Source: Escherichia coli (GTDB lineage Bacteria > Pseudomonadota > Gammaproteobacteria > Enterobacterales > Enterobacteriaceae). From it: a stretch of DNA of 64,000 bases. The stretch lies in the NCBI RefSeq assembly GCF_003334405.1, contig NZ_QOWM01000018.1; one strand, given 5' to 3'. Shown one piece after another: positions 1 through 64,000 of this stretch. The notes below the pieces were generated by a model. The model worked only from the letters and a program-made list of their open reading frames with translations. It had not been told where the DNA came from and did no database searches. Every line of letters starts with the position of its first letter. Within the stretch, counting starts at the first letter, position 1. The translations under genes and the position numbers were made by a program.

Positions 1-857
1 ATCGTCTGCAGGAATTCCGCAATATCAATGCAGATGCTCAGGTAGGTGTATCAGCTGTAGCAGCCATGGCAAATGACACTCTGCCGTTTGCCCTTATGGT
101 CAAGTCTTACGGAACTGTCAGCGTAAACGGAAAAGTAAACGATGCAGACCTGGATTATCTGGACAAAGTTGCCAATGGAACAATTACCGACGTCGATAAG
201 AATGCCCTGACCTCACGCGCATTCGGGCGTGCAGCTGTAATTACCGACGTCGGAATTTCATTTGCCAAAGAACTGGAAACGGCCGGACAAAAATGGTCTC
301 TTGGCGTCACACCAAAATATCAGCGTGTGGACCTGTTTAACTACAACGTAACGGTTCGTGATTACGACAAAGACGATTTTGACGGTGACAAGTACCACAA
401 CACGAAAAACGGATTCAACGCCGATATTGGTGCTTATACAGACCTGAATGACAACTGGACTGTCGGTCTTGTTGCCCAGAACATCATTCCACGCAGTATT
501 GATACAAAAGTCGTCAATGGCTTTAAAGAAACCTTCAAAGTTCGTCCACAGGCAACCGCCGGTGTATCCTGGCATAATGACCTGTTTACCACTGCTCTTG
601 ACGTTGATCTGACTCCTGCCAGTGGCTTCACTTCTGACAGCAAACGTCAGTTTGCAAGTGTTGGTGCTGAATTTAACGCATGGAAATGGGCGCAATTGCG
701 TGCCGGTTATCGTCAGAACATGGCATCAAACTCCGGAAGCGCCTTCACCGCTGGCGTTGGTATCTCTCCATTTGACGTCGTACATATCGATGTTTCCGGC
801 CTGGTAGGAACTGACCACGATTACGGTGCAATGGCACAACTTCAGTTCACTTTCTGA
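1..857 (+). CDS. traF: Conjugal transfer protein, 5'-truncated by window edge; beta-barrel-like C-terminus ending QFTF (TraF position)
   Basis: Reading frame is open from position 3 upstream of the first ATG at 66; C-terminal aromatic residue typical of outer-membrane proteins; position upstream of traG-traH in R64-type order. Confidence 0.4.
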   Translation, partial: RLQEFRNINADAQVGVSAVAAMANDTLPFALMVKSYGTVSVNGKVNDADLDYLDKVANGTITDVDKNALTSRAFGRAAVITDVGISFAKELETAGQKWSLGVTPKYQRVDLFNYNVTVRDYDKDDFDGDKYHNTKNGFNADIGAYTDLNDNWTVGLVAQNIIPRSIDTKVVNGFKETFKVRPQATAGVSWHNDLFTTALDVDLTPASGFTSDSKRQFASVGAEFNAWKWAQLRAGYRQNMASNSGSAFTAGVGISPFDVVHIDVSGLVGTDHDYGAMAQLQFTF

Positions 858-916
858 TTACTGTCCCCGCCCCCGGCACTAAACCCGGGGGTATTTTTAT
901 ATTCAGTTTAAATAAC

Positions 917-1501
917 ATGATGAAACCACGTTCCTCTTATTCAAAGACAGCATTCATTCTTTTATTTTCTGTTTTCCTGGTAGCTGCAGTGACAAAAGCA
1001 AAAAGCTCGCTTCCCGATATCACCCTGGAACAGGCAAAAGAAATTAATGCTGATAACACCGTTATTTTCCTTTTCCGCCATGGAGAACGTTGCGACCGTT
1101 CAGATATGCCCTGCTATTCGGATAAGAGCGGAATCACTATTACCGGTACAGAGAAAGCACAGCAGGAAGGTATTAAGTTCGCAACAATCTTCAGTAAATA
1201 TGATATTTACTCCAGCAATGCAGTAAGAACCATACAAACTGCAAAATTCTTCTCCGGTAAAGAACCCGTCGTTATGGACAGTTTATCAGACTGCAATAAT
1301 GATCTTTATAAGACGCTTGAATCAATCGCAAGAGAATCTCATAAAAGGAACATAGTAATAATGACACATAATCATTGTTTATCATTTCTGGCCAGAGACA
1401 GGCTCGGCAAGAAATTCAAACCGGCGTACCTTGATGCCCTGATCATGCATTACGATGGTACCCGGCTCATACTTGACGGAAAATACAACAAAGAGGCATA
1501 G
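917..1501 (+). CDS. traG: Secreted histidine-phosphatase-superfamily protein (RHGE motif), TraG position
   Basis: N-terminal signal peptide (AFILLFSVFLVAAVTKA); LFRHGERCDRSD matches the RHG[EQ] catalytic signature of the histidine phosphatase/PGM superfamily; lower GC than neighbouring genes. Confidence 0.45.
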   Translation: MMKPRSSYSKTAFILLFSVFLVAAVTKAKSSLPDITLEQAKEINADNTVIFLFRHGERCDRSDMPCYSDKSGITITGTEKAQQEGIKFATIFSKYDIYSSNAVRTIQTAKFFSGKEPVVMDSLSDCNNDLYKTLESIARESHKRNIVIMTHNHCLSFLARDRLGKKFKPAYLDALIMHYDGTRLILDGKYNKEA

Positions 1502-1657
1502 AGGATATTTGAATTTACATAAATTCTGATATACTCAGTAAGATACAAGAGTGTACGGGCACATGTGCCTGTCTGAATTGCAGGTTATCCGGACGAGGGC
1601 CGGGAACTGTTTCAGGGACAAGCGCCGGTACATTCGATTCATAAATCGTCGAGTCAT

Positions 1658-1690
1658 CCATCATGGATCGATTCGGCGCGGAGCGTTAAA
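1658..1690. repeat. ~30-bp repeat, copy 1 (second copy at 63466-63500)
   Basis: CATCATGGATCGATTCGGCGCGGAGCGTTAAAG versus CATCATGCCTGGATCGCTTCGGCGCGGAGCGTTAAG. Confidence 0.4.
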
Positions 1691-1895
1691 GATTACGCTC
1701 ATATTCGTTTTATGTCTGACGACACATCAACCAGCCAGTATCAGGAATAATCACCTTCAGTAAACTATGAGGCTATTTACCTGGCCACACTGGCATTTAT
1801 TTCCGGTAACGCAAGTATAGCCGGAAACAAACATCATCCTGTCTGTACCGGAGCACCGGTATATCCCATTCTGATTTAACTGCTCAGGAATTATT

Positions 1896-2354
1896 ATGAA
1901 CCGTATTATACCTGCGGGGTGTCTTGCCGCCCTTTTTCTGGCTGGCTGCAACTCCCCTTCTCAGCATACTCCTGTTCCGCGTAACTACGGTGCTGCCTCT
2001 GATGTGGCGGTTACCCGGCACACTCAGTACACATTATGGGACAAAGGTGTGTTTTCCGGTCAACTTCCGGTTTCAACGGGGTCTCATCTTCTGACAGCTA
2101 ACAGCGATCGCCTTTCCTTTGACTGGGAAGGTGATGCGATTGAATTACTGAACGAACTGGCCAGAGTCAGGGGGATGCAGTTTAACTACAATGGTGTCCG
2201 CCTGCCGTTACCAGTCAACCTTCACGTCCGGGATATGACGTTTTCCAATACGTTGAGACTTATTGAAGCCCAGACAGCCTGGAGAGCAACAATCCATCAA
2301 TATCCGGGCCTGTTACAGGTCAGCTTCATGCAGCCGGAGAACCGGAAAAAATGA
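1896..2354 (+). CDS. traH: T4BSS lipoprotein TraH (DotD-like)
   Basis: Lipobox LFLAGC; 152 aa; stop/start overlap with traI; gene order. Confidence 0.65.
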   Translation: MNRIIPAGCLAALFLAGCNSPSQHTPVPRNYGAASDVAVTRHTQYTLWDKGVFSGQLPVSTGSHLLTANSDRLSFDWEGDAIELLNELARVRGMQFNYNGVRLPLPVNLHVRDMTFSNTLRLIEAQTAWRATIHQYPGLLQVSFMQPENRKK

Positions 2355-3169
2355 AAGCACTCACCTCTCTCATTTTGCCAGTAATACTGCTTACTGGTTG
2401 TTCTTCTTCCCCCACCATCTCGCCAGGTGGTGTCAATACGCCACCACCTGACATTAATGCATGGCTTAAACCACGAAGTGAAAAGCCGGATAGTCTGTCA
2501 GAAACCCGCTGGAAAATGCTGACCGACGCGGGTAAAACGCTTGGATTTCGTGGTGGCAAGGCTCAGCGTTCATGGGAGCTGATTCAGGCACTCAACGCCC
2601 GGGAAAGCACACTTAATGCCTTATACGATTTCCGGCCACTGATTAGCCCGGAAGGCTGGCTACCACCGGTTATTGATGAAGCACAGGACGTTGCTCATAT
2701 CACGCCAGATCAAATCCGGACCTCTTCCCGGGTCTGGACCATCATTCGCCCTGAACGCTTTGTCAGCAATCCACCGGGCTGGCGTGACTGGCTTCTCCGG
2801 GGGCTTTCAACAACAGCCACTCCGGGTACAGAAGGCAGCGTCGTTCCAGAAGACAGCGTGCAACGAAAAGTGTGGGAAACCGCATTACGGCAGGGATGGC
2901 AGGAAGGAAGACAAAACGCCGACCTGACGCTTGAAGCCAACCAGAAAACCCTCACCCGTGATTACCGGGGCATGATGCTGTACTCACTTCTCTGGCGTCA
3001 GGGCATGATCACCCGTCCGGATGTTTCTGATCAAATGCAAACCGTTACAGGTGACGGGAAAAAACTGGTCACTGGAGATCGTGTTCGTCGCCTTAAAAAT
3101 CATGCGGAATTCAATCTTCAGAAATCTCACTGGCGTCCGCTTATAGGCACTGAAGGAGGCTCCCGATGA
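2351..3169 (+). CDS. traI: T4BSS lipoprotein TraI (DotC-like)
   Basis: Lipobox LLTGCSS; 272 aa; overlaps traH stop and traJ start. Confidence 0.65.
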   Translation: MKALTSLILPVILLTGCSSSPTISPGGVNTPPPDINAWLKPRSEKPDSLSETRWKMLTDAGKTLGFRGGKAQRSWELIQALNARESTLNALYDFRPLISPEGWLPPVIDEAQDVAHITPDQIRTSSRVWTIIRPERFVSNPPGWRDWLLRGLSTTATPGTEGSVVPEDSVQRKVWETALRQGWQEGRQNADLTLEANQKTLTRDYRGMMLYSLLWRQGMITRPDVSDQMQTVTGDGKKLVTGDRVRRLKNHAEFNLQKSHWRPLIGTEGGSR

Positions 3170-4314
3170 ATACTCCTGATGAGTTTGGTCTTTTTCCGTT
3201 TCAGCGTTTCACTGCAGATGAACTACGGCATTTCTTTGTCTGGTGTGCCGCACATAAAGTCAGTGATGTGGATCTGACCGGTGGGTCGCCCGTATCTGTC
3301 AGTCGCTTTGGCCGACGGGTGCGTTGTTCCAGTGCAACGTTACCAACCACACTCATGTCCTCCCTGATTGATGAACTGTTCGGTCGGGAAGTCATTCCCC
3401 GCGTTCTGGCAGGCAATCCGGTTGACAGGACGATACAGATTAACGGGGATGCATCCGGGCGCTATGGTCTTAAACGCGGAGAACGCATCCGGTTACGCTC
3501 TCACCTCATTCAGGGCACATCTGGTGCGGAGGAGAAAGCAATCTCAATAACCATGCGTGTCATCCCGACAGAAATACCGGACATTCTCTCCATGAATATT
3601 GAACCAGACCTGCTTGAAGCAATGGTCTGCAAAAGCGGTCTGGGATTTGTATGTGGTGAAACCGGGTCAGGAAAATCAACGCTGTGTTCAGCACTGTACC
3701 GTTACATTATGGACAATTTCCCCGACGCCAAAATCGTGACATATGAAGACCCGGTGGAATATATCCTGGGAAATGAAAACGATCTGCTCCCACCGCATCA
3801 GGCAGAAATCGGGCGTGATGTGGTCAGTTTTGCTGCCGGACTGCGTTCTGCTGTACGACGTAATCCCGAAATTATCGGTGTTGGTGAGATCAGGGATAAC
3901 GAAACCGCCGACGCAGCGGTACAGGCAGGCAACACCGGGCATTACTGCCTGAGCACCATGCATACGAAATCTCCTGGTGAAACGCTGGCACGTCTTCTTG
4001 GGCTGTTTCCCCCTGTCATCAGGGATTCGATGGCCTGGGCTGTCCTGTCACTGTTGCAGTTCATTCTGGTTCAGGTTCTGGTCAGAACAAATGACGGTGG
4101 TCGTAAAGCCGTCCGGGAATATATCGTCATTAACGATGAGCTTCGCGACAATCTTTCCGGAATGCCACATGCAGAGTGGGGGCATCACATTGATGCCATA
4201 ATCCGGCAGGAGAAGCGCCGTATCCGGGACCAGATTCTGGAAATGTATATCCGGAATGAAGTTGACCGAAGAGAAGCGATTCTTTTTATCCCACCAGGGG
4301 AGTTACGGTCATGA
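3166..4314 (+). CDS. traJ: T4BSS ATPase TraJ (DotB/PilT-like secretion NTPase)
   Basis: Walker A GETGSGKST; 382 aa; PilT/VirB11-like overall pattern. Confidence 0.85.
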   Translation: MNTPDEFGLFPFQRFTADELRHFFVWCAAHKVSDVDLTGGSPVSVSRFGRRVRCSSATLPTTLMSSLIDELFGREVIPRVLAGNPVDRTIQINGDASGRYGLKRGERIRLRSHLIQGTSGAEEKAISITMRVIPTEIPDILSMNIEPDLLEAMVCKSGLGFVCGETGSGKSTLCSALYRYIMDNFPDAKIVTYEDPVEYILGNENDLLPPHQAEIGRDVVSFAAGLRSAVRRNPEIIGVGEIRDNETADAAVQAGNTGHYCLSTMHTKSPGETLARLLGLFPPVIRDSMAWAVLSLLQFILVQVLVRTNDGGRKAVREYIVINDELRDNLSGMPHAEWGHHIDAIIRQEKRRIRDQILEMYIRNEVDRREAILFIPPGELRS

Positions 4315-4601
4315 AAAGAGAAGGTTTCTGGCGATATGCAACACCGCCAGTCAACATCCAGGGCGTACCTCTGCCGTTCACCATGATTTATCTGTTTATA
4401 TGCCCCTTTCCCTCCAAAACAACCTTCTGGATTTGCACCGGCATCATTTTATTTTTCGTTATTCTCGACCGTTCAGGCTGGACTGTCAGGACTATCTGTA
4501 CACGCATTTTCAGCATTCTGAGAGGGGCCATCGCCTCCGGTCGTCCATGGTGGTATCGCCACCATACGGAATCACCACGAGACTGGACTGGCCTCGATTA
4601 A
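4311..4601 (+). CDS. traK: Small integral membrane transfer protein (TraK position)
   Basis: 96 aa, two hydrophobic segments, ATGA overlap with traJ stop. Confidence 0.45.
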   Translation: MKREGFWRYATPPVNIQGVPLPFTMIYLFICPFPSKTTFWICTGIILFFVILDRSGWTVRTICTRIFSILRGAIASGRPWWYRHHTESPRDWTGLD

Positions 4602-4615
4602 ATTCTGGAGTCTTT

Positions 4616-5167
4616 ATGTCAGGTAAAAAAACTATCGTTACTCTGCTCCGGGTATCGCTACTGGCATGCCCGTTACTGTTCACGACACCATCGTTTGCAA
4701 TGATCGACACGCCATCCGTGAAGGTCGGCTTTTCTCCTGAAGGAAGCGCATCCGCTCTGGTGCTTGACACAATCAACAGTGCGGAAAGCTCCATCAGGAT
4801 GATGGCATATTCCTTCACCGACCCGGATGTAATGCATGCGCTGGCAAAAGCGAAAAAACGCGGAGTGGACGTCCGTATTGTTGTTGATGACAAGGGGAAT
4901 ACGAACCGGGCAAGTCAGGAAGCGATGAAATATATCAACCTGCTGGACATTCCTCTGCGGACTGTAGATGCCTTCCCCATCCATCACGACAAAGTCATCA
5001 TTGTTGACGGAAACACGGTTGAAACCGGCTCCTATAACTTCTCTCGTGCTGCTGCACGCAAGAATTCAGAGAATGTCGTTGTGCTCAAGAATATGCCGGA
5101 TGTAGCCGCACAATATCTTGAACACTGGCAGGATCGCTGGAATAAGGGTACAGACTGGAGACCCTGA
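4616..5167 (+). CDS. nuc: Secreted phospholipase-D-family endonuclease (Nuc-like)
   Basis: Start at ATG 4616 with GGAG SD (track ORF 4256..5167 is over-extended); signal peptide; HKD motif HHDKVIIVD followed by GSYNFS. Confidence 0.75.
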   Translation: MSGKKTIVTLLRVSLLACPLLFTTPSFAMIDTPSVKVGFSPEGSASALVLDTINSAESSIRMMAYSFTDPDVMHALAKAKKRGVDVRIVVDDKGNTNRASQEAMKYINLLDIPLRTVDAFPIHHDKVIIVDGNTVETGSYNFSRAAARKNSENVVVLKNMPDVAAQYLEHWQDRWNKGTDWRP

Positions 5168-5256
5168 CAAACATTTCTCCCCCGGTTTTCTATCCCCCCA
5201 GCCACCCCCGGCTTCCGGCGGTGGTTTTTTTCCGTCTTTTTTCAGGAGAAGCACTC

Positions 5257-8200
5257 ATGCCGTCTGTATCCCGCTACCGCACCTGGCTTGCCGTGCCTGC
5301 AGATGAAATAGAAGATCTCAAAAAAGCACATCCCCCGATGAACGGGCACACGCCCGTCATCTGGGACAAGGAGCACAAACTCTGGTTCGCCCGCCCGGGG
5401 GCAGACCTGTCCAGGCTGGACCGCTGGCTGCCCCGGCCACAGGACGTCTCCATGAACGGCAGTGATCCGGTCACCGAGTTTGCCCAGGTTCTGGAGAATG
5501 CCGGACTGGTTCTGAAAGAACTGCCGGTCATGGACGGGAAAATCCACCGTGTCCCGACCGCCGATGACAAAAAAGGACAAAAAAGTGGCGCATATCGCGG
5601 CTTCCTGGACGGCAGACCTGCCGGCTGGTACAGGGATTATCGCAGCGCGGATGATTCGCCGATCACCTGGACCTTCTCCGGCGGAGAACAGACAGATCCC
5701 CGCGCAAGACTCCACCTGAAAGCGCATTCAATGCAACGCAGGGAGGACGCGGAGCGGGAACTGAAAGCACAGTACAACCGACAGGCCGCGTATGCCCGCC
5801 GCTATGTCAACAAATGGCCGCAGGCCACAGCACATGAATACCTGACCCGGAAAGGCATTCAGGCTGCACCGGGGGTGCGGGTAAACAACAAAAATGAACT
5901 GGTTATTCCCTTCAGTAACCGTAACGGCGCGATACGCTCTTACCAGCGTATTCCGGTCACCGGGGGGAAAGATGCCCGCATCCTGATAGATTCGGAGAAA
6001 ACCGGTAACTGGTTTGCGCTGGGCACACCGCGCAACGGTCAGCCGGTACTGTTTGCCGAGGGCTATGCCACTGCGGCCTCCCTGCACGAAGCCACGGGCC
6101 TTCCGGTACTGATGACGGTGGATGGAGGCAACATGATTGCCGTTGCCGAAAATGCCCGGCAAAAGTGGACGCAAAGCCCCTTTATCTTCTGTGCCGACAA
6201 CGATCATGCAATCCGGGTTAACAAAGGTATCGTCAGTGCAACAAAAGCCGCAGAACTGACAGGAGGAACGGTCATCTTTCCTGCGTTCACCGATGCCGAA
6301 AAAGCGCAGGGACTGACCGATTTCAATGACCTGGACGCCAGCCGGGGACGGGCCGCTTTTCAGCATGTCATCAACGCCCAGTTAGAACATATCGGGGTTT
6401 CCACCCCCAACAGTAACACCCCGGAAATCCGGGAGGCACTGGTGATCGGCAACCTCGTTTTTACACCGGTCCACACTGAGGAAAAAACCATGACTCCGAC
6501 AGAATATCCTGAAACATCACCCGATACAGGGCACAGCCATGACCAGGGACCTTCTCTGCCGTCCGCCACGCAGCAGGAACAACCAGCTGCTTCCAGCAGT
6601 AACATTGCTGATGAAACACAGTCATTTACCAGTCACGCCACTGAAAATAACGGCAAAGATGAGCGGCACGCTGATAACGTTCAGGCGCAAACGGAAAGCT
6701 CTGTAGTTCAGGACTCCCCTGCAGAATCACCGGCGTCCCCGGAAAGTACAACGGCGTCTGCCCCTGATGAACCCGCTCATCCGGCGGAACCTCCGGAAAA
6801 AGTTGTCTCGGTGGCCACAGATAAAGACTGGCGTGAATTTGAAGCCGAACTGTCACAACCGGAAAAAAACGAGTCACAACAGGAATCCGGCACTTCACCT
6901 GAAATACCGGCCCCTGCTGCCGCCCCCGCATCCCCTGAAGACAGTCCCTCATCTGAAACCATGAATGAATCAGCCGAGCCATCACCTTCCCCTGATGCAG
7001 TCAAAGAGGAAATGACCGTGATGACGGAGCCTGATGACAAACAAAGCACCGGAATATCCCCGGATACTCCCCGGGAAGAGGCGGTCAGCCATGTAACTGA
7101 AGACATTCCCCTTCAGCCAGAACCGTTCCTTCCTGAGTCAGATGGCCCTGAAGAATACGAAGACTACAGCGCATATCAGGAGCTGATGAACAATGAAAAT
7201 CCTGAGCATCTGCAGGAAAACAGTGATATGCCGTCGCAACCGGACACAGGCCACGTTCAGGCAGATGAGTCAGAACTTCAGACCACAACAGATACTGCAG
7301 AACCGGCTGTCCGGGATGAACCCACTCCGCAGCAACCTGTTCAGAGCACATCACCTTCTGATAATACTTCTTCGTTTCTCGACAAAGCGCGTGGCCTTTT
7401 TACGCGTAAAAAAACGGATTCACAGGCGCATGAGAACAGTGATCCCACGCCCTCACAGGAAACCACGACGACCACACCGACACCTGACAGTATTGTCTAC
7501 GCCCCGGAACGTTCTGATGCACAGATATCGCTCAACATAGACGAAATTCTTAAAGAGCTTGACTGGGAAAAACGAGCAGACAGAACCGTCCTGTACAAAC
7601 TGGATGGCAAACCTGCCTTCATTGACCGGGTAAACCGGCTGGAAATGGTCAACGGTGCCAGCAATGACGATCGCAGCGTTCTGGCCGCACTTGCTGTGGC
7701 CACCAAATTTTATGGGGGCGTCATAGAGCTGACGGGCAGTGATGCCTTTAAGCAAAAAGCAATGCAGTTGATTATCGAGCACAACATCGATGTCCGGATG
7801 AAATTGCCAGATCAACGGGCTGAACTAGAAAAATTACGCAAGGAAATGGCTGTCAGTAAGGATGCTGTTGTCACCCATCAGCCAACACCGGAACTTAACC
7901 GGAATATCCCTGAACAACCGGCTGTCCCTGACCCCGTTCAGGAAAAAGAAGCCACACAATCCCCGGCGTCCCCTGCTGCCCCTGAAGCATCAACCGTCAG
8001 CACCGCTCCTGCATCATCACCGGCTGAACCAGGCAAAACGGCAGATGCAGCACCAGGTGAAGAACCTCCAGGAAAACTTCGCCCGGGAGAGAGCGTGACT
8101 GCCGTACTGCACAATTTTGGTCGTGCTGAATATGCACCCGGCAAAGGAGAAAGTTTCTTTGTTGAGCTTAAAAACCGCAGTGGCAGCAAACTCTACTGGG

Positions 8201-9024
8201 GGGAACAACTGGAAAGTCTGGTCAAAAACCATCAGAAAGGTGACGTGGTGACACTGACACTTCAGAACCGCGAACAATTCATCCTCCCGGGAGAGCAAAA
8301 AGCACGTTTCCGGAATAAGTGGTCCATGGAGTCAGTTACCAACGGGATCTCGGTATCACATGATAATCCGGATAAAGGTCAGCGTATTCAGGCGATTCCG
8401 GTCGAAACCTTTATGAAAGTGGCTGCGCAAATCAGCCAGGGATGGCCGGAAGAGATGAAAGCGTTACGTATGCCAGAAAACGTCGGCTCACATCTGTTTA
8501 TCGGTGAAGACCGACATCCGGTCTCCGCGCCACAGAACGCGAATCAGGTAACAGAAATAACCAGTGCAGCCCCTGACAAGCTGACACCTGTTCTGGGATC
8601 AGTGGATAAGGATACGCGTGAACTCAACCTGTTACTTGTCCAGAGTGCCGATGAACATCTGCAGGGTGTGGTCCGGCTGAACGGCACATTGTATCCGGCA
8701 CTGGCCACCCCATCGGCCGACAACAGTCAGCTGGTTATCAATGCGCTGACCGACAAAGGTTTACGCTTTGCAGGTTATGGTGAAGCGGTAAACCACGATG
8801 CTGACAGCACGAATCGCCCCGCACCGGAGCTTATGCAGTTTCATCTGAAAACCCGGGAAGAACCGCTTTTTGCTGCTGTCTACACGCCGGAAAAACAACC
8901 TGATGCGTTGTACCGGAACCTGGGCTTCGAGCAGACATGGCAGCAGTGGTCCAACAGCCAAAAGCCGGAGGACAGGCAGGAAAAAACTCTGCATCAGGAT
9001 CTCTCCCACAGCCCCGGCCGATGA
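5257..9024 (+). CDS. sogL: Conjugative DNA primase SogL (TOPRIM primase N-domain, ~370-aa acidic P/S/T-rich linker, C-terminal domain)
   Basis: ATG at 5257 preceded by AGGAGA gives 1255 codons; primase-like N-terminus; position between nuc and traL; possible in-frame internal start for SogS near 6490. Confidence 0.8.
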   Translation: MPSVSRYRTWLAVPADEIEDLKKAHPPMNGHTPVIWDKEHKLWFARPGADLSRLDRWLPRPQDVSMNGSDPVTEFAQVLENAGLVLKELPVMDGKIHRVPTADDKKGQKSGAYRGFLDGRPAGWYRDYRSADDSPITWTFSGGEQTDPRARLHLKAHSMQRREDAERELKAQYNRQAAYARRYVNKWPQATAHEYLTRKGIQAAPGVRVNNKNELVIPFSNRNGAIRSYQRIPVTGGKDARILIDSEKTGNWFALGTPRNGQPVLFAEGYATAASLHEATGLPVLMTVDGGNMIAVAENARQKWTQSPFIFCADNDHAIRVNKGIVSATKAAELTGGTVIFPAFTDAEKAQGLTDFNDLDASRGRAAFQHVINAQLEHIGVSTPNSNTPEIREALVIGNLVFTPVHTEEKTMTPTEYPETSPDTGHSHDQGPSLPSATQQEQPAASSSNIADETQSFTSHATENNGKDERHADNVQAQTESSVVQDSPAESPASPESTTASAPDEPAHPAEPPEKVVSVATDKDWREFEAELSQPEKNESQQESGTSPEIPAPAAAPASPEDSPSSETMNESAEPSPSPDAVKEEMTVMTEPDDKQSTGISPDTPREEAVSHVTEDIPLQPEPFLPESDGPEEYEDYSAYQELMNNENPEHLQENSDMPSQPDTGHVQADESELQTTTDTAEPAVRDEPTPQQPVQSTSPSDNTSSFLDKARGLFTRKKTDSQAHENSDPTPSQETTTTTPTPDSIVYAPERSDAQISLNIDEILKELDWEKRADRTVLYKLDGKPAFIDRVNRLEMVNGASNDDRSVLAALAVATKFYGGVIELTGSDAFKQKAMQLIIEHNIDVRMKLPDQRAELEKLRKEMAVSKDAVVTHQPTPELNRNIPEQPAVPDPVQEKEATQSPASPAAPEASTVSTAPASSPAEPGKTADAAPGEEPPGKLRPGESVTAVLHNFGRAEYAPGKGESFFVELKNRSGSKLYWGEQLESLVKNHQKGDVVTLTLQNREQFILPGEQKARFRNKWSMESVTNGISVSHDNPDKGQRIQAIPVETFMKVAAQISQGWPEEMKALRMPENVGSHLFIGEDRHPVSAPQNANQVTEITSAAPDKLTPVLGSVDKDTRELNLLLVQSADEHLQGVVRLNGTLYPALATPSADNSQLVINALTDKGLRFAGYGEAVNHDADSTNRPAPELMQFHLKTREEPLFAAVYTPEKQPDALYRNLGFEQTWQQWSNSQKPEDRQEKTLHQDLSHSPGR

Positions 9025-9041
9025 GCCGGTAAGGAAGCCAT

Positions 9042-9389
9042 ATGAACATGCATAAGTCTCTGGTTGCCGTGCTCGGCCTTATCCTGATTTCATCCACGGC
9101 AAGTGCTGCAACCTGTCGTGCGGGTAGCGCGGCACAGGCCGGTAGTAATACAGGATATGAGCGAGCACGTGCAGCTGCGGATGCATGGTCACAACGTGAA
9201 AACGATGTTTCCTCATCCCTGCAGTCCTGTCTGTCACGAATCAAAAAAATCAGCATAAACCTCCCCCAGTTCCCCAGCCTTGACGACATTCTGTCGCAGC
9301 TGGAAAACCAGGTCTGCGACGCGGTCGTGGACAAGGTGAATGAAAAGCTGCCGGGGAATATTGATCCCTGGAAGGACTACAACCTATGA
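9042..9389 (+). CDS. traL: Transfer protein TraL (secreted, signal peptide)
   Basis: Signal peptide; gene order and count between sogL and traU fit traL-traT (9 ORFs). Confidence 0.5.
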   Translation: MNMHKSLVAVLGLILISSTASAATCRAGSAAQAGSNTGYERARAAADAWSQRENDVSSSLQSCLSRIKKISINLPQFPSLDDILSQLENQVCDAVVDKVNEKLPGNIDPWKDYNL

Positions 9390-10078
9390 CCGAAAATACC
9401 GAGCCATCCTCGCCATCACATCCGGCACCTGACCCGGAAATACTGAAGAGCACAATCAGGGCTATGAAGCAGTCAGAACAGCGGGCAAATAATGTCCCTG
9501 CGCTGATAAAAGCGCTTTTATGTACGGGCACATGTCTTCTTGTCAGTATTACTGGTAACGCCATTCAGTACTGGCACTCAACGAATGTGGAGCGCGAATA
9601 TTTCGCTACAGACAATGGTCGTCTGGTCAGGCTGGCACCAACAAGTCAGCCAGCATGGAGTCAGAATGATGCAATGGCCTTTGGCAGCCAGGCACTGGCG
9701 ACCGCATTCAACCTGGATTTTGTGCACTATCGTTCACAGATCTCCTCCCTGTCTCCGCGTTTTTCTGACGAAGGTTTTGTCGGATATGTGAATGCATTAC
9801 AGGCATCTAACATTCTGGAGACGATCAAGAAAGAGAAGATGAATCTGACCGCCACGACAGGTGCTGGCGTTCTGGTACGACAGGGACAAATGTCCGACGG
9901 CGTATGGTTCTGGACATTCCAGTATCCTGTCCGTATGCGTCTGGTCGGCCAGACAACCAGCAAGCCAGAACAGTCTTTTGTTTTCGAAATCACCATCCAG
10001 CGTGTTGACCCCAGACTGAAACCATCCGGTATGGAAATCCGGCAGATGATCTCCCGTAACGCCGGACCGAACTCCTGA
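9386..10078 (+). CDS. traM: Transfer protein TraM (membrane anchored)
   Basis: Overlapping start with traL stop; single N-terminal TM segment; gene order. Confidence 0.5.
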   Translation: MTENTEPSSPSHPAPDPEILKSTIRAMKQSEQRANNVPALIKALLCTGTCLLVSITGNAIQYWHSTNVEREYFATDNGRLVRLAPTSQPAWSQNDAMAFGSQALATAFNLDFVHYRSQISSLSPRFSDEGFVGYVNALQASNILETIKKEKMNLTATTGAGVLVRQGQMSDGVWFWTFQYPVRMRLVGQTTSKPEQSFVFEITIQRVDPRLKPSGMEIRQMISRNAGPNS

Positions 10079-10088
10079 GATAAGTAAT

Positions 10089-11072
10089 ATGCAATCACGT
10101 TATTTACTGAGCACACTGCTCCTGGTGTGCAGCGCCGCCACGTCTGCAGATAACGCAGGATGGCAGAACGCACGCACACCACAAACGACAAATTCTGCCA
10201 GCGATCACGTTCAGAACGCCTCCCAAAACACCGGAGGTGTTCCGGCTACACTGGTAAAAGGTGAGCTGCCTGCCCCCGGGCAGGCCAGCCCGCTGGTACA
10301 GGATGCGGCAAGGCTTGATTCTGAGCTCTCCGCCGATGAGATTCGCTCACTACGCAGTCTCATGGCGGATAACGAGCGGGCCATCAATGCGCCCATCACC
10401 AGTGTTGTACCCCGTATCAGCTCTCTGACAGTTAATCTGTCCCCCGGTGCCAGCCTTCCTCTTGTTCGCACAGCCATGAACAACCTGAGCGTGGTGACAT
10501 TTACCGATATCAACGGTTCACCATGGCCACAATCCGATCCTCCTTATAACGCGGCACCAAAACTCTTTGATGTGCAGTACAACGAGAACATGGTGACAAT
10601 CACACCATTGCGGCCATGGGCATCCGGAAACATTTCTGTCTACCTGAAAGGTCTGTCGGTACCGGTCATCCTGAACGTAACCAGTGGCGAAACAGATACG
10701 CCGTCATCCAGTCAGGAAATGGACAGTCGTCTGGATCTGCGAATACCACGGCAGGGACCAACCAGCCCGGTTGTCTCCATCCCGACGGATAAGATCGCCC
10801 TGCATGATGCAACATTACAGGCATTTCTGGATGGTATTCCTCCCCGGGACCCTTCAGTTAAGAGGCTGAAATTCACAGGTAATGTCCCGGATACAACGAT
10901 CTGGCAACACGGCGATGACCTTCTGGTTCGTTCCCGGGCGATATTGCGCGATGAATTTGAACAGACCTTGTCCTCTGCCGACGGAACTCATCTCTGGAAG
11001 CTTCCCGTCACCCCACTACTGACTTTCTCTGTGAATGGCCAGTCCGTTCACGTGACACCAGAACTGGAGTAA
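10089..11072 (+). CDS. traN: Transfer protein TraN (secreted, DotH/IcmK position)
   Basis: Signal peptide LLLVCSAATSA; gene order. Confidence 0.5.
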   Translation: MQSRYLLSTLLLVCSAATSADNAGWQNARTPQTTNSASDHVQNASQNTGGVPATLVKGELPAPGQASPLVQDAARLDSELSADEIRSLRSLMADNERAINAPITSVVPRISSLTVNLSPGASLPLVRTAMNNLSVVTFTDINGSPWPQSDPPYNAAPKLFDVQYNENMVTITPLRPWASGNISVYLKGLSVPVILNVTSGETDTPSSSQEMDSRLDLRIPRQGPTSPVVSIPTDKIALHDATLQAFLDGIPPRDPSVKRLKFTGNVPDTTIWQHGDDLLVRSRAILRDEFEQTLSSADGTHLWKLPVTPLLTFSVNGQSVHVTPELE

Positions 11073-11074
11073 TC

Positions 11075-12364
11075 ATGAGTGCTGAACAGGATGCCGGTAA
11101 ATCCGGAAAGAAACTGGCTGCCCTGCTTGGACTGGGCAGCATCATCTTATTTGGCGGCGGCTATATCGCGTTTTCCAAACTATCAGGGAGTAACAGCGAT
11201 ATGCAGTCAGCCGTGAACATTAACAGTGCAGCAAGCGGCGGAACGCGCAGCGTTACCGAAACGCCTCACTATCGTGAACTGTTAAGAGCGGATAATGAAC
11301 GAGGGGCCGCAGCTGCAGCCCGCAATAATCAGACGTTCATTGCCAGTCTTCCACAGGGGCTTGATATTCCGGACACTCCGGAAAAGCAACAACAGCCTGC
11401 AGCAAAACCGGAAAACTATGCTCATCGCCAGGCTTCCGGCACACCCCAGGAGGATCGAGCAGCCAGTGAAAAACGTATGGAGCGGCTGCAAAAGCTGATT
11501 GTAAGAATAAAAGATCAGCATCCTGCCGGTAGTACACCAACCATAGCAACGACTATGTGGAATAAATCTCCGGCAGAAACAACAGGGCAGAATGGTACGC
11601 AGCAATTCGCATTACAGAATGCCAGCCTGTCCACGCCTGTAGCAGAAAAAGGGATACAACTGATACCTGCTCTGACCCGTATACCGGCATATATTGATAC
11701 TGCAGTGGATTCTGATAACCCGTCATCCAAGGTTATCGCAACCATTCCCGCTGGCCCCTGGGCAGGGGCAACGCTGTTCAGTCCGGGAGTCAAACTGGTG
11801 GGTAACGGCGTGGAGATCCATTTCGACCGGATGAGCTGGAACGGCATGGACCTTAAGGTCAATGCATATGCTCAACGGGAAGACAACCTGATGTCATCCG
11901 TGGCCAGCAATGTGAATACACGCTGGTTTAAACATATCATTCTACCGTCAGTGTTAGGAGGTGTGGGCAGTATTGGCACACTTTATAAAGATGCCAACAC
12001 GCAGGTTATTCAGGGTAACTATGGCACGGTTACCGGACGCGTGGGAATGCCCAGTGGTGAAGCTGTTGCGGGCGTTATTGCCGGTGGTATGGCGGAAAGA
12101 GGAAGTCAGATATTAACCCGCCAGGCAGAAAGTGAGCCCTATAAACAGGTAGAAGTGTATCAGCATGAAGTCGTATCAATTCTGTTTGTTGACCCGGTAA
12201 TGACAAACGACGCCAGGTCATCTTCCCTTTCCAGTGGCATTTCCCCTTCAGTTAATCGTACATCACAGGCGGAACAACGCTCGCAGGCACGAATGCAGAC
12301 AGCCATGGAGCAAAGAAAAGCTGTGATGCAACGTCGGTATGATGAACAACCGGAGACACCATAA
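11075..12364 (+). CDS. traO: Transfer protein TraO (DotG/IcmE position)
   Basis: N-terminal TM segment; tightly packed operon context; gene order. Confidence 0.5.
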   Translation: MSAEQDAGKSGKKLAALLGLGSIILFGGGYIAFSKLSGSNSDMQSAVNINSAASGGTRSVTETPHYRELLRADNERGAAAAARNNQTFIASLPQGLDIPDTPEKQQQPAAKPENYAHRQASGTPQEDRAASEKRMERLQKLIVRIKDQHPAGSTPTIATTMWNKSPAETTGQNGTQQFALQNASLSTPVAEKGIQLIPALTRIPAYIDTAVDSDNPSSKVIATIPAGPWAGATLFSPGVKLVGNGVEIHFDRMSWNGMDLKVNAYAQREDNLMSSVASNVNTRWFKHIILPSVLGGVGSIGTLYKDANTQVIQGNYGTVTGRVGMPSGEAVAGVIAGGMAERGSQILTRQAESEPYKQVEVYQHEVVSILFVDPVMTNDARSSSLSSGISPSVNRTSQAEQRSQARMQTAMEQRKAVMQRRYDEQPETP

Positions 12365-13068
12365 TGAAACCTGAAACAGAAATAGATGAAACCGGCAGCT
12401 TCGGTGAACCCGAAGAGAAACCCGCCCCCTTCTGGAAACGTTCCGTCTGGGGGATATCTGTAGCAACATGGGGGCTATGTGCAGTCGTGTTGCTCGCAGC
12501 CATATGGTATCTGTTCCTGAGAGCGCCATCGGAAACAGGCATGCCTCCGTTTAATGATGCGGATGCTGGCGTACAGACCTGGCAAACCACACAAGAATCA
12601 TCACCTTCCGTTCAGTCCACTGAGACCATGACTGTCCGGACAGGAGAAGATATGAGCCAGCTTGCCCGGGATGTAAAAACAGAGCTGGATAACCGCGATG
12701 AAAAAATTCAGGCAACACTGAATATGCTTCACGACAGCATTAACAAGCTGGGCGAAGCTATAAAAAAGGATGAAGAATACGCACAGGAAACACGCCGTCA
12801 GCTGGATGATATCCGGAGCCGCCTGAACGGAATAATGACACAGAAAAGCGTCACTGAATCCTCTTCCACACCGCATCCAGCAAAGAAAAAAACGTCGTCT
12901 GTACTTAACGGAATGAAAATCATGTCGATGGAAACTGGTATGGCCTGGATTCGCTGGCAGGGTAGTACCTGGGCTGTCAGAGAAGGTCAGACGCTGGGCA
13001 ATGTGGTGATCCAGCGGATTGATCCGACTACCCGGACCATCATCACCAGTGCAGGGACGTTACGCTGA
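12364..13068 (+). CDS. traP: Transfer protein TraP
   Basis: TM segment; ATGA overlaps on both sides; gene order. Confidence 0.45.
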   Translation: MKPETEIDETGSFGEPEEKPAPFWKRSVWGISVATWGLCAVVLLAAIWYLFLRAPSETGMPPFNDADAGVQTWQTTQESSPSVQSTETMTVRTGEDMSQLARDVKTELDNRDEKIQATLNMLHDSINKLGEAIKKDEEYAQETRRQLDDIRSRLNGIMTQKSVTESSSTPHPAKKKTSSVLNGMKIMSMETGMAWIRWQGSTWAVREGQTLGNVVIQRIDPTTRTIITSAGTLR

Positions 13069-13595
13069 TGAACATGGATGCCCTGACCGCCATTGAGAAC
13101 TTTGCCAGCAGTATTTTCAGTGCCGGAATGGATTTCCTGTTTACCTGGGGAGAATTCATCGGGGTGATCAGCATGATTACCCTGTTTGCCCGCGCCCGTT
13201 CAGCCGGTCCGGTAAAAATGTCTCCCGGAAAATTTATTGCGGGGATGTTAACCAGCTGCATGCTCGTATCACTCCCGGCAATGATTAACGCCGGAGGCGT
13301 ACAAATGGGATTCAGGGCTGACTCATTTGGCCCGATTGCATATGTACAACCTCAGACGTTTGGCGCTGCTGCTGGCGCAGCAAATGCAGTTCTGTCGCTG
13401 GCCAAGCTGGCCGGTGTTGGATTTGTAATGAACGGGATATCCATCTGGCGCAAGGCCGGACTCGATGGACATACCGCACTGAGTGCCAGTGAATCCGTCA
13501 GTAAGGGAAACGTCAAATTTATTGCCGGCGTCCTGCTGGTCTTTATCGATCGTGTCCTCAATGCCCTGCTGGCAAGCATTGGAATCGTCTTCTGA
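13068..13595 (+). CDS. traQ: Transfer protein TraQ (integral membrane)
   Basis: Multiple hydrophobic segments; gene order. Confidence 0.45.
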   Translation: MNMDALTAIENFASSIFSAGMDFLFTWGEFIGVISMITLFARARSAGPVKMSPGKFIAGMLTSCMLVSLPAMINAGGVQMGFRADSFGPIAYVQPQTFGAAAGAANAVLSLAKLAGVGFVMNGISIWRKAGLDGHTALSASESVSKGNVKFIAGVLLVFIDRVLNALLASIGIVF

Positions 13596-13645
13596 TTTTT
13601 TTCACCTTCATATAAACCACTGATATATCCATTTAAGGAGAAACT

Positions 13646-14050
13646 ATGTCACGTATTCGTGTCGTAGCGGCCCGTCTGTACGCCGCATTTATCCACGCAC
13701 AACTGTTTGTAATGTCATGCCGGAGCAAACTGACTAAGTTCCTGCTGCTCATTCCCATGATGTTGCTGCCCAAAGCCGTTCTTGCCGATGGAGATCTTGC
13801 CGATATGGTTCGCAATGTCGAACAAGGTGCCAAAACAGCACAGTCATCATCACTGACTATTGCGCAGTTCATCGGCGTAATTCTGTTTCTCGGGGGCCTG
13901 ATTGGCCTGAAAAAAGTTGGGAAACAAGGGGGGATGGGACTGGCTAGTTGCATTGTATCTATCGTCATTGGGGCGGTACTTGTCGCCGGACCTGAAATGA
14001 TGAGTCGCAGCCAGAAACAGTTGGGGATTTCCTCAATTTCCATTGGCTAA
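13646..14050 (+). CDS. traR: Transfer protein TraR (small membrane protein; true start may be internal)
   Basis: Hydrophobic segments; gene order. Confidence 0.4.
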   Translation: MSRIRVVAARLYAAFIHAQLFVMSCRSKLTKFLLLIPMMLLPKAVLADGDLADMVRNVEQGAKTAQSSSLTIAQFIGVILFLGGLIGLKKVGKQGGMGLASCIVSIVIGAVLVAGPEMMSRSQKQLGISSISIG

Positions 14051-14113
14051 TCTTGTCCAGGGCACTGGCATTTATCCGGTGCCCTTCCTATTCGGCAATA
14101 CAAGGAGGCACAT

Positions 14114-14302
14114 ATGTCTGCCTGGAGCCCGGAGCACATAACGTTACGACGAACAGAAAACGGCAATGTGATTGCCCACGACAGTCGGGACAATCAGGAA
14201 TTCATTTTTGCAGAATGCTGTTCCGATGAAATCGCAAACATCATTCTGGAAGCCGTGAAACGTTACACCAGTACGGAGCCTGCTCATGCAACACAGCATT
14301 AA
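14114..14302 (+). CDS. Small transfer-region protein (TraS position)
   Basis: 62-aa ORF in operon context overlapping the next start; gene order only. Confidence 0.3.
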   Translation: MSAWSPEHITLRRTENGNVIAHDSRDNQEFIFAECCSDEIANIILEAVKRYTSTEPAHATQH

Positions 14303-15086
14303 AGACTTGTGGTTGTATCCCTTTCCAGAAATTGATGTGGTTCATACACAGGAGCCACTGTTACCGGAACCGGAATTAACAACGCCCGGTCGATGTATCT
14401 GCTGCCGGCAAAACGTCAGGCACCGTTTCAGACTGGATGACTCATGGCCACTCAGACAGCTTACCGACACAATCAGTGACACACGAGTTCGTCTTAATAA
14501 GGCCACAGAACATCTGGATAAGTTAAAAAAGCGTGGTGAACCAGTCGCAACCGGCGAAAAGGAAAAGTACAACACGGCAGTAAAAGCCGCTGAACGGGCG
14601 CTTGAGCAGGCCCGTCTGTCTGCCAGACGTCTTTCACTCCGCCATGTACAGAAAGCTGAAATCACCAGTACAGAGCCGTTGTCAGAGAAAGAGCAGGAAC
14701 TGTTTCATGAAGACGGCCCGCCTTACAGCTTATGTGCTTTCTGCCACGCCTGGCATTCACTGAATGGTTATGCCGCAGCACAGGGCGTTATGGTATGGCT
14801 ACCCGACCTTCATCCATCCACGGTCGTGGCCCTTAACCGTCGTTCATTACAGGAAGTTTTCAGTAATGATAAGTTCCGGGTCCGGCGGGGACGAGAAGCG
14901 CTCTCTGCACTGATGCAAAACAGACTGGCGGTTGAGGATAAATTCCGCAGTTTCCGCCCGGCCGATTTCGCTGACGTTTTTCGTCGCTATCCACCTTCCG
15001 GTCGTTCGCCCCTGCGTGAAAAAATGAACGGGATTGCCCTGATTCTGACACCAGATTCATTCATCAAAAAAGAATTCGTTGATTGA
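14286..15086 (+). CDS. traT: Transfer protein TraT
   Basis: 266 aa; stop overlaps traU region; gene order. Confidence 0.45.
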   Translation: MQHSIKDLWLYPFPEIDVVHTQEPLLPEPELTTPGRCICCRQNVRHRFRLDDSWPLRQLTDTISDTRVRLNKATEHLDKLKKRGEPVATGEKEKYNTAVKAAERALEQARLSARRLSLRHVQKAEITSTEPLSEKEQELFHEDGPPYSLCAFCHAWHSLNGYAAAQGVMVWLPDLHPSTVVALNRRSLQEVFSNDKFRVRRGREALSALMQNRLAVEDKFRSFRPADFADVFRRYPPSGRSPLREKMNGIALILTPDSFIKKEFVD

Positions 15087-15175
15087 TTTTTCTTCATGCC
15101 ACTCCAGCGCGGGGTGGCATTAAAAAAATCAAACTGCACAAACCTCCCTCCTGTAAGTCCGGAGTTCCCTCACCT

Positions 15176-18100
15176 ATGAACATAAACCGTTTAATCTTCA
15201 CTATCGAAGACTGTCTGAACACGCTATCCCGTTTCTCTGTCGCAAGCAGTTTTGTTGAGTATTGCGATTTGCGTACTGTAATTGGTCTGGACAGACAGGA
15301 TCGTGAACGTCGCCCATGGCTGAATTCGCCCTATATTGCAGCCACAAAGCGTGGAGAATATCTCTCTGTCTTTGAAGTCAGCGGTGCTTTCAGGGAAATG
15401 GATGAAGCATCCGACCAGGCTGGCCCAGGTTCACTGGAATCGCTGATCACCAGCATGAGTGACAGCCTGAATACGGCATATAAAAACAGCGGTCATAAAA
15501 TCAGCTGCGTTTTCGAGCGTGACCCTGAAATGGGGAAAGAGGAAATCGAAGACATGGTCGCCCCACAAAAACGCTCACTGGCTAATACAGGTATCCAGTT
15601 ACAGGATGTGGTCGATGAGAAAGTCACAACACTGTCCCCATGGCTGGTCCGGGAGCGTTGCTGGCTGGCGATCTGGAGTGGACCCGACCTTATCAGCAAC
15701 AGCGATCGCACCGCCCATGATGAGCTTGTCAGAAGACTGGCTGAACGGGTACCGAAAGCACGCTTTGCCCAGTCCCCCTGGCAGTGGACCTTATCTGCAC
15801 TGAAAATCCGCCACGAAGCTTTTCTTGATAATGTGGAACAGGCACTGAGACATTCATCTGATGGCCTGATTCTCCGGCTTCTGGATATACACGAAGTCGG
15901 GCGTGAAATACGTCGTCAGACAGAACGGTACAGCACACCGCGTAACTGGCAACCCCACCTGCCTGAAGATGCCCAGCCAGCAGGATATCGCTGGACTGAC
16001 GATGAATCCGTACTACATGCTCCTTCATTGCATTTGCAGTTATTCAACACGCAGGTGACCACACAGGGCAACCTGGTTCAGGCGGGCGGACTCTGGCACG
16101 GAATGGTATCGATTACTTTACCTCCGCAAAATCTGCAGACGTTTAACGAACTGGTCCGTGCCGTCCCCCGCGCAGTCCCCTGGCGCATCAGAATGGATCT
16201 GATGCCCGGCGGGATGAAGGCTCTTAATCTGAAGAAAACGCTTCTGACTTACAGCAGCTTCATTTCTGCCGTTCGTCCAATGTATGAATCCGTTATGACC
16301 CTGGCGGCAACGGATGAAAAAGAACCTGTCTGCATAATGACCATCATGGCCTCCACGTGGGGAAAAACACGTGAAATATGCGCACGAAACCAGGCCATTC
16401 TGAAATCGGCCATTGAAGGCTGGGGCGTATGTGGCACCACAACAACATTTGGCGATCCCCGACGCGCCTGGGTGAATACCATTCTCGCGGCATCCGGAGG
16501 CTCCGGCCCGGTTCCCCTGTATCCCCCGTTGTCACATGCCATCTCGCTTTTCCCGCTTAACAGGGCAGGCTCTGTCTGGCGAGGCAAAGGGAATCTGATG
16601 TTACATACAGAAGACGGTTCCGCATTTGAGGTTGGTCTGGCGTCATCCCAACAAAATAAACATACAGAACTGGCACCAGGCGATCCGGGGCTGGGTAAAT
16701 CAGTTCTGATTAATACGTTGTCGGAAATACAGATATCATCTGCTCAGAAAAACCTGCCCTTCATTGCCTATATCGATAAAGGATACAGTGCTCAGGGACT
16801 GGTTCAGCTTATTCGCGACAGTCTTCCTCCGGAAAGAAAAGACGAAGCTGTCGGTATTATTCTGAGCAATGATCCGGAATACACCCGTAACCTTTTTGAC
16901 GTGATGTACGGCGCTAAAAAGCCTATTACGCCGGAAAAGAATTTCATGTCATCGGTGCTGTGTGCTCTCTGTGTCGATACCGGTACCGGTCAACCCTGTA
17001 ACCCCGGAGACACCCGACAAATTATCAACCAGCTTATCGAGCTGGCTTTTAAAGAGTACGGTGAAAATAATCCGCGACTTTATCGCGCCTCAACGGAAGA
17101 ACTGGTGGATTCAGCACTGCAGGACTCGGGACTGTATGAAAAACATGATGCAGCCTGGTGGGCCAGATCAACCTGGTTTGAAGTCCGGGATATGCTCCAC
17201 AATGCCGGGTATATCATGGCAGCTCAGCGGGCACATTATCAGGCAATGCCCCAGCTTCCCGAAGTGTCCTCGATGCTGGGCCATACCAGTCTCAGGGATG
17301 TTTTCGGTACTGTTCAGCGTGATGGTTCAAACGAGCTTCTGCTGGACTACATCCGCCGCGCCCTGGAGCAGGGACATAACGACTACCCCATGATATCCGG
17401 GTATACCCGGTTTATGATCAACCCGGAAACCCGGGTCATCGCTGTCGATCTGAATAATGTTGCCGGTGACAAAACGCCTGCAGGCAGGCTTAAAACCGGC
17501 ATCATGTACCTGCTTGCAGGTCAGATCGCCGGTGGTGACTTCACCCTGCCACAATACAGGGATGAAGTGTTAAAGCAGCTTCCACGGGAATACCATGAAA
17601 TCGCTCTTAAACGTATTAACCAACTTGATCAGGAGGTTAAGACAAAAGTTTATGATGAACTGCATAACGCCCGGGGCATTGACTTCATCTGGGAAAATCT
17701 GGATACCCAGGAGCGTGAGCAACGCAAGTTTGCTATCCGCACGGTTCTGAGTACGCAGTATCTGAGGGACTACCCGGAAAGCGTTCTTAAGTCAGCAAAT
17801 ACTCTCTGGTTACTGCGCTACAAACCCGAAGATATCCCCGTACTGAGGGATAACTTCAACGTTCCTGAATTTATGCTGAAACGCTTCCTGAAAATGCCGG
17901 AAGGCCCGGCACCAGATGGTAGTGGTGTTCCTGTTCTGGGAGTATTCAGGGTAAAAAGTGGCACACTTGCGAGAATACTCAAATTTACCGTCGGTCCACT
18001 GGAGCTATGGGCGCTGAACTCATCGCCAAAAGACAGTGCCCTGCGTAAAACACTGACAAATAAGTTAGGTTCAGTTCGGGCACGTAAGATTCTGGCCGAA

Positions 18101-18220
18101 AACTTCCCCAGAGGTTCTGCAACGTCATTAATTGAGCACCGGGCGGGCCAACATAACAGTGACAATGTTATTGAAGATCTGGCCTCGGAGCTCATCCGAA
18201 AACAGGGATACAATCTCTGA
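15176..18220 (+). CDS. traU: T4BSS ATPase TraU (DotO/IcmB-like)
   Basis: ATG at 15176 gives 1014 codons (track ORF starts at an upstream TTG); Walker-A-like GDPGLGKS; size and position. Confidence 0.8.
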   Translation: MNINRLIFTIEDCLNTLSRFSVASSFVEYCDLRTVIGLDRQDRERRPWLNSPYIAATKRGEYLSVFEVSGAFREMDEASDQAGPGSLESLITSMSDSLNTAYKNSGHKISCVFERDPEMGKEEIEDMVAPQKRSLANTGIQLQDVVDEKVTTLSPWLVRERCWLAIWSGPDLISNSDRTAHDELVRRLAERVPKARFAQSPWQWTLSALKIRHEAFLDNVEQALRHSSDGLILRLLDIHEVGREIRRQTERYSTPRNWQPHLPEDAQPAGYRWTDDESVLHAPSLHLQLFNTQVTTQGNLVQAGGLWHGMVSITLPPQNLQTFNELVRAVPRAVPWRIRMDLMPGGMKALNLKKTLLTYSSFISAVRPMYESVMTLAATDEKEPVCIMTIMASTWGKTREICARNQAILKSAIEGWGVCGTTTTFGDPRRAWVNTILAASGGSGPVPLYPPLSHAISLFPLNRAGSVWRGKGNLMLHTEDGSAFEVGLASSQQNKHTELAPGDPGLGKSVLINTLSEIQISSAQKNLPFIAYIDKGYSAQGLVQLIRDSLPPERKDEAVGIILSNDPEYTRNLFDVMYGAKKPITPEKNFMSSVLCALCVDTGTGQPCNPGDTRQIINQLIELAFKEYGENNPRLYRASTEELVDSALQDSGLYEKHDAAWWARSTWFEVRDMLHNAGYIMAAQRAHYQAMPQLPEVSSMLGHTSLRDVFGTVQRDGSNELLLDYIRRALEQGHNDYPMISGYTRFMINPETRVIAVDLNNVAGDKTPAGRLKTGIMYLLAGQIAGGDFTLPQYRDEVLKQLPREYHEIALKRINQLDQEVKTKVYDELHNARGIDFIWENLDTQEREQRKFAIRTVLSTQYLRDYPESVLKSANTLWLLRYKPEDIPVLRDNFNVPEFMLKRFLKMPEGPAPDGSGVPVLGVFRVKSGTLARILKFTVGPLELWALNSSPKDSALRKTLTNKLGSVRARKILAENFPRGSATSLIEHRAGQHNSDNVIEDLASELIRKQGYNL

Positions 18221-18834
18221 TGTGTACAATTCATATCACCCCACGCTGCCGGAGACCTGCCAGAGGGCAGGTATTTCTTAAAAAACTTGAGGTAAAAGGT
18301 GACAGTTTCTCATTCACTCTGCCGTCACGTGTCTTCAGGTTACATCCGGCCCCCAATCCCAGAGTGATATACGCCTCAGATGCCAGAACACAGGGAAAGG
18401 TTACAGGCATGCGGCTGTTGTTGCCGTCCAGCACAGATGAGCTGATAACAACGGCAATATGGCAGGTTTCTGTCCCGGATGAAGCACCATTCGACGTTCA
18501 GCATGTCATCCAGTGGATACTCCCTTCACCGCTGGCTTCGCTGATGTCCGATGATACCTGGTTATGGCCATCCGTTCCCGGAACGCCGGCACTGAGTGCC
18601 GGTGACTGGCCTGTCATGGATACTGACCCGTCCACCTTACGGCGCGTCAGACGTCGTTCTTTCAGCATCATCGATAACCGGAACAGGAAAGGTTATATCA
18701 CCAGGCGATATCAGTGTTTCCCACTGGCCCCACTACCTGAAGACAGAAAATACGACAGCCTTCCTGACCTTGTGCTCCACCCCGAGCAGGAGACAATAAA
18801 ATGCAAAGAAAAACATTACTCGCAGCCCTTATAG
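18220..18834 (+). CDS. traV: Transfer protein TraV
   Basis: ATGA overlap with traU stop; gene order. Confidence 0.45.
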   Translation: MCTIHITPRCRRPARGQVFLKKLEVKGDSFSFTLPSRVFRLHPAPNPRVIYASDARTQGKVTGMRLLLPSSTDELITTAIWQVSVPDEAPFDVQHVIQWILPSPLASLMSDDTWLWPSVPGTPALSAGDWPVMDTDPSTLRRVRRRSFSIIDNRNRKGYITRRYQCFPLAPLPEDRKYDSLPDLVLHPEQETIKCKEKHYSQPL

Positions 18835-20003
18835 CCATCCTGAGTGGAACGGCATGCCAGGCTCATGCTTATTCAGTCACCGTCGTCGCCAGCCGCCCCG
18901 TTGAACAGCAGGTCGTCCCCAGAATGGAGGCCATCAAAGGTGTGCTGAGTGACATACTGAGTACCCAGACAGCCACGGGTACCGCTATCAATCAGAACTC
19001 TGAAAAGCTGGCAAGTGTCATTGCCCAGAACGGACAGGCGACACGTCAGCAGATGATTTTCAGTAATGAAACTCAGCGCCTCGAGGAGGCACGGAAAAGC
19101 TTCACCGTGCCAGACTCCATCTGCAGTGAATCCGCATCAGGGATTGCAACAGAAAGCAAAAGTGCCTCAGCATCCGCAGCCTCAAAACTCAGTAAAGGTG
19201 GCGGTGTGAGCAACCGTAACATCCGCGACCGTCTGGCCAGCGCAGCAAACTCTCCCGTGCGGGAAGCTTATGATGGCGCGGCCATACACGCCAGTTACTG
19301 TACAGAAGCAGAATATGCACGTTTTGGAGGAACCGCCGTTTGTCCTTCTGTGGGCGAAATACCAGGTGGAGACAGTCAGGTACGCTCGATTTATCACGGC
19401 GCAGGTACAGCGGACACACCTGCGGCACTGACATGGGATCAGAAGCAAATAGATGCAGCGACGGCTTACATGAAAAACACTTCCCGCCCCTCTGCCGGTC
19501 GTGCTCTGGGTAAAGGAGAAGTGAATACCCAGAGTGGGCGAACCTACGTCGGACTCCAGAACGAATACAACGGCATCATTGATTCTGCGTCGAATCCCCA
19601 ACTGACGCTGATTGCTGACAGCACGCCTAATGAAACCACACGTAAAGCACTGGCTGAAACACTGCAGTCAGACTCAGCGGCCGCTTACTTCGACCAGGTG
19701 GCTTCACCAGAAGCAAAAGCACGGGGATATATGAGTACCCGTGAGTTTGAAGCTTTTGAGGCTGGCCGGCGCTACGCCAACACAGCATACCTGGTGGATT
19801 TACAGGAAATGCAGGGAGATAACCTGCTCCGTGAACTGGTAAGAATCACTGCGCAAATGAACTGGCAGCTGAACGACCTGAAAGAACAGATCCGCCAGGG
19901 TAATGTCATCTCTGGACAGCAACTGGCTCTGACCGCCCGCCAGTATTATGAAAAACAACTCGGTAGCCTTGAGAAAACAATCAATCAGGCAAACGCACGT
20001 TGA
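18801..20003 (+). CDS. traW: Transfer lipoprotein TraW
   Basis: Signal peptide with lipobox-like LSGTAC; 400 aa; gene order. Confidence 0.5.
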   Translation: MQRKTLLAALIAILSGTACQAHAYSVTVVASRPVEQQVVPRMEAIKGVLSDILSTQTATGTAINQNSEKLASVIAQNGQATRQQMIFSNETQRLEEARKSFTVPDSICSESASGIATESKSASASAASKLSKGGGVSNRNIRDRLASAANSPVREAYDGAAIHASYCTEAEYARFGGTAVCPSVGEIPGGDSQVRSIYHGAGTADTPAALTWDQKQIDAATAYMKNTSRPSAGRALGKGEVNTQSGRTYVGLQNEYNGIIDSASNPQLTLIADSTPNETTRKALAETLQSDSAAAYFDQVASPEAKARGYMSTREFEAFEAGRRYANTAYLVDLQEMQGDNLLRELVRITAQMNWQLNDLKEQIRQGNVISGQQLALTARQYYEKQLGSLEKTINQANAR

Positions 20004-20031
20004 AAGCTGACGTCAGAACAGGACTGAAGAA

Positions 20032-20616
20032 ATGAATAAGTTACCGGAAAATTCAGACCAGACGAAAAACGTCAAAAAATCACCATCCATAACCCGCATA
20101 GCCACCCGGGGAATTATTAACATTTTTGTTCCTCTGATGGAGACTCGCCTGATAACGAATTCTGTACAGCATATGCTGGAACAACAAAGACGCAGGCTGG
20201 ACAGATTTCGTCAGGTAAATAATAAAAAGGCGCAACTCCACCTCACGTGGGAAGAAGCTCTGCAGGCCAGCCATATGTCAGTAGACGATCTGGATCGTCG
20301 TTTCCGCCGGCGCAGAACAGTATGGCGATTCTGTTGCTGGAGTCTGCTGGCCATCGCTTTGTTTCTCAGTGGTATGCTCTTTGCCGCCTCTTCATTACCT
20401 CTTACGACTCTGGTACGCGCCATCAGCACTCTTGTGTTGATACTGTCAGGCGTCGCTCTTTGTGCTTCCAGAGCACTGATTGTTACATACCGCCTCTGGC
20501 AGTTGCATGAACGAAAAGTCAGCGAACCCGAGCAGGGGACTTTCCGTGATTTTCTGAACGACCGCAATGGCTGGCGCAATGCCACATTAATTGCCGTAAC
20601 CAGTAAACAATACTGA
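20032..20616 (+). CDS. traX: Transfer protein TraX (membrane)
   Basis: Two TM segments in C-terminal half; gene order. Confidence 0.45.
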   Translation: MNKLPENSDQTKNVKKSPSITRIATRGIINIFVPLMETRLITNSVQHMLEQQRRRLDRFRQVNNKKAQLHLTWEEALQASHMSVDDLDRRFRRRRTVWRFCCWSLLAIALFLSGMLFAASSLPLTTLVRAISTLVLILSGVALCASRALIVTYRLWQLHERKVSEPEQGTFRDFLNDRNGWRNATLIAVTSKQY

Positions 20617-20643
20617 TCACGTCCAGATGCCAGTACCACTGGC

Positions 20644-22881
20644 ATGTCGCCATCCCCCTTAATTAAATCCTGTGTGGCCTTTGCCCATACGCAATTCTAT
20701 TCCGGAGTTACTGTGAAAATTTTACTTCGCGCACTCTGTGCAGGCCTTGCTATATCCTCACTGCCGGCAATGGCTTCAGTGACCTATCAGGATATTGTGT
20801 CTGCCGCAACCAATCCTGACGATCTGTCCCGTCAGGCGCTGGTCACGATATTCGGTGATGTGGTCACCAATCCACTGTCAACCAGCGCCCCCACCCTAAT
20901 CGGAAGCATGTTCGGGGCGTTCAACAGTATCATCGCCGTACTTGCCGTTGTCTGGTTTATGTTCATTGGTATCCGTCATGTTGTGCGTTCGGGGCATCAG
21001 GGACAGGTATTCAGCACCGGACGCGATATCGTCGGCACACTGAGTGTCGTTGCAGGTTTTCTGATGATCGTTCCAACCGGAAATGGCTGGAGTCTCGCTC
21101 AGCTCATTATGTTATGGGGCGCATCGATAATGGGGGTTGGGTCCGCCAATGTAATGGTGCAACTTGCCGCTGATAATATCGCAAATGGTTATTCAATGAC
21201 TGTACAGCCAGTTCAGGCATCCACACGAACAGCAGCGCGTGGCATTTTTGAAATGGAACTGTGTAAGTATGCGGTTAACGCAGGACTAAATGATTTTAAT
21301 CAGACGGCCAAATCCTCGACTTCACTGATGACAGAATCAGCTAAAACCGCCAGTGGTAATTACACTGTCACAGTATCCAATGGCAGCGGTATCTGTGGTA
21401 CAGCCAGCCTGTCAGTAGAAGGAAACGGAACAACAGATCAATCGACGATTGGAAAATTCTTTAATCCCTTCAGTAAAAACGAATACAGCGGTGTTATCTC
21501 AGCACAACGTGCAGCCATGGATAATATGATTAGCGACATGGACAACGCTGCCAGTGAGTTTGTGACAACATTTCTGGAAAAAAGAAATTCTGGCAACGGA
21601 ACATTGCCGGATATCGAGACACGGATTCAGAGAGCAGCCGACGAGTATGAGCGTGCTGTACAAAAATCGCTACCTATTGATAACGGAGAACAATCCAGGA
21701 AAGAAGCTCTCAAGTCTTATCTCACAACCTATGGATGGGTAACGCTTGGCGCGTGGTATCAGACCTTTGCCACTGCTAACCAGCGTCTGGCAGAGCTGGC
21801 TGACAGAGCTCCAGCTGTAACTTCAATGTCATCACTTGGGGAAGTTGGCGATACTGATTTATTTAGTGCTGTTATGGGGGCATACAAGACTCAATTACAG
21901 AACTCCACATATACTCCAACGATAGGAACGATAACAACTCAAGATGAAAGTAATGCAGCTAATAGCACAGACCCACAAAGTGTGGTCATGAAAAGTATAG
22001 CGCCAACCATATTAAAATGGACAAACCAAGCTGCTACTGAATGGTCAGGAACAGGAACAACCAGCAACCAAGTTAACCCATTAATTAAGATGAAAAACAT
22101 CGGCGATTATACATTGGGTACAACAGAAATTCTCTGGACAGGATATACAACTGTCAGAGTTCTCGCGACAATGGGTGATAATTCTATTTTCGGAAAGGCT
22201 GTTAATTTGTTCTCTGGATTACCTAAAGGATTTGTTGCTCTGCTGGATGCTGCAGCTCCCCCAATATATTTCTTGTTGTTCCTGTTGTTTTGTGCGGGTT
22301 TTTCCTTATCAATTTACCTACCATTTATACCATTCATTTTCTGGATGACAGGCATTGGGAACTGGATAGTAAGCGTATTAATAGGATGCACCGCCGGGCC
22401 TCTGTGGGCAGCAACACATCTAGGAACATCAGAGGACAGAGGAAGTCGAGCAGCTTACGGATATATATACTTAATTGACAGCATGATAAGACCACCTCTC
22501 ATGGTATTCGGTTTCTTTTTTGCCTCTGTCGCCATCATTGCCGTCGGCACAATATTAAACTCACTGTTTGGCGCAGCACTAGTTAACGTACAGGTAAAAT
22601 CATTAACAGGGATATTCAGCCTTGCCGGGTTCCTGCTAATTTACGCCCGTATGTGTACAACGTCTGTAGCTGCAATATTTGCTTTACAAGCATATCTTCC
22701 TGACCATGTTATCAATTTCTTGGGTGGTAGAGATGGTGTAAATACTCTTGGCAACCTCACCTCATCAGTAAAAGATATTTTTGCAGGTTCTAATAGAAAT
22801 ATTAGGCACAGCCCAGGAGTTAGAGAGGACAGACTAAAAAATGTCACAAAGGATGATAATAAAGATGGAATAAAAGGATAA
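20644..22881 (+). CDS. traY: Polytopic inner-membrane transfer protein TraY (DotA-like); 3' third is AT-rich
   Basis: 745 aa, many hydrophobic segments; position before excA; abrupt drop in GC from about 21800 onward. Confidence 0.7.
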   Translation: MSPSPLIKSCVAFAHTQFYSGVTVKILLRALCAGLAISSLPAMASVTYQDIVSAATNPDDLSRQALVTIFGDVVTNPLSTSAPTLIGSMFGAFNSIIAVLAVVWFMFIGIRHVVRSGHQGQVFSTGRDIVGTLSVVAGFLMIVPTGNGWSLAQLIMLWGASIMGVGSANVMVQLAADNIANGYSMTVQPVQASTRTAARGIFEMELCKYAVNAGLNDFNQTAKSSTSLMTESAKTASGNYTVTVSNGSGICGTASLSVEGNGTTDQSTIGKFFNPFSKNEYSGVISAQRAAMDNMISDMDNAASEFVTTFLEKRNSGNGTLPDIETRIQRAADEYERAVQKSLPIDNGEQSRKEALKSYLTTYGWVTLGAWYQTFATANQRLAELADRAPAVTSMSSLGEVGDTDLFSAVMGAYKTQLQNSTYTPTIGTITTQDESNAANSTDPQSVVMKSIAPTILKWTNQAATEWSGTGTTSNQVNPLIKMKNIGDYTLGTTEILWTGYTTVRVLATMGDNSIFGKAVNLFSGLPKGFVALLDAAAPPIYFLLFLLFCAGFSLSIYLPFIPFIFWMTGIGNWIVSVLIGCTAGPLWAATHLGTSEDRGSRAAYGYIYLIDSMIRPPLMVFGFFFASVAIIAVGTILNSLFGAALVNVQVKSLTGIFSLAGFLLIYARMCTTSVAAIFALQAYLPDHVINFLGGRDGVNTLGNLTSSVKDIFAGSNRNIRHSPGVREDRLKNVTKDDNKDGIKG

Positions 22882-22954
22882 TTTCAATAAAACAACCTTG
22901 CCATAAACACTCAATCGCATTAAAATATCGATGAGTGTTTATGGAGGGTTTATT

Positions 22955-23605
22955 ATGCAAATGGTAAAAACAATCAATAGATATCCTGCTTGGTGGACAT
23001 TATATTACGCCCTTAGATTTATATATTTCATAAGCATACCAGTGTTATCCATTTTTATTCTTTTCGGAGTGCTCTCCATTACATCTTCAAGATATGTGAC
23101 GCAAGAAGATTATATTTATACTTGCGTCTGTCTGTTTTTACTAATTGCTCCTGCAATATTGATGTATTCCCGAGCAAGCTCAAGAAAAGACAAAATAAAA
23201 AAAATTGTCGCGGAGATAAAAAACACCGGTTTTTATTCACCTGACAAAGAATATGAGGGACTGTCTTTTACTCAGGGCGTCTATTTTGGCGTGGATACCA
23301 AAAAAGGCACTATGCTGTATGCTCGTGCTTACCCTGGAAATATAATGGATATTATCGGCTTTGACATTGACAACTTCACACGCACTGTGACCGACGCCAA
23401 GACACTAGATATTTATACAAAATACATAAATATACCAATGGTCTCAATTCCGTCAGGATGCATCCATCCCAAAATGATGGCGGATACAATGCATGCAATG
23501 GCAGAAAGAGGATATGATTACCCTGTCGACTTTCCTCGCCTAATTCAGGAGAAGCGTAAGGAGTGGGAGCAGATTGCAGGCATGCCTGTAGCCGAAGTAT
23601 TTTAA
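22955..23605 (+). CDS. excA: Entry-exclusion membrane protein ExcA-like
   Basis: ATG with GGAGGG SD; N-terminal TM hairpin; immediately downstream of traY; AT-rich. Confidence 0.5.
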
Positions 23606-23624
23606 GATAAGCTCCCTCCATAAC

Positions 23625-23653
23625 AGCCGGTTCAAATGAGCCGGCTTTTGTTC
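23625..23653 (+). terminator. Intrinsic terminator after excA
   Basis: Hairpin AGCCGG-N10-CCGGCT followed by TTTTGTT. Confidence 0.5.
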
Positions 23654-23676
23654 ATTACAACAGATAACTTATGCCG

Positions 23677-23892
23677 TTACCGATAAATTCGACCAAGTGC
23701 TTTAATCGCAGCAATTTTTATTTCCATATCATCACTTTGACTCAATCTATGTAATTCACGCGTAATGTTCTCCGCCTGACATCGGCCTTCACCTAATGCA
23801 TAGATCACAGCAAGTGTAACGTCTTTTGATTTACTCTTCATCATTTCAAACAAGAAAGTATTAGCTATCGCAGGAGGCATGCTCATAATCAA
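23677..23892 (-). CDS. Small hypothetical protein
   Basis: 71-aa ORF, AT-rich, convergent with excA; alternative start codon; no recognised domain. Confidence 0.25.
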   Translation of the reverse strand: MIMSMPPAIANTFLFEMMKSKSKDVTLAVIYALGEGRCQAENITRELHRLSQSDDMEIKIAAIKALGRIYR

Positions 23893-24217
23893 TCCTCTTC
23901 ATGAAATAAACAATGGCACTCACTTACAAACAGGAGTCCACTATCGCAAGCGACTCAACTTAGTAATATCTCTCAATTTGAATGAAAAAACCAGATGGCA
24001 TGTGACAGGGAACCGTCCGCATGATGTCCGTGACTATTTAACCCCATAAGCTGATAAAACATGAATACCGGTATCTCAATGCGAAGAAATAATCTCCGTA
24101 GAATCCCCCATGAGAAAAATATCATATGGGAGAAAATCGCAATTATCACAGCCAGTGCATTCATTATTTTCGCTGTGCTCTGGCATTAATTATTTTCAAC
24201 ACAAAAAGGAAAAAACA

Positions 24218-24394
24218 ATGAATCTGGTAGACGCCTTTGTCAAAAAAGTAATATCCGGGCCGTATGAAGAATATGGAAAATGGTGGATAGATGTCGAATA
24301 CATTTCATGGGGTGTTCCCGGGAAAACAAGACTGATGTTTGACTCAAAGGAGCAGGCACTGGAAGTTAAGGAAGGGTACAAATTTTTAACGTGA
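24218..24394 (+). CDS. Small hypothetical protein (58 aa)
   Basis: ATG preceded by AAGGA-like SD; followed by a perfect 9-bp-stem hairpin at 24402-24438; no recognised domain. Confidence 0.25.
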   Translation: MNLVDAFVKKVISGPYEEYGKWWIDVEYISWGVPGKTRLMFDSKEQALEVKEGYKFLT

Positions 24395-24458
24395 GATCTC
24401 TTTTTGTTAAAGGGCAGGAAGCGGTCACCTCCTGCCCTTAGTTACGTTTCCAGGCTTA

Positions 24459-24554
24459 TCAGTCGATAAGTTCCCGGATCAGTTCCAGAACAGCAATCAG
24501 CGCGTTTGCAACGGCAACTACTGCCCTGAGAACGATGATTAACAGATTAATCAT
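24459..24554 (-). CDS. Candidate type I toxin: 31-aa single-helix hydrophobic peptide (DinQ/ZorO/TisB-like class)
   Basis: ATG with GGAG SD 6 nt upstream; MINLLIIVLRAVVAVANALIAVLELIRELID; leader contains a 24-nt element repeated in the divergent sRNA gene. Confidence 0.4.
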   Translation of the reverse strand: MINLLIIVLRAVVAVANALIAVLELIRELID

Positions 24555-24812
24555 CCGCTTCTCCATCACTGGAGGAAATCACCGTTGCTTACTCTTACAT
24601 TGCCTGTCACAACGGCACTTTCAGTGTTAGTTGAAAAGAGACTTCCTCCTGCCAGAGCACTGAACACAGCACCACCTGTTTGTTCAGCCAGGACTTAAAA
24701 TCTTGCATCCATAGTCCCGATGGATATCACGGCAGAAGTGTCGCCAGACAGAGCTAACCTGCGGATTATAAGGATGGTTGCTATCAAATGAACAGCTCGC
24801 TATTATAAGAAC

Positions 24813-24899
24813 GTTAGTTGAAAAGAGATTACCTCCGGTCAGGGCCACCAACTCTGTAACGGAACAGTAAAAAAACCGACCTCACCAGTCGGTTTTTTT
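24813..24899 (+). ncRNA. Candidate trans-acting antitoxin sRNA (~85 nt)
   Basis: Promoter TTGCTA-17-TATTAT at 24778-24806; 5' 24 nt (24814-24837) match 22/24 the + strand at 24626-24649 inside the toxin leader; ends in hairpin ACCGAC-N7-GTCGGT plus T7 (24875-24899). Confidence 0.4.
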
Positions 24900-25052
24900 A
24901 CATCTGTTGTTTCTCAAAATCCGCCCGACATGCCCGTCACACCGGGGAAACTCATGCTCTGAATCAGAACCAACCATCTCAACTTTGCCGTCTCCTGAAA
25001 AAACTGGCACATTCAGTTCGATAACTACCCATAAATACAGAGAGAAAATCCG

Positions 25053-25304
25053 ATGTCAGAAAAGTGGAGTAAAGAATTCGACTCTTGCTTTCAGGTGGGG
25101 AGCATAGAAGAAATTGCCGATGCTCTCGAGAAACGCAGCGGAAGCGAGGAAAATGCGTTAGCCATGCTGGCAATGACAGCCTTCACACTCATGACCCGAC
25201 GTGGTATCTGCGAAATGCAGAACGTGGCCCCCGATGGCAAAGGCATTCGGCTGGAGCTAATGGGCTTCAGGGAAAATGAAACAATACCGGATACGCTTCA
25301 TTGA
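25053..25304 (+). CDS. Hypothetical protein (83 aa)
   Basis: ORF with ATG start; followed by hairpin GGCGGCAG-N6-CTGCCGCC; no recognised domain. Confidence 0.3.
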   Translation: MSEKWSKEFDSCFQVGSIEEIADALEKRSGSEENALAMLAMTAFTLMTRRGICEMQNVAPDGKGIRLELMGFRENETIPDTLH

Positions 25305-25375
25305 AGAAGAAAGGGCGCAATGAGGTCAGCCTTCGCAACAAAGCGGCGGCAGAAAACCTGCCGCCGTGTTGCCCG

Positions 25376-25528
25376 TTAACGTTTAACTTCGTAGGCTAAC
25401 GTTGCCACAAGCACTGTGTTTCCCTGCTGGAGCCGGAGTCCGCAAAGCGAATCCCTCACCATCCAAACAAAACACAGAATCGTCACACAGATGACGATTA
25501 ACATCATTAAAAACGTTCGCTGTGGCAT
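25376..25528 (-). CDS. pndA: Hok-family type I toxin PndA (50 aa)
   Basis: Translates to MPQRTFLMMLIVICVTILCFVWMVRDSLCGLRLQQGNTVLVATLAYEVKR, Hok/Gef pattern; overlapped in another frame by the track ORF 25383..25667 (mok/pndC-like). Confidence 0.85.
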   Translation of the reverse strand: MPQRTFLMMLIVICVTILCFVWMVRDSLCGLRLQQGNTVLVATLAYEVKR

Positions 25529-25819
25529 CATAGCCCCTCCATTGCCTTACGGCGGTTATCGGGCTACTATAATGTTGTCTAGGCATTACAGTAGAGCCCT
25601 TGGTTGATTGATAAAAAAATCTCCAGGGGCTTTCTGCTGTATACCGTCCACAAAACGCTTTCGGCATACAGCCTCAAGCGCCCGCAGCTATTCTAACGAC
25701 TTTCGTATCTGCAACAATCCTTTTATCGCACGGCTAATTCCTCTGGTTAGCTCTTATCGCCTGCAAATAAATTTTTAACCTTTCCGTTTGATTTAAATTC
25801 CAGAAATGGAGACTTTGTC

Positions 25820-27028
25820 ATGTCTTACAATCGACAGCCTGTCGCAGAAGATCCTATGCAGATATGGGGCGCTGTTGGTGTCCTTCTTATCCTGCTGCTA
25901 TTCGTCATATGGTTATTCTTGCCGGAAGTGGTTTACGCCAGCTGCCTGATTCTTCATACCTTATGGGGACTGGTAGACTGGGGACCATTTCATAACTATG
26001 CAGCACCACGATACAACCTGCTTGCCATGACCGGTAACAACGCCGCCCACATAAGCTATAGCCAGTGGGTTAACGTCATGGAGCAGACCATAGGTATTCT
26101 GTGGATGTACCTCTTACCTGTGACACTCTGGTGTTTGTGGGAGTGGTATCAACATCCGGGACAAAGCCGTTTCACCCGCAGACCAGTAGATATTACCCGA
26201 CTGCCACACATCTTTGCTTCGTTGTCCCCTGCTATCGCCCCTGTACTGGCAGATGGTGATCCGGAAAAACTCTTTCATGGTGGCAAACGACCTGAACGGC
26301 GGGTTGCTCTCACCCCGGAAGCATTTGTCGAACAGCATACTCTCATCACCAATATGCAGCTCGATGTTGCAGCTGCAAGACGATGTTTCATGGCTCAGTT
26401 GGGTAAACCTTTAACGTCCTGGAAAGACATGGCACCACATGAAAAAGCGCTCTTTGCCATATTTGGCCTTCAGTATTTCCTGGATGATCGTAAGGCAGCA
26501 TTAAAGCTCATGGATACACTGAACCTCTCATGCAGAATTAAAAGCAAACGAGACAGCGGGAAATTCTGTACCCCTGTTTATTCACTGGCCAAATCAGCTT
26601 TCCAGAGAGTGATTAAAAGCAACGGAGCACAGCAATGGCTGAAACAACATCGCTACGTCCGCAGTGGGCTGGTCTGGCTGTATGCACATGACCTGCGGCT
26701 TACGCCACCCAACTGGATTTGGCTGAAAGGCGTGGACAGAACGCTGTTTTATGCATTACACCGCGCCAATACCACGAAAGGATTTATTGAAGGCGCTGGC
26801 GTGGTGGCCGTTGCACGTGCAGAGGCCGAAGCCATGCGTTTTGGCCTTCCCTGCCCTGAACCCTGTGTTGATGAAGCGGTGGAAGGCTTACGGCGGGATA
26901 TGCTCAGTCTCGGTCTTATCTGGGATGAACCACAACCAGATCGCGACCGGAAACGCCGCATCCTGACCAACTGGTCCCTCACCGACGACATCCTGCCCCG
27001 TACACCTGCTACAGACAACGAATTCTGA
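25820..27028 (+). CDS. trbA: Transfer membrane protein TrbA (DotM/IcmP position)
   Basis: 402 aa with N-terminal TM helices; precedes trbB-trbC. Confidence 0.55.
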   Translation: MSYNRQPVAEDPMQIWGAVGVLLILLLFVIWLFLPEVVYASCLILHTLWGLVDWGPFHNYAAPRYNLLAMTGNNAAHISYSQWVNVMEQTIGILWMYLLPVTLWCLWEWYQHPGQSRFTRRPVDITRLPHIFASLSPAIAPVLADGDPEKLFHGGKRPERRVALTPEAFVEQHTLITNMQLDVAAARRCFMAQLGKPLTSWKDMAPHEKALFAIFGLQYFLDDRKAALKLMDTLNLSCRIKSKRDSGKFCTPVYSLAKSAFQRVIKSNGAQQWLKQHRYVRSGLVWLYAHDLRLTPPNWIWLKGVDRTLFYALHRANTTKGFIEGAGVVAVARAEAEAMRFGLPCPEPCVDEAVEGLRRDMLSLGLIWDEPQPDRDRKRRILTNWSLTDDILPRTPATDNEF

Positions 27029-27046
27029 TTATCCGGAGAACTGAAA

Positions 27047-28117
27047 ATGACAATCGAGTACTTTGCAACACGCATTGCAAAACATATTTCCGTGCAGGCA
27101 ATCTGGCCGGATGGCAGGACAGAAATTATTGCCGTCCTTCCACGGGATGCCCTGTCAGGGCTGGTAACACGAAATAATCAACTGATTCATATAGCCTTTG
27201 ACGCCATGGGCACCCGTAACAGAGAAACCGTCCTGATTGATAAACAGGAGCATAACGCTGACCAGATACTTACAGCTATTGATTCCTGCCTGCGTCTTGA
27301 ATACCTGATGGAACGCCGCTTCAGCAGAACACCTTTGTTCCGTGGCATAATCGCCAGCGTTGTGCTGTTCGTAATGGCAACGATTGGCTTCTCTCTGTTC
27401 CGCTATGTTGATCGTGTATTCTGGGATGATACAACGCCTGAAGCAGTACAGACAGCAGCTGAGCCACGACTGCTTCCCCCTCACCTGAATCACACTGTGC
27501 CATTAAATGAAGGCATTCAACTCCCGGTTCCCCCGAAAAAAGACGTCCAGGTACCGGAGAAAACAATCACAAGCAAAAATCCGGAAGCCGCAGCTGCGCG
27601 ACATAATCTGGCTACTGTTCTGAAGCGGAACGCCGATCGGGGCATGTTTACCATCAACCTGTCATCCGGTCATGAACGAACCCTGTACGCATTTCTCGAT
27701 CCTGCCTGTCCTAACTGCAGACTTCTGGAGCCGGCCTTAAAACGCCTGGCCAGCGACTTCAATGTCGTTATCTACCCGGTTTCAGTTATTGGTGGAGAGG
27801 AATCCACCGACCGTGTGGCACCACTGCTGTGTGAAAAAGATGCTCAGAAACGTGCTGCCGGCTGGCACCGACTGTATTCCGCAGATAACGGAATGATGAC
27901 GCCATCAGAAGAAACAACGCCTGCAGATGAAACATGCCTGAAAGCGGCCAGAGCTGCAATTGATGTAAACAATGTCGCCTTCCGTAAGTTCGGATTTGCC
28001 GGTACCCCATGGGTGCTGTCCGACACCGGCTGGCATCTGCCTACAGGAATTCTGCAGGAAACTGGCACGCTTAATTTATTCCTGAAAACCACCGACAGCG
28101 AGTCTGGCCATGAGTGA
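27047..28117 (+). CDS. trbB: Thiol:disulfide interchange protein TrbB (DsbC-like thioredoxin fold)
   Basis: CPNC active-site motif in C-terminal domain; N-terminal TM anchor. Confidence 0.65.
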   Translation: MTIEYFATRIAKHISVQAIWPDGRTEIIAVLPRDALSGLVTRNNQLIHIAFDAMGTRNRETVLIDKQEHNADQILTAIDSCLRLEYLMERRFSRTPLFRGIIASVVLFVMATIGFSLFRYVDRVFWDDTTPEAVQTAAEPRLLPPHLNHTVPLNEGIQLPVPPKKDVQVPEKTITSKNPEAAAARHNLATVLKRNADRGMFTINLSSGHERTLYAFLDPACPNCRLLEPALKRLASDFNVVIYPVSVIGGEESTDRVAPLLCEKDAQKRAAGWHRLYSADNGMMTPSEETTPADETCLKAARAAIDVNNVAFRKFGFAGTPWVLSDTGWHLPTGILQETGTLNLFLKTTDSESGHE

Positions 28118-30401
28118 ACATCGCGTTAACCCCGAGCTTTTACACCGTACAGCCTGGGGAAATCCTGTCTGGAATGCACTCCAGAGTCTCAATATCTATG
28201 GCTTTTGCCTGGTGGCAAGTCTTGTGGCCAGTTTTATCTGGCCACTTGCATTACCGGCATGTCTGTTGTTCACACTGATAACAATGCTGGTATTTAGTCT
28301 GCAGCGATGGCGCTGCCCTCTTCGTATGCCCATGACGCTGGAATGTGCTGATCCGTCACAGGACAGAATGATTAAAAGAAGTCTTTTCAGCTTCTGGCCA
28401 ACCCTGTTCCAGTATGAGGTCATTCTGGAATCACCGGCCAGCGGCATATTCTATGTTGGTTATCAACGCGTCAGGGATATTGGCAGGGAGTTATGGCTGA
28501 GTATGGACGATCTGACCCGCCATATAATGTTTTTCGCCACCACCGGTGGCGGTAAAACGGAAACCATCTTTGCCTGGGCGATTAACCCACTTTGCTGGGC
28601 AAGAGGATTCACCCTTGTCGATGGCAAGGCACAGAATGATACGGCAAGAACGATCTGGTATCTGGCCAGACGCTTTGGACGTGAAGACGATGTGGAAGTC
28701 ATTAACTTCATGAACGGAGGAAAATCCCGCAGTGAAATCATTCTGAGTGGTGAAAAAACGCGTCCTCAGTCAAATACCTGGAATCCCTTCTGTTACAGCA
28801 CTGAGGCATTCACAGCGGAGACAATGCAGTCAATGCTGCCCCAGAACGTCCAGGGGGGCGAGTGGCAGTCCCGGGCCATTGCCATGAACAAGGCACTGGT
28901 ATTTGGTACTAAATTCTGGTGTGTGCGCGAAGGCAAAACAATGTCGCTGCAGATGCTCCGTGAACATATGACTCTCGAAGGAATGGCCAAACTTTACTGT
29001 CGTGGCCTCGATGATCAGTGGCCGGAAGAAGCTATCGCACCGTTACGTAACTACCTTCAGGACGTTCCCGGCTTCGACCTGTCGCTGGTCAGGACACCAT
29101 CAGCCTGGACGGAAGAACCCAGAAAACAACATGCTTATCTCTCCGGGCAGTTTTCTGAAACTTTCAGCACATTCACGGAAGCATTCGGAGATATTTTTGC
29201 TGAAGATTCCGGTGATATCGATATCCGTGACAGCATTCACAGCGACAGGATTCTGATGGTAATGATCCCCGCTCTGGATACATCAGCGCATACAACGTCT
29301 GCTCTTGGACGAATGTTTATCACCCAGAAAAGTATGATTCTCGCCCGTGATTTGGGCTATCGCCTCGAAGGAACTGATTCCGATGCACTGGAAGTCAAAA
29401 AATATAAGGGGCGTTTCCCTTATCTGTGTTTCCTTGATGAAGTGGGGGCATACTATACGGACCGTATTGCTGTGGAAGCCACTCAGGTGCGTTCACTGGA
29501 TTTTGCTCTGATTTTGATGGCACAGGACCAGGAACGTATAGAAGGACAGACAACAGCCACGAATACGGCAACACTGATGCAGAACACGGGGACAAAATTT
29601 GCCGGCAGGATTGTCAGCGAGGGCAGTACGGCCAGAACGCTGAAAAGCGCCGCCGGTGAAGAAGCCAGGGCGAGGATGAACAACCTGCAGCGTCAGGACG
29701 GCATATTTGGTGAATCATGGATTGACAGCCCACAAATCAGCATCCTGATGGAAAGTAAGATAGATGTTCAGGAGTTGATTGAACTTCATCCTGGCGAGTT
29801 CTTTTCTATTTTCCGGGGAGAAACCGTACCATCAGCATCATTCTTCATCCCTGACAATGAGAAAAGCTGCAGTAGCGATCCCGTTGTTATAAACAGGTAT
29901 ATCAGCGTGGATGTACCTCGCCTGGACCGTCTCCGCCGTCTGGTTCCCCGTACAGCTCAACGTCGAATCCCGTCACCGGAAAATGTCAGTGCCATCATTG
30001 GCGTCCTGACTGCAAAACCCTCCAGAAAAAGACGAAAAATTCGCACAGAGCCGCACACGATCGTGGATACATTCCAGCAACGCATTGCAGGACGTCAGGC
30101 GGCTATGGCAATGCTGGAAGAGTACGACACGGATATCAACGCACGTGAAAGTGCCTTGTGGGAAACAGCGGTGAATACGCTTAAAACGACCACACGGGAA
30201 GAGCGACGAATTCGCTATATCACGCTGAACAGGCCAGAACTACCTGAAACAAAAGAGGAAAATCAGATATCAGTGAGAGCAGAAAGAGCAGGTATAAACC
30301 TGTTAACGCTTCCACAGGACAATACCCCCCCGACAGGGCGTCCTGTAAACGGGTTTCATCATAAAAAAACCAACCGTCCGGACTGGGACGGAATGTACTG
30401 A
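28110..30401 (+). CDS. trbC: Type IV coupling protein TrbC (DotL/IcmO, VirD4-like)
   Basis: N-terminal TM helices; Walker A FFATTGGGKTE; 763 aa. Confidence 0.8.
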   Translation: MSEHRVNPELLHRTAWGNPVWNALQSLNIYGFCLVASLVASFIWPLALPACLLFTLITMLVFSLQRWRCPLRMPMTLECADPSQDRMIKRSLFSFWPTLFQYEVILESPASGIFYVGYQRVRDIGRELWLSMDDLTRHIMFFATTGGGKTETIFAWAINPLCWARGFTLVDGKAQNDTARTIWYLARRFGREDDVEVINFMNGGKSRSEIILSGEKTRPQSNTWNPFCYSTEAFTAETMQSMLPQNVQGGEWQSRAIAMNKALVFGTKFWCVREGKTMSLQMLREHMTLEGMAKLYCRGLDDQWPEEAIAPLRNYLQDVPGFDLSLVRTPSAWTEEPRKQHAYLSGQFSETFSTFTEAFGDIFAEDSGDIDIRDSIHSDRILMVMIPALDTSAHTTSALGRMFITQKSMILARDLGYRLEGTDSDALEVKKYKGRFPYLCFLDEVGAYYTDRIAVEATQVRSLDFALILMAQDQERIEGQTTATNTATLMQNTGTKFAGRIVSEGSTARTLKSAAGEEARARMNNLQRQDGIFGESWIDSPQISILMESKIDVQELIELHPGEFFSIFRGETVPSASFFIPDNEKSCSSDPVVINRYISVDVPRLDRLRRLVPRTAQRRIPSPENVSAIIGVLTAKPSRKRRKIRTEPHTIVDTFQQRIAGRQAAMAMLEEYDTDINARESALWETAVNTLKTTTREERRIRYITLNRPELPETKEENQISVRAERAGINLLTLPQDNTPPTGRPVNGFHHKKTNRPDWDGMY

Positions 30402-30406
30402 ACATA

Positions 30407-30439
30407 GGCCGCGCCGGATTCTGGCGCGGCCTTTTTTTT
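30407..30439. terminator. Bidirectional intrinsic terminator between trbC and nikB
   Basis: GGCCGCGCCGG-attc-TGGCGCGGCC followed by T8. Confidence 0.6.
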
Positions 30440-33137
30440 AACCTGGAGAAGGCGGTTCCCAGCGTTTATCCTGCTCCGGCGGAGGCAGTGATGCGTCATC
30501 GTTGCTGTTCGCCGCGATATAATCGCGGTAGTAGCGTTCACTTCCTTCACGGTGATGATCCACGTCCGGTCGCGTAATCCTGTAGTCTTCGTGACCGGTA
30601 CGGCCTGTCACATTATGCCAGGCAACCATTTCAGCAAAGACCTGGTTAAATTGTTTGTCGTTTCCTTCTGGTTCAAAACCCATGCGTGGATCACGCCCGA
30701 ATAATACCGGTGCAATCAAATCCAGTTTATCTGCCAGCGCATTGCGGTCATGGTGATTACGGAAAACAACCCTGTCACCATAATCCGTACAGACAAACTC
30801 TCCCGTCCGACGGTCACGGAAACGAACACTCCCGTTCTTCTGCAGACGGGCCTCGAGATCACCGGTATTACCGTATACCGGCGTTCCGCCCGGTTCACAA
30901 AGCACGACACAGCGGTCTGTCGTCGTTGTGCGTGACTTGTCTTTACGGCGATCGCGATAATCCCAGCCTCTCAGCTGCGATACAGCAGCCCTGTCTCCCT
31001 GAGCAGCCTGAATTTCGACCCACTGACGGTAAGAGGGTGGATACCACTTCCCGTCAGCAATAAGTTTCTGTCGCTCATCCCTGATGTCTTCTTTCAGTCT
31101 GATCAATGCCTGCATTCGCTGAACTTCTGCAATGTGATAATGCAGCTTACGTAATGCCGGATCATCGTACTGCGCACGAATGTGTGACTTCCGCAGACGG
31201 CATGCCTGATGAATTTCCCGACAACGTTCCCCATAACGCAGATCCGGTTTACGCCATTGTTCACGCCATGCCAGATAGCGGGCACGCAGGTCAGCACGGG
31301 CCTCAGCCCTGGCTTCACGTCGCTGCCGGCGCAGCATTGGATCACGTTTACTGCTGACCCCGTACCTGTCACTGACAGCCAGCTCCGGGTTATAGCGATT
31401 TTCAGGTTGCACCCTGTCAAACAAATCTGCTGGGGCACTCACAAAAGGTCCGGCCTGTGGCTCCGCACGCCCCAGTGTCAGATCAGGATGAATGCTGCTG
31501 GCTTTCACCGGCGTTTGCTCATGATTAAAGGCATCAACGACAACAAGCCCGTGATGTTGTTTCTGTAGCATCAGTCCCTGTTGTGCAAACAGCTCATGAC
31601 AACGCTGCCAGGTAAACTCACCCTGTGTGATCATTTCTTCAATCTGAGGGCTACAATGGCTGATGCTGTATCCCCACAGACTTTCTTTGTCAGAAAACAG
31701 TTCGCGTTTGATAGCCCCCTGCGGCCCCGTACCTGTACGCATACGGTGCCATTCTTTATCGGTCGCAGGACAGCTCTCCATACGACGACCACGGAAGCGT
31801 TCTGTTGGCGTAACCTGGCGAAAAATATCTGTTGGTACAGGCTGCCAGCCACCATCGAGTTGATTCACATTGTCGAGCGTCAGCAGTGACCATACGCTGT
31901 CAGCACGAACGGGAGTCTGGTTATGATCATAACCGTCACAGATAACCAGGTGACCATGCTGAACACGCATCCATAATCCCGCTTCAGCCAGTGTGCGGTG
32001 AATAGCCTGGCAGTTTTCCAGCCGTCCTTCCCGTGCCATTTCCGGCAGACGTTCTCCAAGATGACGACAGGCATACTGCTGCAGACTTTCTGTTTCAGCG
32101 ATTTTTTCCGGGCGAACATCAGCTGCAATGAAGTCCGGATTATAGCGTCCTGGTGCTTCCACCTGGCTGAAAATGTCTTTTGGTACTGGCGTGTAGTCAC
32201 CCATTTTTTTCATGAGTTTTTCTGCACACCAGGAAGGGCCAAACGAGTCAAGCTGTACACCTTCCCTGTTGCGATCCCAGCCATCCATCACCAGAAATTT
32301 TCCGTCCATCTGAGACAGGTACAGACCATCTTCAGCAAGACGACGATGCAGGGATAACCAGTCATGTACAGGTTCACTGCGTAAACCAGCTACCGCTGTC
32401 TGCGCAACATACTCGCGAAAAGTTTGTTTTCTCCCGCGTGTCCACGCGTTCTGGCGATCACGTTCAACGGCGGTTTTGCGAACGATACGATTTCCCGGTG
32501 CATGGACCCAGCAACCGTTATCCGGAGCAAAACCATGCTTCAGTTCAAGCTCACGGCAGGCACGACTGAGTTTTTCCTGACTCCAGGATAACCGGTTCAG
32601 ATAACCCGTTTCAGGGTGTACCCGGTTAACAGCCACATGGGCGTGCAGATTATCTGTATCAGTATGCACGGCAGAGACATACTGATGGTCGGCAAGGCCG
32701 AGTGATTTCAGCGTATGACGTACACTGTCATAAATCTGTTCCGGACGCGGGCTTTCATGTGACTGCCAGGAAAGGATGTAGTGAAAAACAGGATCAGTGT
32801 CATCTTTTGCATAGTGTGCCTGCCGGGCAATGTACTCCATATCTGCAGCGGCAGTTTCAAGAGAAGTACAGTTATGAAAGCAGGTGACACCATAAAAGTT
32901 GACCCATTCGCAGCCGTCCTTCATGACATCAACCAGCGCCACGAATGACTCATTTCGAAGACGTGTCGCATAATCAACAAGGCGACTGAAACGGCTTCGG
33001 TGCGGTTGTTCAGCCTGCGAAGAAGAAGATAAATCCAGTTCCTCATCGGTCATGTCATCCCGGACAGAGACGTAGGATACCAGGTCTTCGAACGAAGACT
33101 TGCCGTCCCTTCTCTTTTTCGGAATGACTGCATTCAC
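30438..33137 (-). CDS. nikB: Relaxase NikB (MOBP-type)
   Basis: 899 aa; conserved relaxase histidine cluster (HAHVAVN-like); immediately downstream of nikA and oriT. Confidence 0.85.
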   Translation of the reverse strand: MNAVIPKKRRDGKSSFEDLVSYVSVRDDMTDEELDLSSSSQAEQPHRSRFSRLVDYATRLRNESFVALVDVMKDGCEWVNFYGVTCFHNCTSLETAAADMEYIARQAHYAKDDTDPVFHYILSWQSHESPRPEQIYDSVRHTLKSLGLADHQYVSAVHTDTDNLHAHVAVNRVHPETGYLNRLSWSQEKLSRACRELELKHGFAPDNGCWVHAPGNRIVRKTAVERDRQNAWTRGRKQTFREYVAQTAVAGLRSEPVHDWLSLHRRLAEDGLYLSQMDGKFLVMDGWDRNREGVQLDSFGPSWCAEKLMKKMGDYTPVPKDIFSQVEAPGRYNPDFIAADVRPEKIAETESLQQYACRHLGERLPEMAREGRLENCQAIHRTLAEAGLWMRVQHGHLVICDGYDHNQTPVRADSVWSLLTLDNVNQLDGGWQPVPTDIFRQVTPTERFRGRRMESCPATDKEWHRMRTGTGPQGAIKRELFSDKESLWGYSISHCSPQIEEMITQGEFTWQRCHELFAQQGLMLQKQHHGLVVVDAFNHEQTPVKASSIHPDLTLGRAEPQAGPFVSAPADLFDRVQPENRYNPELAVSDRYGVSSKRDPMLRRQRREARAEARADLRARYLAWREQWRKPDLRYGERCREIHQACRLRKSHIRAQYDDPALRKLHYHIAEVQRMQALIRLKEDIRDERQKLIADGKWYPPSYRQWVEIQAAQGDRAAVSQLRGWDYRDRRKDKSRTTTTDRCVVLCEPGGTPVYGNTGDLEARLQKNGSVRFRDRRTGEFVCTDYGDRVVFRNHHDRNALADKLDLIAPVLFGRDPRMGFEPEGNDKQFNQVFAEMVAWHNVTGRTGHEDYRITRPDVDHHREGSERYYRDYIAANSNDDASLPPPEQDKRWEPPSPG

Positions 33138-33147
33138 CGGAGAATCC

Positions 33148-33528
33148 TCAACCTTCCATTAACTGTTTACGCAATGTATTTGTAAGTTCGGTTATGGCAA
33201 CAAGCACTTCTGCGTATTCCTTGTCACCGGTTCTTTTTCCCTGAACAAACAGATGCTTCTGCATCCTTCCCAGTCTCATTAACTCCTTCAGAAAAGCATC
33301 ATCTGTACGGGAGTTAATTCGCTTATTCAGTGCTGCATTTCGGATGTAAGCAGATACAGTAAGTCCGGAATCTTCAGCTTTTTTCCTGATGGTTTCATCC
33401 TCAACAGGAGAGAATCTGAGTGTCCTGACAACTGTCTTTTGCCGTACCTCACTTTTCTTTCTTACCGCACTATCACTCACTTCAGGCTCCTTACGGGGTG
33501 TCGGGGCGAAGCCCTGACCAGATGGCAA
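33148..33528 (-). CDS. nikA: Relaxosome accessory protein NikA (ribbon-helix-helix)
   Basis: Small basic protein directly upstream of nikB and adjacent to the oriT inverted repeat; true start may be internal. Confidence 0.75.
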   Translation of the reverse strand: MPSGQGFAPTPRKEPEVSDSAVRKKSEVRQKTVVRTLRFSPVEDETIRKKAEDSGLTVSAYIRNAALNKRINSRTDDAFLKELMRLGRMQKHLFVQGKRTGDKEYAEVLVAITELTNTLRKQLMEG

Positions 33529-33585
33529 TTGTAATAGCGTCGCGTGTGACGGTATTACAATTGCACATCCTGTCCCGTTTTTCAG
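33495..33585. other. oriT: Origin of transfer (oriT), R64 type
   Basis: Imperfect inverted repeat AATTGTAATAGCGTC/GACGGTATTACAATT at 33527-33562 followed by the nick-region sequence TGCACATCCTGTCCCG; lies between nikA and the leading region. Confidence 0.8.
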
Positions 33586-33707
33586 GCCATTATAGCCTGT
33601 TATTTTTGTGCATCATAGTCTTATGCAGACGGCAGAGGCAGGGCGCAGCCCTGCCAGGAGGCAGTTTTTGATGATAAAATCAGACTTCAACATGAAACGG
33701 AGAGAAA

Positions 33708-34049
33708 GTGCCAATGGCTTCTAAAAAATTTTACTCAGATGATGACATCCAGCTGGCAAAAGCTGCCTTATCGGAATTGCCGGACCTCACCGCTCAACGG
33801 AAAACATTGCGTGATTTTCTTGATGCCATTCGTGATGACATCATTGTCCTGGTAAGGACAAAGGGTTATACACTGGCAGATGTTCGTGACACGCTCAAAA
33901 ATGCAGGGTATGAAGTAGGAGAGAAGGCACTTCGTGACATTATTCGGGAAGCAGAATCGAAAAAACCATCCCGCCGTTCTTCCTCTAAAACAGCACCTAA
34001 AAAGACAGATTCAGCCAGGAAAGATGGCATCGATATGAACAACAATTGA
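33708..34049 (+). CDS. Hypothetical basic protein next to oriT
   Basis: 113-aa ORF, lysine/arginine/serine-rich C-terminus; no recognised domain. Confidence 0.3.
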   Translation: MPMASKKFYSDDDIQLAKAALSELPDLTAQRKTLRDFLDAIRDDIIVLVRTKGYTLADVRDTLKNAGYEVGEKALRDIIREAESKKPSRRSSSKTAPKKTDSARKDGIDMNNN

Positions 34050-34134
34050 TGTGACAATGTCACATCATGTTCTGAGATTATGATGATTACAGAAAAAAAA
34101 GCCCCGGTATAAATACCAGGGCTTTTCTGTTTAA

Positions 34135-34986
34135 TCAGACTCGTGGCGGCAATGAACCAGGATAATGCCGTGCAATAATATCATTCAGTTTTTCAACAAG
34201 GTCAGGACGCTTAAAGACAATGTGTACGGTCCCTTTCTGGTAGCCACGCACCGTAAAATATTCCCCTTCTAACAGCTTACCGACATTGTCGCCGTTCCCG
34301 AGAAATTCACCATACTGCGCCCCGATGCTGCTCCGGAAGTCAGGAACGTTGCGCCCCTCCAGCAGATAAAACGGACGTACCAGGTCATCCAGTGCCTCTC
34401 GTCCGCTGCAGTCCAGCGTCACACGCCCGTTACTCCAGCGGTACAGCAGGTTTTCAATAATGATTTTCTTGCCCAGACGGCATGGATTGTTGGTTCTGTA
34501 ATCCCATGACAGTTTCCTGTAGACATCAATCAGTCCCTGTTCAAATGTCTGCATCTTACTGGCATTCAGATGGCGAAAAGTTGCCAGCACATTGTCCAGG
34601 GTGATTTCAGGACAGGTGTCGCTCATCAGCTGGCTGTTCCACTCATCACGCTGGCATGAACTCATGAAGGTGTACATCCCCGTATCCGTCATCAGGCGGT
34701 CCCAGATTTTACGGTCGGCAAGACGGGTGATATTCCTTTTCACTTCTTCCGGTTTATCCATGCACCGAATGGAGTCGGTCACGCAGTCTTCAAAACCGTA
34801 AAGAAAAATATCACCTGACGCATCAAGCAGAATCCTGCGCGCTGTCGCCAGGCATTCCATCGCCTGCATGAACAGTGCAATACCTTCGTTACGCTGCGCG
34901 ATGATGCGGTCGATGGCCACAGACGGAATAACATCTGTCGTGCCGGCAGTATTCAGGTCAGCAGTGGGTAAAGTCTGATTCATCAC
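34135..34986 (-). CDS. Leading-region hypothetical protein (first large gene after oriT)
   Basis: 283-aa ORF immediately downstream of ssi repeat copy A; no recognised domain. Confidence 0.4.
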   Translation of the reverse strand: MMNQTLPTADLNTAGTTDVIPSVAIDRIIAQRNEGIALFMQAMECLATARRILLDASGDIFLYGFEDCVTDSIRCMDKPEEVKRNITRLADRKIWDRLMTDTGMYTFMSSCQRDEWNSQLMSDTCPEITLDNVLATFRHLNASKMQTFEQGLIDVYRKLSWDYRTNNPCRLGKKIIIENLLYRWSNGRVTLDCSGREALDDLVRPFYLLEGRNVPDFRSSIGAQYGEFLGNGDNVGKLLEGEYFTVRGYQKGTVHIVFKRPDLVEKLNDIIARHYPGSLPPRV

Positions 34987-35023
34987 ATTGTCTCCTCATC
35001 GTCACGACTGCCGGGTCAGCCAG

Positions 35024-35440
35024 GTCATCTCCCGGAGGAGCGAAGCTCCTTCTGCCGTCCGGGTCTTCGGGGATTTCCCCGCAGTGGACCTTTCCGACGG
35101 GGGACGCTCACCACGTCACGGGGCAGTTGTCCGGGGGCAGACGCAAAAGTTTTTGACGCCTGCGGCAAAAAGTTTTGTGGCTGGTACATCTCTCCCCTGG
35201 ATGACTGAAACGGGATGTGGTCGTGTATGTACCCCCGGAAAGTCCGTCTGCGGAGAACGGGCCGCAGGGCGGCGGCAGGCAGGCAGAGAGAACTGCGCCA
35301 TCAGGCGCAGTGGCCTTACACACCGTAAGGTGTGCAGGGAGCGCCGCATCCGGCGCGACCGGAGAAAACCGACGGCACAACAACGGCATGCGGTGGTCAC
35401 TGGTACACCACTCCCGCACAGGTGAAAACAGAGAAAACCG
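35024..35440. repeat. Frpo/ssi-like GC-rich repeat, copy A (family 1)
   Basis: Shares a conserved core (CGGAGGAGCGAAGCTCCTTCTGCCGTCC ... CCGCAGTGGACCTTTCCGA ... CGCAAAAGTTTTTG) with copies at 37890 and 44236. Confidence 0.55.
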
Positions 35441-35456
35441 CACGACATCTACAACT

Positions 35457-35550
35457 AAAAAAAGTGAAATTTCTTCACTTTTTTACACTTATTTATTGCG
35501 TTGATTTGGTGATTGTGATGATAAAATAAAGTGAAGTTTTTTCACTTTTT
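35457..35550. promoter_or_regulatory. Two palindromic operator-like sites AAGTGAA-N5-TTCACTT flanking a promoter-like region
   Basis: Palindromes at 35462-35480 and 35529-35547; TTGATT and TGATAA hexamers between; AAGGTG SD before ATG 35563. Confidence 0.4.
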
Positions 35551-35562
35551 CAAAGGTGTTTT

Positions 35563-35814
35563 ATGACCGGCTGGGAACTGCGAATCTGGCGAAAAAGCAT
35601 GCTCTGGTCACGCGAAAAAGCGGCCAGAGAATTTGGCGTGACACAGAGAACATGGCACGCCTGGGAAAATGCGGATCAGGTGGATGTCACCGTCTGGAGG
35701 ACCACCCAGGCACTTTCAGTCCGTGACCTGCTGCCTCACATGCAGGGGATGCGCAAGGCAGATATCATCAGGCGTCTGGAAAATGAACTGGGGGAAACGG
35801 CAGAGGATGTGTGA
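35563..35814 (+). CDS. Small XRE-like helix-turn-helix regulator
   Basis: 83 aa; HTH-like segment SREKAAREFGVTQRTWHAWE. Confidence 0.45.
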   Translation: MTGWELRIWRKSMLWSREKAAREFGVTQRTWHAWENADQVDVTVWRTTQALSVRDLLPHMQGMRKADIIRRLENELGETAEDV

Positions 35815-35844
35815 GCGTGATTCACAGCCTGGCTGAATGCCAGG

Positions 35845-36066
35845 CTACTGCTCATCAGGAAACAGTTTTTTCAGTTCTTCACCGGAAAGTCCGGTCGCCT
35901 CCTGAATCCGTTCCGGCGGCCAGCCCATATCCCGCAGCCGGCAGGCTATTTCCCGCGCCACTTCAAGAGCGCCTTTTTGAATAAGACGTTCTGCAATCGT
36001 CATGCTGTTTGCTCTGCTCCTGCTGGCAAAAAAGCCCGGGATTTTGCCGGGCTTTGCGGTTCTCAT
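35845..36066 (-). CDS. Small protein homologous to the C-terminal tail of the upstream Rpn nuclease
   Basis: Start ATG overlaps Rpn stop (TAATG); MTIAERLIQKG...IACRL...ATGLSGEELKK parallels Rpn tail MTIAERLEQKG...IACQL...ATGLSDDELKK. Confidence 0.5.
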   Translation of the reverse strand: MRTAKPGKIPGFFASRSRANSMTIAERLIQKGALEVAREIACRLRDMGWPPERIQEATGLSGEELKKLFPDEQ

Positions 36067-36980
36067 TAGTGAGTTATTTTCTTCAGTTCGTCATCGGAAA
36101 GTCCGGTAGCCTGCTTAATCTGCTCCGGCGTCATCCCCATTTTCTGAAGCTGGCACGCAATAGCCAGGGCTTTTTCAAGCGCTCCTTCCATGCGTCCTTC
36201 CATCCTGCCTTCCTGGCGACCTTTTTGCTCAAGACGTTCTGCGATAGTCATCAGTTTATCCTCATGCTGCGGCAGACGCTCAGCCAGCGCCCGCATAAAT
36301 TCCGGTGATACAGAGTCCCCTGCGTTAACGATGTAATGAATCAGAACACGCACCTGCTCGTCTGAAATTTCCACCATGACCTGCGGGAGTTTGTCCAGCA
36401 GCTCCATCATGTCACGATGGCGGATATGCTTCATCAGCAGCGTCAGTGCGGCCATCCGGCGATGGTTCATGATTTCATTGTCATCAACGACAGTGATATC
36501 AACCAGCGGAAACGGCTTTGTGTATATTTTAGCCGCAAGTGCCGGATTCTCAAAACAGTCCAGCCAGTTCATGCTGTACGGATACGGGCTGCGCTCACCA
36601 TGATAGAACAGCACCGGAATCACCAGTGGCAACGTTTTGTGCTGCTCCAGATGTCTCTGCATCGCCGCCACACTGTAACGTAACATGCGGAAAGGCATGT
36701 ACAGATTTTCGGTGCTCTGGTGCTCGATGAGCGTATAAACATAGCCATCTTCACCCCCGGTGGTTTTCACGCTCCAGAGGATATCGCTGGCGTACTGATG
36801 CAGGTCCGGCTCAACAAAGGTGGCGGGTTCCAGCTTCAGCGTGGACAGGTCGCACAACTGCCGGTACTCCGCCGGAAGATGCAGTTCCAGAAAATCTCTG
36901 GCGACGTCGGGATTCGCCAGGAACGACCGGAACGCGGCATCGTGCGGCGTGGGCGTTGTGGTGTTTTTCTTCTTACTCAC
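36066..36980 (-). CDS. Rpn family (YhgA-like, PD-(D/E)XK) recombination-promoting nuclease
   Basis: GTG start with AGGAGG SD; N-terminal TPTPHDAAFRSFL motif and overall pattern typical of Rpn/YhgA proteins. Confidence 0.7.
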   Translation of the reverse strand: MSKKKNTTTPTPHDAAFRSFLANPDVARDFLELHLPAEYRQLCDLSTLKLEPATFVEPDLHQYASDILWSVKTTGGEDGYVYTLIEHQSTENLYMPFRMLRYSVAAMQRHLEQHKTLPLVIPVLFYHGERSPYPYSMNWLDCFENPALAAKIYTKPFPLVDITVVDDNEIMNHRRMAALTLLMKHIRHRDMMELLDKLPQVMVEISDEQVRVLIHYIVNAGDSVSPEFMRALAERLPQHEDKLMTIAERLEQKGRQEGRMEGRMEGALEKALAIACQLQKMGMTPEQIKQATGLSDDELKKITH

Positions 36981-37044
36981 GGTTCCTCCTGGTGAGATGT
37001 CTGAACGTATCCTGCCGCCTGCACAGGCAGACGGCAAGGGTTAA

Positions 37045-37311
37045 TCAGTGGCAGACCCGCTCAATTTCAAGCGCGCGGAGCAGGTGGCCCCATTCGCTGA
37101 CTTTCATGGCGGGGATACGCACCCGCTTCTGCTCACTGCAGCGTCTGGCGATATGGCCGCTCATCGCCAGGACGTCCGGGTTAATCTCATCCTGTGCCAG
37201 CTCCTGACGTCTGAAGCGGGTATGGCGGTGCAGGGGTTTATTCTCCCGCAGGCACTCTTCACGCAGACGCTTTACATACTCGGCGGTTGCGAAGATAATT
37301 GATGGTCTCAT
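37045..37311 (-). CDS. Hypothetical protein (88 aa)
   Basis: ORF in the same transcription unit as the upstream 144-aa gene and Rpn; no recognised domain. Confidence 0.3.
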   Translation of the reverse strand: MRPSIIFATAEYVKRLREECLRENKPLHRHTRFRRQELAQDEINPDVLAMSGHIARRCSEQKRVRIPAMKVSEWGHLLRALEIERVCH

Positions 37312-37404
37312 GGCATAATCTCCATAGATAGTGATTGAGATGCCGGACTTCCTGGCGGGGAAGCGCCGGCGGAGAGAGGCAGGGTTTATCGCCCTGCCTC
37401 TTTT

Positions 37405-37839
37405 TCATTTCGGACAGCGACGCAGTGCCAGCGCGAGCGCTTTCATCTTCCAGCCTTCCGGCGTGCGGTACATCACCTTCCAGTAGCCGTCGATGAACAC
37501 ATAATGGAAGCGCACCTCTTCAGTGCTTTCAGTGGCAATAGCTTCCCTGAAAGAACGGTACTCACGCGCCTCACTGTCCATCCGGAAACCACTGTCACGT
37601 CCGTAATAAGCCGTCACACCGTCCACCGGGTTCTGAAGCGTATGCCCGGCGGGTTTGTCGCAACGGGGACCGAGGCAACGGATATCACCGTGTTCAACCA
37701 GGGCTTCGGCCTGCTGACCGGTGGCATAGTGGGTATGCAGGATGCGACCGTTCCAGGTCGGCTCACCGTGCAGGTGGCAGTAAACGGTACGGAACACCCC
37801 GTCGCGGCAAAAAACGGAAATCGTGCTGCTGACAGTCAT
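37405..37839 (-). CDS. Hypothetical Cys/His-rich protein (144 aa), first gene after ssi copy B
   Basis: ORF with SD; no recognised domain. Confidence 0.4.
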   Translation of the reverse strand: MTVSSTISVFCRDGVFRTVYCHLHGEPTWNGRILHTHYATGQQAEALVEHGDIRCLGPRCDKPAGHTLQNPVDGVTAYYGRDSGFRMDSEAREYRSFREAIATESTEEVRFHYVFIDGYWKVMYRTPEGWKMKALALALRRCPK

Positions 37840-37889
37840 GAAAACGTCTCCTTCTGCTGAATCAGGTCGCCGGGCCGACCGGTTGCTCC

Positions 37890-38430
37890 CCGGAGGGGCG
37901 AAAGCCCCTTCTGCCGTCCACTTCTTCGGGGTTTCTCCCCGCAGTGGACCTTTCCGATGGGGCGTCCGTCACCACGTCACGGGGCAGCTGTCCGGGGGCG
38001 GACGCAAAATTTTTTGCCGGGTTTATGGCTAAAAATTTTGTGGACGGTATATCTTCCCCTGGACTGCTGAAACGGGATGTGGTTACTCCAGCCCCCGGAA
38101 AGTCCACAGCGGGAAACAGGCCGCAGGGGTGGCGGCGGAAGGGTTGACTGCGCCATCAGGCGCAGTTGCCTTACACACCGTCAGGTGTGCAGGGAGCGCC
38201 GTTTCCGGCGCGACAGGGGCGGCGCGACCGGAACGGTCGCTGCAAGCCTGGTTTTTCAGACATCGGACCGTAGCGGCAGCCCGAAACCGCGCCAGCGGGT
38301 TCGGCGGAGACTGGCGGGTGCGCCAGCAGCTGCCTGTCGGAGTCGGGCCTGACGACCGGATGCCGCCAGGCAGCCGGGAGCCGAAGGTGTCCCCGCCTCC
38401 GGAAATCAGAACAACAGAAACGACATAACA
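37890..38430. repeat. Frpo/ssi-like GC-rich repeat, copy B (family 1)
   Basis: About 540 bp, near-identical to copy C over most of its length. Confidence 0.55.
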
Positions 38431-38567
38431 GAAAAATGCCTCACACCATGACGGGCAGGAAGGGCAGCGCCGCAGGCGCGGCCCTCCTGCATTTCAGGCA
38501 GGCGTAAGCCTGCCAGGGTTTTCCGGCGGCCTGGCAGGCCATACCCCCGCCGGAGCGGGGGAGTAAA

Positions 38568-39068
38568 TCACCGACGGAACACATGACCGTCAATAAAGGT
38601 GAAGGAGTCCAGGAATAAATCCCGCGCATACGCCTCATAGTCAAAATAGAGCGCCACCGTCTCCGGCACGTCAGCCAGCAGGCCGGTATCACTGGCGAAC
38701 TCAACCGCAAAAGCCTCCTCACTGTCAGCCTCGCCCCACCAGGCATCGCGGAAGGTGTCAAAATCCGTCTCACCGGTATCATCCACCCAGAGACGATAAG
38801 CCTCTTCGCAGCCTTCATCCCGCGCCTGGCGGAAGCCTTCAACCCAGGCCCAGTTGATATGACATTCAGAGGCCATATTCCCCGGGAATCCCTCATAATC
38901 CTGAAACATCAGTTCAGGATCGGCTTCATCCTGGTGAAGAGCACGGCAGGCGGCGAAAAAGTCGCGCTCATCATCAAACGTGGTCAGGTCAAACCAGCGG
39001 CCAGCGATGCTTCCACAGTTGTATTTGTGCCAGGTTCCAACGTATACAGCAGGGGCAACAACAGACAT
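38568..39068 (-). CDS. ardA: Antirestriction protein ArdA (acidic DNA mimic, type I R-M inhibitor)
   Basis: 166 aa from internal Met of track ORF 38568..39473; [34 protein letters not shown] and highly acidic composition. Confidence 0.85.
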
Positions 39069-39096
39069 TCCCGAATCCTCCATAGTCACATGTTCT

Positions 39097-39430
39097 GCGA
39101 CACCGGGCGGTGCCGTGCCTCCATAAAAGCCGGGCGATAAGGCGGGGATGCACAGGGCGCAAGGGAAGCCGCAGCCTGACGCACACGGCTGGCGGGAGTT
39201 GGAGGGTGAGACCGCGAAATCTGAGCGGGTGAACGACCGGAAAATCACGGCAGACGGGAAGGAGGGACCGGGTGACCGCAGCGGCGAAGCGTACCCTTGC
39301 ATCCCTGCCAGCCCGGCTAAGATGGAGGCACGGCACAGCCCGCACACGATACGGCGGCCACAGAGCTGAAAACCCACAAGGCCATGCCCCGCATGGCCGG
39401 GTAAAAGCGGAGCCGCCGGCGACTTCCTTA
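39097..39430. repeat. ~335-bp leader repeat upstream of ardA (family 2), duplicated upstream of klcA
   Basis: Near-identical to 46050-46382. Confidence 0.6.
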
Positions 39431-39530
39431 TTCCGGCGAGTGCAGAGGACACGCCGCATGACCTCCAGACCACCCCTGATATGAAACGATCATGATCGGC
39501 GTGTCCCTGCGTAAAATATACATGCCTGGT

Positions 39531-40160
39531 TCACCGGAGAATATCTGTGATATCCACAAGTTTTCTGTCGCGCAGCCAGTCCTGCGCTTCACGCACCACA
39601 CAACTGTCCGGTTTCACCGCTTTCAGCGATGATGCCAGTCGCTTGATCAACATCACCAGTTCCCGTGTCTGTATGTCCGGCATTGTCTCCGGCGGAGCAG
39701 GGGGACTCTCATTTCCGACGCTCATCCCATGCGCTTCCAGTGTGGCACGGACAAACCAGGCGGCATCGACCAGTTGCTGGCGAATCCAGGCCAGATCGGT
39801 ATTTCTGTCACGGGCTGCCATTCGCTCGCCCGACAGCGCCTTGCTGATATGGCTGCGCACCAGATTATCCAGGAGTGCCTGCGCTTCTTCCGGTGAAAAG
39901 CCACCTGGTATCTCTGTGCGCAACAGCCCTTTCCTGTACAGAAGCTGCAGCAGATCAACCTGCGACCGCACAGCAACTATCAGTACATAACGGACAACAT
40001 TCGCACTGGCAGTGGTTTCTGTATCATTCAGCAGTTCTTCCGAATCGTTCCCCCCGGTGTTGCAGAGCAACGGCAACAGAGGTCGCATCCACGCGGGAAC
40101 CTGGTATTTTTCGTCTGATTTCATCATATTACGTTCTCCAGCTTGTTCGGGATCATCCAC
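39531..40160 (-). CDS. Leading-region hypothetical protein
   Basis: ORF downstream of psiA; no recognised domain. Confidence 0.35.
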   Translation of the reverse strand: MDDPEQAGERNMMKSDEKYQVPAWMRPLLPLLCNTGGNDSEELLNDTETTASANVVRYVLIVAVRSQVDLLQLLYRKGLLRTEIPGGFSPEEAQALLDNLVRSHISKALSGERMAARDRNTDLAWIRQQLVDAAWFVRATLEAHGMSVGNESPPAPPETMPDIQTRELVMLIKRLASSLKAVKPDSCVVREAQDWLRDRKLVDITDILR

Positions 40161-51004: not shown

Positions 51005-52278
51005 TGTTTGCACTGGCTGATATCAACAGTTTCTACGCCTCATGTGAAAAAGTTTTCCGCCCGGACCTTCGCAACGAACCGGTCATCGTACTCAGCAATA
51101 ACGATGGCTGTGTGATCGCGCGCAGCCCGGAGGCAAAAGCCCTTGGCATCAGAATGGGGCAGCCCTGGTTTCAGGTGAGACAAATGCGCCTGGAGAAGAA
51201 AATACATGTATTTTCCAGCAATTATGCGCTGTACCACAGCATGAGCCAACGGGTTATGGCTGTTCTGGAGTCGCTTTCTCCCGCAGTTGAGCCCTACTCA
51301 ATTGATGAAATGTTCATTGATTTGCGGGGGATAAATCATTGCATCTCTCCGGAGTTTTTTGGTCATCAGCTCAGGGAACAGGTAAAGAGCTGGACAGGAC
51401 TCACCATGGGGGTGGGCATTGCGCCTACAAAAACGCTGGCTAAAAGTGCACAGTGGGCAACAAAGCAATGGCCACAGTTTTCCGGAGTGGTCGCGCTGAC
51501 GGCAGAAAACCGTAATCGGATCTTGAAGCTACTGGGGCTGCAGCCAGTTGGTGAGGTCTGGGGAGTAGGACGCAGACTGACGGAAAAGCTGAATGCGCTG
51601 GGTATTAACACAGCACTGCAGCTGGCGCAGGCTAACACGGCATTCATCCGGAAAAACTTCAGCGTCATTCTTGAGCGTACGGTACGCGAACTCAACGGCG
51701 AGTCCTGCATATCCCTGGAAGAAGCACCACCGGCAAAACAGCAGATTGTCTGTAGTCGCAGTTTTGGTGAACGAATCACAGACAAAGATGCCATGCACCA
51801 GGCTGTTGTTCAGTATGCAGAGCGGGCCGCAGAGAAACTACGTGGGGAGCGTCAGTATTGCCGGCAGGTGACGACATTTGTACGGACATCACCCTTTGCA
51901 GTAAAAGAACCCTGTTACAGCAATGCCGCTGTGGAAAAGCTTCCATTGCCCACACAGGACAGCCGGGACATTATTGCCGCCGCATGCAGAGCCTTAAACC
52001 ATGTCTGGCGTGAAGGGTACCGCTATATGAAGGCAGGTGTCATGCTGGCTGATTTCACACCATCGGGTATAGCGCAGCCGGGATTATTTGATGAAATCCA
52101 GCCCCGTAAAAACAGTGAAAAGTTAATGAAAACACTCGATGAACTGAACCAGTCGGGAAAAGGGAAAGTGTGGTTTGCGGGGCGAGGAACCGCCCCTGAA
52201 TGGCAAATGAAACGGGAAATGTTGAGTCAGTGTTATACAACTAAATGGCGAGATATTCCCCTGGCCAGGCTGGGTTAG
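51004..52278 (+). CDS. impB: ImpB (UmuC-like Y-family DNA polymerase subunit)
   Basis: N-terminal MFALADINSFYASCE motif typical of UmuC/DinB; 424 aa. Confidence 0.85.
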   Translation: MFALADINSFYASCEKVFRPDLRNEPVIVLSNNDGCVIARSPEAKALGIRMGQPWFQVRQMRLEKKIHVFSSNYALYHSMSQRVMAVLESLSPAVEPYSIDEMFIDLRGINHCISPEFFGHQLREQVKSWTGLTMGVGIAPTKTLAKSAQWATKQWPQFSGVVALTAENRNRILKLLGLQPVGEVWGVGRRLTEKLNALGINTALQLAQANTAFIRKNFSVILERTVRELNGESCISLEEAPPAKQQIVCSRSFGERITDKDAMHQAVVQYAERAAEKLRGERQYCRQVTTFVRTSPFAVKEPCYSNAAVEKLPLPTQDSRDIIAAACRALNHVWREGYRYMKAGVMLADFTPSGIAQPGLFDEIQPRKNSEKLMKTLDELNQSGKGKVWFAGRGTAPEWQMKREMLSQCYTTKWRDIPLARLG

Positions 52279-52279
52279 T

Positions 52280-52696
52280 TCAGTCATCTCCGAACATATT
52301 TTCAGCGTTTCTTCTGGTCTGGTCTTCACCGTCATTTCTCGACAGACTCTGCTCTGTAAGAGGAGTACTGCAATCCACAGACGTATGGAGACCAGATTGT
52401 TTTTCCAGTAATTCAAGCAATTTCTTTTCAACCGAAAAAGCACCTGGTATTACGCTGGAAATCACCTTATTAATATCATCCAGAGTCGTATTTTCTGTCA
52501 GTAACTCCGATATCAGCAAAGGAAGACGTTTATCTATAGCTGCAAACGCCGCACCAGTAACTAACATCGCGCGCATGAAACGTCCCCGCTCCTTCAGTTT
52601 TTCATTTGCAATGAGCTCATCTGCTATCTTATCTCCTGTCCGTTCATCCGGGAAAAGTTCAAATGAGCAGCGTCTGGATTTATTTTCATCACTCAT
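52280..52696 (-). CDS. ParR/StbB-like partition adaptor
   Basis: Small gene immediately downstream of the ParM-like gene. Confidence 0.5.
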   Translation of the reverse strand: MSDENKSRRCSFELFPDERTGDKIADELIANEKLKERGRFMRAMLVTGAAFAAIDKRLPLLISELLTENTTLDDINKVISSVIPGAFSVEKKLLELLEKQSGLHTSVDCSTPLTEQSLSRNDGEDQTRRNAENMFGDD

Positions 52697-53738
52697 TAGT
52701 CACACCACCTTTCATTTTTATCATTCCCATGACTAAATCAAACTGCGGGGATGAGCTCAGATAAAAGCGCTCATCAGGAACCTTAGTCAGGTTCTTCACA
52801 GCCTCGGCCACAATTTCAGCCCCACCACCAACACACATTACATGTGTATAGTCGGTGAAACGGCTGATGACATCATTAACTCGTTTAATAAGCAACTTCT
52901 GCCGTTCATTGATAACATTAATGATAGACTCACGCTGTTCAGCATTATAAATGCGACGGGAAAGGTAGTCAGGTTCATTACGGTGCACAATGATATTGTC
53001 AGCCTGGAATGAGCTCACTCTTGTATTAGCATGTACAGCCATCTGTTCCTTAACCCCGGATGTAATCAGGGACACGCCGATATTCGGATCACACCAGGTT
53101 TTTGTAATCCCTGTCATTTTGCTACGAACATGCGACACATCAAGAGTTGTACCACCGAGATCTACGATCAAAAGGGATTCATCATCCTCAAGCCCCGCAA
53201 GAACACTGAAACCAGCGGGAATACTTTCAGGAAGAACGGAAACACTGCGAATAACAAATGCATCACTCCCCTGCACCCGTACTTCACGCATCACATTTTT
53301 TTTCTTTCTTTCAATGTTTTGCTTATTTTTCTGATTGTTGGCGTCAAGGTATTCAGAGATCGGCAATGTGACGATGACATCAACAGGCTGCGCTTTCAGG
53401 CCGGTCTGCTGTAGCGCATGCTGAATGGCCACAACATTCACATCACTGTACTGATAGCGTGTTTCAGTCGTTACGACAGCATCAGCACTTAATGGATCAA
53501 ATGAAAACTTCTCGCCGTCGATCTCGTAATTAGCCGGAGCAGCATCATCCAGTAAACTAAAAGACCATTCCGGTTTAAAGCTGTTAGGGCTGATTAACGT
53601 TTTCACGTCACCATCCTCCAACCAGGCAAGTTTAATGTTGGTAGAACCATCATCAATAAAGATTTTCATAACCAGTCTCCGTTGCTCATAAACAAATAGA
53701 AAAAACAAACATACTTCATACATGCAATGTATATTCAA
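52689..53738 (-). CDS. parM: ParM/StbA actin-like partition ATPase
   Basis: N-terminal phosphate-1 motif MKIFIDDGSTNIKLAW and further actin-fold motifs. Confidence 0.8.
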   Translation of the reverse strand: MNIHCMYEVCLFFLFVYEQRRLVMKIFIDDGSTNIKLAWLEDGDVKTLISPNSFKPEWSFSLLDDAAPANYEIDGEKFSFDPLSADAVVTTETRYQYSDVNVVAIQHALQQTGLKAQPVDVIVTLPISEYLDANNQKNKQNIERKKKNVMREVRVQGSDAFVIRSVSVLPESIPAGFSVLAGLEDDESLLIVDLGGTTLDVSHVRSKMTGITKTWCDPNIGVSLITSGVKEQMAVHANTRVSSFQADNIIVHRNEPDYLSRRIYNAEQRESIINVINERQKLLIKRVNDVISRFTDYTHVMCVGGGAEIVAEAVKNLTKVPDERFYLSSSPQFDLVMGMIKMKGGVTNE

Positions 53739-53900
53739 TTATAATGAAAAAACGGTCTTTCTGAAAGGACAAATGCAACATAAAAACACGATAAATTGCA
53801 TGTACATTGTACACACAACTTTAAGACCAGAGGAAATCATAGATACAAAAACATTATGAAGGTTATATGTGATACATAAATGCAATATAAAAACATCGTG
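53720..53900. promoter_or_regulatory. parC-like centromere/promoter region with iterons
   Basis: AAATGCAA(C/T)ATAAAAACA at 53771-53788 and 53878-53895, related copy at 53722-53739; AT-rich; upstream of parM. Confidence 0.45.
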
Positions 53901-54082
53901 AACATCATGGTTCAGGTTAAGGGAAAAGGAATGAAATGGTGAAACTGAGAGGAAAGGAAAGCGGTGACGAATCATGTCACCATAAACAGAAAGATGTCTA
54001 ATGGGGACTCTTTAGGTACGTGAAGAATCCCCATAACGCATTTAAAAGACACACATCAGATACCCTTAAGGTATCCGATAGT

Positions 54083-54391
54083 TTATTGACCTATTGCACC
54101 ATCACGTTCAAGCTTCTCTCTTATAGCCTCAATAATATATGAGCTAAAATCCAGAGATGTTTTACTGGTCGCTTTAAGTTCCGCATGAGCTTCAAAATAC
54201 GACAGCGGTATGGCCTTAAGATTCTTAGCCTTCGTCCTGGCAGCCACGGGACGACCTGAAACTTCCTCTGCACCTTCATTTGGCTGAGACGGGGCTGTTG
54301 CTGTTACGGCAGAAGAAGAAGTTTGTAATCTGGCAGAATCCACCAGGTTTTTCAGTTTTTCAGCCTGTGCACTAAATTTCGCTTTGCTCAT
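54083..54391 (-). CDS. ParG-like centromere-binding protein
   Basis: 102-aa gene immediately downstream of a ParA-type ATPase gene. Confidence 0.45.
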   Translation of the reverse strand: MSKAKFSAQAEKLKNLVDSARLQTSSSAVTATAPSQPNEGAEEVSGRPVAARTKAKNLKAIPLSYFEAHAELKATSKTSLDFSSYIIEAIREKLERDGAIGQ

Positions 54392-54477
54392 GAGATAACC
54401 CAGGATGTTTGTTAGATACTTAAAAGATATCCATTAAAAGCCCAAAGGATACTATATGGATACCCAATAGACACACC

Positions 54478-55122
54478 TTACTGTTTGTTATTTTCAATCA
54501 GATGATTGATTTCTTCGATCAGGGCAATAACTTCCTTACCTCCTGCCGAATAGCGCCCATGAACAGACTCAGTGATTCCCATCCCAGTCTCAATGACATC
54601 CTCAAATTCTGCACGAGCAGAAATGCGGCTCTTCATCAGCTTCAGATGTTTGAACGATGGCAGGATTGCATCAAGCTTAGGGAATTTCTTCTTGTTAGGA
54701 TTAACTTTACAGAGATACAGGTGAGCAGTTATATCGGTCCCCATGATAGAGCTGATTTCGTCCAGTACTCCATCAAAATGCATCAAACCAATACGTTCAG
54801 TCAGGGAGTCTTTTGAAGGAACAATAACGCAGTCTGCAAAGGCAATCGCAGTACGGGTAAGATCTGAGTCAAATCCCCCACAGTCAATAAGTAACGTCTT
54901 ATCGCTGTTCTTGTAGGGAGTCATAATTTCGATTAACTCATCCACTGTTTTGGGTACTTTCACGGAAATTTCTTTTCCTTCAGGTCTCAGCCCCAGAATG
55001 ATAGAAAGCCCGGTATGAGTATCCAGATCAACTGTATCAGACTTCATTTCACCAACAATGTTTACGGATGAAGTTGTCTTACCCACACCACCTTTGGGAT
55101 GCGTATTAGCAATAACAGGCAT
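54478..55122 (-). CDS. ParA/ParF-type partition ATPase
   Basis: Deviant Walker A KGGVGKTT near N-terminus (start at internal MPVIANT; track ORF over-extended to 55188). Confidence 0.8.
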   Translation of the reverse strand: MPVIANTHPKGGVGKTTSSVNIVGEMKSDTVDLDTHTGLSIILGLRPEGKEISVKVPKTVDELIEIMTPYKNSDKTLLIDCGGFDSDLTRTAIAFADCVIVPSKDSLTERIGLMHFDGVLDEISSIMGTDITAHLYLCKVNPNKKKFPKLDAILPSFKHLKLMKSRISARAEFEDVIETGMGITESVHGRYSAGGKEVIALIEEINHLIENNKQ

Positions 55123-55169
55123 AGTGTATCTCCAGAATCCACATGTAATACCCATAAAGACCCCATAAG

Positions 55170-55290
55170 ACACCTTTCGGATATCCAAGAGGTACTCAAT
55201 AGATGTTTTTTTACTCTATACCGGTCCTGCATGTCAACAGAATATGAAATACCGATAATATATCCATGAGATATCCGAAAGGGATTTAAA
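55170..55290. promoter_or_regulatory. Candidate ParG operator/centromere repeats upstream of the ParA-type gene
   Basis: TTCGGATATCC (55177-55187) and inverted copy GATATCCGAAA (55271-55281); related GGATA(T/C)C motifs at 54067-54081 and 54424-54470. Confidence 0.4.
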
Positions 55291-55301
55291 AAAGTCAGAG
55301 C

Positions 55302-56081
55302 TTATGGAATTCTTTTGAGCATAGACACCGCATCGGACTCAGGCATCGAAAACTGCACCCGGTGCCGTGCAGCCACATCCAGTGCAAACACCTTCGTGTA
55401 GACCTCCGTTGAGCTGATGGACTTATGCCCCATCAGGCTCTGCAGGACCTTCAGCGGTATACCGGCATACAGCATGTGCATCGCATAGGAATGGCGAAAC
55501 GTATGTGGCGTGACCGGAACAGAGAATGTCACACCATCAGCGGCAGCGGCGGCAACCGCTTCCCCAATCCAGGTCCTGACCGTTCTGTCCGTCACTTCCC
55601 AGATCCGCGCTTTCTCTGTCCTGCCTGTTCGTTTATTACGCCGTTCCATGGGGATTTTCAGTGTGGCCACCATCGTCTGCAGCTGGCTGACGTACCAGGC
55701 GTCGGAGAGCGGAACCAGCCGGTGAGTCTGCTGACCGGCGGGCATCCTTCCTGCCGTCCTGGCGGCTTTTTCGGTCCGCTGCTTCAGAGTGGCCAGCTGC
55801 ACAAACGGATACGGAGGCGTGAGCGAAAAATCCCCCCGCGTCAGCGCCAGTGCTTCATTAATGCGTGCACCGGTGTTCCACAGTGTGGCCAGCAGCATCT
55901 TGCGGCGCAGATCCGGGACGTAATGGAGCAGGGCGCTCACTTCAGGGGCCAGCAGGTATTTTGGCAGTTCATCATGAACCATCGACATCTGGCGGAGTGC
56001 CAGCGCTGCCGGATAATCGATGGCAACAGGAAGCTGAGCGGCATCCCGGGCATGGTGTATCGGTGCCGGCAGGTGCTGCAT
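55302..56081 (-). CDS. Tyrosine site-specific recombinase (XerD/ResD-like)
   Basis: C-terminal catalytic region HTFRHSYAMHML...GH...TEVYT; probable start at internal Met near 56081. Confidence 0.8.
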   Translation of the reverse strand: MQHLPAPIHHARDAAQLPVAIDYPAALALRQMSMVHDELPKYLLAPEVSALLHYVPDLRRKMLLATLWNTGARINEALALTRGDFSLTPPYPFVQLATLKQRTEKAARTAGRMPAGQQTHRLVPLSDAWYVSQLQTMVATLKIPMERRNKRTGRTEKARIWEVTDRTVRTWIGEAVAAAAADGVTFSVPVTPHTFRHSYAMHMLYAGIPLKVLQSLMGHKSISSTEVYTKVFALDVAARHRVQFSMPESDAVSMLKRIP

Positions 56082-56082
56082 A

Positions 56083-56496
56083 TCAGTGTTCACTCCACGG
56101 GGAAACGTCGGGCAGGTTTTCCACAACACGGTACTTTCCCGGATAACGGAGCTGGTTACCGCCACGCGTCCAGACGGTGACAACAAAACCCCCTCCCTGG
56201 TTGTTTTCGGGGAGCAGGCGATCGCACTGCTCACTCAGCATGTGGATCACGAACGGCGCATCGCTGCCGTCTTCAAATACCAGTTCCAGCGCATCGCGGC
56301 CGTGCAGCGTTCCCTTACTGATGATGACGTACTCAGCTCCCCGCATCTCCCTGAGTAAATGTTTTGCCGCATCCGGGACAAGCAGCCTGGCTGCGCCGGC
56401 ATTCCAGCTGAGGTAGACATATCCGGCCTGCGCCTGTACAGACTGCCAGTAATCCGTTCTGGCGACAGCCTGACCTTCATTCTCAATAAAAAACAT
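56083..56496 (-). CDS. Hypothetical protein upstream of and coupled to the recombinase
   Basis: ATG with AGGAG SD near 56496; stop abuts recombinase start. Confidence 0.35.
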   Translation of the reverse strand: MFFIENEGQAVARTDYWQSVQAQAGYVYLSWNAGAARLLVPDAAKHLLREMRGAEYVIISKGTLHGRDALELVFEDGSDAPFVIHMLSEQCDRLLPENNQGGGFVVTVWTRGGNQLRYPGKYRVVENLPDVSPWSEH

Positions 56497-56932
56497 GGGT
56501 GACTCCTTTTTTCTTTTCCGGGCAGGGACGGTCATGCGATAACGTCATCCATCATCACTGCCCTTACCGTCACGCCGTCTGATAACATCATGCCGTTATC
56601 ATCATCACCATGATAACAAGCATCCATATAACCACGCCGTTAAATTACCGGAGAACCGTTTCCGTCAGATCCGACTTTCCGGAATATCACAACTTTCCGG
56701 AAGTGTACCACGCTGAGGAAATAATCATATCGCTGTTTTCCGCCCCTGCGCGGCGCATCACAGGTCAGGGAAACAACACAACATATAGTGTCATAAGCAG
56801 CTGAATGTGGCACTACATGTTGTATTTACAGGAGGTAGCGTTGTGCGGAGATAGAGGAAGATCCGTGACCGCCGGAAACCGGATCTGCGCGGAAGAAAAG
56901 ACGCAAATGATATGATAATAAAAAACACACAT

Positions 56933-56992
56933 AAAATCATATCAGATATGATTTTCATCATTGATGATGAAACCATATCTGATATTATCAGA
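56933..56992. promoter_or_regulatory. Operator-like perfect palindromes upstream of the 57064 gene pair
   Basis: AAAATCATATC-a-GATATGATTTT at 56933-56955 and TCTGATA-t-TATCAGA at 56978-56992. Confidence 0.35.
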
Positions 56993-57063
56993 AATCAGGA
57001 GCACACAAATCATGCAGGATATTATTTTTACCTGTCAGAACATTATCAGATGGAGCGTGCAGG

Positions 57064-57321
57064 ATGGATGAAGAAAGGGGGTTTTCACTCAGTTATGAAC
57101 AACTGACCCGGTTTGCGGAAAAACGCATCCGGGAATGCAATCTGGACAGCCAGGGCGCGATTTATCTCTGCGAGTCAGCCAAAGCCGGAGCCGTGCTGAT
57201 CTTCTGGCATGAACTGGCCATAAATGGCTATGCCTCAATGAATGCCATAAAGAGACAAGAGATCATTGACGCCGACTTTCAGCGCCTCAGAAACCTCATC
57301 TGGCCGGAGGATGACAGGTAA
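57064..57321 (+). CDS. Hypothetical protein (85 aa)
   Basis: ORF coupled by ATGA overlap to the next gene. Confidence 0.3.
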   Translation: MDEERGFSLSYEQLTRFAEKRIRECNLDSQGAIYLCESAKAGAVLIFWHELAINGYASMNAIKRQEIIDADFQRLRNLIWPEDDR

Positions 57322-57911
57322 TGACCCAGAGCCGCCGACCGTCGCCACTGCAGCGGAGAGTGCTGATTGTGCTGGCTGCCCTTGATGAAAAACGGCCGGG
57401 CCCCGTGCTGACGCGGGACCTGGAACGGGTGCTGGAGCGAAGCGGGGAAGCCCCGGTCTACGGGCCAAACCTGCGCGCCTCCTGCCGTCGTCTGGAGGAT
57501 GCCGGCTGGCTGCGTACCCTGCGCGCCCCGAACCTGCAGCTGGCAGTGGAGCTGACGGACGCCGGCCGGGCCGTGGCACAGCCTCTGCTGCTGGCAGAAC
57601 AGGACCGCATCCGGGCAGAACAGCGTGCGGCAGAAGTCGTCGTACTGCCGCTGGTCCCGGCAGCAGGTCTGCCCGCAGGCGGCACTTCTGCCACTGATCT
57701 GGCGGTGGAGCTGAACGGCATGACGTATCAGGCCTGCCGTGGGGATTTTGTGGTGCGTCTCGACGGCAGCACCTGTCTGCAGTTATGGAATAAAGAAGGC
57801 AGAGTGGTACGCCTGGAGGGCGATCCGCTGGAAGTGGCGCAGTGGCTGCAGGCCTGTCACGATGCCGGAATGGAGGTTCGTGTACAGGTTAATGAAAGCG
57901 TCACCCCGTAA
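57321..57911 (+). CDS. Hypothetical protein with winged-helix-like N-terminus (196 aa)
   Basis: N-terminal RRVLIVLAALDEK...LTRDLERVLERSG segment resembles a DNA-binding wHTH. Confidence 0.35.
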   Translation: MTQSRRPSPLQRRVLIVLAALDEKRPGPVLTRDLERVLERSGEAPVYGPNLRASCRRLEDAGWLRTLRAPNLQLAVELTDAGRAVAQPLLLAEQDRIRAEQRAAEVVVLPLVPAAGLPAGGTSATDLAVELNGMTYQACRGDFVVRLDGSTCLQLWNKEGRVVRLEGDPLEVAQWLQACHDAGMEVRVQVNESVTP

Positions 57912-58387
57912 AAACATGCCAGCACGGTTTACACGTTATCCCATGGTGGCAGCCGGTTAACTTTCCTGCGCCACCAGTGGAAAGAGGCCATGCACAGTTA
58001 AGTCTTGATGTTAATCTGCGGCTGTTTTTTGCAATGGCAATCATTGTCTGTGGTTACGGCTATGTAATTATTTATATTTTTATAAAAAATACGCTCGTCT
58101 ATATTTTAACGTTGCCTGGGCTTACATGTCTCAGTTCTTTATTTTCTTTCATGGCATTTAAAGATAACAATATGTGGGTTGATTCTCCTGATTTGACGTT
58201 ATCAGTAATAACAGGCTCTTTTGCGGCTACAGTTATCTTTTATATGTTCTATTTTTTGAGTTATTCCTTTTATCGGATGGGGACGGATGAATAGAAAGGC
58301 CGATGACCTGCATTTAAGTAAGCGGCTAACCGTATTGATATTTACTGAGAGCTCAGTTCAACTCTCCAGCGATAACAGATCGCGTTC

Positions 58388-58423
58388 CCTTCCATGCCGC
58401 GCCAGCAGCATGGAAGGCGGCAT
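58388..58423. repeat. 29-bp hairpin-containing repeat, copy 1
   Basis: ATGCCGCGCCAGCAGCATGGAAGGCGGCA, also at 60964-60993 with 1 mismatch. Confidence 0.5.
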
Positions 58424-58515
58424 ATTATCAACCATGAAAAATCACCTGGCGGAAAATTTACTAATTTATGGATTGTGATATTATTAAAGAGTAGAACAAG
58501 CCAGCTGAGGTATTT

Positions 58516-59109
58516 ATGGGAAAAAATCAGGAAGAAAGGAAGCCCCCCATCATTGTGGTGAAAAAACGTCGTACTTTTTCGCCACCTTCCTTATCCGAAA
58601 AAACAGATATTATCGCACCTGCATTTACTGAACAGGCGGCAGAATTCCCCCCCGTCGGAATAAATTCATCTGCCGTCGAAAAACATATCCCCGAAGCACC
58701 AGCCCGGAAGAAGAAAAAGAAAAGACATCGTTTCCCACGTCCCGCCCACTGGACCCGTGAGTATACTCACGAGTGCGTGGAAAAAATAAAGACCCTGTTT
58801 CCTCATCTTCGTGCTGAAGGCGGTGGATTTATTCCCCTGAAAATTGGCATCAGCAATGATATTTCGGCATTTCTGGCAGAAAACCCGGATACAGAACTGT
58901 CCATGGACGAATGGTTCTGTGCAGTGTCCTGCATCACCTCCCGCCGCGTATATCTGCAGCGGACCTCTGTCGCCGGCGTCCCTCGTTATGGGCTGGATGG
59001 TCATCCCGATGGGCAGGTCTCAGAAACTGAAGCACAGAGTGCTGTTCAAAGACTGGCGATAATAGAACAACGGTGGCTCAGGATGAAGGAACGGCAGACT
59101 GAGCAATAA
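58516..59109 (+). CDS. ProQ/FinO-domain RNA chaperone (FopA-like)
   Basis: FPHLRAEGGGFIPLKIGI and YL...G..RYGLDGHPDG match ProQ N-domain motifs (FPHCF...PLKIGI; DLDGNP). Confidence 0.75.
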   Translation: MGKNQEERKPPIIVVKKRRTFSPPSLSEKTDIIAPAFTEQAAEFPPVGINSSAVEKHIPEAPARKKKKKRHRFPRPAHWTREYTHECVEKIKTLFPHLRAEGGGFIPLKIGISNDISAFLAENPDTELSMDEWFCAVSCITSRRVYLQRTSVAGVPRYGLDGHPDGQVSETEAQSAVQRLAIIEQRWLRMKERQTEQ

Positions 59110-59390
59110 ACATTTCAGATAACATCATGACATTGTGTATCAGAGTCTGCTTACAGACTCATGGATGCCACCAAAGGCTCATCAGATGTAAGGCAGAAGC
59201 GACGTAACTGCCTTTTGAAAGGAAAAAAGCGACCGCAAGGATGCAATGGATATCTGCCGCATACTGAAATAAAGTAACAAAAAAATCACCACAATCACGG
59301 GGGCTTCCTTCCTGTACTCAGGCCATACCCCCCGCCCGGATAAATTTCTCAATCAACAATACAATAAAACTGTGGATAATATCATCATGA

Positions 59391-60257
59391 TTAACGCATA
59401 ATTACCCGTGATTCTTTCCTGGTAACGTAAGTACAGTTATCCGGAACCTCCTCCATAATAAAAGACATGGCTCCAATTTTTACATTACTGCCTATTTTTA
59501 CGTTAAGCCCGATAATACACGTATGGGCACCTACATCGACATTATCACCAATAACGATATAATTCTCTCTGCTGTCAGATTCCTTTTCGCCAATGGTCGT
59601 ATTCTGCCGTATAATCACATTCTCACCGATCTTTACATTACCGTGAATGACGACACCTGAATGGTGGGGCAGCACGAGTCCTTTACCAATCTGCGCCCCC
59701 AGGCCAATATCACATCCATACTTTGCCATAAGCGCATTTTTTATCTTGATCGCACATTTTCGTTGTTTTTTATTCCCCGATATATACATTTCATTAGCCA
59801 GACGCCACCACAGAAGAAAACCTCTCTGCCTCTGCATACCGTTCCTGATAAGCCGGTGAAAAACAAACTTATCCCGCATGATAACTTCTGCTTTCCAGTA
59901 TTCCAGAAGATGACGTTTTTTTCCTGATAATAAAAATGTACCAATATGGATATAAGAAATAGGATTTTTTATCAGCATACGCAAATTTTCAGAAAACAAT
60001 GAATACAGATGTATTTTATATACACAGATAAAACCGCGCAACAGACATAAATATGACAGTAGCAATGAAAAAGCAGAGAGTGTGGGTGATACAGAAAAGT
60101 AACTGTCAGACATTAAATCTGATGCATCGATAAACAGACGCCCCAGCAGATGCACCTGTAATGCAACGATTTTGCCGTGTCTGCTACAGAAGTAATACAC
60201 AAATTTCCGGGGATTCTGCCTTAGCATTTTGATATATTCAGATACGGTAAATCTCAC
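59391..60257 (-). CDS. Serine O-acetyltransferase-like (CysE/WcaB-type) left-handed beta-helix acyltransferase
   Basis: C-terminal hexapeptide repeats (GLGAQIGKGLVLPHHSGVVIHGNVKIGENVII) preceded by a helical segment arranged as in CysE; AT-rich; start uncertain. Confidence 0.6.
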   Translation of the reverse strand: MRFTVSEYIKMLRQNPRKFVYYFCSRHGKIVALQVHLLGRLFIDASDLMSDSYFSVSPTLSAFSLLLSYLCLLRGFICVYKIHLYSLFSENLRMLIKNPISYIHIGTFLLSGKKRHLLEYWKAEVIMRDKFVFHRLIRNGMQRQRGFLLWWRLANEMYISGNKKQRKCAIKIKNALMAKYGCDIGLGAQIGKGLVLPHHSGVVIHGNVKIGENVIIRQNTTIGEKESDSRENYIVIGDNVDVGAHTCIIGLNVKIGSNVKIGAMSFIMEEVPDNCTYVTRKESRVIMR

Positions 60258-60277
60258 TTTAGATGGACTAAGGACTT

Positions 60278-60619
60278 ATGATATTTACAAAATTTCAATC
60301 TCTGACCCACAAGATAGATACAATGATTATTCATGATATTAAACGGGAGATGCCATTGAAATACGGGTTATACAGGGTGGCCAAATGGTTTTCCTGGCTC
60401 GCCCACACAGGAATTTTTTGTACCTTTATTGTATATATAGGGTTTTCCATCATCACTCAGCACGCCGGCCAGGAACTACCGGAGACGTTTAAACATGGAT
60501 TCGCCTTGACTTTCTGTTCATTTGCAACAGCAGCTCTGGTCAGCCAGTGGATCGGAGGCGGATTACATAGCAAACTGGAAGAAAGAATTAGGATGAAGTG
60601 GCAGAACCACGCTCACTGA
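60278..60619 (+). CDS. Small hypothetical membrane protein
   Basis: 113-aa ORF with two hydrophobic segments; start likely internal. Confidence 0.3.
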   Translation: MIFTKFQSLTHKIDTMIIHDIKREMPLKYGLYRVAKWFSWLAHTGIFCTFIVYIGFSIITQHAGQELPETFKHGFALTFCSFATAALVSQWIGGGLHSKLEERIRMKWQNHAH

Positions 60620-60814
60620 CAGGATCACCCGGTCAGTGCACAGAGGGCGGGTGGCGAAGACTCCGGTGACTGCTCCCCGCCCGCATTGGGCGAGGATTCT
60701 CGGCGGTTCTTCGCTGACTGCACCATACCTCCCAGACAAGACTGTTCGGAACATATCGCTCTTACTGGGGGAGCAGTAAACTAAAAATGAAAAGTATTAT
60801 TCCTGACTGGAATT

Positions 60815-64000: not shown

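Follow-up and report, generated by a model that had tools for sequence, protein, structure and literature searches.

Why should one plasmid keep two partition systems next to each other, and are both of them whole? The question arises from a stretch of E. coli DNA (the window, 64,000 nucleotides) in which a sequence-only reading had seen a parMR-type cassette with iterons and a ParA/ParG-like pair flanked by inverted repeats, and had taken the two systems, together with a tyrosine recombinase, to suggest either redundancy or a cointegrate history. We find that two different, apparently intact par cassettes adjoin one another and that each has a repeat family to itself. Probably the region serves an IncI1 resistance plasmid (R64/ColIb-P9-type) as its stability module, in which two par cassettes in tandem are accompanied by ResD. 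The minus strand carries all genes of the locus:

52280..52696, minus strand: parR-like gene, ParR, 138 aa, type II adaptor ('parB' in R64 nomenclature)
52689..53669, minus strand: parM, ParM, 326 aa, actin-like segregation ATPase ('parA' in R64 nomenclature)
54083..54391, minus strand: yegA, putative centromere-binding protein (ParB role), 102 aa, so assigned from its gene position after a small ParA
54478..55122, minus strand: yefA, ParA ATPase of the small Walker type, 214 aa, with KGGVGKT as its Walker A (residues 10-16)
55302..56081, minus strand: resD, tyrosine recombinase (multimer resolvase), a neighbour of the par cassettes, outside them

Hereafter parA stands for yefA and parB for yegA. 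R64-derived records have the labels type I and type II the wrong way round. Both parM/parR (52280-53669) and, just beyond its edge, the recombinase lie outside the segment that the sequence-only reading had delimited, and both are present as it had supposed.

The locus is 99.8% identical to more than 800 plasmids, ColIb-P9 among them, and R64 has the gene order of the window. At least 1062 PLSDB records hold 80% or more of the locus, while YegA is found at 95% identity or higher in about 1100, and both cassettes are intact together in about 1000 sequenced plasmids. Compared with a diverged copy on an IncF plasmid (L011), dN/dS is 0.04 for parM, 0.09 for parA and 0.28 for parB, and by this measure all three genes are under purifying selection; the value for parR, about 1, rests on only four substitutions and is uninformative. 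A search for Rfam families between 52000 and 57200 returned none. Experimental data on either R64-type cassette, replicon-stabilisation assays included, were not found in the searchable literature, and literature searches for yefA/yegA gave nothing relevant.

The type II cassette is readily recognised. ParM matches the Pfam families StbA_N (8e-82) and ParM C-terminal (4e-72), is 53% identical to R1/R100 ParM and matches R1 ParM in the PDB with an E value of 1e-104. Aligned with R1 ParM, it retains the nucleotide-binding motifs DDGSTNIKL, PESIPAG, DLGGTTLD and GGGA. The parR gene lies directly 3' of parM, overlapping its stop by 8 nt, and its product belongs to Pfam Plasmid_stab_B (PF10784, E 1.1e-27), with 39% identity over 80 aa to the N-terminal domain of R100 ParR/StbB, 30% identity to a pB171-type ParR and a PDB match to 2JD3 (E 2e-6). 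An actin-fold ATPase with phosphate-binding and adenosine motifs and an adjacent downstream ParR, two of the marks of a ParMRC system, are both found. Upstream of parM lies a region resembling parC:

53695..53895, minus strand: parC-like region with iterons, promoter-like site and inverted elements, upstream of parM
~53695-53712, minus strand: fourth, degenerate T-rich copy of the iteron
53719-53732 and 53791-53804: inverted ATGCAAT elements
53765-53738, minus strand: promoter-like TTCAGA-16-TATAAT
53776-53788, 53841-53853 and 53883-53895, minus strand: three TGTTTTTRTRTYK iterons, upstream of the promoter-like site
53962..53982, minus strand: terminator-like hairpin GGTGAC-N7-GTCACC with a CT-rich tail, between the cassettes

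The iterons that had been reported beside this cassette are real, as three TGTTTTTRTRTYK sites. They are 13 nt long, T/G-rich on the coding strand and spaced by 42 and 65 bp. The stretches AAATGCAACATAAAAACA (53771-53788) and AAATGCAATATAAAAACA (53878-53895), 107 bp apart, differ at one of 18 positions, and a shorter third copy, ATACAAAAACA, is found at 53843-53853. On the minus strand the TGTTTTTRTRTYK pattern occurs at only these three sites in the 64-kb window, a result that speaks for uniqueness and not for significance, because the pattern was derived from those very sites. L011, 82% identical overall, preserves the cores of the iterons as well as the TATAAT hexamer; of the iterons the AAYATAAAAACA part is kept and the AAATGC part is not. 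We considered whether ParR had co-evolved with the diverged parC of L011 and rejected the idea, as the four ParR changes are all C-terminal, outside the DNA-binding N-terminus. A tested IncM relative likewise has T-rich repeats of about 11 bp upstream of parM (PMC8125031). The hairpin between the cassettes sits in a strongly folding 3' region of parB (z -4.2), and its sequence block is kept in L011 with one pair broken.

The second cassette has the form of a type Ib system. YefA matches the PHROG ParA-like family (9e-23) and NCBIfam ParA_partition (1.6e-14, under that model's cutoff), and its Pfam matches to MipZ, AAA_31 and CbiA are weak. Its identity is 24% to pESBL ParA and 19% to a pB171-type ParA; the Walker A' and B segments align with both, and KGGVGKT, a DLD segment and LLIDCGG are kept. 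Its size (about 200 aa), its deviant Walker A (KGGxxK[ST]) and the absence of an N-terminal DNA-binding domain are as expected of a type Ib ParA. The sequence-only reading had named beforehand, as something that would refute it, a cassette without conserved catalytic motifs; ParM and Walker ATPase motifs are both retained, and this check did not refute it.

What, then, is the partner of YefA? The reading was right that a ParA is paired with a small second gene (54478-55122 and 54083-54391), while its label 'ParG-like' is unproven, because neither Pfam, the PDB nor ParG itself offers any similarity. Pfam searches with YegA and 59 members of its family returned no ParG and no other family, an NCBIfam search of YegA no known centromere-binding family, and phmmer and profile searches of the PDB no match. 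The structural models of YegA have no significant fold match; hhalign against ParG (with an approximate ParG sequence) gave a probability of 0.1, and against the ParB proteins of pB171 and pESBL it detected no similarity. A separate comparison with pESBL ParB gave E 0.77. YegA does match phrog_19714, and its family, spread over plasmids and phage-like elements, falls into about 79 clusters when grouped at 50% identity. In every locus with an identifiable upstream neighbour the gene follows a small parA. The AF2 model predicts a helix at the N-terminus and, beyond a disordered linker, a C-terminal domain of about 50 aa, which is conserved; this domain would combine a basic stretch with an extended segment and two helices, and in the family consensus a G-x-T turn precedes the second of these. 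Such a turn in this position is a feature of ribbon-helix-helix proteins. NCBI names YegA molecular chaperone "GroEL", and elsewhere it appears as "hypothetical".

The repeats around this pair are more numerous, and ordered otherwise, than had been described:

53985..54082, strand not assigned: downstream array, with minus units at 54047, 54058 and 54069 (11-bp spacing) and plus units from 53992
54392..54477, minus strand: gap array in the 86-bp parA-parB intergenic, about eight units of 11 bp each, core G(G/A)TATC
55123..55301, minus strand: upstream region of parA, with proximal and distal arrays around a putative promoter
~55124-55190: proximal array, between the putative promoter and the yefA start codon
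55237-55232, minus strand: TTGACA, with TAAAAA 18 nt downstream, putative yefA promoter
55247-55282: distal array, upstream of the putative promoter

GGRTATCT units in 11-bp phase make up three arrays: one lies upstream of parA, another between parA and parB, and the last downstream of parB. The upstream and downstream arrays had been noticed and that in the gap (54392-54477) had been missed. Likewise, the 'GGATATCC-type inverted repeats' reported on both sides rest on a real and enriched motif, but its units form mainly 11-bp-phased arrays in which most are direct and some inverted; the exact GGATATCC palindrome occurs once, at 55179-55186. Autocorrelation at lag 11 has z values of 5.1 upstream, 3.3 in the gap and 2.3 downstream, where lag 22 reaches 2.8. 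The window holds 41 GGRTAYC sites against 20.8 expected, 8 of the 41 in the roughly 360 bp of intergenic DNA around parAB. When a motif model was trained on two arrays and scored on the held-out third, with 1000 shuffles as control, it found 9 hits upstream (1.97 in shuffles), 6 in the gap (0.92) and 5 downstream (0.96), numbers reached by 0 of 1000 shuffles. A density of at least 7 hits per 100 bp is attained in the 64-kb window by the upstream and gap arrays only, and the 5 hits of the downstream array are equalled at one other place, 22842. The idea that YegA might act as a global regulator through further arrays in the window was rejected, this sole other cluster being a chance A-rich stretch. 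A perfect 13-nt inverted repeat (55173-55185 and 55270-55282) encloses the TTGACA hexamer, and the downstream array contains a 30-nt, 80% inverted match to the upstream one. The assignment of the yefA promoter to this hexamer is a putative one, read from the sequence; a consensus promoter scan did not list it. The upstream region is 93% conserved in L011 and in a second IncF plasmid, L012.

Six homologous parA-gap-parB cassettes, from Klebsiella, Yersinia, Aeromonas and one 43-kb contig, also have an 11-bp-phased gap array. Lag 11 is top-ranked in the gaps of L006-L009 and L016, and in L005 it comes second to lag 22. The motif differs by lineage (GGRTRTC, ATGTATTC, AGGAWTCC, ATGTACA), and the C-terminal domain of YegA is near-identical only among lineages with a common motif. 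Phasing, a shared motif and co-variation with the C-terminal domain across seven cassettes are what one looks for in type Ib arrays, and a specificity of YegA for them is predicted on these grounds.

Taken as two partition systems, the cassettes would work as follows. The T-rich iterons of the parC-like region, around the parM promoter, would be the binding sites of ParR, which would there both repress the operon and cap ParM filaments, and the filaments would push sister plasmids apart. Dimers of YegA would bind the GGRTATCT units at their 11-bp spacing, about one helical turn, so that the three arrays could nucleate partition complexes; the N-terminal segment of YegA would then stimulate nucleoid-bound YefA, which would position the plasmids. 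The arrays that flank the yefA promoter may serve autoregulation too. We think it rather unlikely, on present evidence, that YegA represents a new centromere-binding class, marked by an 11-bp-phased parA-parB array, with the downstream array of IncI1 coupling both systems. Coupling of the type Ib and type II systems is reported for pB171, and by analogy it may here take the form of cross-regulation or of a composite centromere, the downstream array lying 100-200 bp from parC.

A question remains, are both cassettes needed? Redundancy is plausible. It is possible, though we hold it doubtful, that one cassette drives partition normally and that the other is a back-up, a host-specific system or mainly an incompatibility or regulatory determinant. 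Precedents exist: SCP1 has two functional systems, of which one only had an effect in the laboratory (PMC13245405), Tn-seq indicates that pESBL and pMS7163B each rely on one par locus (PMC7602700, PMC10286972), and relatives in the IncI complex manage with a single cassette, type Ib only in pESBL and ParMR only in L014 and in IncL/M plasmids. Against a single driver stand the roughly 1000 sequenced plasmids in which both cassettes are intact together, the purifying selection on parM, parA and parB, and the double loci of pB171, R27 and pWR100, in which both systems are cited as functional in PMC13245405.

The GGRTATCT arrays could instead be transcriptional elements only, operators and terminators, with the centromere in a single array or elsewhere, which we judge improbable. 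The placement of the arrays agrees with such a role, since TTGACA is flanked by the upstream arrays and the proximal one lies between it and the start codon. As RNA, the downstream array also forms strong hairpins that end in U-rich, terminator-like tails, so part of its symmetry may serve termination and not protein binding, and homologous cassettes (L009, L016) do without a downstream array. However, arrays double as operators and centromeres in pSM19035 (PMC3074150) and likewise in pB171, as summarised in PMC7602700; all homologs have a gap array, yet five of the eight gaps scanned, that of the window included, contain no consensus promoter; and the 64-kb window has no other array of this motif. 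The same scan led us to reject an omega-like, parB-specific promoter in the gap.

A third possibility is that the two par systems and the tyrosine recombinase are the scar of a cointegrate, one par system having come from each replicon. We consider this very improbable, and the cointegrate history raised by the sequence-only reading has no support: R64 and ColIb-P9 carry the block as ordinary backbone, and the recombinase is a ResD-type resolvase, an enzyme that separates multimers. ResD has XerC/XerD-family matches, is annotated resD in LC567069 and is orthologous to ResD-type integrases; the one located after ccdAB on a pB171-type IncFIB plasmid shares 94% identity with it over 249 aa. This similarity to the ccdAB side of IncFIB, and the presence of the double locus on the IncF plasmids L011 and L012, would suit a fusion. 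So would the GC content of the 3-kb par block, 43-45% against 51-59% in the flanking impCAB and resD-yedA genes, and the spacer between parB and parM, which between the window and L011 is much more diverged than parM and indicates recombination within the locus. But GC is equal in both cassettes, which form one compositional block, and the DNA beside the locus contains neither a second replicon nor an IS element nor a duplicated junction. Moreover, the slot by impCAB/umuDC holds other par cassettes in pESBL, L005 and L014, which fits cassette exchange, and each of the two cassettes is found alone in other plasmids, arguing for modular shuffling rather than replicon fusion.

Finally, that YegA is an accessory protein, chaperone-like or of another sort, and that some other factor binds the repeats, is scarcely credible: it has no homology to DNA-binding families, no confident fold and an NCBI name that points to a chaperone, but a protein of 102 aa with a disordered linker cannot be GroEL, the name has no supporting domain match, the gene, wherever its upstream neighbour is identifiable, follows a small ParA amid arrays whose motif changes with the C-terminal domain, and that domain has the predicted basic stretch, extended segment, two helices and G-x-T turn.

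A stability module with two tandem par cassettes is thus the reading we retain. In E. coli and Salmonella, ESBL and AmpC resistance genes travel to a large extent on IncI1 plasmids, and exactly this locus is present in about 1000 plasmids that have been sequenced. The usual work on IncI partition, that on pESBL, concerns a different cassette, and hence for the maintenance of R64-type plasmids we found no test in the literature. Annotation misleads here, as the centromere-binding candidate goes under "GroEL" or "hypothetical" and the type labels are exchanged in R64-derived records. The three arrays and their motif are concrete targets for incompatibility-based curing, and the coexistence of a type Ib and a type II system on one plasmid can be tested cleanly with this locus.

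How does the locus compare with known systems? For the type II cassette the nearest tested relative is 'parA-parB' from pCTX-M3, a plasmid of group IncM, tested as a partition system (PMC8125031). R1/R100 ParMRC shares the order parC, parM, parR, the proteins (ParM 53%, ParR 39% in the N-terminal domain) and short A/T-rich iterons around a promoter upstream of parM. The parC of R1 has ten 11-bp iterons, against three or four recognisable ones in the window, where their orientation relative to parM is opposite; the R100 stretch is A/C-rich on the coding strand, whereas the iterons of the window are T/G-rich and joined by the inverted ATGCAAT elements. In ParF/ParG/parH of TP228, a small Walker ATPase precedes a small protein whose N-terminal part is flexible and whose C-terminal domain is compact, and short boxes recur close to the promoter. 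The type Ib cassette is alike in its small Walker ATPase, small two-part protein and promoter-proximal repeats, and unlike in repeat motif and architecture, similarity between YegA and ParG being undetected by sequence or profile.

In pB171, too, type II and type Ib systems are adjacent, with a ResD-type integrase alongside and, as summarised in PMC7602700, type Ib repeat arrays on both sides of parAB and a type Ib array together with parC in one intergenic region. Its cassettes are divergent around a common parC1, whereas those of the window are in tandem; its parA and parB overlap, where the window has the 86-bp array; and the proteins are distant (ParA 19%, ParM 37%, ParR 30%, ParB without alignment). 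On orientation and identities we rejected the view that the two loci are the same; they are analogous, not orthologous. The pESBL plasmid of E. coli O104:H4 (IncI) is similar in position by impCAB, in its small Walker ParA, in a partner of about 100 aa without database homology and in short direct and inverted repeats on both sides. For that type Ib cassette stabilisation, foci and EMSA binding to the flanking octamer arrays have been demonstrated (PMC7602700). It has no ParMR alongside, its ParA is 24% identical and its ParB unrelated, its repeats are contiguous GATAACAA octamers and not 11-bp-phased GGRTATCT, and it has no internal array because its parA and parB overlap. The pESBL-EA11 sequence led us to reject identity with this characterised par locus as well, the relation being again one of analogy and not of orthology. 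The closest precedent for an array between the genes is the delta/omega system of pSM19035, in which arrays at the promoters of the ATPase and centromere-binding-protein genes are parS sites and operators at once (PMC3074150), direct or inverted, upstream of both genes. The differences are that this is a Gram-positive plasmid, that its heptads of 7 bp are contiguous and that sequence similarity is absent; omega is also served by a promoter of its own, whereas the gap of the window showed no consensus promoter. Set beside these systems, the double par locus is real and ordinary; it enlarges a known class by one member and does not introduce a new principle.

The 3.8-kb segment at 52280-56100 matches many conjugative plasmids of enterobacteria, among them ColIb-P9 (NC_002122), at 99.7-99.8% identity along its full length, and its gene order is that of R64: yedA, integrase, ParA-family gene, 309-nt hypothetical gene, ParM, ParR, then impB. 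Therefore, the feature belongs to the IncI1 backbone and lies in its classical stability region. Every gene of interest in the double par locus lies on the minus strand.

Features of the double par locus
52280-52696, minus strand, parR-like gene
52689-53669, minus strand, parM
53670-54082, 413-bp spacer between parM and yegA
54083-54391, minus strand, yegA (R64 name), 102-aa ORF
86-bp gap between yefA and yegA
54478-55122, minus strand, yefA (R64 name), 214-aa Walker ATPase
179-bp upstream region of yefA
55302-56081, minus strand, resD

The names in use are confusing. R64 nomenclature calls the ParM/ParR pair 'parA/parB', and in the R64-derived record LC567069 'type I' stands for the actin-type pair and 'type II' for the Walker ATPase, the wrong way round. 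NCBI names the 102-aa YegA family 'molecular chaperone GroEL', without a supporting domain, or 'hypothetical'. An automatic ORF call starts YefA at a TTG (55188) and makes it 236 aa long; a start at the ATG of 55122, before which stands GGAG, gives 214 aa and places Walker A at residues 10-16, in agreement with annotated homologues. The pESBL paper describes the reverse problem, a start annotated too far downstream, whereby Walker A is lost (PMC7602700).

A sequence-only reading had proposed two cassettes, each with its own repeats, and we find that both are intact. Their motifs are kept, and dN/dS against L011, an IncF plasmid with the same double locus, is low for parM (0.04), yefA (0.09) and yegA (0.28). 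The parR ratio of about 1 is uninformative because it stems from four changes only, every one of them C-terminal. A YegA of at least 95% identity is found in about 1100 PLSDB records, and 80% or more of the 3.8-kb locus in at least 1062, indicating that the two cassettes travel together.

ParM of the type II cassette matches two ParM Pfam domains (8e-82 and 4e-72), is 53% identical to ParM of R100 and aligns end to end with the crystal sequences of R1 ParM, its phosphate-binding and adenosine motifs intact. ParR belongs to the Plasmid_stab_B (ParR/StbB) family of Pfam (1e-27), with 39% identity to StbB of R100 and 30% to pB171-type ParR. The two 18-mers noticed earlier in the spacer do exist, at 53771-53788 and 53878-53895; they differ by one mismatch and are separated by 107 bp, and a third, shorter iteron copy lies between them. 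The conserved unit on the coding strand, TGTTTTTRTRTYK, occurs three times in the window at up to one mismatch, all inside 120 bp, a count that speaks for uniqueness only, because the pattern was taken from those same copies. Better support for the predicted iterons comes from the L011 spacer (82% identical), which retains three iteron cores, an inverted ATGCAAT element and the TATAAT of a promoter-like site (53765-53738). The core of the 18-mer as first proposed is kept there, whereas its 'AAATGC' part is not. As read from sequence here, R100 parC is an A/C-rich stretch on the coding strand; compared with it, the iterons of the IncI1 parC-like region are fewer, longer, more widely spaced and in opposite orientation. 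The nearest module with reported experimental support for partition is the IncM homologue, in which T-rich repeats of roughly 11 bp lie upstream of parM, as in the IncI1 region (PMC8125031).

The repeats of the second cassette are organized differently from what had been described. GGRTAYC occurs 41 times in the window versus 20.8 expected, and 8 of these 41 lie in non-coding sequence (about 360 bp) surrounding the Walker-ATPase operon. Three non-coding stretches are each 11-bp periodic (z 5.1, 3.3 and 2.3 at lag 11, recurring at lag 22). A weight matrix built from any two of them finds 9, 6 or 5 non-overlapping sites in the third as against 1-2 in shuffles, and none of 1000 shuffles equalled the observed number. 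Most units share the orientation of the genes; the downstream stretch holds an inverted sub-array that matches the upstream array at 80% over 30 nt, and upstream of yefA a TTGACA hexamer is enclosed by a perfect 13-nt inverted repeat. Hence the motif behind the 'GGATATCC-type inverted repeats' of the sequence-only reading exists, but the description was wrong, as these are mainly same-direction units phased at 11 bp, and the array inside the yefA-yegA gap had been missed. Elsewhere, 12452-18983 (6.5 kb) contains 12 of the 41 exact matches, including two palindromic pairs (13435/13436 and 17701/17702), and no 11-bp arrays. The RNA 3' of yegA (53940-54085, minus strand) has a fold of three or four strong hairpins (-45 kcal/mol, z -4.2), of which two carry U- or CU-rich tails, and palindromic GGATACC/GGGTATC units there also make up a terminator-like stem. 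In the putative yefA promoter region, an A-tract (55203-55212) differs in length among close relatives: the window has 7 A, L011 has 6, and L012, another IncF plasmid with the double locus, has 9; this stretch is an 82% inverted match to T-rich 53696-53712, just upstream of the parM ribosome-binding site.

Six homologous cassettes were compared, from an IncFII Klebsiella plasmid, a Yersinia plasmid, two further Klebsiella plasmids, an Aeromonas plasmid and a 43-kb contig. In all six, a YegA homologue follows a small ParA gene after 53-95 bp of gap. A period of 11 bp ranks first in five of the six gaps (z 3.7-5.8), and in that of the IncFII plasmid the top lag is 22 (z 6.1), followed by 11 (z 5.1). 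An upstream array is usual and a downstream array is absent in two loci, thus the gap array is the family's most constant feature. The repeated motif varies by lineage: GGRTRTC in the window and a 69%-identical Klebsiella homologue with nearly the same C-terminal domain, ATGTATTC in the Yersinia cassette, AGGAWTCC in one Klebsiella plasmid, and ATGTACA in another and in Aeromonas. YegA residues of the extended segment before helix 1 vary in the same lineages, and this matched change is evidence linking the arrays to YegA. The gap array is a candidate for the primary centromere or may set the ParA:ParB ratio. A promoter of its own for yegA, as omega has, is not supported, since a scan found no consensus promoter in the gap array of the window nor in four of the seven other gaps.

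YefA carries a deviant Walker A (KGGVGKT), and its Walker A' and B segments align with other small ParA proteins; its library matches, to ParA/MinD-type families, are weak, so it is a divergent ParA member. YegA has no match in Pfam, NCBIfam or PDB, whether searched as a single sequence or as a 20- or 59-sequence profile, and its relatives form only 79 clusters, mostly of 75-100 aa, among 1.84 billion representatives. In the family alignment a short N-terminal segment is conserved, the linker after it is variable and of low complexity, and a domain of about 50 aa is again conserved; this domain has a basic stretch, an invariant proline and two amphipathic helices, between which most members have a G-x-T turn. 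In the AlphaFold model (pLDDT 67), residues 4-19 are helical and 25-46 disordered; an extended segment follows, then two further helices (65-74 and 82-96). ParG and omega are ribbon-helix-helix proteins with a flexible ATPase-contacting tail, and the YegA model is compatible with such a protein. A modelled tandem-fused construct formed no ribbon, and structure searches gave noise-level matches only. 'ParG-like' therefore describes a likely mode of action and is not a family assignment. The C-terminal domain of YegA matches phrog_19714, and the 43-kb contig (L016, GCA_002876705.1) encodes, besides a distant YegA and its ParA, a phage-type protein (Phage_VG64) and an N6/N4 methylase; therefore, the YegA family may also serve phage-plasmids.

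How did the two cassettes come together? The par block (52280-55301) has a GC content of 43-45%, and 34-37% in its intergenic parts, as against 51-56% in impCAB and 57-59% in resD-yedA, a contrast that marks the two cassettes as a compositionally distinct module. ParMR occurs alone in IncL/M and in an IncI-gamma/K1 plasmid, the type Ib cassette occurs alone in several other replicons, and the slot beside impCAB/umuDC is filled by different par cassettes in different plasmids. The history of the locus is one of cassette mosaicism. The cointegrate history suggested earlier is not supported: no second replicon or cointegrate-type junction is seen at the locus, the cassettes occur singly elsewhere, and the recombinase ResD, 94% identical to the integrase after ccdAB on IncFIB plasmids, is a multimer-resolution enzyme. 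The feature itself is real; its second repeat family, the term 'ParG-like' and the cointegrate are what need correcting. Between window (53670-54082) and L011 (3611-4034) the yegA-parM spacer is 82% identical with a 12-bp indel, versus 99.7% protein identity and a dS of 0.055 for parM; the yefA upstream region is about 93% identical. This divergence suggests a recombination breakpoint inside the locus or fast evolution of the putative centromere region. Par cassettes of different families directly adjoin a umuDC/impCAB-type polymerase V operon in unrelated plasmids, namely the IncFII Klebsiella plasmid, pESBL, an IncI-complex plasmid with ParMR only (L014) and the window (50322-52278), which suggests recurrent linkage or a preferred insertion slot.

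The double par locus is a known kind of system. Double loci of type I and type II are documented, with pB171, R27 and the Shigella virulence plasmid cited, and a survey counted 971 PLSDB plasmids that pair a type I RHH-ParB system with a type II system (PMC13245405). In the literature searched, we found no report of the three-array anatomy, of the conserved internal array, or of YegA as an unannotated family partnering a small ParA, as it does in all cassettes examined. The pB171-type locus has divergent cassettes with a common central parC1, whereas that of IncI1 is tandem; its ParA is 19% identical to the window's and its ParB is unrelated. The sole IncI par system with functional data found in the literature searched is that of pESBL (PMC7602700). 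It occupies the same slot, adjoining impB, yet its ParA is 24% identical and its ParB unrelated, and it has contiguous GATAACAA octamers, overlapping parA/parB genes and no ParMR beside impB. The statement that R64 parAB is 100% conserved in pESBL (PMC10286972) does not agree with the sequences, as R64 (44010-48225) has the ParA/YegA and ParM/ParR of the window and pESBL-EA11 (NC_018659, 49600-51300) differs; therefore, R64-type plasmids fall outside the pESBL experiments. The precedent nearest in architecture to the type Ib cassette of the window is delta/omega of pSM19035, in which an array lies ahead of each gene (PMC3074150).

Follow-up and report, generated by a model that had tools for sequence, protein, structure and literature searches.

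A candidate self-repressed cassette: the plasmid gene pair ydfA-ydeA behind a phased array of inverted repeats

What is the role of two small, overlapping genes that lie behind conspicuous palindromes on an Escherichia coli plasmid? The question is raised by a stretch of 64,000 nucleotides, here called the window. A preliminary description of it, made by eye, placed a coupled pair of genes of no known family between a recombinase and a FinO-like gene and likened the arrangement to an autoregulated module, either a regulatory pair or a toxin–antitoxin. The setting is as described. Upstream is a minus-strand tyrosine recombinase operon (55302–56535), the recombinase gene itself occupying 55302–56234, and downstream is a plus-strand FinO/ProQ-like gene (58516–59109; NCBIfam E ~1e-6). 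The intergenic region between the recombinase operon and the pair is 528 bp. The two overlapping reading frames are also there. The first, ydfA (57064–57321, plus strand), encodes an acidic protein of 85 residues (pI 4.9) and is preceded by a Shine-Dalgarno GGAG at 57052–57055; the second, ydeA (57321–57911, plus strand), encodes 196 residues and has the Shine-Dalgarno sequence GGAGGA at 57306–57311. The ATGA coupling claimed for them has to be corrected. That is, the junction in the window is TAATG, a 1-nt overlap at 57319–57323, and the 4-nt ATGA is found in relatives such as L001.

The names YdfA and YdeA are those given in the sources and originate with the IncI1 plasmids R64 and ColIb-P9. 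The plasmid genes are unrelated to the ydeA and ydfA of the K-12 chromosome, with which they share only names. Published accounts treat both products as conserved hypotheticals (PMC3438092; PMC6286996), and we found no paper that assigns a function to plasmid YdeA or YdfA.

The palindrome at 56933–56955, AAAATCATATC-A-GATATGATTTT, is indeed perfect over 23 bp, and no perfect palindrome in the window is longer. It is the only one with arms of at least 11 nt in the 64 kb, and 30 first-order Markov randomisations produced none. The observation of such a palindrome ahead of a two-gene unit is far beyond chance. A 15-bp palindrome singled out in the same description, TCTGATATTATCAGA, is present at 56978–56992 but, taken alone, is within chance, as 14 perfect palindromes with arms of at least 7 nt occur in the window versus 8 expected. 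It is found in close relatives only, and its position is shifted by 5 bp relative to site 2 (below), the conserved site that it overlaps.

An inverted repeat of 17 bp, ATCATA-N5-TATGAT, is the unit that recurs. Three copies have their cores at 56936–56952, 56972–56988, and 57009–57025, and a repeat finder returned three 22-nt copies, related to one another, at 56934, 56970, and 57007, with intervals of 36 and 37 nt. Candidate operator site 1 (56933–56955) has the core ATCATA-TCAGA-TATGAT, centred at −120 from the ydfA start; site 2 (56970–56992) has the core ACCATA-TCTGA-TATTAT, centred at −84; and site 3 (57007–57028) has the core ATCATG-CAGGA-TATTAT, centred at −47. An operator half-site (site 0), GATATGATAAT, at 56909–56919 is centred at about −156. 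Its columns are conserved in the alignment, and in L010, L012, L015, L018, L019, and L025 it is a 3-mismatch site 36–37 bp 5′ of site 1. Further ATCAT/ATGAT pentamers make up a 20-bp palindrome, TTTCATCAT-TG-ATGATGAAA, at 56953–56972, of which the TATCAT part alone is conserved in the aligned loci. Allowing up to two mismatches, ATCATA-N5-TATGAT has six matches in 64 kb. Three are the sites upstream of ydfA, clustered within 90 bp; the other three each carry two mismatches, so that matches with fewer than two occur in the ydfA cluster only.

The array is conserved in position as well as in sequence. In about 25 related loci the site centres fall at −120/−121, −84/−85, and −47/−48 from the ydfA start, and 40 of the 61 intervals between sites are 36 or 37 bp. 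An alignment of 18 loci shows conserved sites separated by variable spacers. Loci L007 and L017 each lack exactly one 36–37-bp unit. The perfect palindrome is site 1 in the window but site 2 in L010, L012, L014, L019, and L023. Reading 5′ to 3′, the layout in the ~25 loci is a GATC inverted repeat, the half-site, the three full sites, and a conserved ribosome-binding region. The architecture seen earlier, in which operators precede a short gene and a second gene coupled to it, is genuine and is conserved as a unit.

The GATC inverted repeat, AGATCCG-N14-CGGATCT, lies at 56859–56886, contains two Dam GATC sites, and forms the conserved 5′ boundary of the module, with which it travels. Its right arm, CGGATCT, is invariant in 17 of the 18 aligned loci; changes in the left arm are not matched by compensating changes in these loci, and the repeat gives no RNA-structure signal (z −1.5 versus shuffles). 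A similar CGGATCT element is found 5′ of a YdeA-like gene that has no ydfA, in L033. At the other end, conservation at the nucleotide level, synonymous sites included, extends from about −30 to +42 of ydfA and takes in its Shine-Dalgarno sequence. RNAalifold on the conserved −45 to +66 region gave −3.2 kcal/mol and no covariation, the 5′ UTR of ydfA folds no better than shuffles, and an Rfam scan of 56300–58600 gave no match at E ≤ 1.

Several small reading frames in the region were set aside. A 19-codon frame behind AGGAG (57012–57071) was considered as a leader peptide and rejected because its ATG is absent in most relatives. A 64-codon frame over the palindromes (56912–57106) spans both conserved operator sites and variable spacers and was judged spurious. 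Minus-strand frames inside ydeA (57235–57579 and 57458–57721) are probable artefacts of GC content, at 68–72% G+C.

How do the sites lie relative to transcription? A σ70 promoter is predicted on the plus strand at 56961–56988, with a −35 of TTGATG at 56961–56966, a 16-nt spacer, and an extended −10, TGaTATTAT, at 56980–56988. It matches the consensus at 9 of 12 positions plus the TG, and the extended −10, TGATATGAT, is conserved across the aligned loci. Transcription is predicted to start near 56995; for the homologous operon on plasmid pUA1135, BPROM places the start correspondingly, 69 nt 5′ of ydfA (PMC12111858). The −35 hexamer directly adjoins site 1 and is covered by the 20-bp palindrome. 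Site 2 holds the −10, its right half being the −10 hexamer itself. Site 3 covers the early transcript and 5′ UTR, from about +12 to +33. Candidate sites that cover both the −10 and the early part of the transcript imply repression.

We therefore propose that ydfA-ydeA is a self-repressed cassette in which YdeA represses its own operon and YdfA modulates that repression; we put the probability of this reading at roughly 0.6. One feature of the array counts against it. A phasing of 36–37 bp amounts to 3.5 helical turns and does not sit easily with simple side-by-side cooperativity.

The same array can be read as a centromere- or iteron-like site, with the repeats and their binding protein serving partition, incompatibility, or copy control instead of, or besides, transcription. 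Three to four phased sites 5′ of the binder's own gene recall parC/ParR and tubC/TubR, and loci L017, L018, and L033 adjoin Rep_3-type initiators. We regard such a role as very improbable. No NTPase partner of the ParA, ParM, or TubZ kind is encoded in the operon, which consists of ydfA and ydeA alone; ParA- and ParM-type systems are already nearby in the window and its relatives; and the sites overlap the promoter core. In addition, the repZ-rfsF region has been described as variable and dispensable (PMC8004404; deletion in PMC12111858).

A self-repressed cassette calls for a DNA-binding product, and the predicted structure of YdeA offers a candidate. The winged-helix-like N-terminus noticed earlier is borne out by a model built from 23 sequences (pLDDT 87.7). 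In it, residues 9–78 form a predicted winged helix-turn-helix (wHTH) and residues 80–104 a long helix, followed by a flexible Pro/Ala-rich linker of low confidence and a β-rich C-domain (127–190) of five strands, a helix, and a strand. YdfA is modelled as a three-helix bundle (pLDDT 86.8). Its N-terminal motif FSLSYEQL is strictly conserved and predicted to be unstructured, and its net charge is only mildly acidic.

The judgement that neither product resembles a known family also held, as Pfam, NCBIfam, and PADLOC gave no significant match. For YdeA, Pfam returned nothing at E ≤ 0.001 and NCBIfam nothing at all; the best Pfam matches, below significance, were AbiEi_4 (i-E 0.073) and PaaX (0.18). 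The only significant match is that of the YdeA N-terminus to phrog_19460, a phage family of unknown function (1.9e-7). Among the AFDB50 matches listed for YdeA, all are YdeA-family entries. Long relatives of YdeA, of 320–430 residues, carry an extra C-terminal region that matches nothing in Pfam or PDB sequences, and profile searches of Pfam and of PDB sequences with YdfA, the YdeA C-domain, and this extra region gave nothing below E 0.3. No relatives by fold were identified for YdfA or for the C-domain, which weighs against the self-repressed cassette. Two apparent leads were discarded. Three hits that suggested an AbrB/MazE-like C-domain (PF04014) proved to be SpoVT::YdeA chimeras, joined at the shared peptide REGDPLE on contigs of less than 900 bp, and were treated as artefacts. 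P0365, a hit of 1263 residues with 13 stretches, is a low-complexity repeat protein and no relative.

Is the pair a unit in other genomes? Of 5426 complete E. coli genomes, 2130 (39%) carry the module, and 2890 of its 2938 places are on plasmids. By megablast it occurs in at least 5000 plasmid records from Escherichia, Klebsiella, Salmonella, and Shigella, always annotated as two hypothetical proteins. The carriers are of IncI, IncK, and IncF types, and the closest plasmid with the whole arrangement types as IncI-gamma/K1. For comparison, scanning a single genome for each species yielded 22 loci, to which others were added from metagenome contigs and from annotated records. Lack of conservation as a pair had been set beforehand as grounds for refuting the two-gene module. 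By tblastn, and leaving the window out of the count, a YdfA-like reading frame lies directly 5′ of ydeA in 23 of 28 loci; L029 and L035–L039 proved to carry such a frame as well. This ground for refutation thus falls away.

Averaged over all pairs of sequences, the YdeA N-domain is 80% identical, the C-domain 65%, and YdfA 50%. Selection on both genes is purifying (dN/dS 0.25 for ydeA, 0.40 for ydfA). When the window is compared with L007, L025, and L037, dS is 0.7–0.8 for ydfA versus 0.07 for ydeA, and L039 displays the converse pattern. Thus ydfA alleles are exchanged independently of ydeA. The window and L025 illustrate this, having the same operators, YdeA proteins that are 96–98% identical, and different ydfA alleles. 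YdfA identity and YdeA C-domain identity correlate at only 0.29. The distant YdeA-like genes P0293, P0361, and P0381 have no YdfA-like reading frame upstream, and in L033, the locus of P0293, ATCAT-rich repeats together with the CGGATCT element still lie 5′ of the YdeA-like gene. Remnants with a single partner of the pair also occur (H75 and H78).

These comparisons bear on the choice, left open earlier, between a regulatory pair and a toxin–antitoxin. In a type II toxin–antitoxin, one product would inhibit growth, the other would neutralise it, and their complex would repress through the palindromes. Two small, translationally coupled genes behind palindromes on plasmids have that appearance; the pair is extremely widespread and mosaic, its neighbours include genuine toxin–antitoxin pairs and defence genes, and the AbiEi_4 score reflects a weak N-terminal likeness to the wHTH of an antitoxin. 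Nevertheless, the evidence against makes this reading quite unlikely. Pfam, NCBIfam, and PADLOC gave no toxin or antitoxin family for either protein, neither product shows a toxin-like fold or motif, and YdfA is a plain three-helix bundle whose model and sequence lack a catalytic signature. Alleles recombine freely, with no co-evolution of cognate pairs, and both lone YdeA-like genes with upstream sites of their own and single-partner remnants exist. Neither the 320–430-residue forms of YdeA nor the multi-gene operons (see below) fit. Thus the regulatory pair fits better, and the toxin–antitoxin alternative is disfavoured by the folds, the allele exchange, the relatives without YdfA, and the longer operons. 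The whole ydfA-ydeA-ibfA-proQ unit can be deleted from pUA1135 (PMC12111858), an observation that is neutral with respect to a toxin–antitoxin.

The divergence of YdfA invites a different proposal, in which YdfA is the payload, acting on a target in the host, a phage, or a rival plasmid, for example to counter defence or to modulate the host, YdeA is its dedicated repressor, and the genes downstream are mere neighbours. YdfA is the fastest to diverge, discrete ydfA alleles are swapped between near-identical modules, and an invariant FSLSYEQL that is predicted to be unstructured is what a docking motif would look like. In the abundant ColIb type, moreover, the two-gene operon stands alone. The proposal is unlikely in our estimation. 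Selection on ydfA is purifying, not diversifying; the mild net charge of YdfA and its lack of similarity, in our searches, to any known anti-defence protein speak against a payload, as do the distant YdeA modules without YdfA. The constancy of the motif may instead be explained by the nucleotide-level conservation of the first 14 codons.

If the cassette is self-repressed, which genes would it control? Most likely, ydfA-ydeA opens an operon in which the genes that follow vary from plasmid to plasmid and sometimes serve in phage defence. In the window, ydeA is followed by a reading frame of 105 codons with three predicted transmembrane segments (57977–58294, plus strand) and then by the FinO/ProQ-like gene, which has a promoter-like site of its own at 58457–58484. 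This type is found in 18 plasmid records. Both genes (57977–59109) are probably co-transcribed cargo, for two reasons: no terminator-like site was found on the plus strand between 56400 and 59300, and in pUA1135, by analogy, RT-PCR shows ydfA-ydeA-ibfA-proQ to be one transcript (PMC12111858). On a Klebsiella IncFII(K) plasmid, ydfA and ydeA are transcribed at similar low levels (PMC6286996).

Elsewhere the cargo is different. One type has the AAA ATPase IbfA followed by ProQ, and IbfA is the HEC-04 defence system (PMC12111858). L025 has a 350-residue protein of unknown function and then a FinO-like gene. Another type has a DUF6884 protein (PADLOC DpdC, 2e-43) followed by an SNase nuclease with a signal peptide. 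Klebsiella IncFII plasmids have a 164-residue 'DNA-binding protein', a membrane protein, and Hha, and L033 and L035 have a lipoprotein. That unrelated genes, tightly linked and co-directional, follow ydeA in most architectures supports a cassette with regulated cargo. Two observations count against such a cassette. In the common ColIb type no co-directional cargo follows ydeA, the next gene being a convergent DUF6404 gene, and the cassette there would regulate only itself. A separate promoter is also predicted for ibfA, which is functional when cloned by itself (PMC12111858).

The working of a self-repressed cassette can now be sketched. We infer that YdeA is the protein that binds the predicted sites and that its effect is negative. 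YdeA is the better candidate for the operator binder because its wHTH is the most conserved protein segment and tracks the operators, and because the operators stay constant when ydfA alleles change. A YdeA dimer would bind, through the winged-helix domain, to the three 17-bp inverted repeats and the one half-site. Bound YdeA would block RNA polymerase, holding ydfA, ydeA, and the co-directional genes downstream at a low set level. On entry of the plasmid into a cell free of repressor, a burst of expression would follow until repression sets in. YdfA, translated first and coupled to YdeA, more variable, and absent from the distant modules, is most simply taken as an accessory that modulates YdeA, and may act as a co-repressor or an anti-repressor. 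Its FSLSYEQL peptide perhaps docks onto the acidic C-terminal domain of YdeA. A more ambitious version makes the pair a portable sensor and repressor of enterobacterial plasmids, with swappable YdfA alleles as exchangeable sensor or anti-repressor parts, keeping silent a varied accessory and anti-phage cargo that would be freed on plasmid entry or phage attack, with the YdeA C-domain as a new fold for sensing a ligand or a protein; this extension we hold to be doubtful.

Repressors of several known kinds invite comparison. The BrxR/CapW proteins are wHTH-WYL-WCX repressors encoded at the 5′ end of varied, often phage-defence operons and autoregulated through inverted repeats that overlap the promoter. 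YdeA resembles them in its N-terminal winged helix and β-rich C-domain, in its position at the 5′ end of an operon, in the variability of the genes that follow, and in the autoregulation proposed here. It differs in that Pfam finds no WYL or WCX domain in full-length YdeA or the C-domain alignment and no WYL domain in a 417-residue long form, in being much shorter (196 residues), and in being preceded by a small coupled gene. The cargo also differs, as it is defensive in some loci (IbfA/HEC-04, or the DpdC-like protein with the SNase) and is Hha, ProQ, or nothing elsewhere. The minimal repressors of the MarR, PadR, and HxlR families (PDB 3df8, 6ez1, 4hqe, and 1tbx) share the predicted winged-helix fold of YdeA, and binding of a dimer to inverted half-sites one helical turn apart is expected by this likeness. 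In contrast to them, YdeA has no significant family match, an additional C-domain, and a phased array of three sites.

The AbiEi/AbiEii toxin–antitoxin, of the type II/IV kind with a wHTH antitoxin, likewise has a coupled two-gene operon, a wHTH protein with a C-domain, inverted repeats, and a location on plasmids or in defence islands; its negative autoregulation at inverted repeats is what we propose for YdeA. However, no nucleotidyltransferase or other toxin gene is adjacent to ydeA in any locus examined, and the small partner, YdfA, is a helical bundle encoded upstream, with alleles that do not co-evolve with those of ydeA. Plasmid autorepressors such as KorA and KorB (IncP) and ArdK (IncN/W) keep accessory genes low in established cells but allow their expression when the plasmid enters a new host (zygotic induction). 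Unlike theirs, the circuit proposed here would be local, not global, as there is one operator cluster in 64 kb, and the protein families are unrelated.

If YdeA is a repressor, it would set the expression of the genes behind its promoter on clinically important IncI, IncK, and IncF plasmids. The genes so controlled would include those for the abortive-infection ATPase IbfA (HEC-04), the ProQ/FinO-like RNA chaperone, the DpdC-like protein with its secreted nuclease, and Hha-type silencers. Study and engineering would also gain an operator of defined sequence, ATCATA-N5-TATGAT, with a small promoter under tight autoregulation. Systems of this kind are commonplace; the proposal is of value in that it would give a role to a very common, unstudied family.

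Three protein matches to YdeA, the predicted winged-helix repressor encoded by the second gene of the pair, join a SpoVT/AbrB N-terminus to the YdeA C-terminus (P0477, P0478 and P0389). Each comes from a short ENA contig (<900 bp), and the junction falls at a common peptide, REGDPLE. They are probably assembly chimeras, and they account for a misleading PF04014 annotation. One paper (PMC8477403) lists plasmid ydeA/ydfA under the label "active transporter" and reports an association with persistent ESBL carriage; the label stems from confusion with the K-12 chromosomal ydeA, which bears the same name.

The 5′ half of ydeA (57300–57700) has a G+C content of 68–72%, against 33% in the gene's own promoter and 34–50% in neighbouring genes. 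That composition probably explains the long minus-strand ORFs, judged spurious, at 57235–57579 and 57458–57721.

Between the tyrosine recombinase operon and the gene pair, unannotated DNA at 56536–56700 carries GATAAC(G/A)TCAT and ATGCCGTTATC repeats, and is probably the rfsF-type resolution site. The 365-bp region has matches in >3400 plasmid records; among the 10 matches listed, none overlaps an annotated feature. An imperfect long hairpin follows at 56773–56828, with 26-nt arms that are 77% complementary and RNA fold z scores of −2.3 (plus strand) and −2.9 (minus strand). It is also present in the related locus L007.

Closer to ydfA, an inverted repeat, AGATCCG-N14-CGGATCT (56859–56886), contains two Dam GATC sites and is followed by a GC-rich stretch. 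Its right arm is unchanged in 17 of 18 related loci, and the repeat always lies ~45 bp upstream of the first putative operator. No RNA-fold signal was found in it. A further conserved segment spans the final 30 nt of the 5′ UTR together with ydfA codons 1–14 (~57034–57105). Here conservation is at the nucleotide level, synonymous positions included, and holds even among loci with ydfA dS >0.7. RNAalifold found no supported structure in this segment; it could be a joint at which recombination exchanges ydfA alleles, or else a site of binding.

The DNA downstream of ydeA (57928–58300) holds what is left of the 3′ end of a DUF6404 gene on the minus strand and then an AT-rich insert (33–35% GC) encoding a 105-aa three-TM protein (57977–58294). 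The exact order ydeA-orf105-FinO is found in 18 plasmid records only. In the related loci L004–L006, L010, L012 and L017 (e.g., L010:7245–8395), ydeA often encodes a long form of 400 aa and overlaps the next gene, a DUF6884 gene whose product matches PADLOC DpdC (2e-43); a SNase-type nuclease with a signal peptide follows, the whole making a four-gene operon. In a Klebsiella IncFII plasmid (L039:5053–6196), the genes co-directional after ydfA-ydeA encode a 164-aa "DNA-binding protein", a 123-aa membrane protein and a Hha-domain protein, an arrangement that suggests nucleoid-silencing genes placed behind the same promoter as ydfA-ydeA.

Follow-up and report, generated by a model that had tools for sequence, protein, structure and literature searches.

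The stretch of 64,000 nucleotides analyzed here (the window) carries, a few kilobases from its replicon, an intact fopA (yafB) ortholog of an I-complex plasmid of the IncZ/K2 type, whose product very probably chaperones the antisense RNA Inc and would in this way keep plasmid copy number low. What the window itself establishes is orthology, domain, fold, and key RNA-binding residues, together with an RNA control module that is present and conserved. The chaperone role of FopA on the replication antisense RNA is already known, having been published in 2020 and reviewed since, and what the locus adds is only that this protein and its RNA module also occur together with a hybrid replicon of the IncZ/K2 type. 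In E. coli and Salmonella, resistance genes are carried to a major extent by I-complex plasmids (IncI1, B/O, K, and Z), whose cost to the host is set by copy-number control. The features discussed below are collected in Table 1.

Table 1. Features of the fopA locus, the replicon, and other elements of the window, with the basis for each assignment
Feature	Position	Strand	Basis or remark
fopA (yafB) CDS, 197-aa FinO-domain RNA-binding protein	58516..59109	+	ORF, Pfam PF04352, identity to pCol1B9 FopA
Candidate fopA promoter TTTACT-16-TATTAT, extended TG	58457..58484	+	Consensus scan only
fopA ribosome-binding site GAGG	58507..58510	+	Read from sequence
repA, 290-aa IncFII-family initiator	61805..62677	-	TIGR03474, 563 bits (cut-off 447)
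Leader peptide ORF (repY/repB type), 31 codons	62665..62760	-	Sequence and translation
repA mRNA leader	62690..62844	-	Rfam RF01087 PK-repZ, full-length, 134.8 bits (gathering score 44)
Stem-loop I loop TTGGCGGAA	62813..62805	-	In repA mRNA leader; complementary heptamer
Pseudoknot partner TCCGCCA	62697..62691	-	Complementary to stem-loop I loop TTGGCGGAA
Predicted Inc (RNAI) antisense RNA, about 70 nt	62773..62846	+	Complement of PK-repZ stem-loop I; ends inferred
Candidate Inc promoter TTGAAT-17-TATACT	62738..62766	+	Consensus scan; sequence conserved with pCol1B9
C4 antisense RNA (phage P1/P7 type)	63697..63784	+	Rfam RF01695, full-length, 77.6 bits
sok antitoxin RNA	25526..25683	-	Rfam RF01794, 134.2 bits
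AgrB-like RNA	24814..24901	+	Rfam RF02891, 58.5 bits
29-nt palindrome ATGCCGCGCCAGCRGCATGGAAGGCGGCA, two copies 2.57 kb apart	58394..58422, 60964..60992		Sequence comparison
IS66-family (ISCro1) transposase-gene stretch, 62 nt, about 90% identical	58328..58389		Matches in many plasmids
Overlapping ORF pair, 85 and 196 aa, ATGA junction	57064..57321, 57321..57911	+	Upstream of fopA
Serine/colanic-acid-type O-acetyltransferase homologue, hexapeptide repeat	59391..60257	-	Best NCBIfam matches all below cut-off

The fopA frame comprises 197 codons, begins with ATG, and has its GAGG ribosome-binding site 5 nt upstream; the product has a mass of 22.4 kDa and a pI of 9.4 as computed from the sequence. 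Pfam places the ProQ/FINO domain (PF04352) at residues 84 to 186 with an E value of 1.5e-12, covering model positions 4 to 102 of 109. Residues 1 to 80 carry a net charge of +10 and include the basic stretches VVKKRR and RKKKKKRHR, so that both the ProQ/FinO domain and the basic N-terminal extension described in a first-pass annotation of this DNA are confirmed. Nothing follows the last helix of the FinO domain, and the protein is without the linker and C-terminal domain of the ProQ type. Neither the NCBIfam ProQ model PRK04950 (28.3 bits, cut-off 127) nor the FinO model PRK13754 (27.6 bits, cut-off 136) reaches its threshold. Scores this far below the cut-offs, together with the PF04352 match, place the protein in the family but as neither ProQ nor FinO proper.

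Upstream of the gene, the stretch from 58425 to 58515 is kept at about 91 to 96% in many plasmids, and the segment 58457..58510 within it holds a candidate promoter and ribosome-binding site of fopA as read from the letters. The ISCro1-like stretch just upstream of this conserved promoter region is probably an IS66-family remnant. Further upstream lies a pair of overlapping ORFs for which the search found no NCBIfam match; ORF pairs of the same size, annotated as hypothetical proteins, occur upstream of fopA in the comparison loci L001, L002, L004, and L005, and in pCol1B9 a same-size pair lies on the side of fopA that faces yagA. The acetyltransferase gene between fopA and the replicon is accessory and is missing from pCol1B9 at that position. 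Two copies of the palindrome ATGCCGCGCCAGCRGCATGGAAGGCGGCA bracket fopA and the acetyltransferase gene, and the two sites show no similarity to each other beyond the palindrome itself.

The closest characterized relative of the window protein is FopA (formerly YafB) of the IncI1 plasmid pCol1B9 of Salmonella Typhimurium SL1344 (Gerovac et al., RNA 2020; PMC7491321). As the pCol1B9 reference we used NC_017718, in which fopA (L003 5713..6315) was picked out by the adjoining yagA, as described in PMC7491321. The two proteins share 86% identity and 93% positives over 194 residues, with no gaps and 28 substitutions, and the two genes are 92% identical at the DNA level. Near-identical proteins, up to 98.5% identical and carrying the family name, are found in public plasmid records. 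Indeed, a tblastn search returned homologues in 3,216 plasmid records, more than 2,700 of them with a match over at least 80% of the protein. The DNA around fopA is 96 to 98% identical to I-complex conjugative plasmids of E. coli, Salmonella, and E. albertii. These are typed as IncK2/Z or IncI-gamma/K1 and annotate the gene as "ProQ/FINO family protein," and the plasmids nearest to the window are of type IncK2/Z.

Across 25 homologues, with identities down to 33%, 34 alignment columns are invariant, taking in an N-terminal P-x-I-x-V-K-K-x-R motif and the core of the FinO domain, and the window protein keeps every one of them. Against a 64%-identical homologue the dN/dS ratio is 0.33, with a significant synonymous excess in each of two halves (p = 0.00019 to 0.0016), and fopA is under purifying selection. 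The corresponding ratio against pCol1B9 fopA is 0.55 (p about 0.07) and that of the FinO domain 0.68, neither significantly off neutral in that pair. This last comparison, and the IS66-like fragment just upstream, are what could be cited for fopA being a decaying or non-functional remnant on the plasmid backbone. Such a remnant is extremely unlikely, however, with a frame that is intact and full length, a ribosome-binding site, a conserved upstream sequence, all invariant positions retained, the lower dN/dS against the more distant homologue, and the large number of plasmid records matching most of the protein. As a separate observation, fopA appears fast-evolving for an RNA chaperone, in one small pairwise sample in which relaxed and diversifying selection are inseparable.

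An AlphaFold2 model built from the alignment of 25 homologues reaches pLDDT values above 90 for residues 80 to 196, while residues 1 to about 75 are of low confidence and are predicted to be disordered. When the model was compared with the PDB by Foldseek, significant matches were to FinO-domain structures only, with RocC (7rgt and 7rgu), FinO (1dvo), Legionella Lpp1663 (6s10), and Neisseria NMB1681 (3mw6) at the top; of these, 7rgu is a complex of RocC bound to terminator RNA. A sequence search of solved structures gave weak matches to ProQ and RocC, and the fold comparison is the more informative of the two. Tyr146 and Arg157, named as key RNA-binding residues of FopA (PMC7491321), are present in the window protein at the FopA positions and are invariant across the 25 homologues.

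The replicon near fopA has the parts expected of an antisense-controlled system. Its repA mRNA leader is a full-length PK-repZ match, in which the loop of stem-loop I and the pseudoknot partner are complementary, and the leader peptide ORF ends in a TGA stop that overlaps the GTG start of repA (13 nt overlap); from this arrangement the leader peptide reads as translationally coupled to repA. The first-pass annotation had proposed a coupled leader peptide, antisense-RNA control of the replicon, and a spacing of roughly 3 kb from fopA, and all of these are borne out: the fopA stop lies 2.7 kb from the 3' end of repA, 3.6 kb from PK-repZ, and about 3.7 kb from the antisense RNA. A fopA homologue and PK-repZ are also neighbors in three other I-complex loci (L002, L003, which is pCol1B9, and L005). 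The initiator itself belongs to the IncFII family, and its comparison with the 343-aa RepZ of pCol1B9 gave no significant similarity. The combination of a PK-repZ match with an IncFII-family RepA indicates an IncFII-type initiator under the control of an I-complex RNA module. IncK2 and IncZ have been described as a separate repA clade within the I-complex, with the same layout of repA, leader peptide, and RNAI (PMC10286972); the hybrid replicon is this existing IncZ/K2 type and no new arrangement.

The complement of stem-loop I is the predicted Inc RNA, which would begin with an unpaired 5' tail, continue in a long hairpin that has CGCCAA as its loop, and end in the U-rich 3' tail UUUUCCUUUU; in architecture and U tail it agrees with the Inc of pCol1B9. 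Its predicted folding energy is -25.9 kcal/mol (z = -3.3). The leaders of the window and of pCol1B9 are nearly identical except in the upper stem of stem-loop I. Likewise, an alignment of four Inc alleles (those of the window, pCol1B9, and two further plasmids) shows variation in the upper stem only, with the 5' tail, stem base, loop, and U tail unchanged throughout.

What FopA does has been determined on pCol1B9. The FopA protein itself was detected by tagging or mass spectrometry. Inc, which is roughly 70 nt long and antisense in cis to the repZ leader, dominates the RIP-seq reads, with repZ mRNA only co-enriched (PMC7491321). In vitro, the purified protein has an affinity of about 1 uM for Inc, for the repZ leader, and for the duplex already formed by the two; with FopA present, Inc-repZ pairing is about 7-fold faster in vitro and Inc is shielded from RNase A (PMC7491321). 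A later review gives the copy-number outcome of FopA as fact (PMC9977716).

FinO-domain proteins bind the terminator hairpin and U-rich 3' tail of RNA. By analogy, the FopA of the window would bind its constitutively made, roughly 70-nt Inc (RNAI), and these same two elements of the RNA are the probable contact sites. Binding would protect Inc and speed up kissing-loop pairing with stem-loop I of the repA leader. Inc pairing would in turn keep the leader peptide from being translated and the pseudoknot, which repA translation needs, from forming, so that less RepA would be made and copy number would stay low. That the window allele binds the window Inc and accelerates its pairing, and that Inc is its main ligand, we infer from the 86%-identical FopA of pCol1B9 and the same Inc/PK-repZ module. 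On this footing, the proposal of a dedicated plasmid RNA chaperone working through the replication antisense RNA has been substantiated. For the proposed tuning of copy number, the antisense-RNA route stands, and the effect in cells does not yet stand with it: a fall in copy number through FopA would be expected by analogy, and direct measurement exists for the distant PcnR only.

The main rival to a chaperone of Inc is a repressor of the kind described for PcnR, the ProQ/FinO protein of IncI2 mcr-1 plasmids. Here the protein would repress RepA mainly by binding directly to a stem-loop of the repA/leader mRNA, independently of Inc, and would block translation of the leader peptide. The target of PcnR is the first stem-loop of the repR mRNA, and copy number increases about 10-fold when PcnR is deleted (PMC8053102); between the window protein and the ProQ/FinO protein that occupies the PcnR position in IncI2, identity is 35%. 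Further, the affinity of FopA for a repZ 5' UTR fragment, about 1 uM, is the same as for Inc. Because FopA binds the leader and the duplex as well as Inc in vitro, the antisense RNA need not be the sole route. We nevertheless consider direct repression as the main mode unlikely. Inc dominates the FopA RIP-seq, with repZ mRNA merely co-enriched; the window protein is much closer to FopA than to PcnR; and the target RNAs differ, since the IncI2 locus that we fetched gave no PK-repZ match.

The first-pass annotation had also raised a role in transfer and an action on type I toxin RNAs. With a broader or different function of this sort, the protein could regulate conjugation in the manner of FinO, or could chaperone other plasmid RNAs (sok-type or C4-like) and chromosomal RNAs. 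It is a FinO-family protein carried by a conjugative plasmid, and other structured antisense RNAs are present in the window, namely sok, C4-like, and AgrB-like RNAs. The sok and AgrB matches lie about 700 nt apart, which suggests two type I toxin-antitoxin-like RNA loci. In addition, FopA enriched a few chromosomal RNAs, which the text of PMC7491321 names as STnc1590, STnc700, and mgtM. Even so, the top FopA ligands given in that text are Inc, repZ, and these three chromosomal RNAs, and type I toxin RNAs are not among them. The toxin-related RNAs are thus present as had been noted, and the part of the claim that concerns FopA is not sustained by the paper's text. The C4 match is flanked by the replicon and by the traA/traB side of the plasmid; loci L002 (14195..14282) and L005 (10622..10709) have the match at the corresponding place, there adjoining a gene annotated as "ash family protein."

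With respect to transfer, a TraDIS study of pMS7163B (CP026855), which has an IncB/O backbone and an IncZ replicon, is the nearest functional data set. Its gene called proQ is 603 nt long and is separated by 2.5 kb from a repA of 873 nt. The plasmid tolerated insertions in proQ well (Log2MPM 12.96), maintenance needed the replicon and parAB only, and the gene was called for neither maintenance nor conjugation. Counted against the chaperone reading, the result shows dispensability only, and we took this proQ as the counterpart of fopA by size and position, not by sequence. Its Log2FC of +2.2 after relative to before conjugation could be read as a sign of conjugation control, but many presumably neutral genes in the same experiment lie at +2 to +4.7, and the sole conjugation repressor named by the authors is impB. 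Moreover, a scan of the window at the Rfam gathering threshold gave no FinP match, and the FinO model scores far below its cut-off, as reported above. Together these results make a broader or transfer-related role quite improbable, and the transfer role proposed at first pass found no support.

The variable upper stem of Inc raised co-adaptation of FopA and Inc alleles as a candidate explanation, which was rejected on the example of pRWS532. The FopA of this plasmid has only 5 amino acid differences from the window protein; its RepA has 343 aa, and its Inc stem is exactly the one found in pCol1B9, a plasmid whose FopA shares just 86% identity with the window protein. In the window, the near-identical FopA is paired with a K2/Z-type Inc stem and an IncFII-type RepA. 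This uncoupling of alleles fits recognition by FopA of the invariant parts of Inc. A tentative extension, which we hold to be possible rather than probable, is that FopA reads only the invariant Inc scaffold (5' tail, stem base, CGCCAA loop, and U tail) and would then act in trans on co-resident I-complex plasmids of other incompatibility groups. If so, a trans-acting FopA would link the copy numbers of co-resident I-complex plasmids. FinO and RepX of pRSF1010 provide a precedent for linked copy numbers between plasmids.

Among known systems, FopA of pCol1B9 is the closest to the window protein. The two are of similar length (200 aa in pCol1B9, 197 aa in the window) and mass (about 22 kDa), each has two basic N-terminal stretches followed by a FinO domain, and each is encoded a few kilobases from a replicon with the Inc/PK-repZ module. 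The window protein differs at 28 positions and stops earlier at its C terminus. The neighbors of fopA also differ, being the acetyltransferase gene and small ORFs in the window and yagA and yafA in pCol1B9. Likewise, the window Inc departs from that of pCol1B9 in its upper stem, and the initiator is an IncFII-family RepA of 290 aa in place of the 343-aa RepZ.

PcnR (Yang et al., NAR 2021; PMC8053102) is a ProQ/FinO protein of about 198 aa, likewise encoded near repA, which represses RepA synthesis and copy number. It has the N-terminal PxIxVKKRR motif and the FinO-domain core in common with the window protein. In contrast, the two are only 35% identical, PcnR binds the repR leader stem-loop directly and independently of an antisense RNA, and the window has a PK-repZ leader, which the fetched IncI2 locus does not; the window protein thus falls outside the PcnR group. 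FinO of F-like plasmids resembles the window protein in fold, with 1dvo among the best structural matches, and in being a plasmid chaperone for a cis-antisense RNA and its mRNA. Unlike the window protein, FinO has a different N-terminal region and serves FinP/traJ fertility inhibition, that is, the control of conjugation and not of replication. Finally, the IncZ/IncK2 replicons of the I-complex, with repA, the leader peptide gene repB, and RNAI, are the same as the replicon of the window, with no notable difference.

Follow-up and report, generated by a model that had tools for sequence, protein, structure and literature searches.

The plasmid-borne protein described here, a 195-residue relative of serine acetyltransferases (SATs), is very probably a functional acetyltransferase of a kind other than CysE, with an acceptor other than serine. 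Judged from alignments and a structure prediction, it has the shape of a SAT and retains the catalytic histidine/acid pair, together with an acceptor pocket that appears unfit to hold serine in the manner of CysE. Its family is associated, with unexpected consistency, with tail-fiber genes as part of phage host-range cassettes. We tentatively favor a role as a WcaB-like O-acetyltransferase of envelope glycans that masks receptors, and place this full surface-glycan account slightly short of an even chance. Throughout, 'the window' means the whole stretch of Escherichia coli DNA that was analyzed, 64,000 nucleotides long.

Gene extent and plasmid setting

On the minus strand, positions 59391–60257 form an uninterrupted open frame of 288 codons with a GTG start, which the initial annotation took to be one gene. 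Comparison with related loci indicates instead that the true gene is limited to the last 195 codons, 59391–59978, and is 279 nt shorter than first proposed. In the 300 nt upstream of its ATG, in-frame stops occur in the 93% allele, in the 87% allele, and in all four of the prophage or genomic-island homologue loci compared; this segment is open only in nearly identical alleles. Given these stops in diverged alleles and the shorter starts of homologues, the N-terminal 93 codons of the 288-residue model are non-coding. The RefSeq gene in pO55 and other plasmids is 98% identical and 588 bp long, equivalent to 59391–59978, and the pO55 protein (WP_001418189.1, RefSeq product 'serine acetyltransferase') has the same extent. 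Homologues at 45–93% identity are 180–200 aa long and share their N-terminus with the 195-aa model in alignments; relatives retrieved from a search of 5.8 billion proteins have the same length range and 85–100% coverage of the 195-aa query. A RelE-family toxin gene on an IncK2/Z plasmid terminates 103 nt upstream of the acetyltransferase start. The next internal methionine is M34, and the family conserves residues before it (L24 and E31 hardly vary in a 75-sequence alignment), which supports placing the start at the ATG at 59978 or close to it. The predicted features are as follows.

59391–59978, minus strand: acetyltransferase gene, 195 codons plus stop (ATG at 59978–59976, stop at 59393–59391)
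59979–60257, minus strand: non-coding upstream part of the 288-codon frame, with in-frame stops in diverged alleles; GC 0.366
59718–59978, minus strand: predicted N-terminal five-helix domain, residues 1–87, with the motif W..E[VI]I...F..RL...WWRLANE
59394–59717, minus strand: predicted left-handed β-helix catalytic domain, residues 88–195, placed by Pfam, AlphaFold2 strands, and alignment with CysE and WcaB
59709–59711, minus strand: codon of Asp90, aligned with CysE Asp143; Asp or Glu throughout the family
59664–59666, minus strand: codon of His105, aligned with the catalytic CysE His158 and with WcaB His74; this codon and that of Asp90 were confirmed by translation

The upstream segment 59979–60257 is probably a 5′ leader or promoter region that also serves the divergent gene at 60323. 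A consensus promoter and terminator scan of 59000–60800 returned no sigma-70-like site on the minus (coding) strand, and the total number of matches equaled the expectation from shuffled sequence.

The plasmid alleles encode a protein under strong purifying selection: pairwise Nei-Gojobori comparison of four of them gave dN/dS values of 0.05–0.13 at dS up to 1.3. In the window the acetyltransferase gene is intact, while the neighboring yacB toxin gene retains only its final 45 codons and both yacA and the colicin Ia-yagA block are missing. Many large plasmids hold unannotated truncated copies that retain residues 1–108 only, and in one 93% allele cluster the catalytic His position of the representative is occupied by Arg.

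The initial annotation had placed the gene on a plasmid, in an AT-rich context and away from cysteine-biosynthesis partners, and our results agree on each point. The window belongs to an I-complex (IncK/Z-like) conjugative plasmid, in which an IncI1-type ExcA, DotA/TraY, a MOBP relaxase, and an incFII-family RepA all score above curated cut-offs; this RepA is 96.9% identical to the RepA of an IncK2/Z plasmid. The GC content of the gene is 0.40 vs 0.516 for the window. Of 5426 complete E. coli genomes, 170 had the plasmid allele, and 171 of its 172 copies were plasmid-borne. Among the 10 related carrier plasmids that we inspected (four IncI-gamma/K1, three IncK2/Z, two IncFIB, and one IncFIA/FIC), no cysteine-biosynthesis gene was annotated beside the acetyltransferase gene.

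The genes found as neighbors encode a ProQ/FinO-family protein, a small membrane protein, toxin-antitoxin proteins, and RepA. In all eight I-complex/pO55-type arrangements the acetyltransferase gene adjoins the ProQ/FinO-family gene; most of the eight also have a toxin-antitoxin pair alongside, and the replicon lies 1–3 kb away where it falls within the stretch shown. Around the copies in the IncFIA/FIC plasmid pRHBSTW-00863_3 and the IncFIB D1 plasmid B, the neighbors are IS elements or transposase genes. The reference IncI1 plasmid R64 lacks the gene in the region after repA. Two neighbors were considered as obligate partners and rejected: the gene for a 98-aa membrane protein is missing from the IncK2/Z arrangement, and the ProQ/FinO gene, though always there, is only 37% identical and in opposite orientation in one arrangement. 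No glycosyltransferase, flippase, or tail-fiber gene lies near the plasmid copy. Nor is the plasmid gene flanked by phage DNA in the form of a tail-fiber or tfa remnant. Homology to nine phage or island loci ends at the gene borders and thus leaves no trace of the acquisition route.

Fold and active site

Pfam Hexapep (E 5e-5) and Hexapep_2 match the C-terminal part of the protein. An AlphaFold2 model based on 75 family sequences (mean pLDDT 94.8, pTM 0.88) has five helices within residues 6–87, followed by a left-handed β-helix. The features of the hexapeptide acyltransferase superfamily are both present: hexapeptide repeats predicted to form a left-handed parallel β-helix, and the general-base catalytic histidine of the subunit-interface loop, represented by H105, which is nearly invariant in the 75-sequence family alignment. 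SAT structures superpose on the model over 168–172 residues. Pfam SATase_N was not detected in the protein; the five predicted helices nevertheless superpose on SAT (172 residues) as the counterpart of the distal helices of the SAT N-domain, with the first helices and the Asp-Pro serine-binding loop missing. At the other end, the β-helix domain stops about 10 residues past its last coil, and the C-terminal tail is absent. The description given by the initial annotation, a helical N-region joined to a hexapeptide β-helix domain as in SATs, is thus accurate within the 195-aa protein.

To compare active sites, we built an alignment of the protein, E. coli CysE and WcaB (MG1655), an EpsC-like protein, and 12 family members, and mapped CysE residues onto the plasmid protein. 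The catalytic pair is represented by His105 and Asp90. Of the CysE residues that contact the amino and carboxyl groups of the substrate, D92 is replaced by Q51, P93 falls in a gap, D157 is replaced by P104, and R192 and H193 are replaced by N139 and Y140; in addition, CysE H145 corresponds to G92. The columns of CysE amino-acid-substrate residues are variable across the acetyltransferase family. The protein ends in ...RVIMR, whereas CysE is about 40 residues longer and ends in GDGI, so that both the tail and the terminal Ile are missing here. In CysE, the C-terminal tail is needed for feedback inhibition and for CysK binding (PMC13040420). The EpsC-like control in the same alignment kept all of the CysE substrate residues and the terminal Ile, which indicates that the alignment is able to detect these features. 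WcaB lacks the serine-binding residues and the tail in the same way as this acetyltransferase family. Overall, the active-site signature is of the WcaB type, and the defining features of CysE are lacking.

Profile scores gave a similar picture. The CysE models TIGR01172 and NF008349 scored 75 and 57.6 vs cut-offs of 210.65 and 397. The highest NCBIfam score, 85.7 bits vs a cut-off of 150, came from the EpsC model NF041874 and covered the C-terminal core; the WcaB models TIGR04016 and NF007564 gave 55.6 vs 194.65 and 55.9 vs 196. Three further members (P0025, P0034, and P0085) and the Pseudomonas relative P0066 show the same sub-cut-off pattern as the plasmid protein. A family HMM scored members at 208–272 bits, WcaB at 96.5, CysE at 71.3, and WcaF at 27. 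A profile search of 1.84 billion cluster representatives returned 75 clusters at E ≤1e-30 and 7912 at ≤1e-10; the family is small and well delimited, inside a large SAT-like branch.

The view in the initial annotation that the protein is not a housekeeping CysE is borne out: it falls outside CysE and has no feedback tail, whereas a place within CysE and an intact feedback tail had been named beforehand as speaking against that view. The activity implied by the term 'serine acetyltransferase', in contrast, is not sustained, given that the serine/cysteine-binding residues and the CysK-binding tail are absent and that both CysE models score far below cut-off. The name is probably a misannotation that spread through similarity of fold, and the same label on hundreds of plasmid and prophage records is probably wrong.

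Phage tail-fiber cassettes and envelope-glycan loci

The protein matches PHROG 2154 over its full length (E 3.3e-63, 213.5 bits, residues 20–193 on profile positions 5–179 of 185), a phage family annotated as 'function unknown'; against the same profile, homologue P0025 scores 218 bits and homologue P0034 scores 284. This phage connection, through PHROG 2154 and tail-fiber cassettes, was absent from the initial annotation. Relatives at 52–59% identity occur in prophages beside tail genes. P0034 lies between gpU and a tail-fiber assembly gene in a P2-like prophage, P0020 lies at the edge of the tail module of a Buttiauxella prophage, and P0025 follows tail-fiber genes in E. coli chromosomes; one AFDB homologue is labeled 'putative serine acetyltransferase of prophage CP-933T'. 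Convergence with a tail-fiber assembly gene is seen in a P1-like Punavirus, in Hafnia phage yong2, in Citrobacter phage phiNP, and in P2-like prophages.

A scan of IMG/VR yielded 80 loci, which form 24 clusters at about 90% protein identity. A convergent tfa lies within 1.5 kb of the gene at 65 of the 80 loci, and in at least 14 of the 20 clusters with enough downstream sequence. Comparison of a P2-like prophage with a P1-like phage over their sampled flanks gave one common block, 1830 bp at 93.3% identity, which takes in the acetyltransferase gene together with tfa and the 3′ part of the fiber gene, encoding the receptor-binding tip. The other similarity between these two flanks was limited to three matches of 98–195 bp at about 74–76% identity, all within the fiber gene. 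According to the JL22 paper, 'sacF' and tfa replace the P1 U/S region, and the reason for the gene's presence there is unknown. As judged from these loci, the family travels with host-range cassettes.

A second kind of context comes from chromosomal relatives. P0066 of Pseudomonas (Ectopseudomonas) mendocina, which is 49% identical to the plasmid protein and has the N-terminal motif of the family, is encoded inside an LPS-core cluster, where the start of its gene overlaps the preceding GT2 gene. Upstream are RfaP/WaaP (456 bits vs a cut-off of 170), with additional Kdo-kinase-like genes and one for a carbamoyltransferase; downstream are MsbA (807 vs 602), Mig-14, and hldE-like genes. A Rosenbergiella relative is divergent from an OafA-type acyltransferase gene, and one from Intestinirhabdus has ugd and the arn operon as neighbors. 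We did not count as support the other chromosomal relatives, which either are orphan genes or stand at the borders of islands or integrases. The direct link to a glycan operon comes from one lineage, Pseudomonas. Two chromosomal contexts beside a DUF3413+sulfatase gene were considered as LPS-related and discounted: their flanks follow the order yejH-rplY-yejK-yejL-yejM, which in E. coli is followed by tRNA-Pro, a site of island integration. The Proteus copy in the DUF3413+sulfatase context has an integrase beside it.

Proposed function, alternatives, and known systems

The initial annotation had left the role of the protein open, and this agrees with our literature searches, which turned up no published role or functional study for any member; where a member is mentioned, its role is called unknown or simply 'fitness'. 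Our tentative preference for the surface-glycan account rests on the combination of a SAT/WcaB-type core without an amino-acid pocket, the position of P0066 in an LPS-core operon, the co-transfer of the gene with fiber tips, and the precedent of NeuO. The acceptor molecule, cellular site of action, and phenotype that we infer are as follows. The enzyme would work like WcaB, at the cytoplasmic face of the inner membrane, where it would acetylate a sugar hydroxyl on an envelope-glycan intermediate in an acetyl-CoA-dependent reaction; the intermediate would most plausibly be of the LPS-core or O-unit type. Export of the modified intermediate would alter the surface structure and change the phage receptor. 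The carrier cell might then be a poorer target for phage tail fibers, and possibly also for conjugative adhesins that read LPS. On a prophage, this would amount to lysogenic conversion; in the plasmid case, protection of the host would extend to the plasmid itself. P1 and P2 use the LPS core for adsorption. O-acetylation of the E. coli LPS core is, to our knowledge, not a well-described modification. As a counterpoint to the glycan account, the plasmid neighbors are toxin-antitoxin and ProQ/FinO genes, and similar phage spots often hold defense genes.

Several other explanations were weighed against this one. That the gene is a decaying, functionless remnant carried beside the replicon is extremely unlikely. 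The truncated copies in many large plasmids, the deleted or truncated genes next to it in the window, and the His-to-Arg change in one allele cluster would all fit such a reading, but the frame is intact here, the predicted fold is of high confidence, and the gene has been kept in the window despite the loss of flanking accessory genes; the purifying selection documented above excludes a dead remnant. Nor do we expect a genuine divergent SAT, which would make O-acetylserine on the plasmid or phage and so boost the cysteine supply or induce the CysB regulon without feedback. This is very unlikely given that all residues contacting the amino and carboxyl groups of the CysE substrate are replaced or deleted where the EpsC-like sequence keeps them, that the tail and terminal Ile are absent, that the CysE and EpsC models all score below cut-off, and that the family profile ranks WcaB above CysE. 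A SAT would also offer no rationale for the linkage to tail-fiber cassettes.

The gene could, alternatively, be a phage or plasmid 'moron' that acts inside the cell, acetylating a nucleotide, a metabolite, a tRNA-linked group, or a protein in a way that blocks phages or disarms host defense. We judge this unlikely, though by no means negligible. Its accessory hot spots are of a suitable kind: in P2-like and P1-like phages the gene converges on the tail-fiber operon at its end, a relative follows an integrase and an Abi-family gene in the Peduoviridae genome ESSI2_ev040, other relatives lie beside hicAB in phiNP and beside a hok/gef-like gene in E. coli, and the plasmid copies, solitary and without glycan partners, sit beside yacAB or Phd/RelE. 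However, none of the 5027 models of PADLOC-DB 2.0 matched the protein, two homologues, or both neighbors, and the co-transfer with the receptor-binding tip of the fiber in a 1.8-kb block, together with the Pseudomonas LPS-core operon, points to the cell surface. The SAT/WcaB-type β-helix enzymes known to us act on small hydroxyl acceptors and sugars rather than on macromolecules, which also argues against this explanation. A detoxifying xenobiotic or antibiotic acetyltransferase of the Vat/CatB-like or LacA/Maa-like type, carried as plasmid cargo, is quite improbable. A β-helix acetyltransferase on a conjugative plasmid invites the idea, and galactoside and maltose O-acetyltransferases do match the protein (E 1e-4 to 1e-5), but these matches are weak, and similarity to Vat/CatB in sequence and structure does not exceed that to other β-helix classes. 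Among the acceptor classes suggested by the initial annotation (antibiotics, sugars, and signaling molecules), sugars are favored by the context evidence.

The surface-glycan account can be carried one step further. The PilV adhesins of I-complex thin pili bind LPS-core disaccharides of recipients (PMC10654706), and 7 of the 10 sampled carrier plasmids are of the I-complex type. The family might represent a 'self-marking' receptor editor, paired by each mobile element with an LPS-reading adhesin of its own, such that donor LPS is acetylated and carrier cells are no longer bound; we regard this proposal as distinctly unlikely. It would be, by analogy, the plasmid counterpart of a phage that hides the receptor used by its fiber and, if true, would constitute an unrecognized layer of superinfection or entry exclusion at the adhesion step that is common to phages and conjugative plasmids. 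A surface-glycan role in the broader sense, if true, would mean that a receptor-modifying function is widespread in P1-like and P2-like phages and in IncK/IncI-type resistance plasmids, which would matter for the host range of phages, for phage therapy, and for the spread of plasmids. Should the glycan predictions fail, the protein would be an ordinary accessory acetyltransferase.

Among known systems, WcaB is one of the closest to this family. Both are short, cytoplasmic, SAT-like β-helix acetyltransferases that keep the acid and carry the catalytic His within an H-H/G motif, and neither has the CysE Asp-Pro loop, D157, R192/H193, or the C-terminal tail; at 96.5 bits, WcaB is the top-scoring characterized protein against the family profile. 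Going by product names, WcaB acts on Und-PP-linked sugars. The two differ in that identity is only 28%, with WcaB model scores of 55.6–55.9 bits far under the cut-offs, and in that the plasmid family has about 50 extra N-terminal residues, which form further helices, and one inserted residue in its last coil. Moreover, WcaB is encoded in the wca (colanic acid) cluster, whereas the gene studied here is solitary on mobile elements.

CysE (TIGR01172, NF008349; PDB 1T3D, 4N69, and 6WYE) differs in several respects. Compared with it, the plasmid protein is without the serine/cysteine-binding residues, the feedback and CysK-binding tail, the terminal Ile, and the first helices; it also scores far under the cut-offs and has no cys gene context. 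The EpsC-type SATs (NF041874) are similar in the C-terminal core, the source of the highest NCBIfam score, but that score remains below cut-off, and the EpsC-like sequence retains the CysE substrate residues and the terminal Ile. The members of PHROG 2154 ('sacF' of the P1-like phage-plasmid JL22, 'sat' of phiNP, and the CP-933T gene of E. coli O157:H7) have the same length and motifs as the plasmid protein, to which they are 47–56% identical; unlike these phage copies, the plasmid copy adjoins the replicon of a conjugative plasmid and has no tail-fiber gene beside it. Finally, NeuO of prophage CUS-3 (PDB 3JQY), whose gene adjoins a tailspike gene, is the functional precedent for the proposed role. 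Like the enzyme envisaged here, it is, as described in PMC3046976, a prophage-encoded β-helix O-acetyltransferase of a surface polysaccharide that is a phage receptor, in this case the K1 capsule.

Neighbourhood of the acetyltransferase gene

The acetyltransferase gene is flanked in the window by the following genes and gene remnants (coordinates are those of the window):

57321-57911, +, gene for a 196-aa protein with a relative at L011 12522-13499, in a Salmonella genomic island
57932-57997, -, DUF6404 gene remnant, 22 codons left
58516-59109, +, gene for a 197-aa RNA chaperone of the ProQ/FinO family, convergent with the acetyltransferase gene
60323-60619, +, gene for a 98-aa protein, divergent from the acetyltransferase gene
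60818-60952, -, YacB toxin gene remnant, final 45 codons left at 97.8% identity

The two remnants are signs of local decay in the window. The yacA antitoxin gene is gone from beside the YacB remnant, and the colicin Ia, immunity and yagA genes, which lie between the YacB and DUF6404 points in the related plasmids p53_B and pO55, are missing.

Candidate partner genes

All I-complex plasmids inspected have a FinO-family gene on the side of the acetyltransferase where the window has its own. The identity and orientation of this neighbour vary: in the IncK2/Z arrangement it is just 37% identical to that of the window and is co-oriented with the acetyltransferase. In a PHROG profile search, the window's ProQ/FinO-family protein matched phrog_21591 weakly. 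On the other side, the divergent 98-aa gene has a 98%-identical counterpart in other plasmids (WP_001419651.1) and occurs in the IncI-gamma/K1 and pO55 arrangement. Judged by eye from its sequence, the product looks like a small membrane protein; PADLOC and PHROG searches returned no match for it. Because the gene is missing from the IncK2/Z arrangement of the carrier HBI02, it can be ruled out as an obligate partner of the acetyltransferase. The 196-aa protein gave nothing at E ≤ 1e-10 in an NCBIfam search. In the Salmonella genomic island, a 66%-identical relative is encoded ~5 kb from a 67%-identical acetyltransferase homologue, and the two genes may move as a pair.

Variation within the acetyltransferase family

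The database protein P0004, which represents a cluster of 341 sequences of the 93% allele, reads LPRHSG where the window reads LPHHSG, and in the alignment Arg thus replaces the predicted catalytic His105. Another 93% allele (L020) retains His105. The substitution in P0004 may make this variant inactive, or it may have arisen at the level of sequencing. Profile searches also detected three to six successive family matches in each of the database proteins P0121 (944 aa), P0140 (599 aa), P0143 (594 aa) and P0156 (686 aa), which are either tandem acetyltransferase-domain fusions or mis-assembled repeats.

Phage and prophage carriers

On E. coli chromosomes, a 46-aa hok/gef-like gene (L002-L005 7662-7803) has a 56%-identical acetyltransferase homologue 200 nt downstream. 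The homologue closes a prophage remnant that is rich in tail-fibre genes and adjoins copA. In the Citrobacter phage phiNP, hicAB adjoins the family member. Family members on phages, like those on plasmids, thus repeatedly have toxin-antitoxin genes as neighbours.

Finally, a P2-like prophage (L006 8009-9838) and a P1-like phage (L028 4012-5841) share a block of 1830 bp at 93.3% identity that carries the acetyltransferase, a tail-fibre assembly gene and the 3' end of a tail-fibre gene. Beyond it, similarity in the sampled flanks is limited to three short matches inside the fibre gene. Based on this nucleotide comparison, the block is a mobile host-range cassette.
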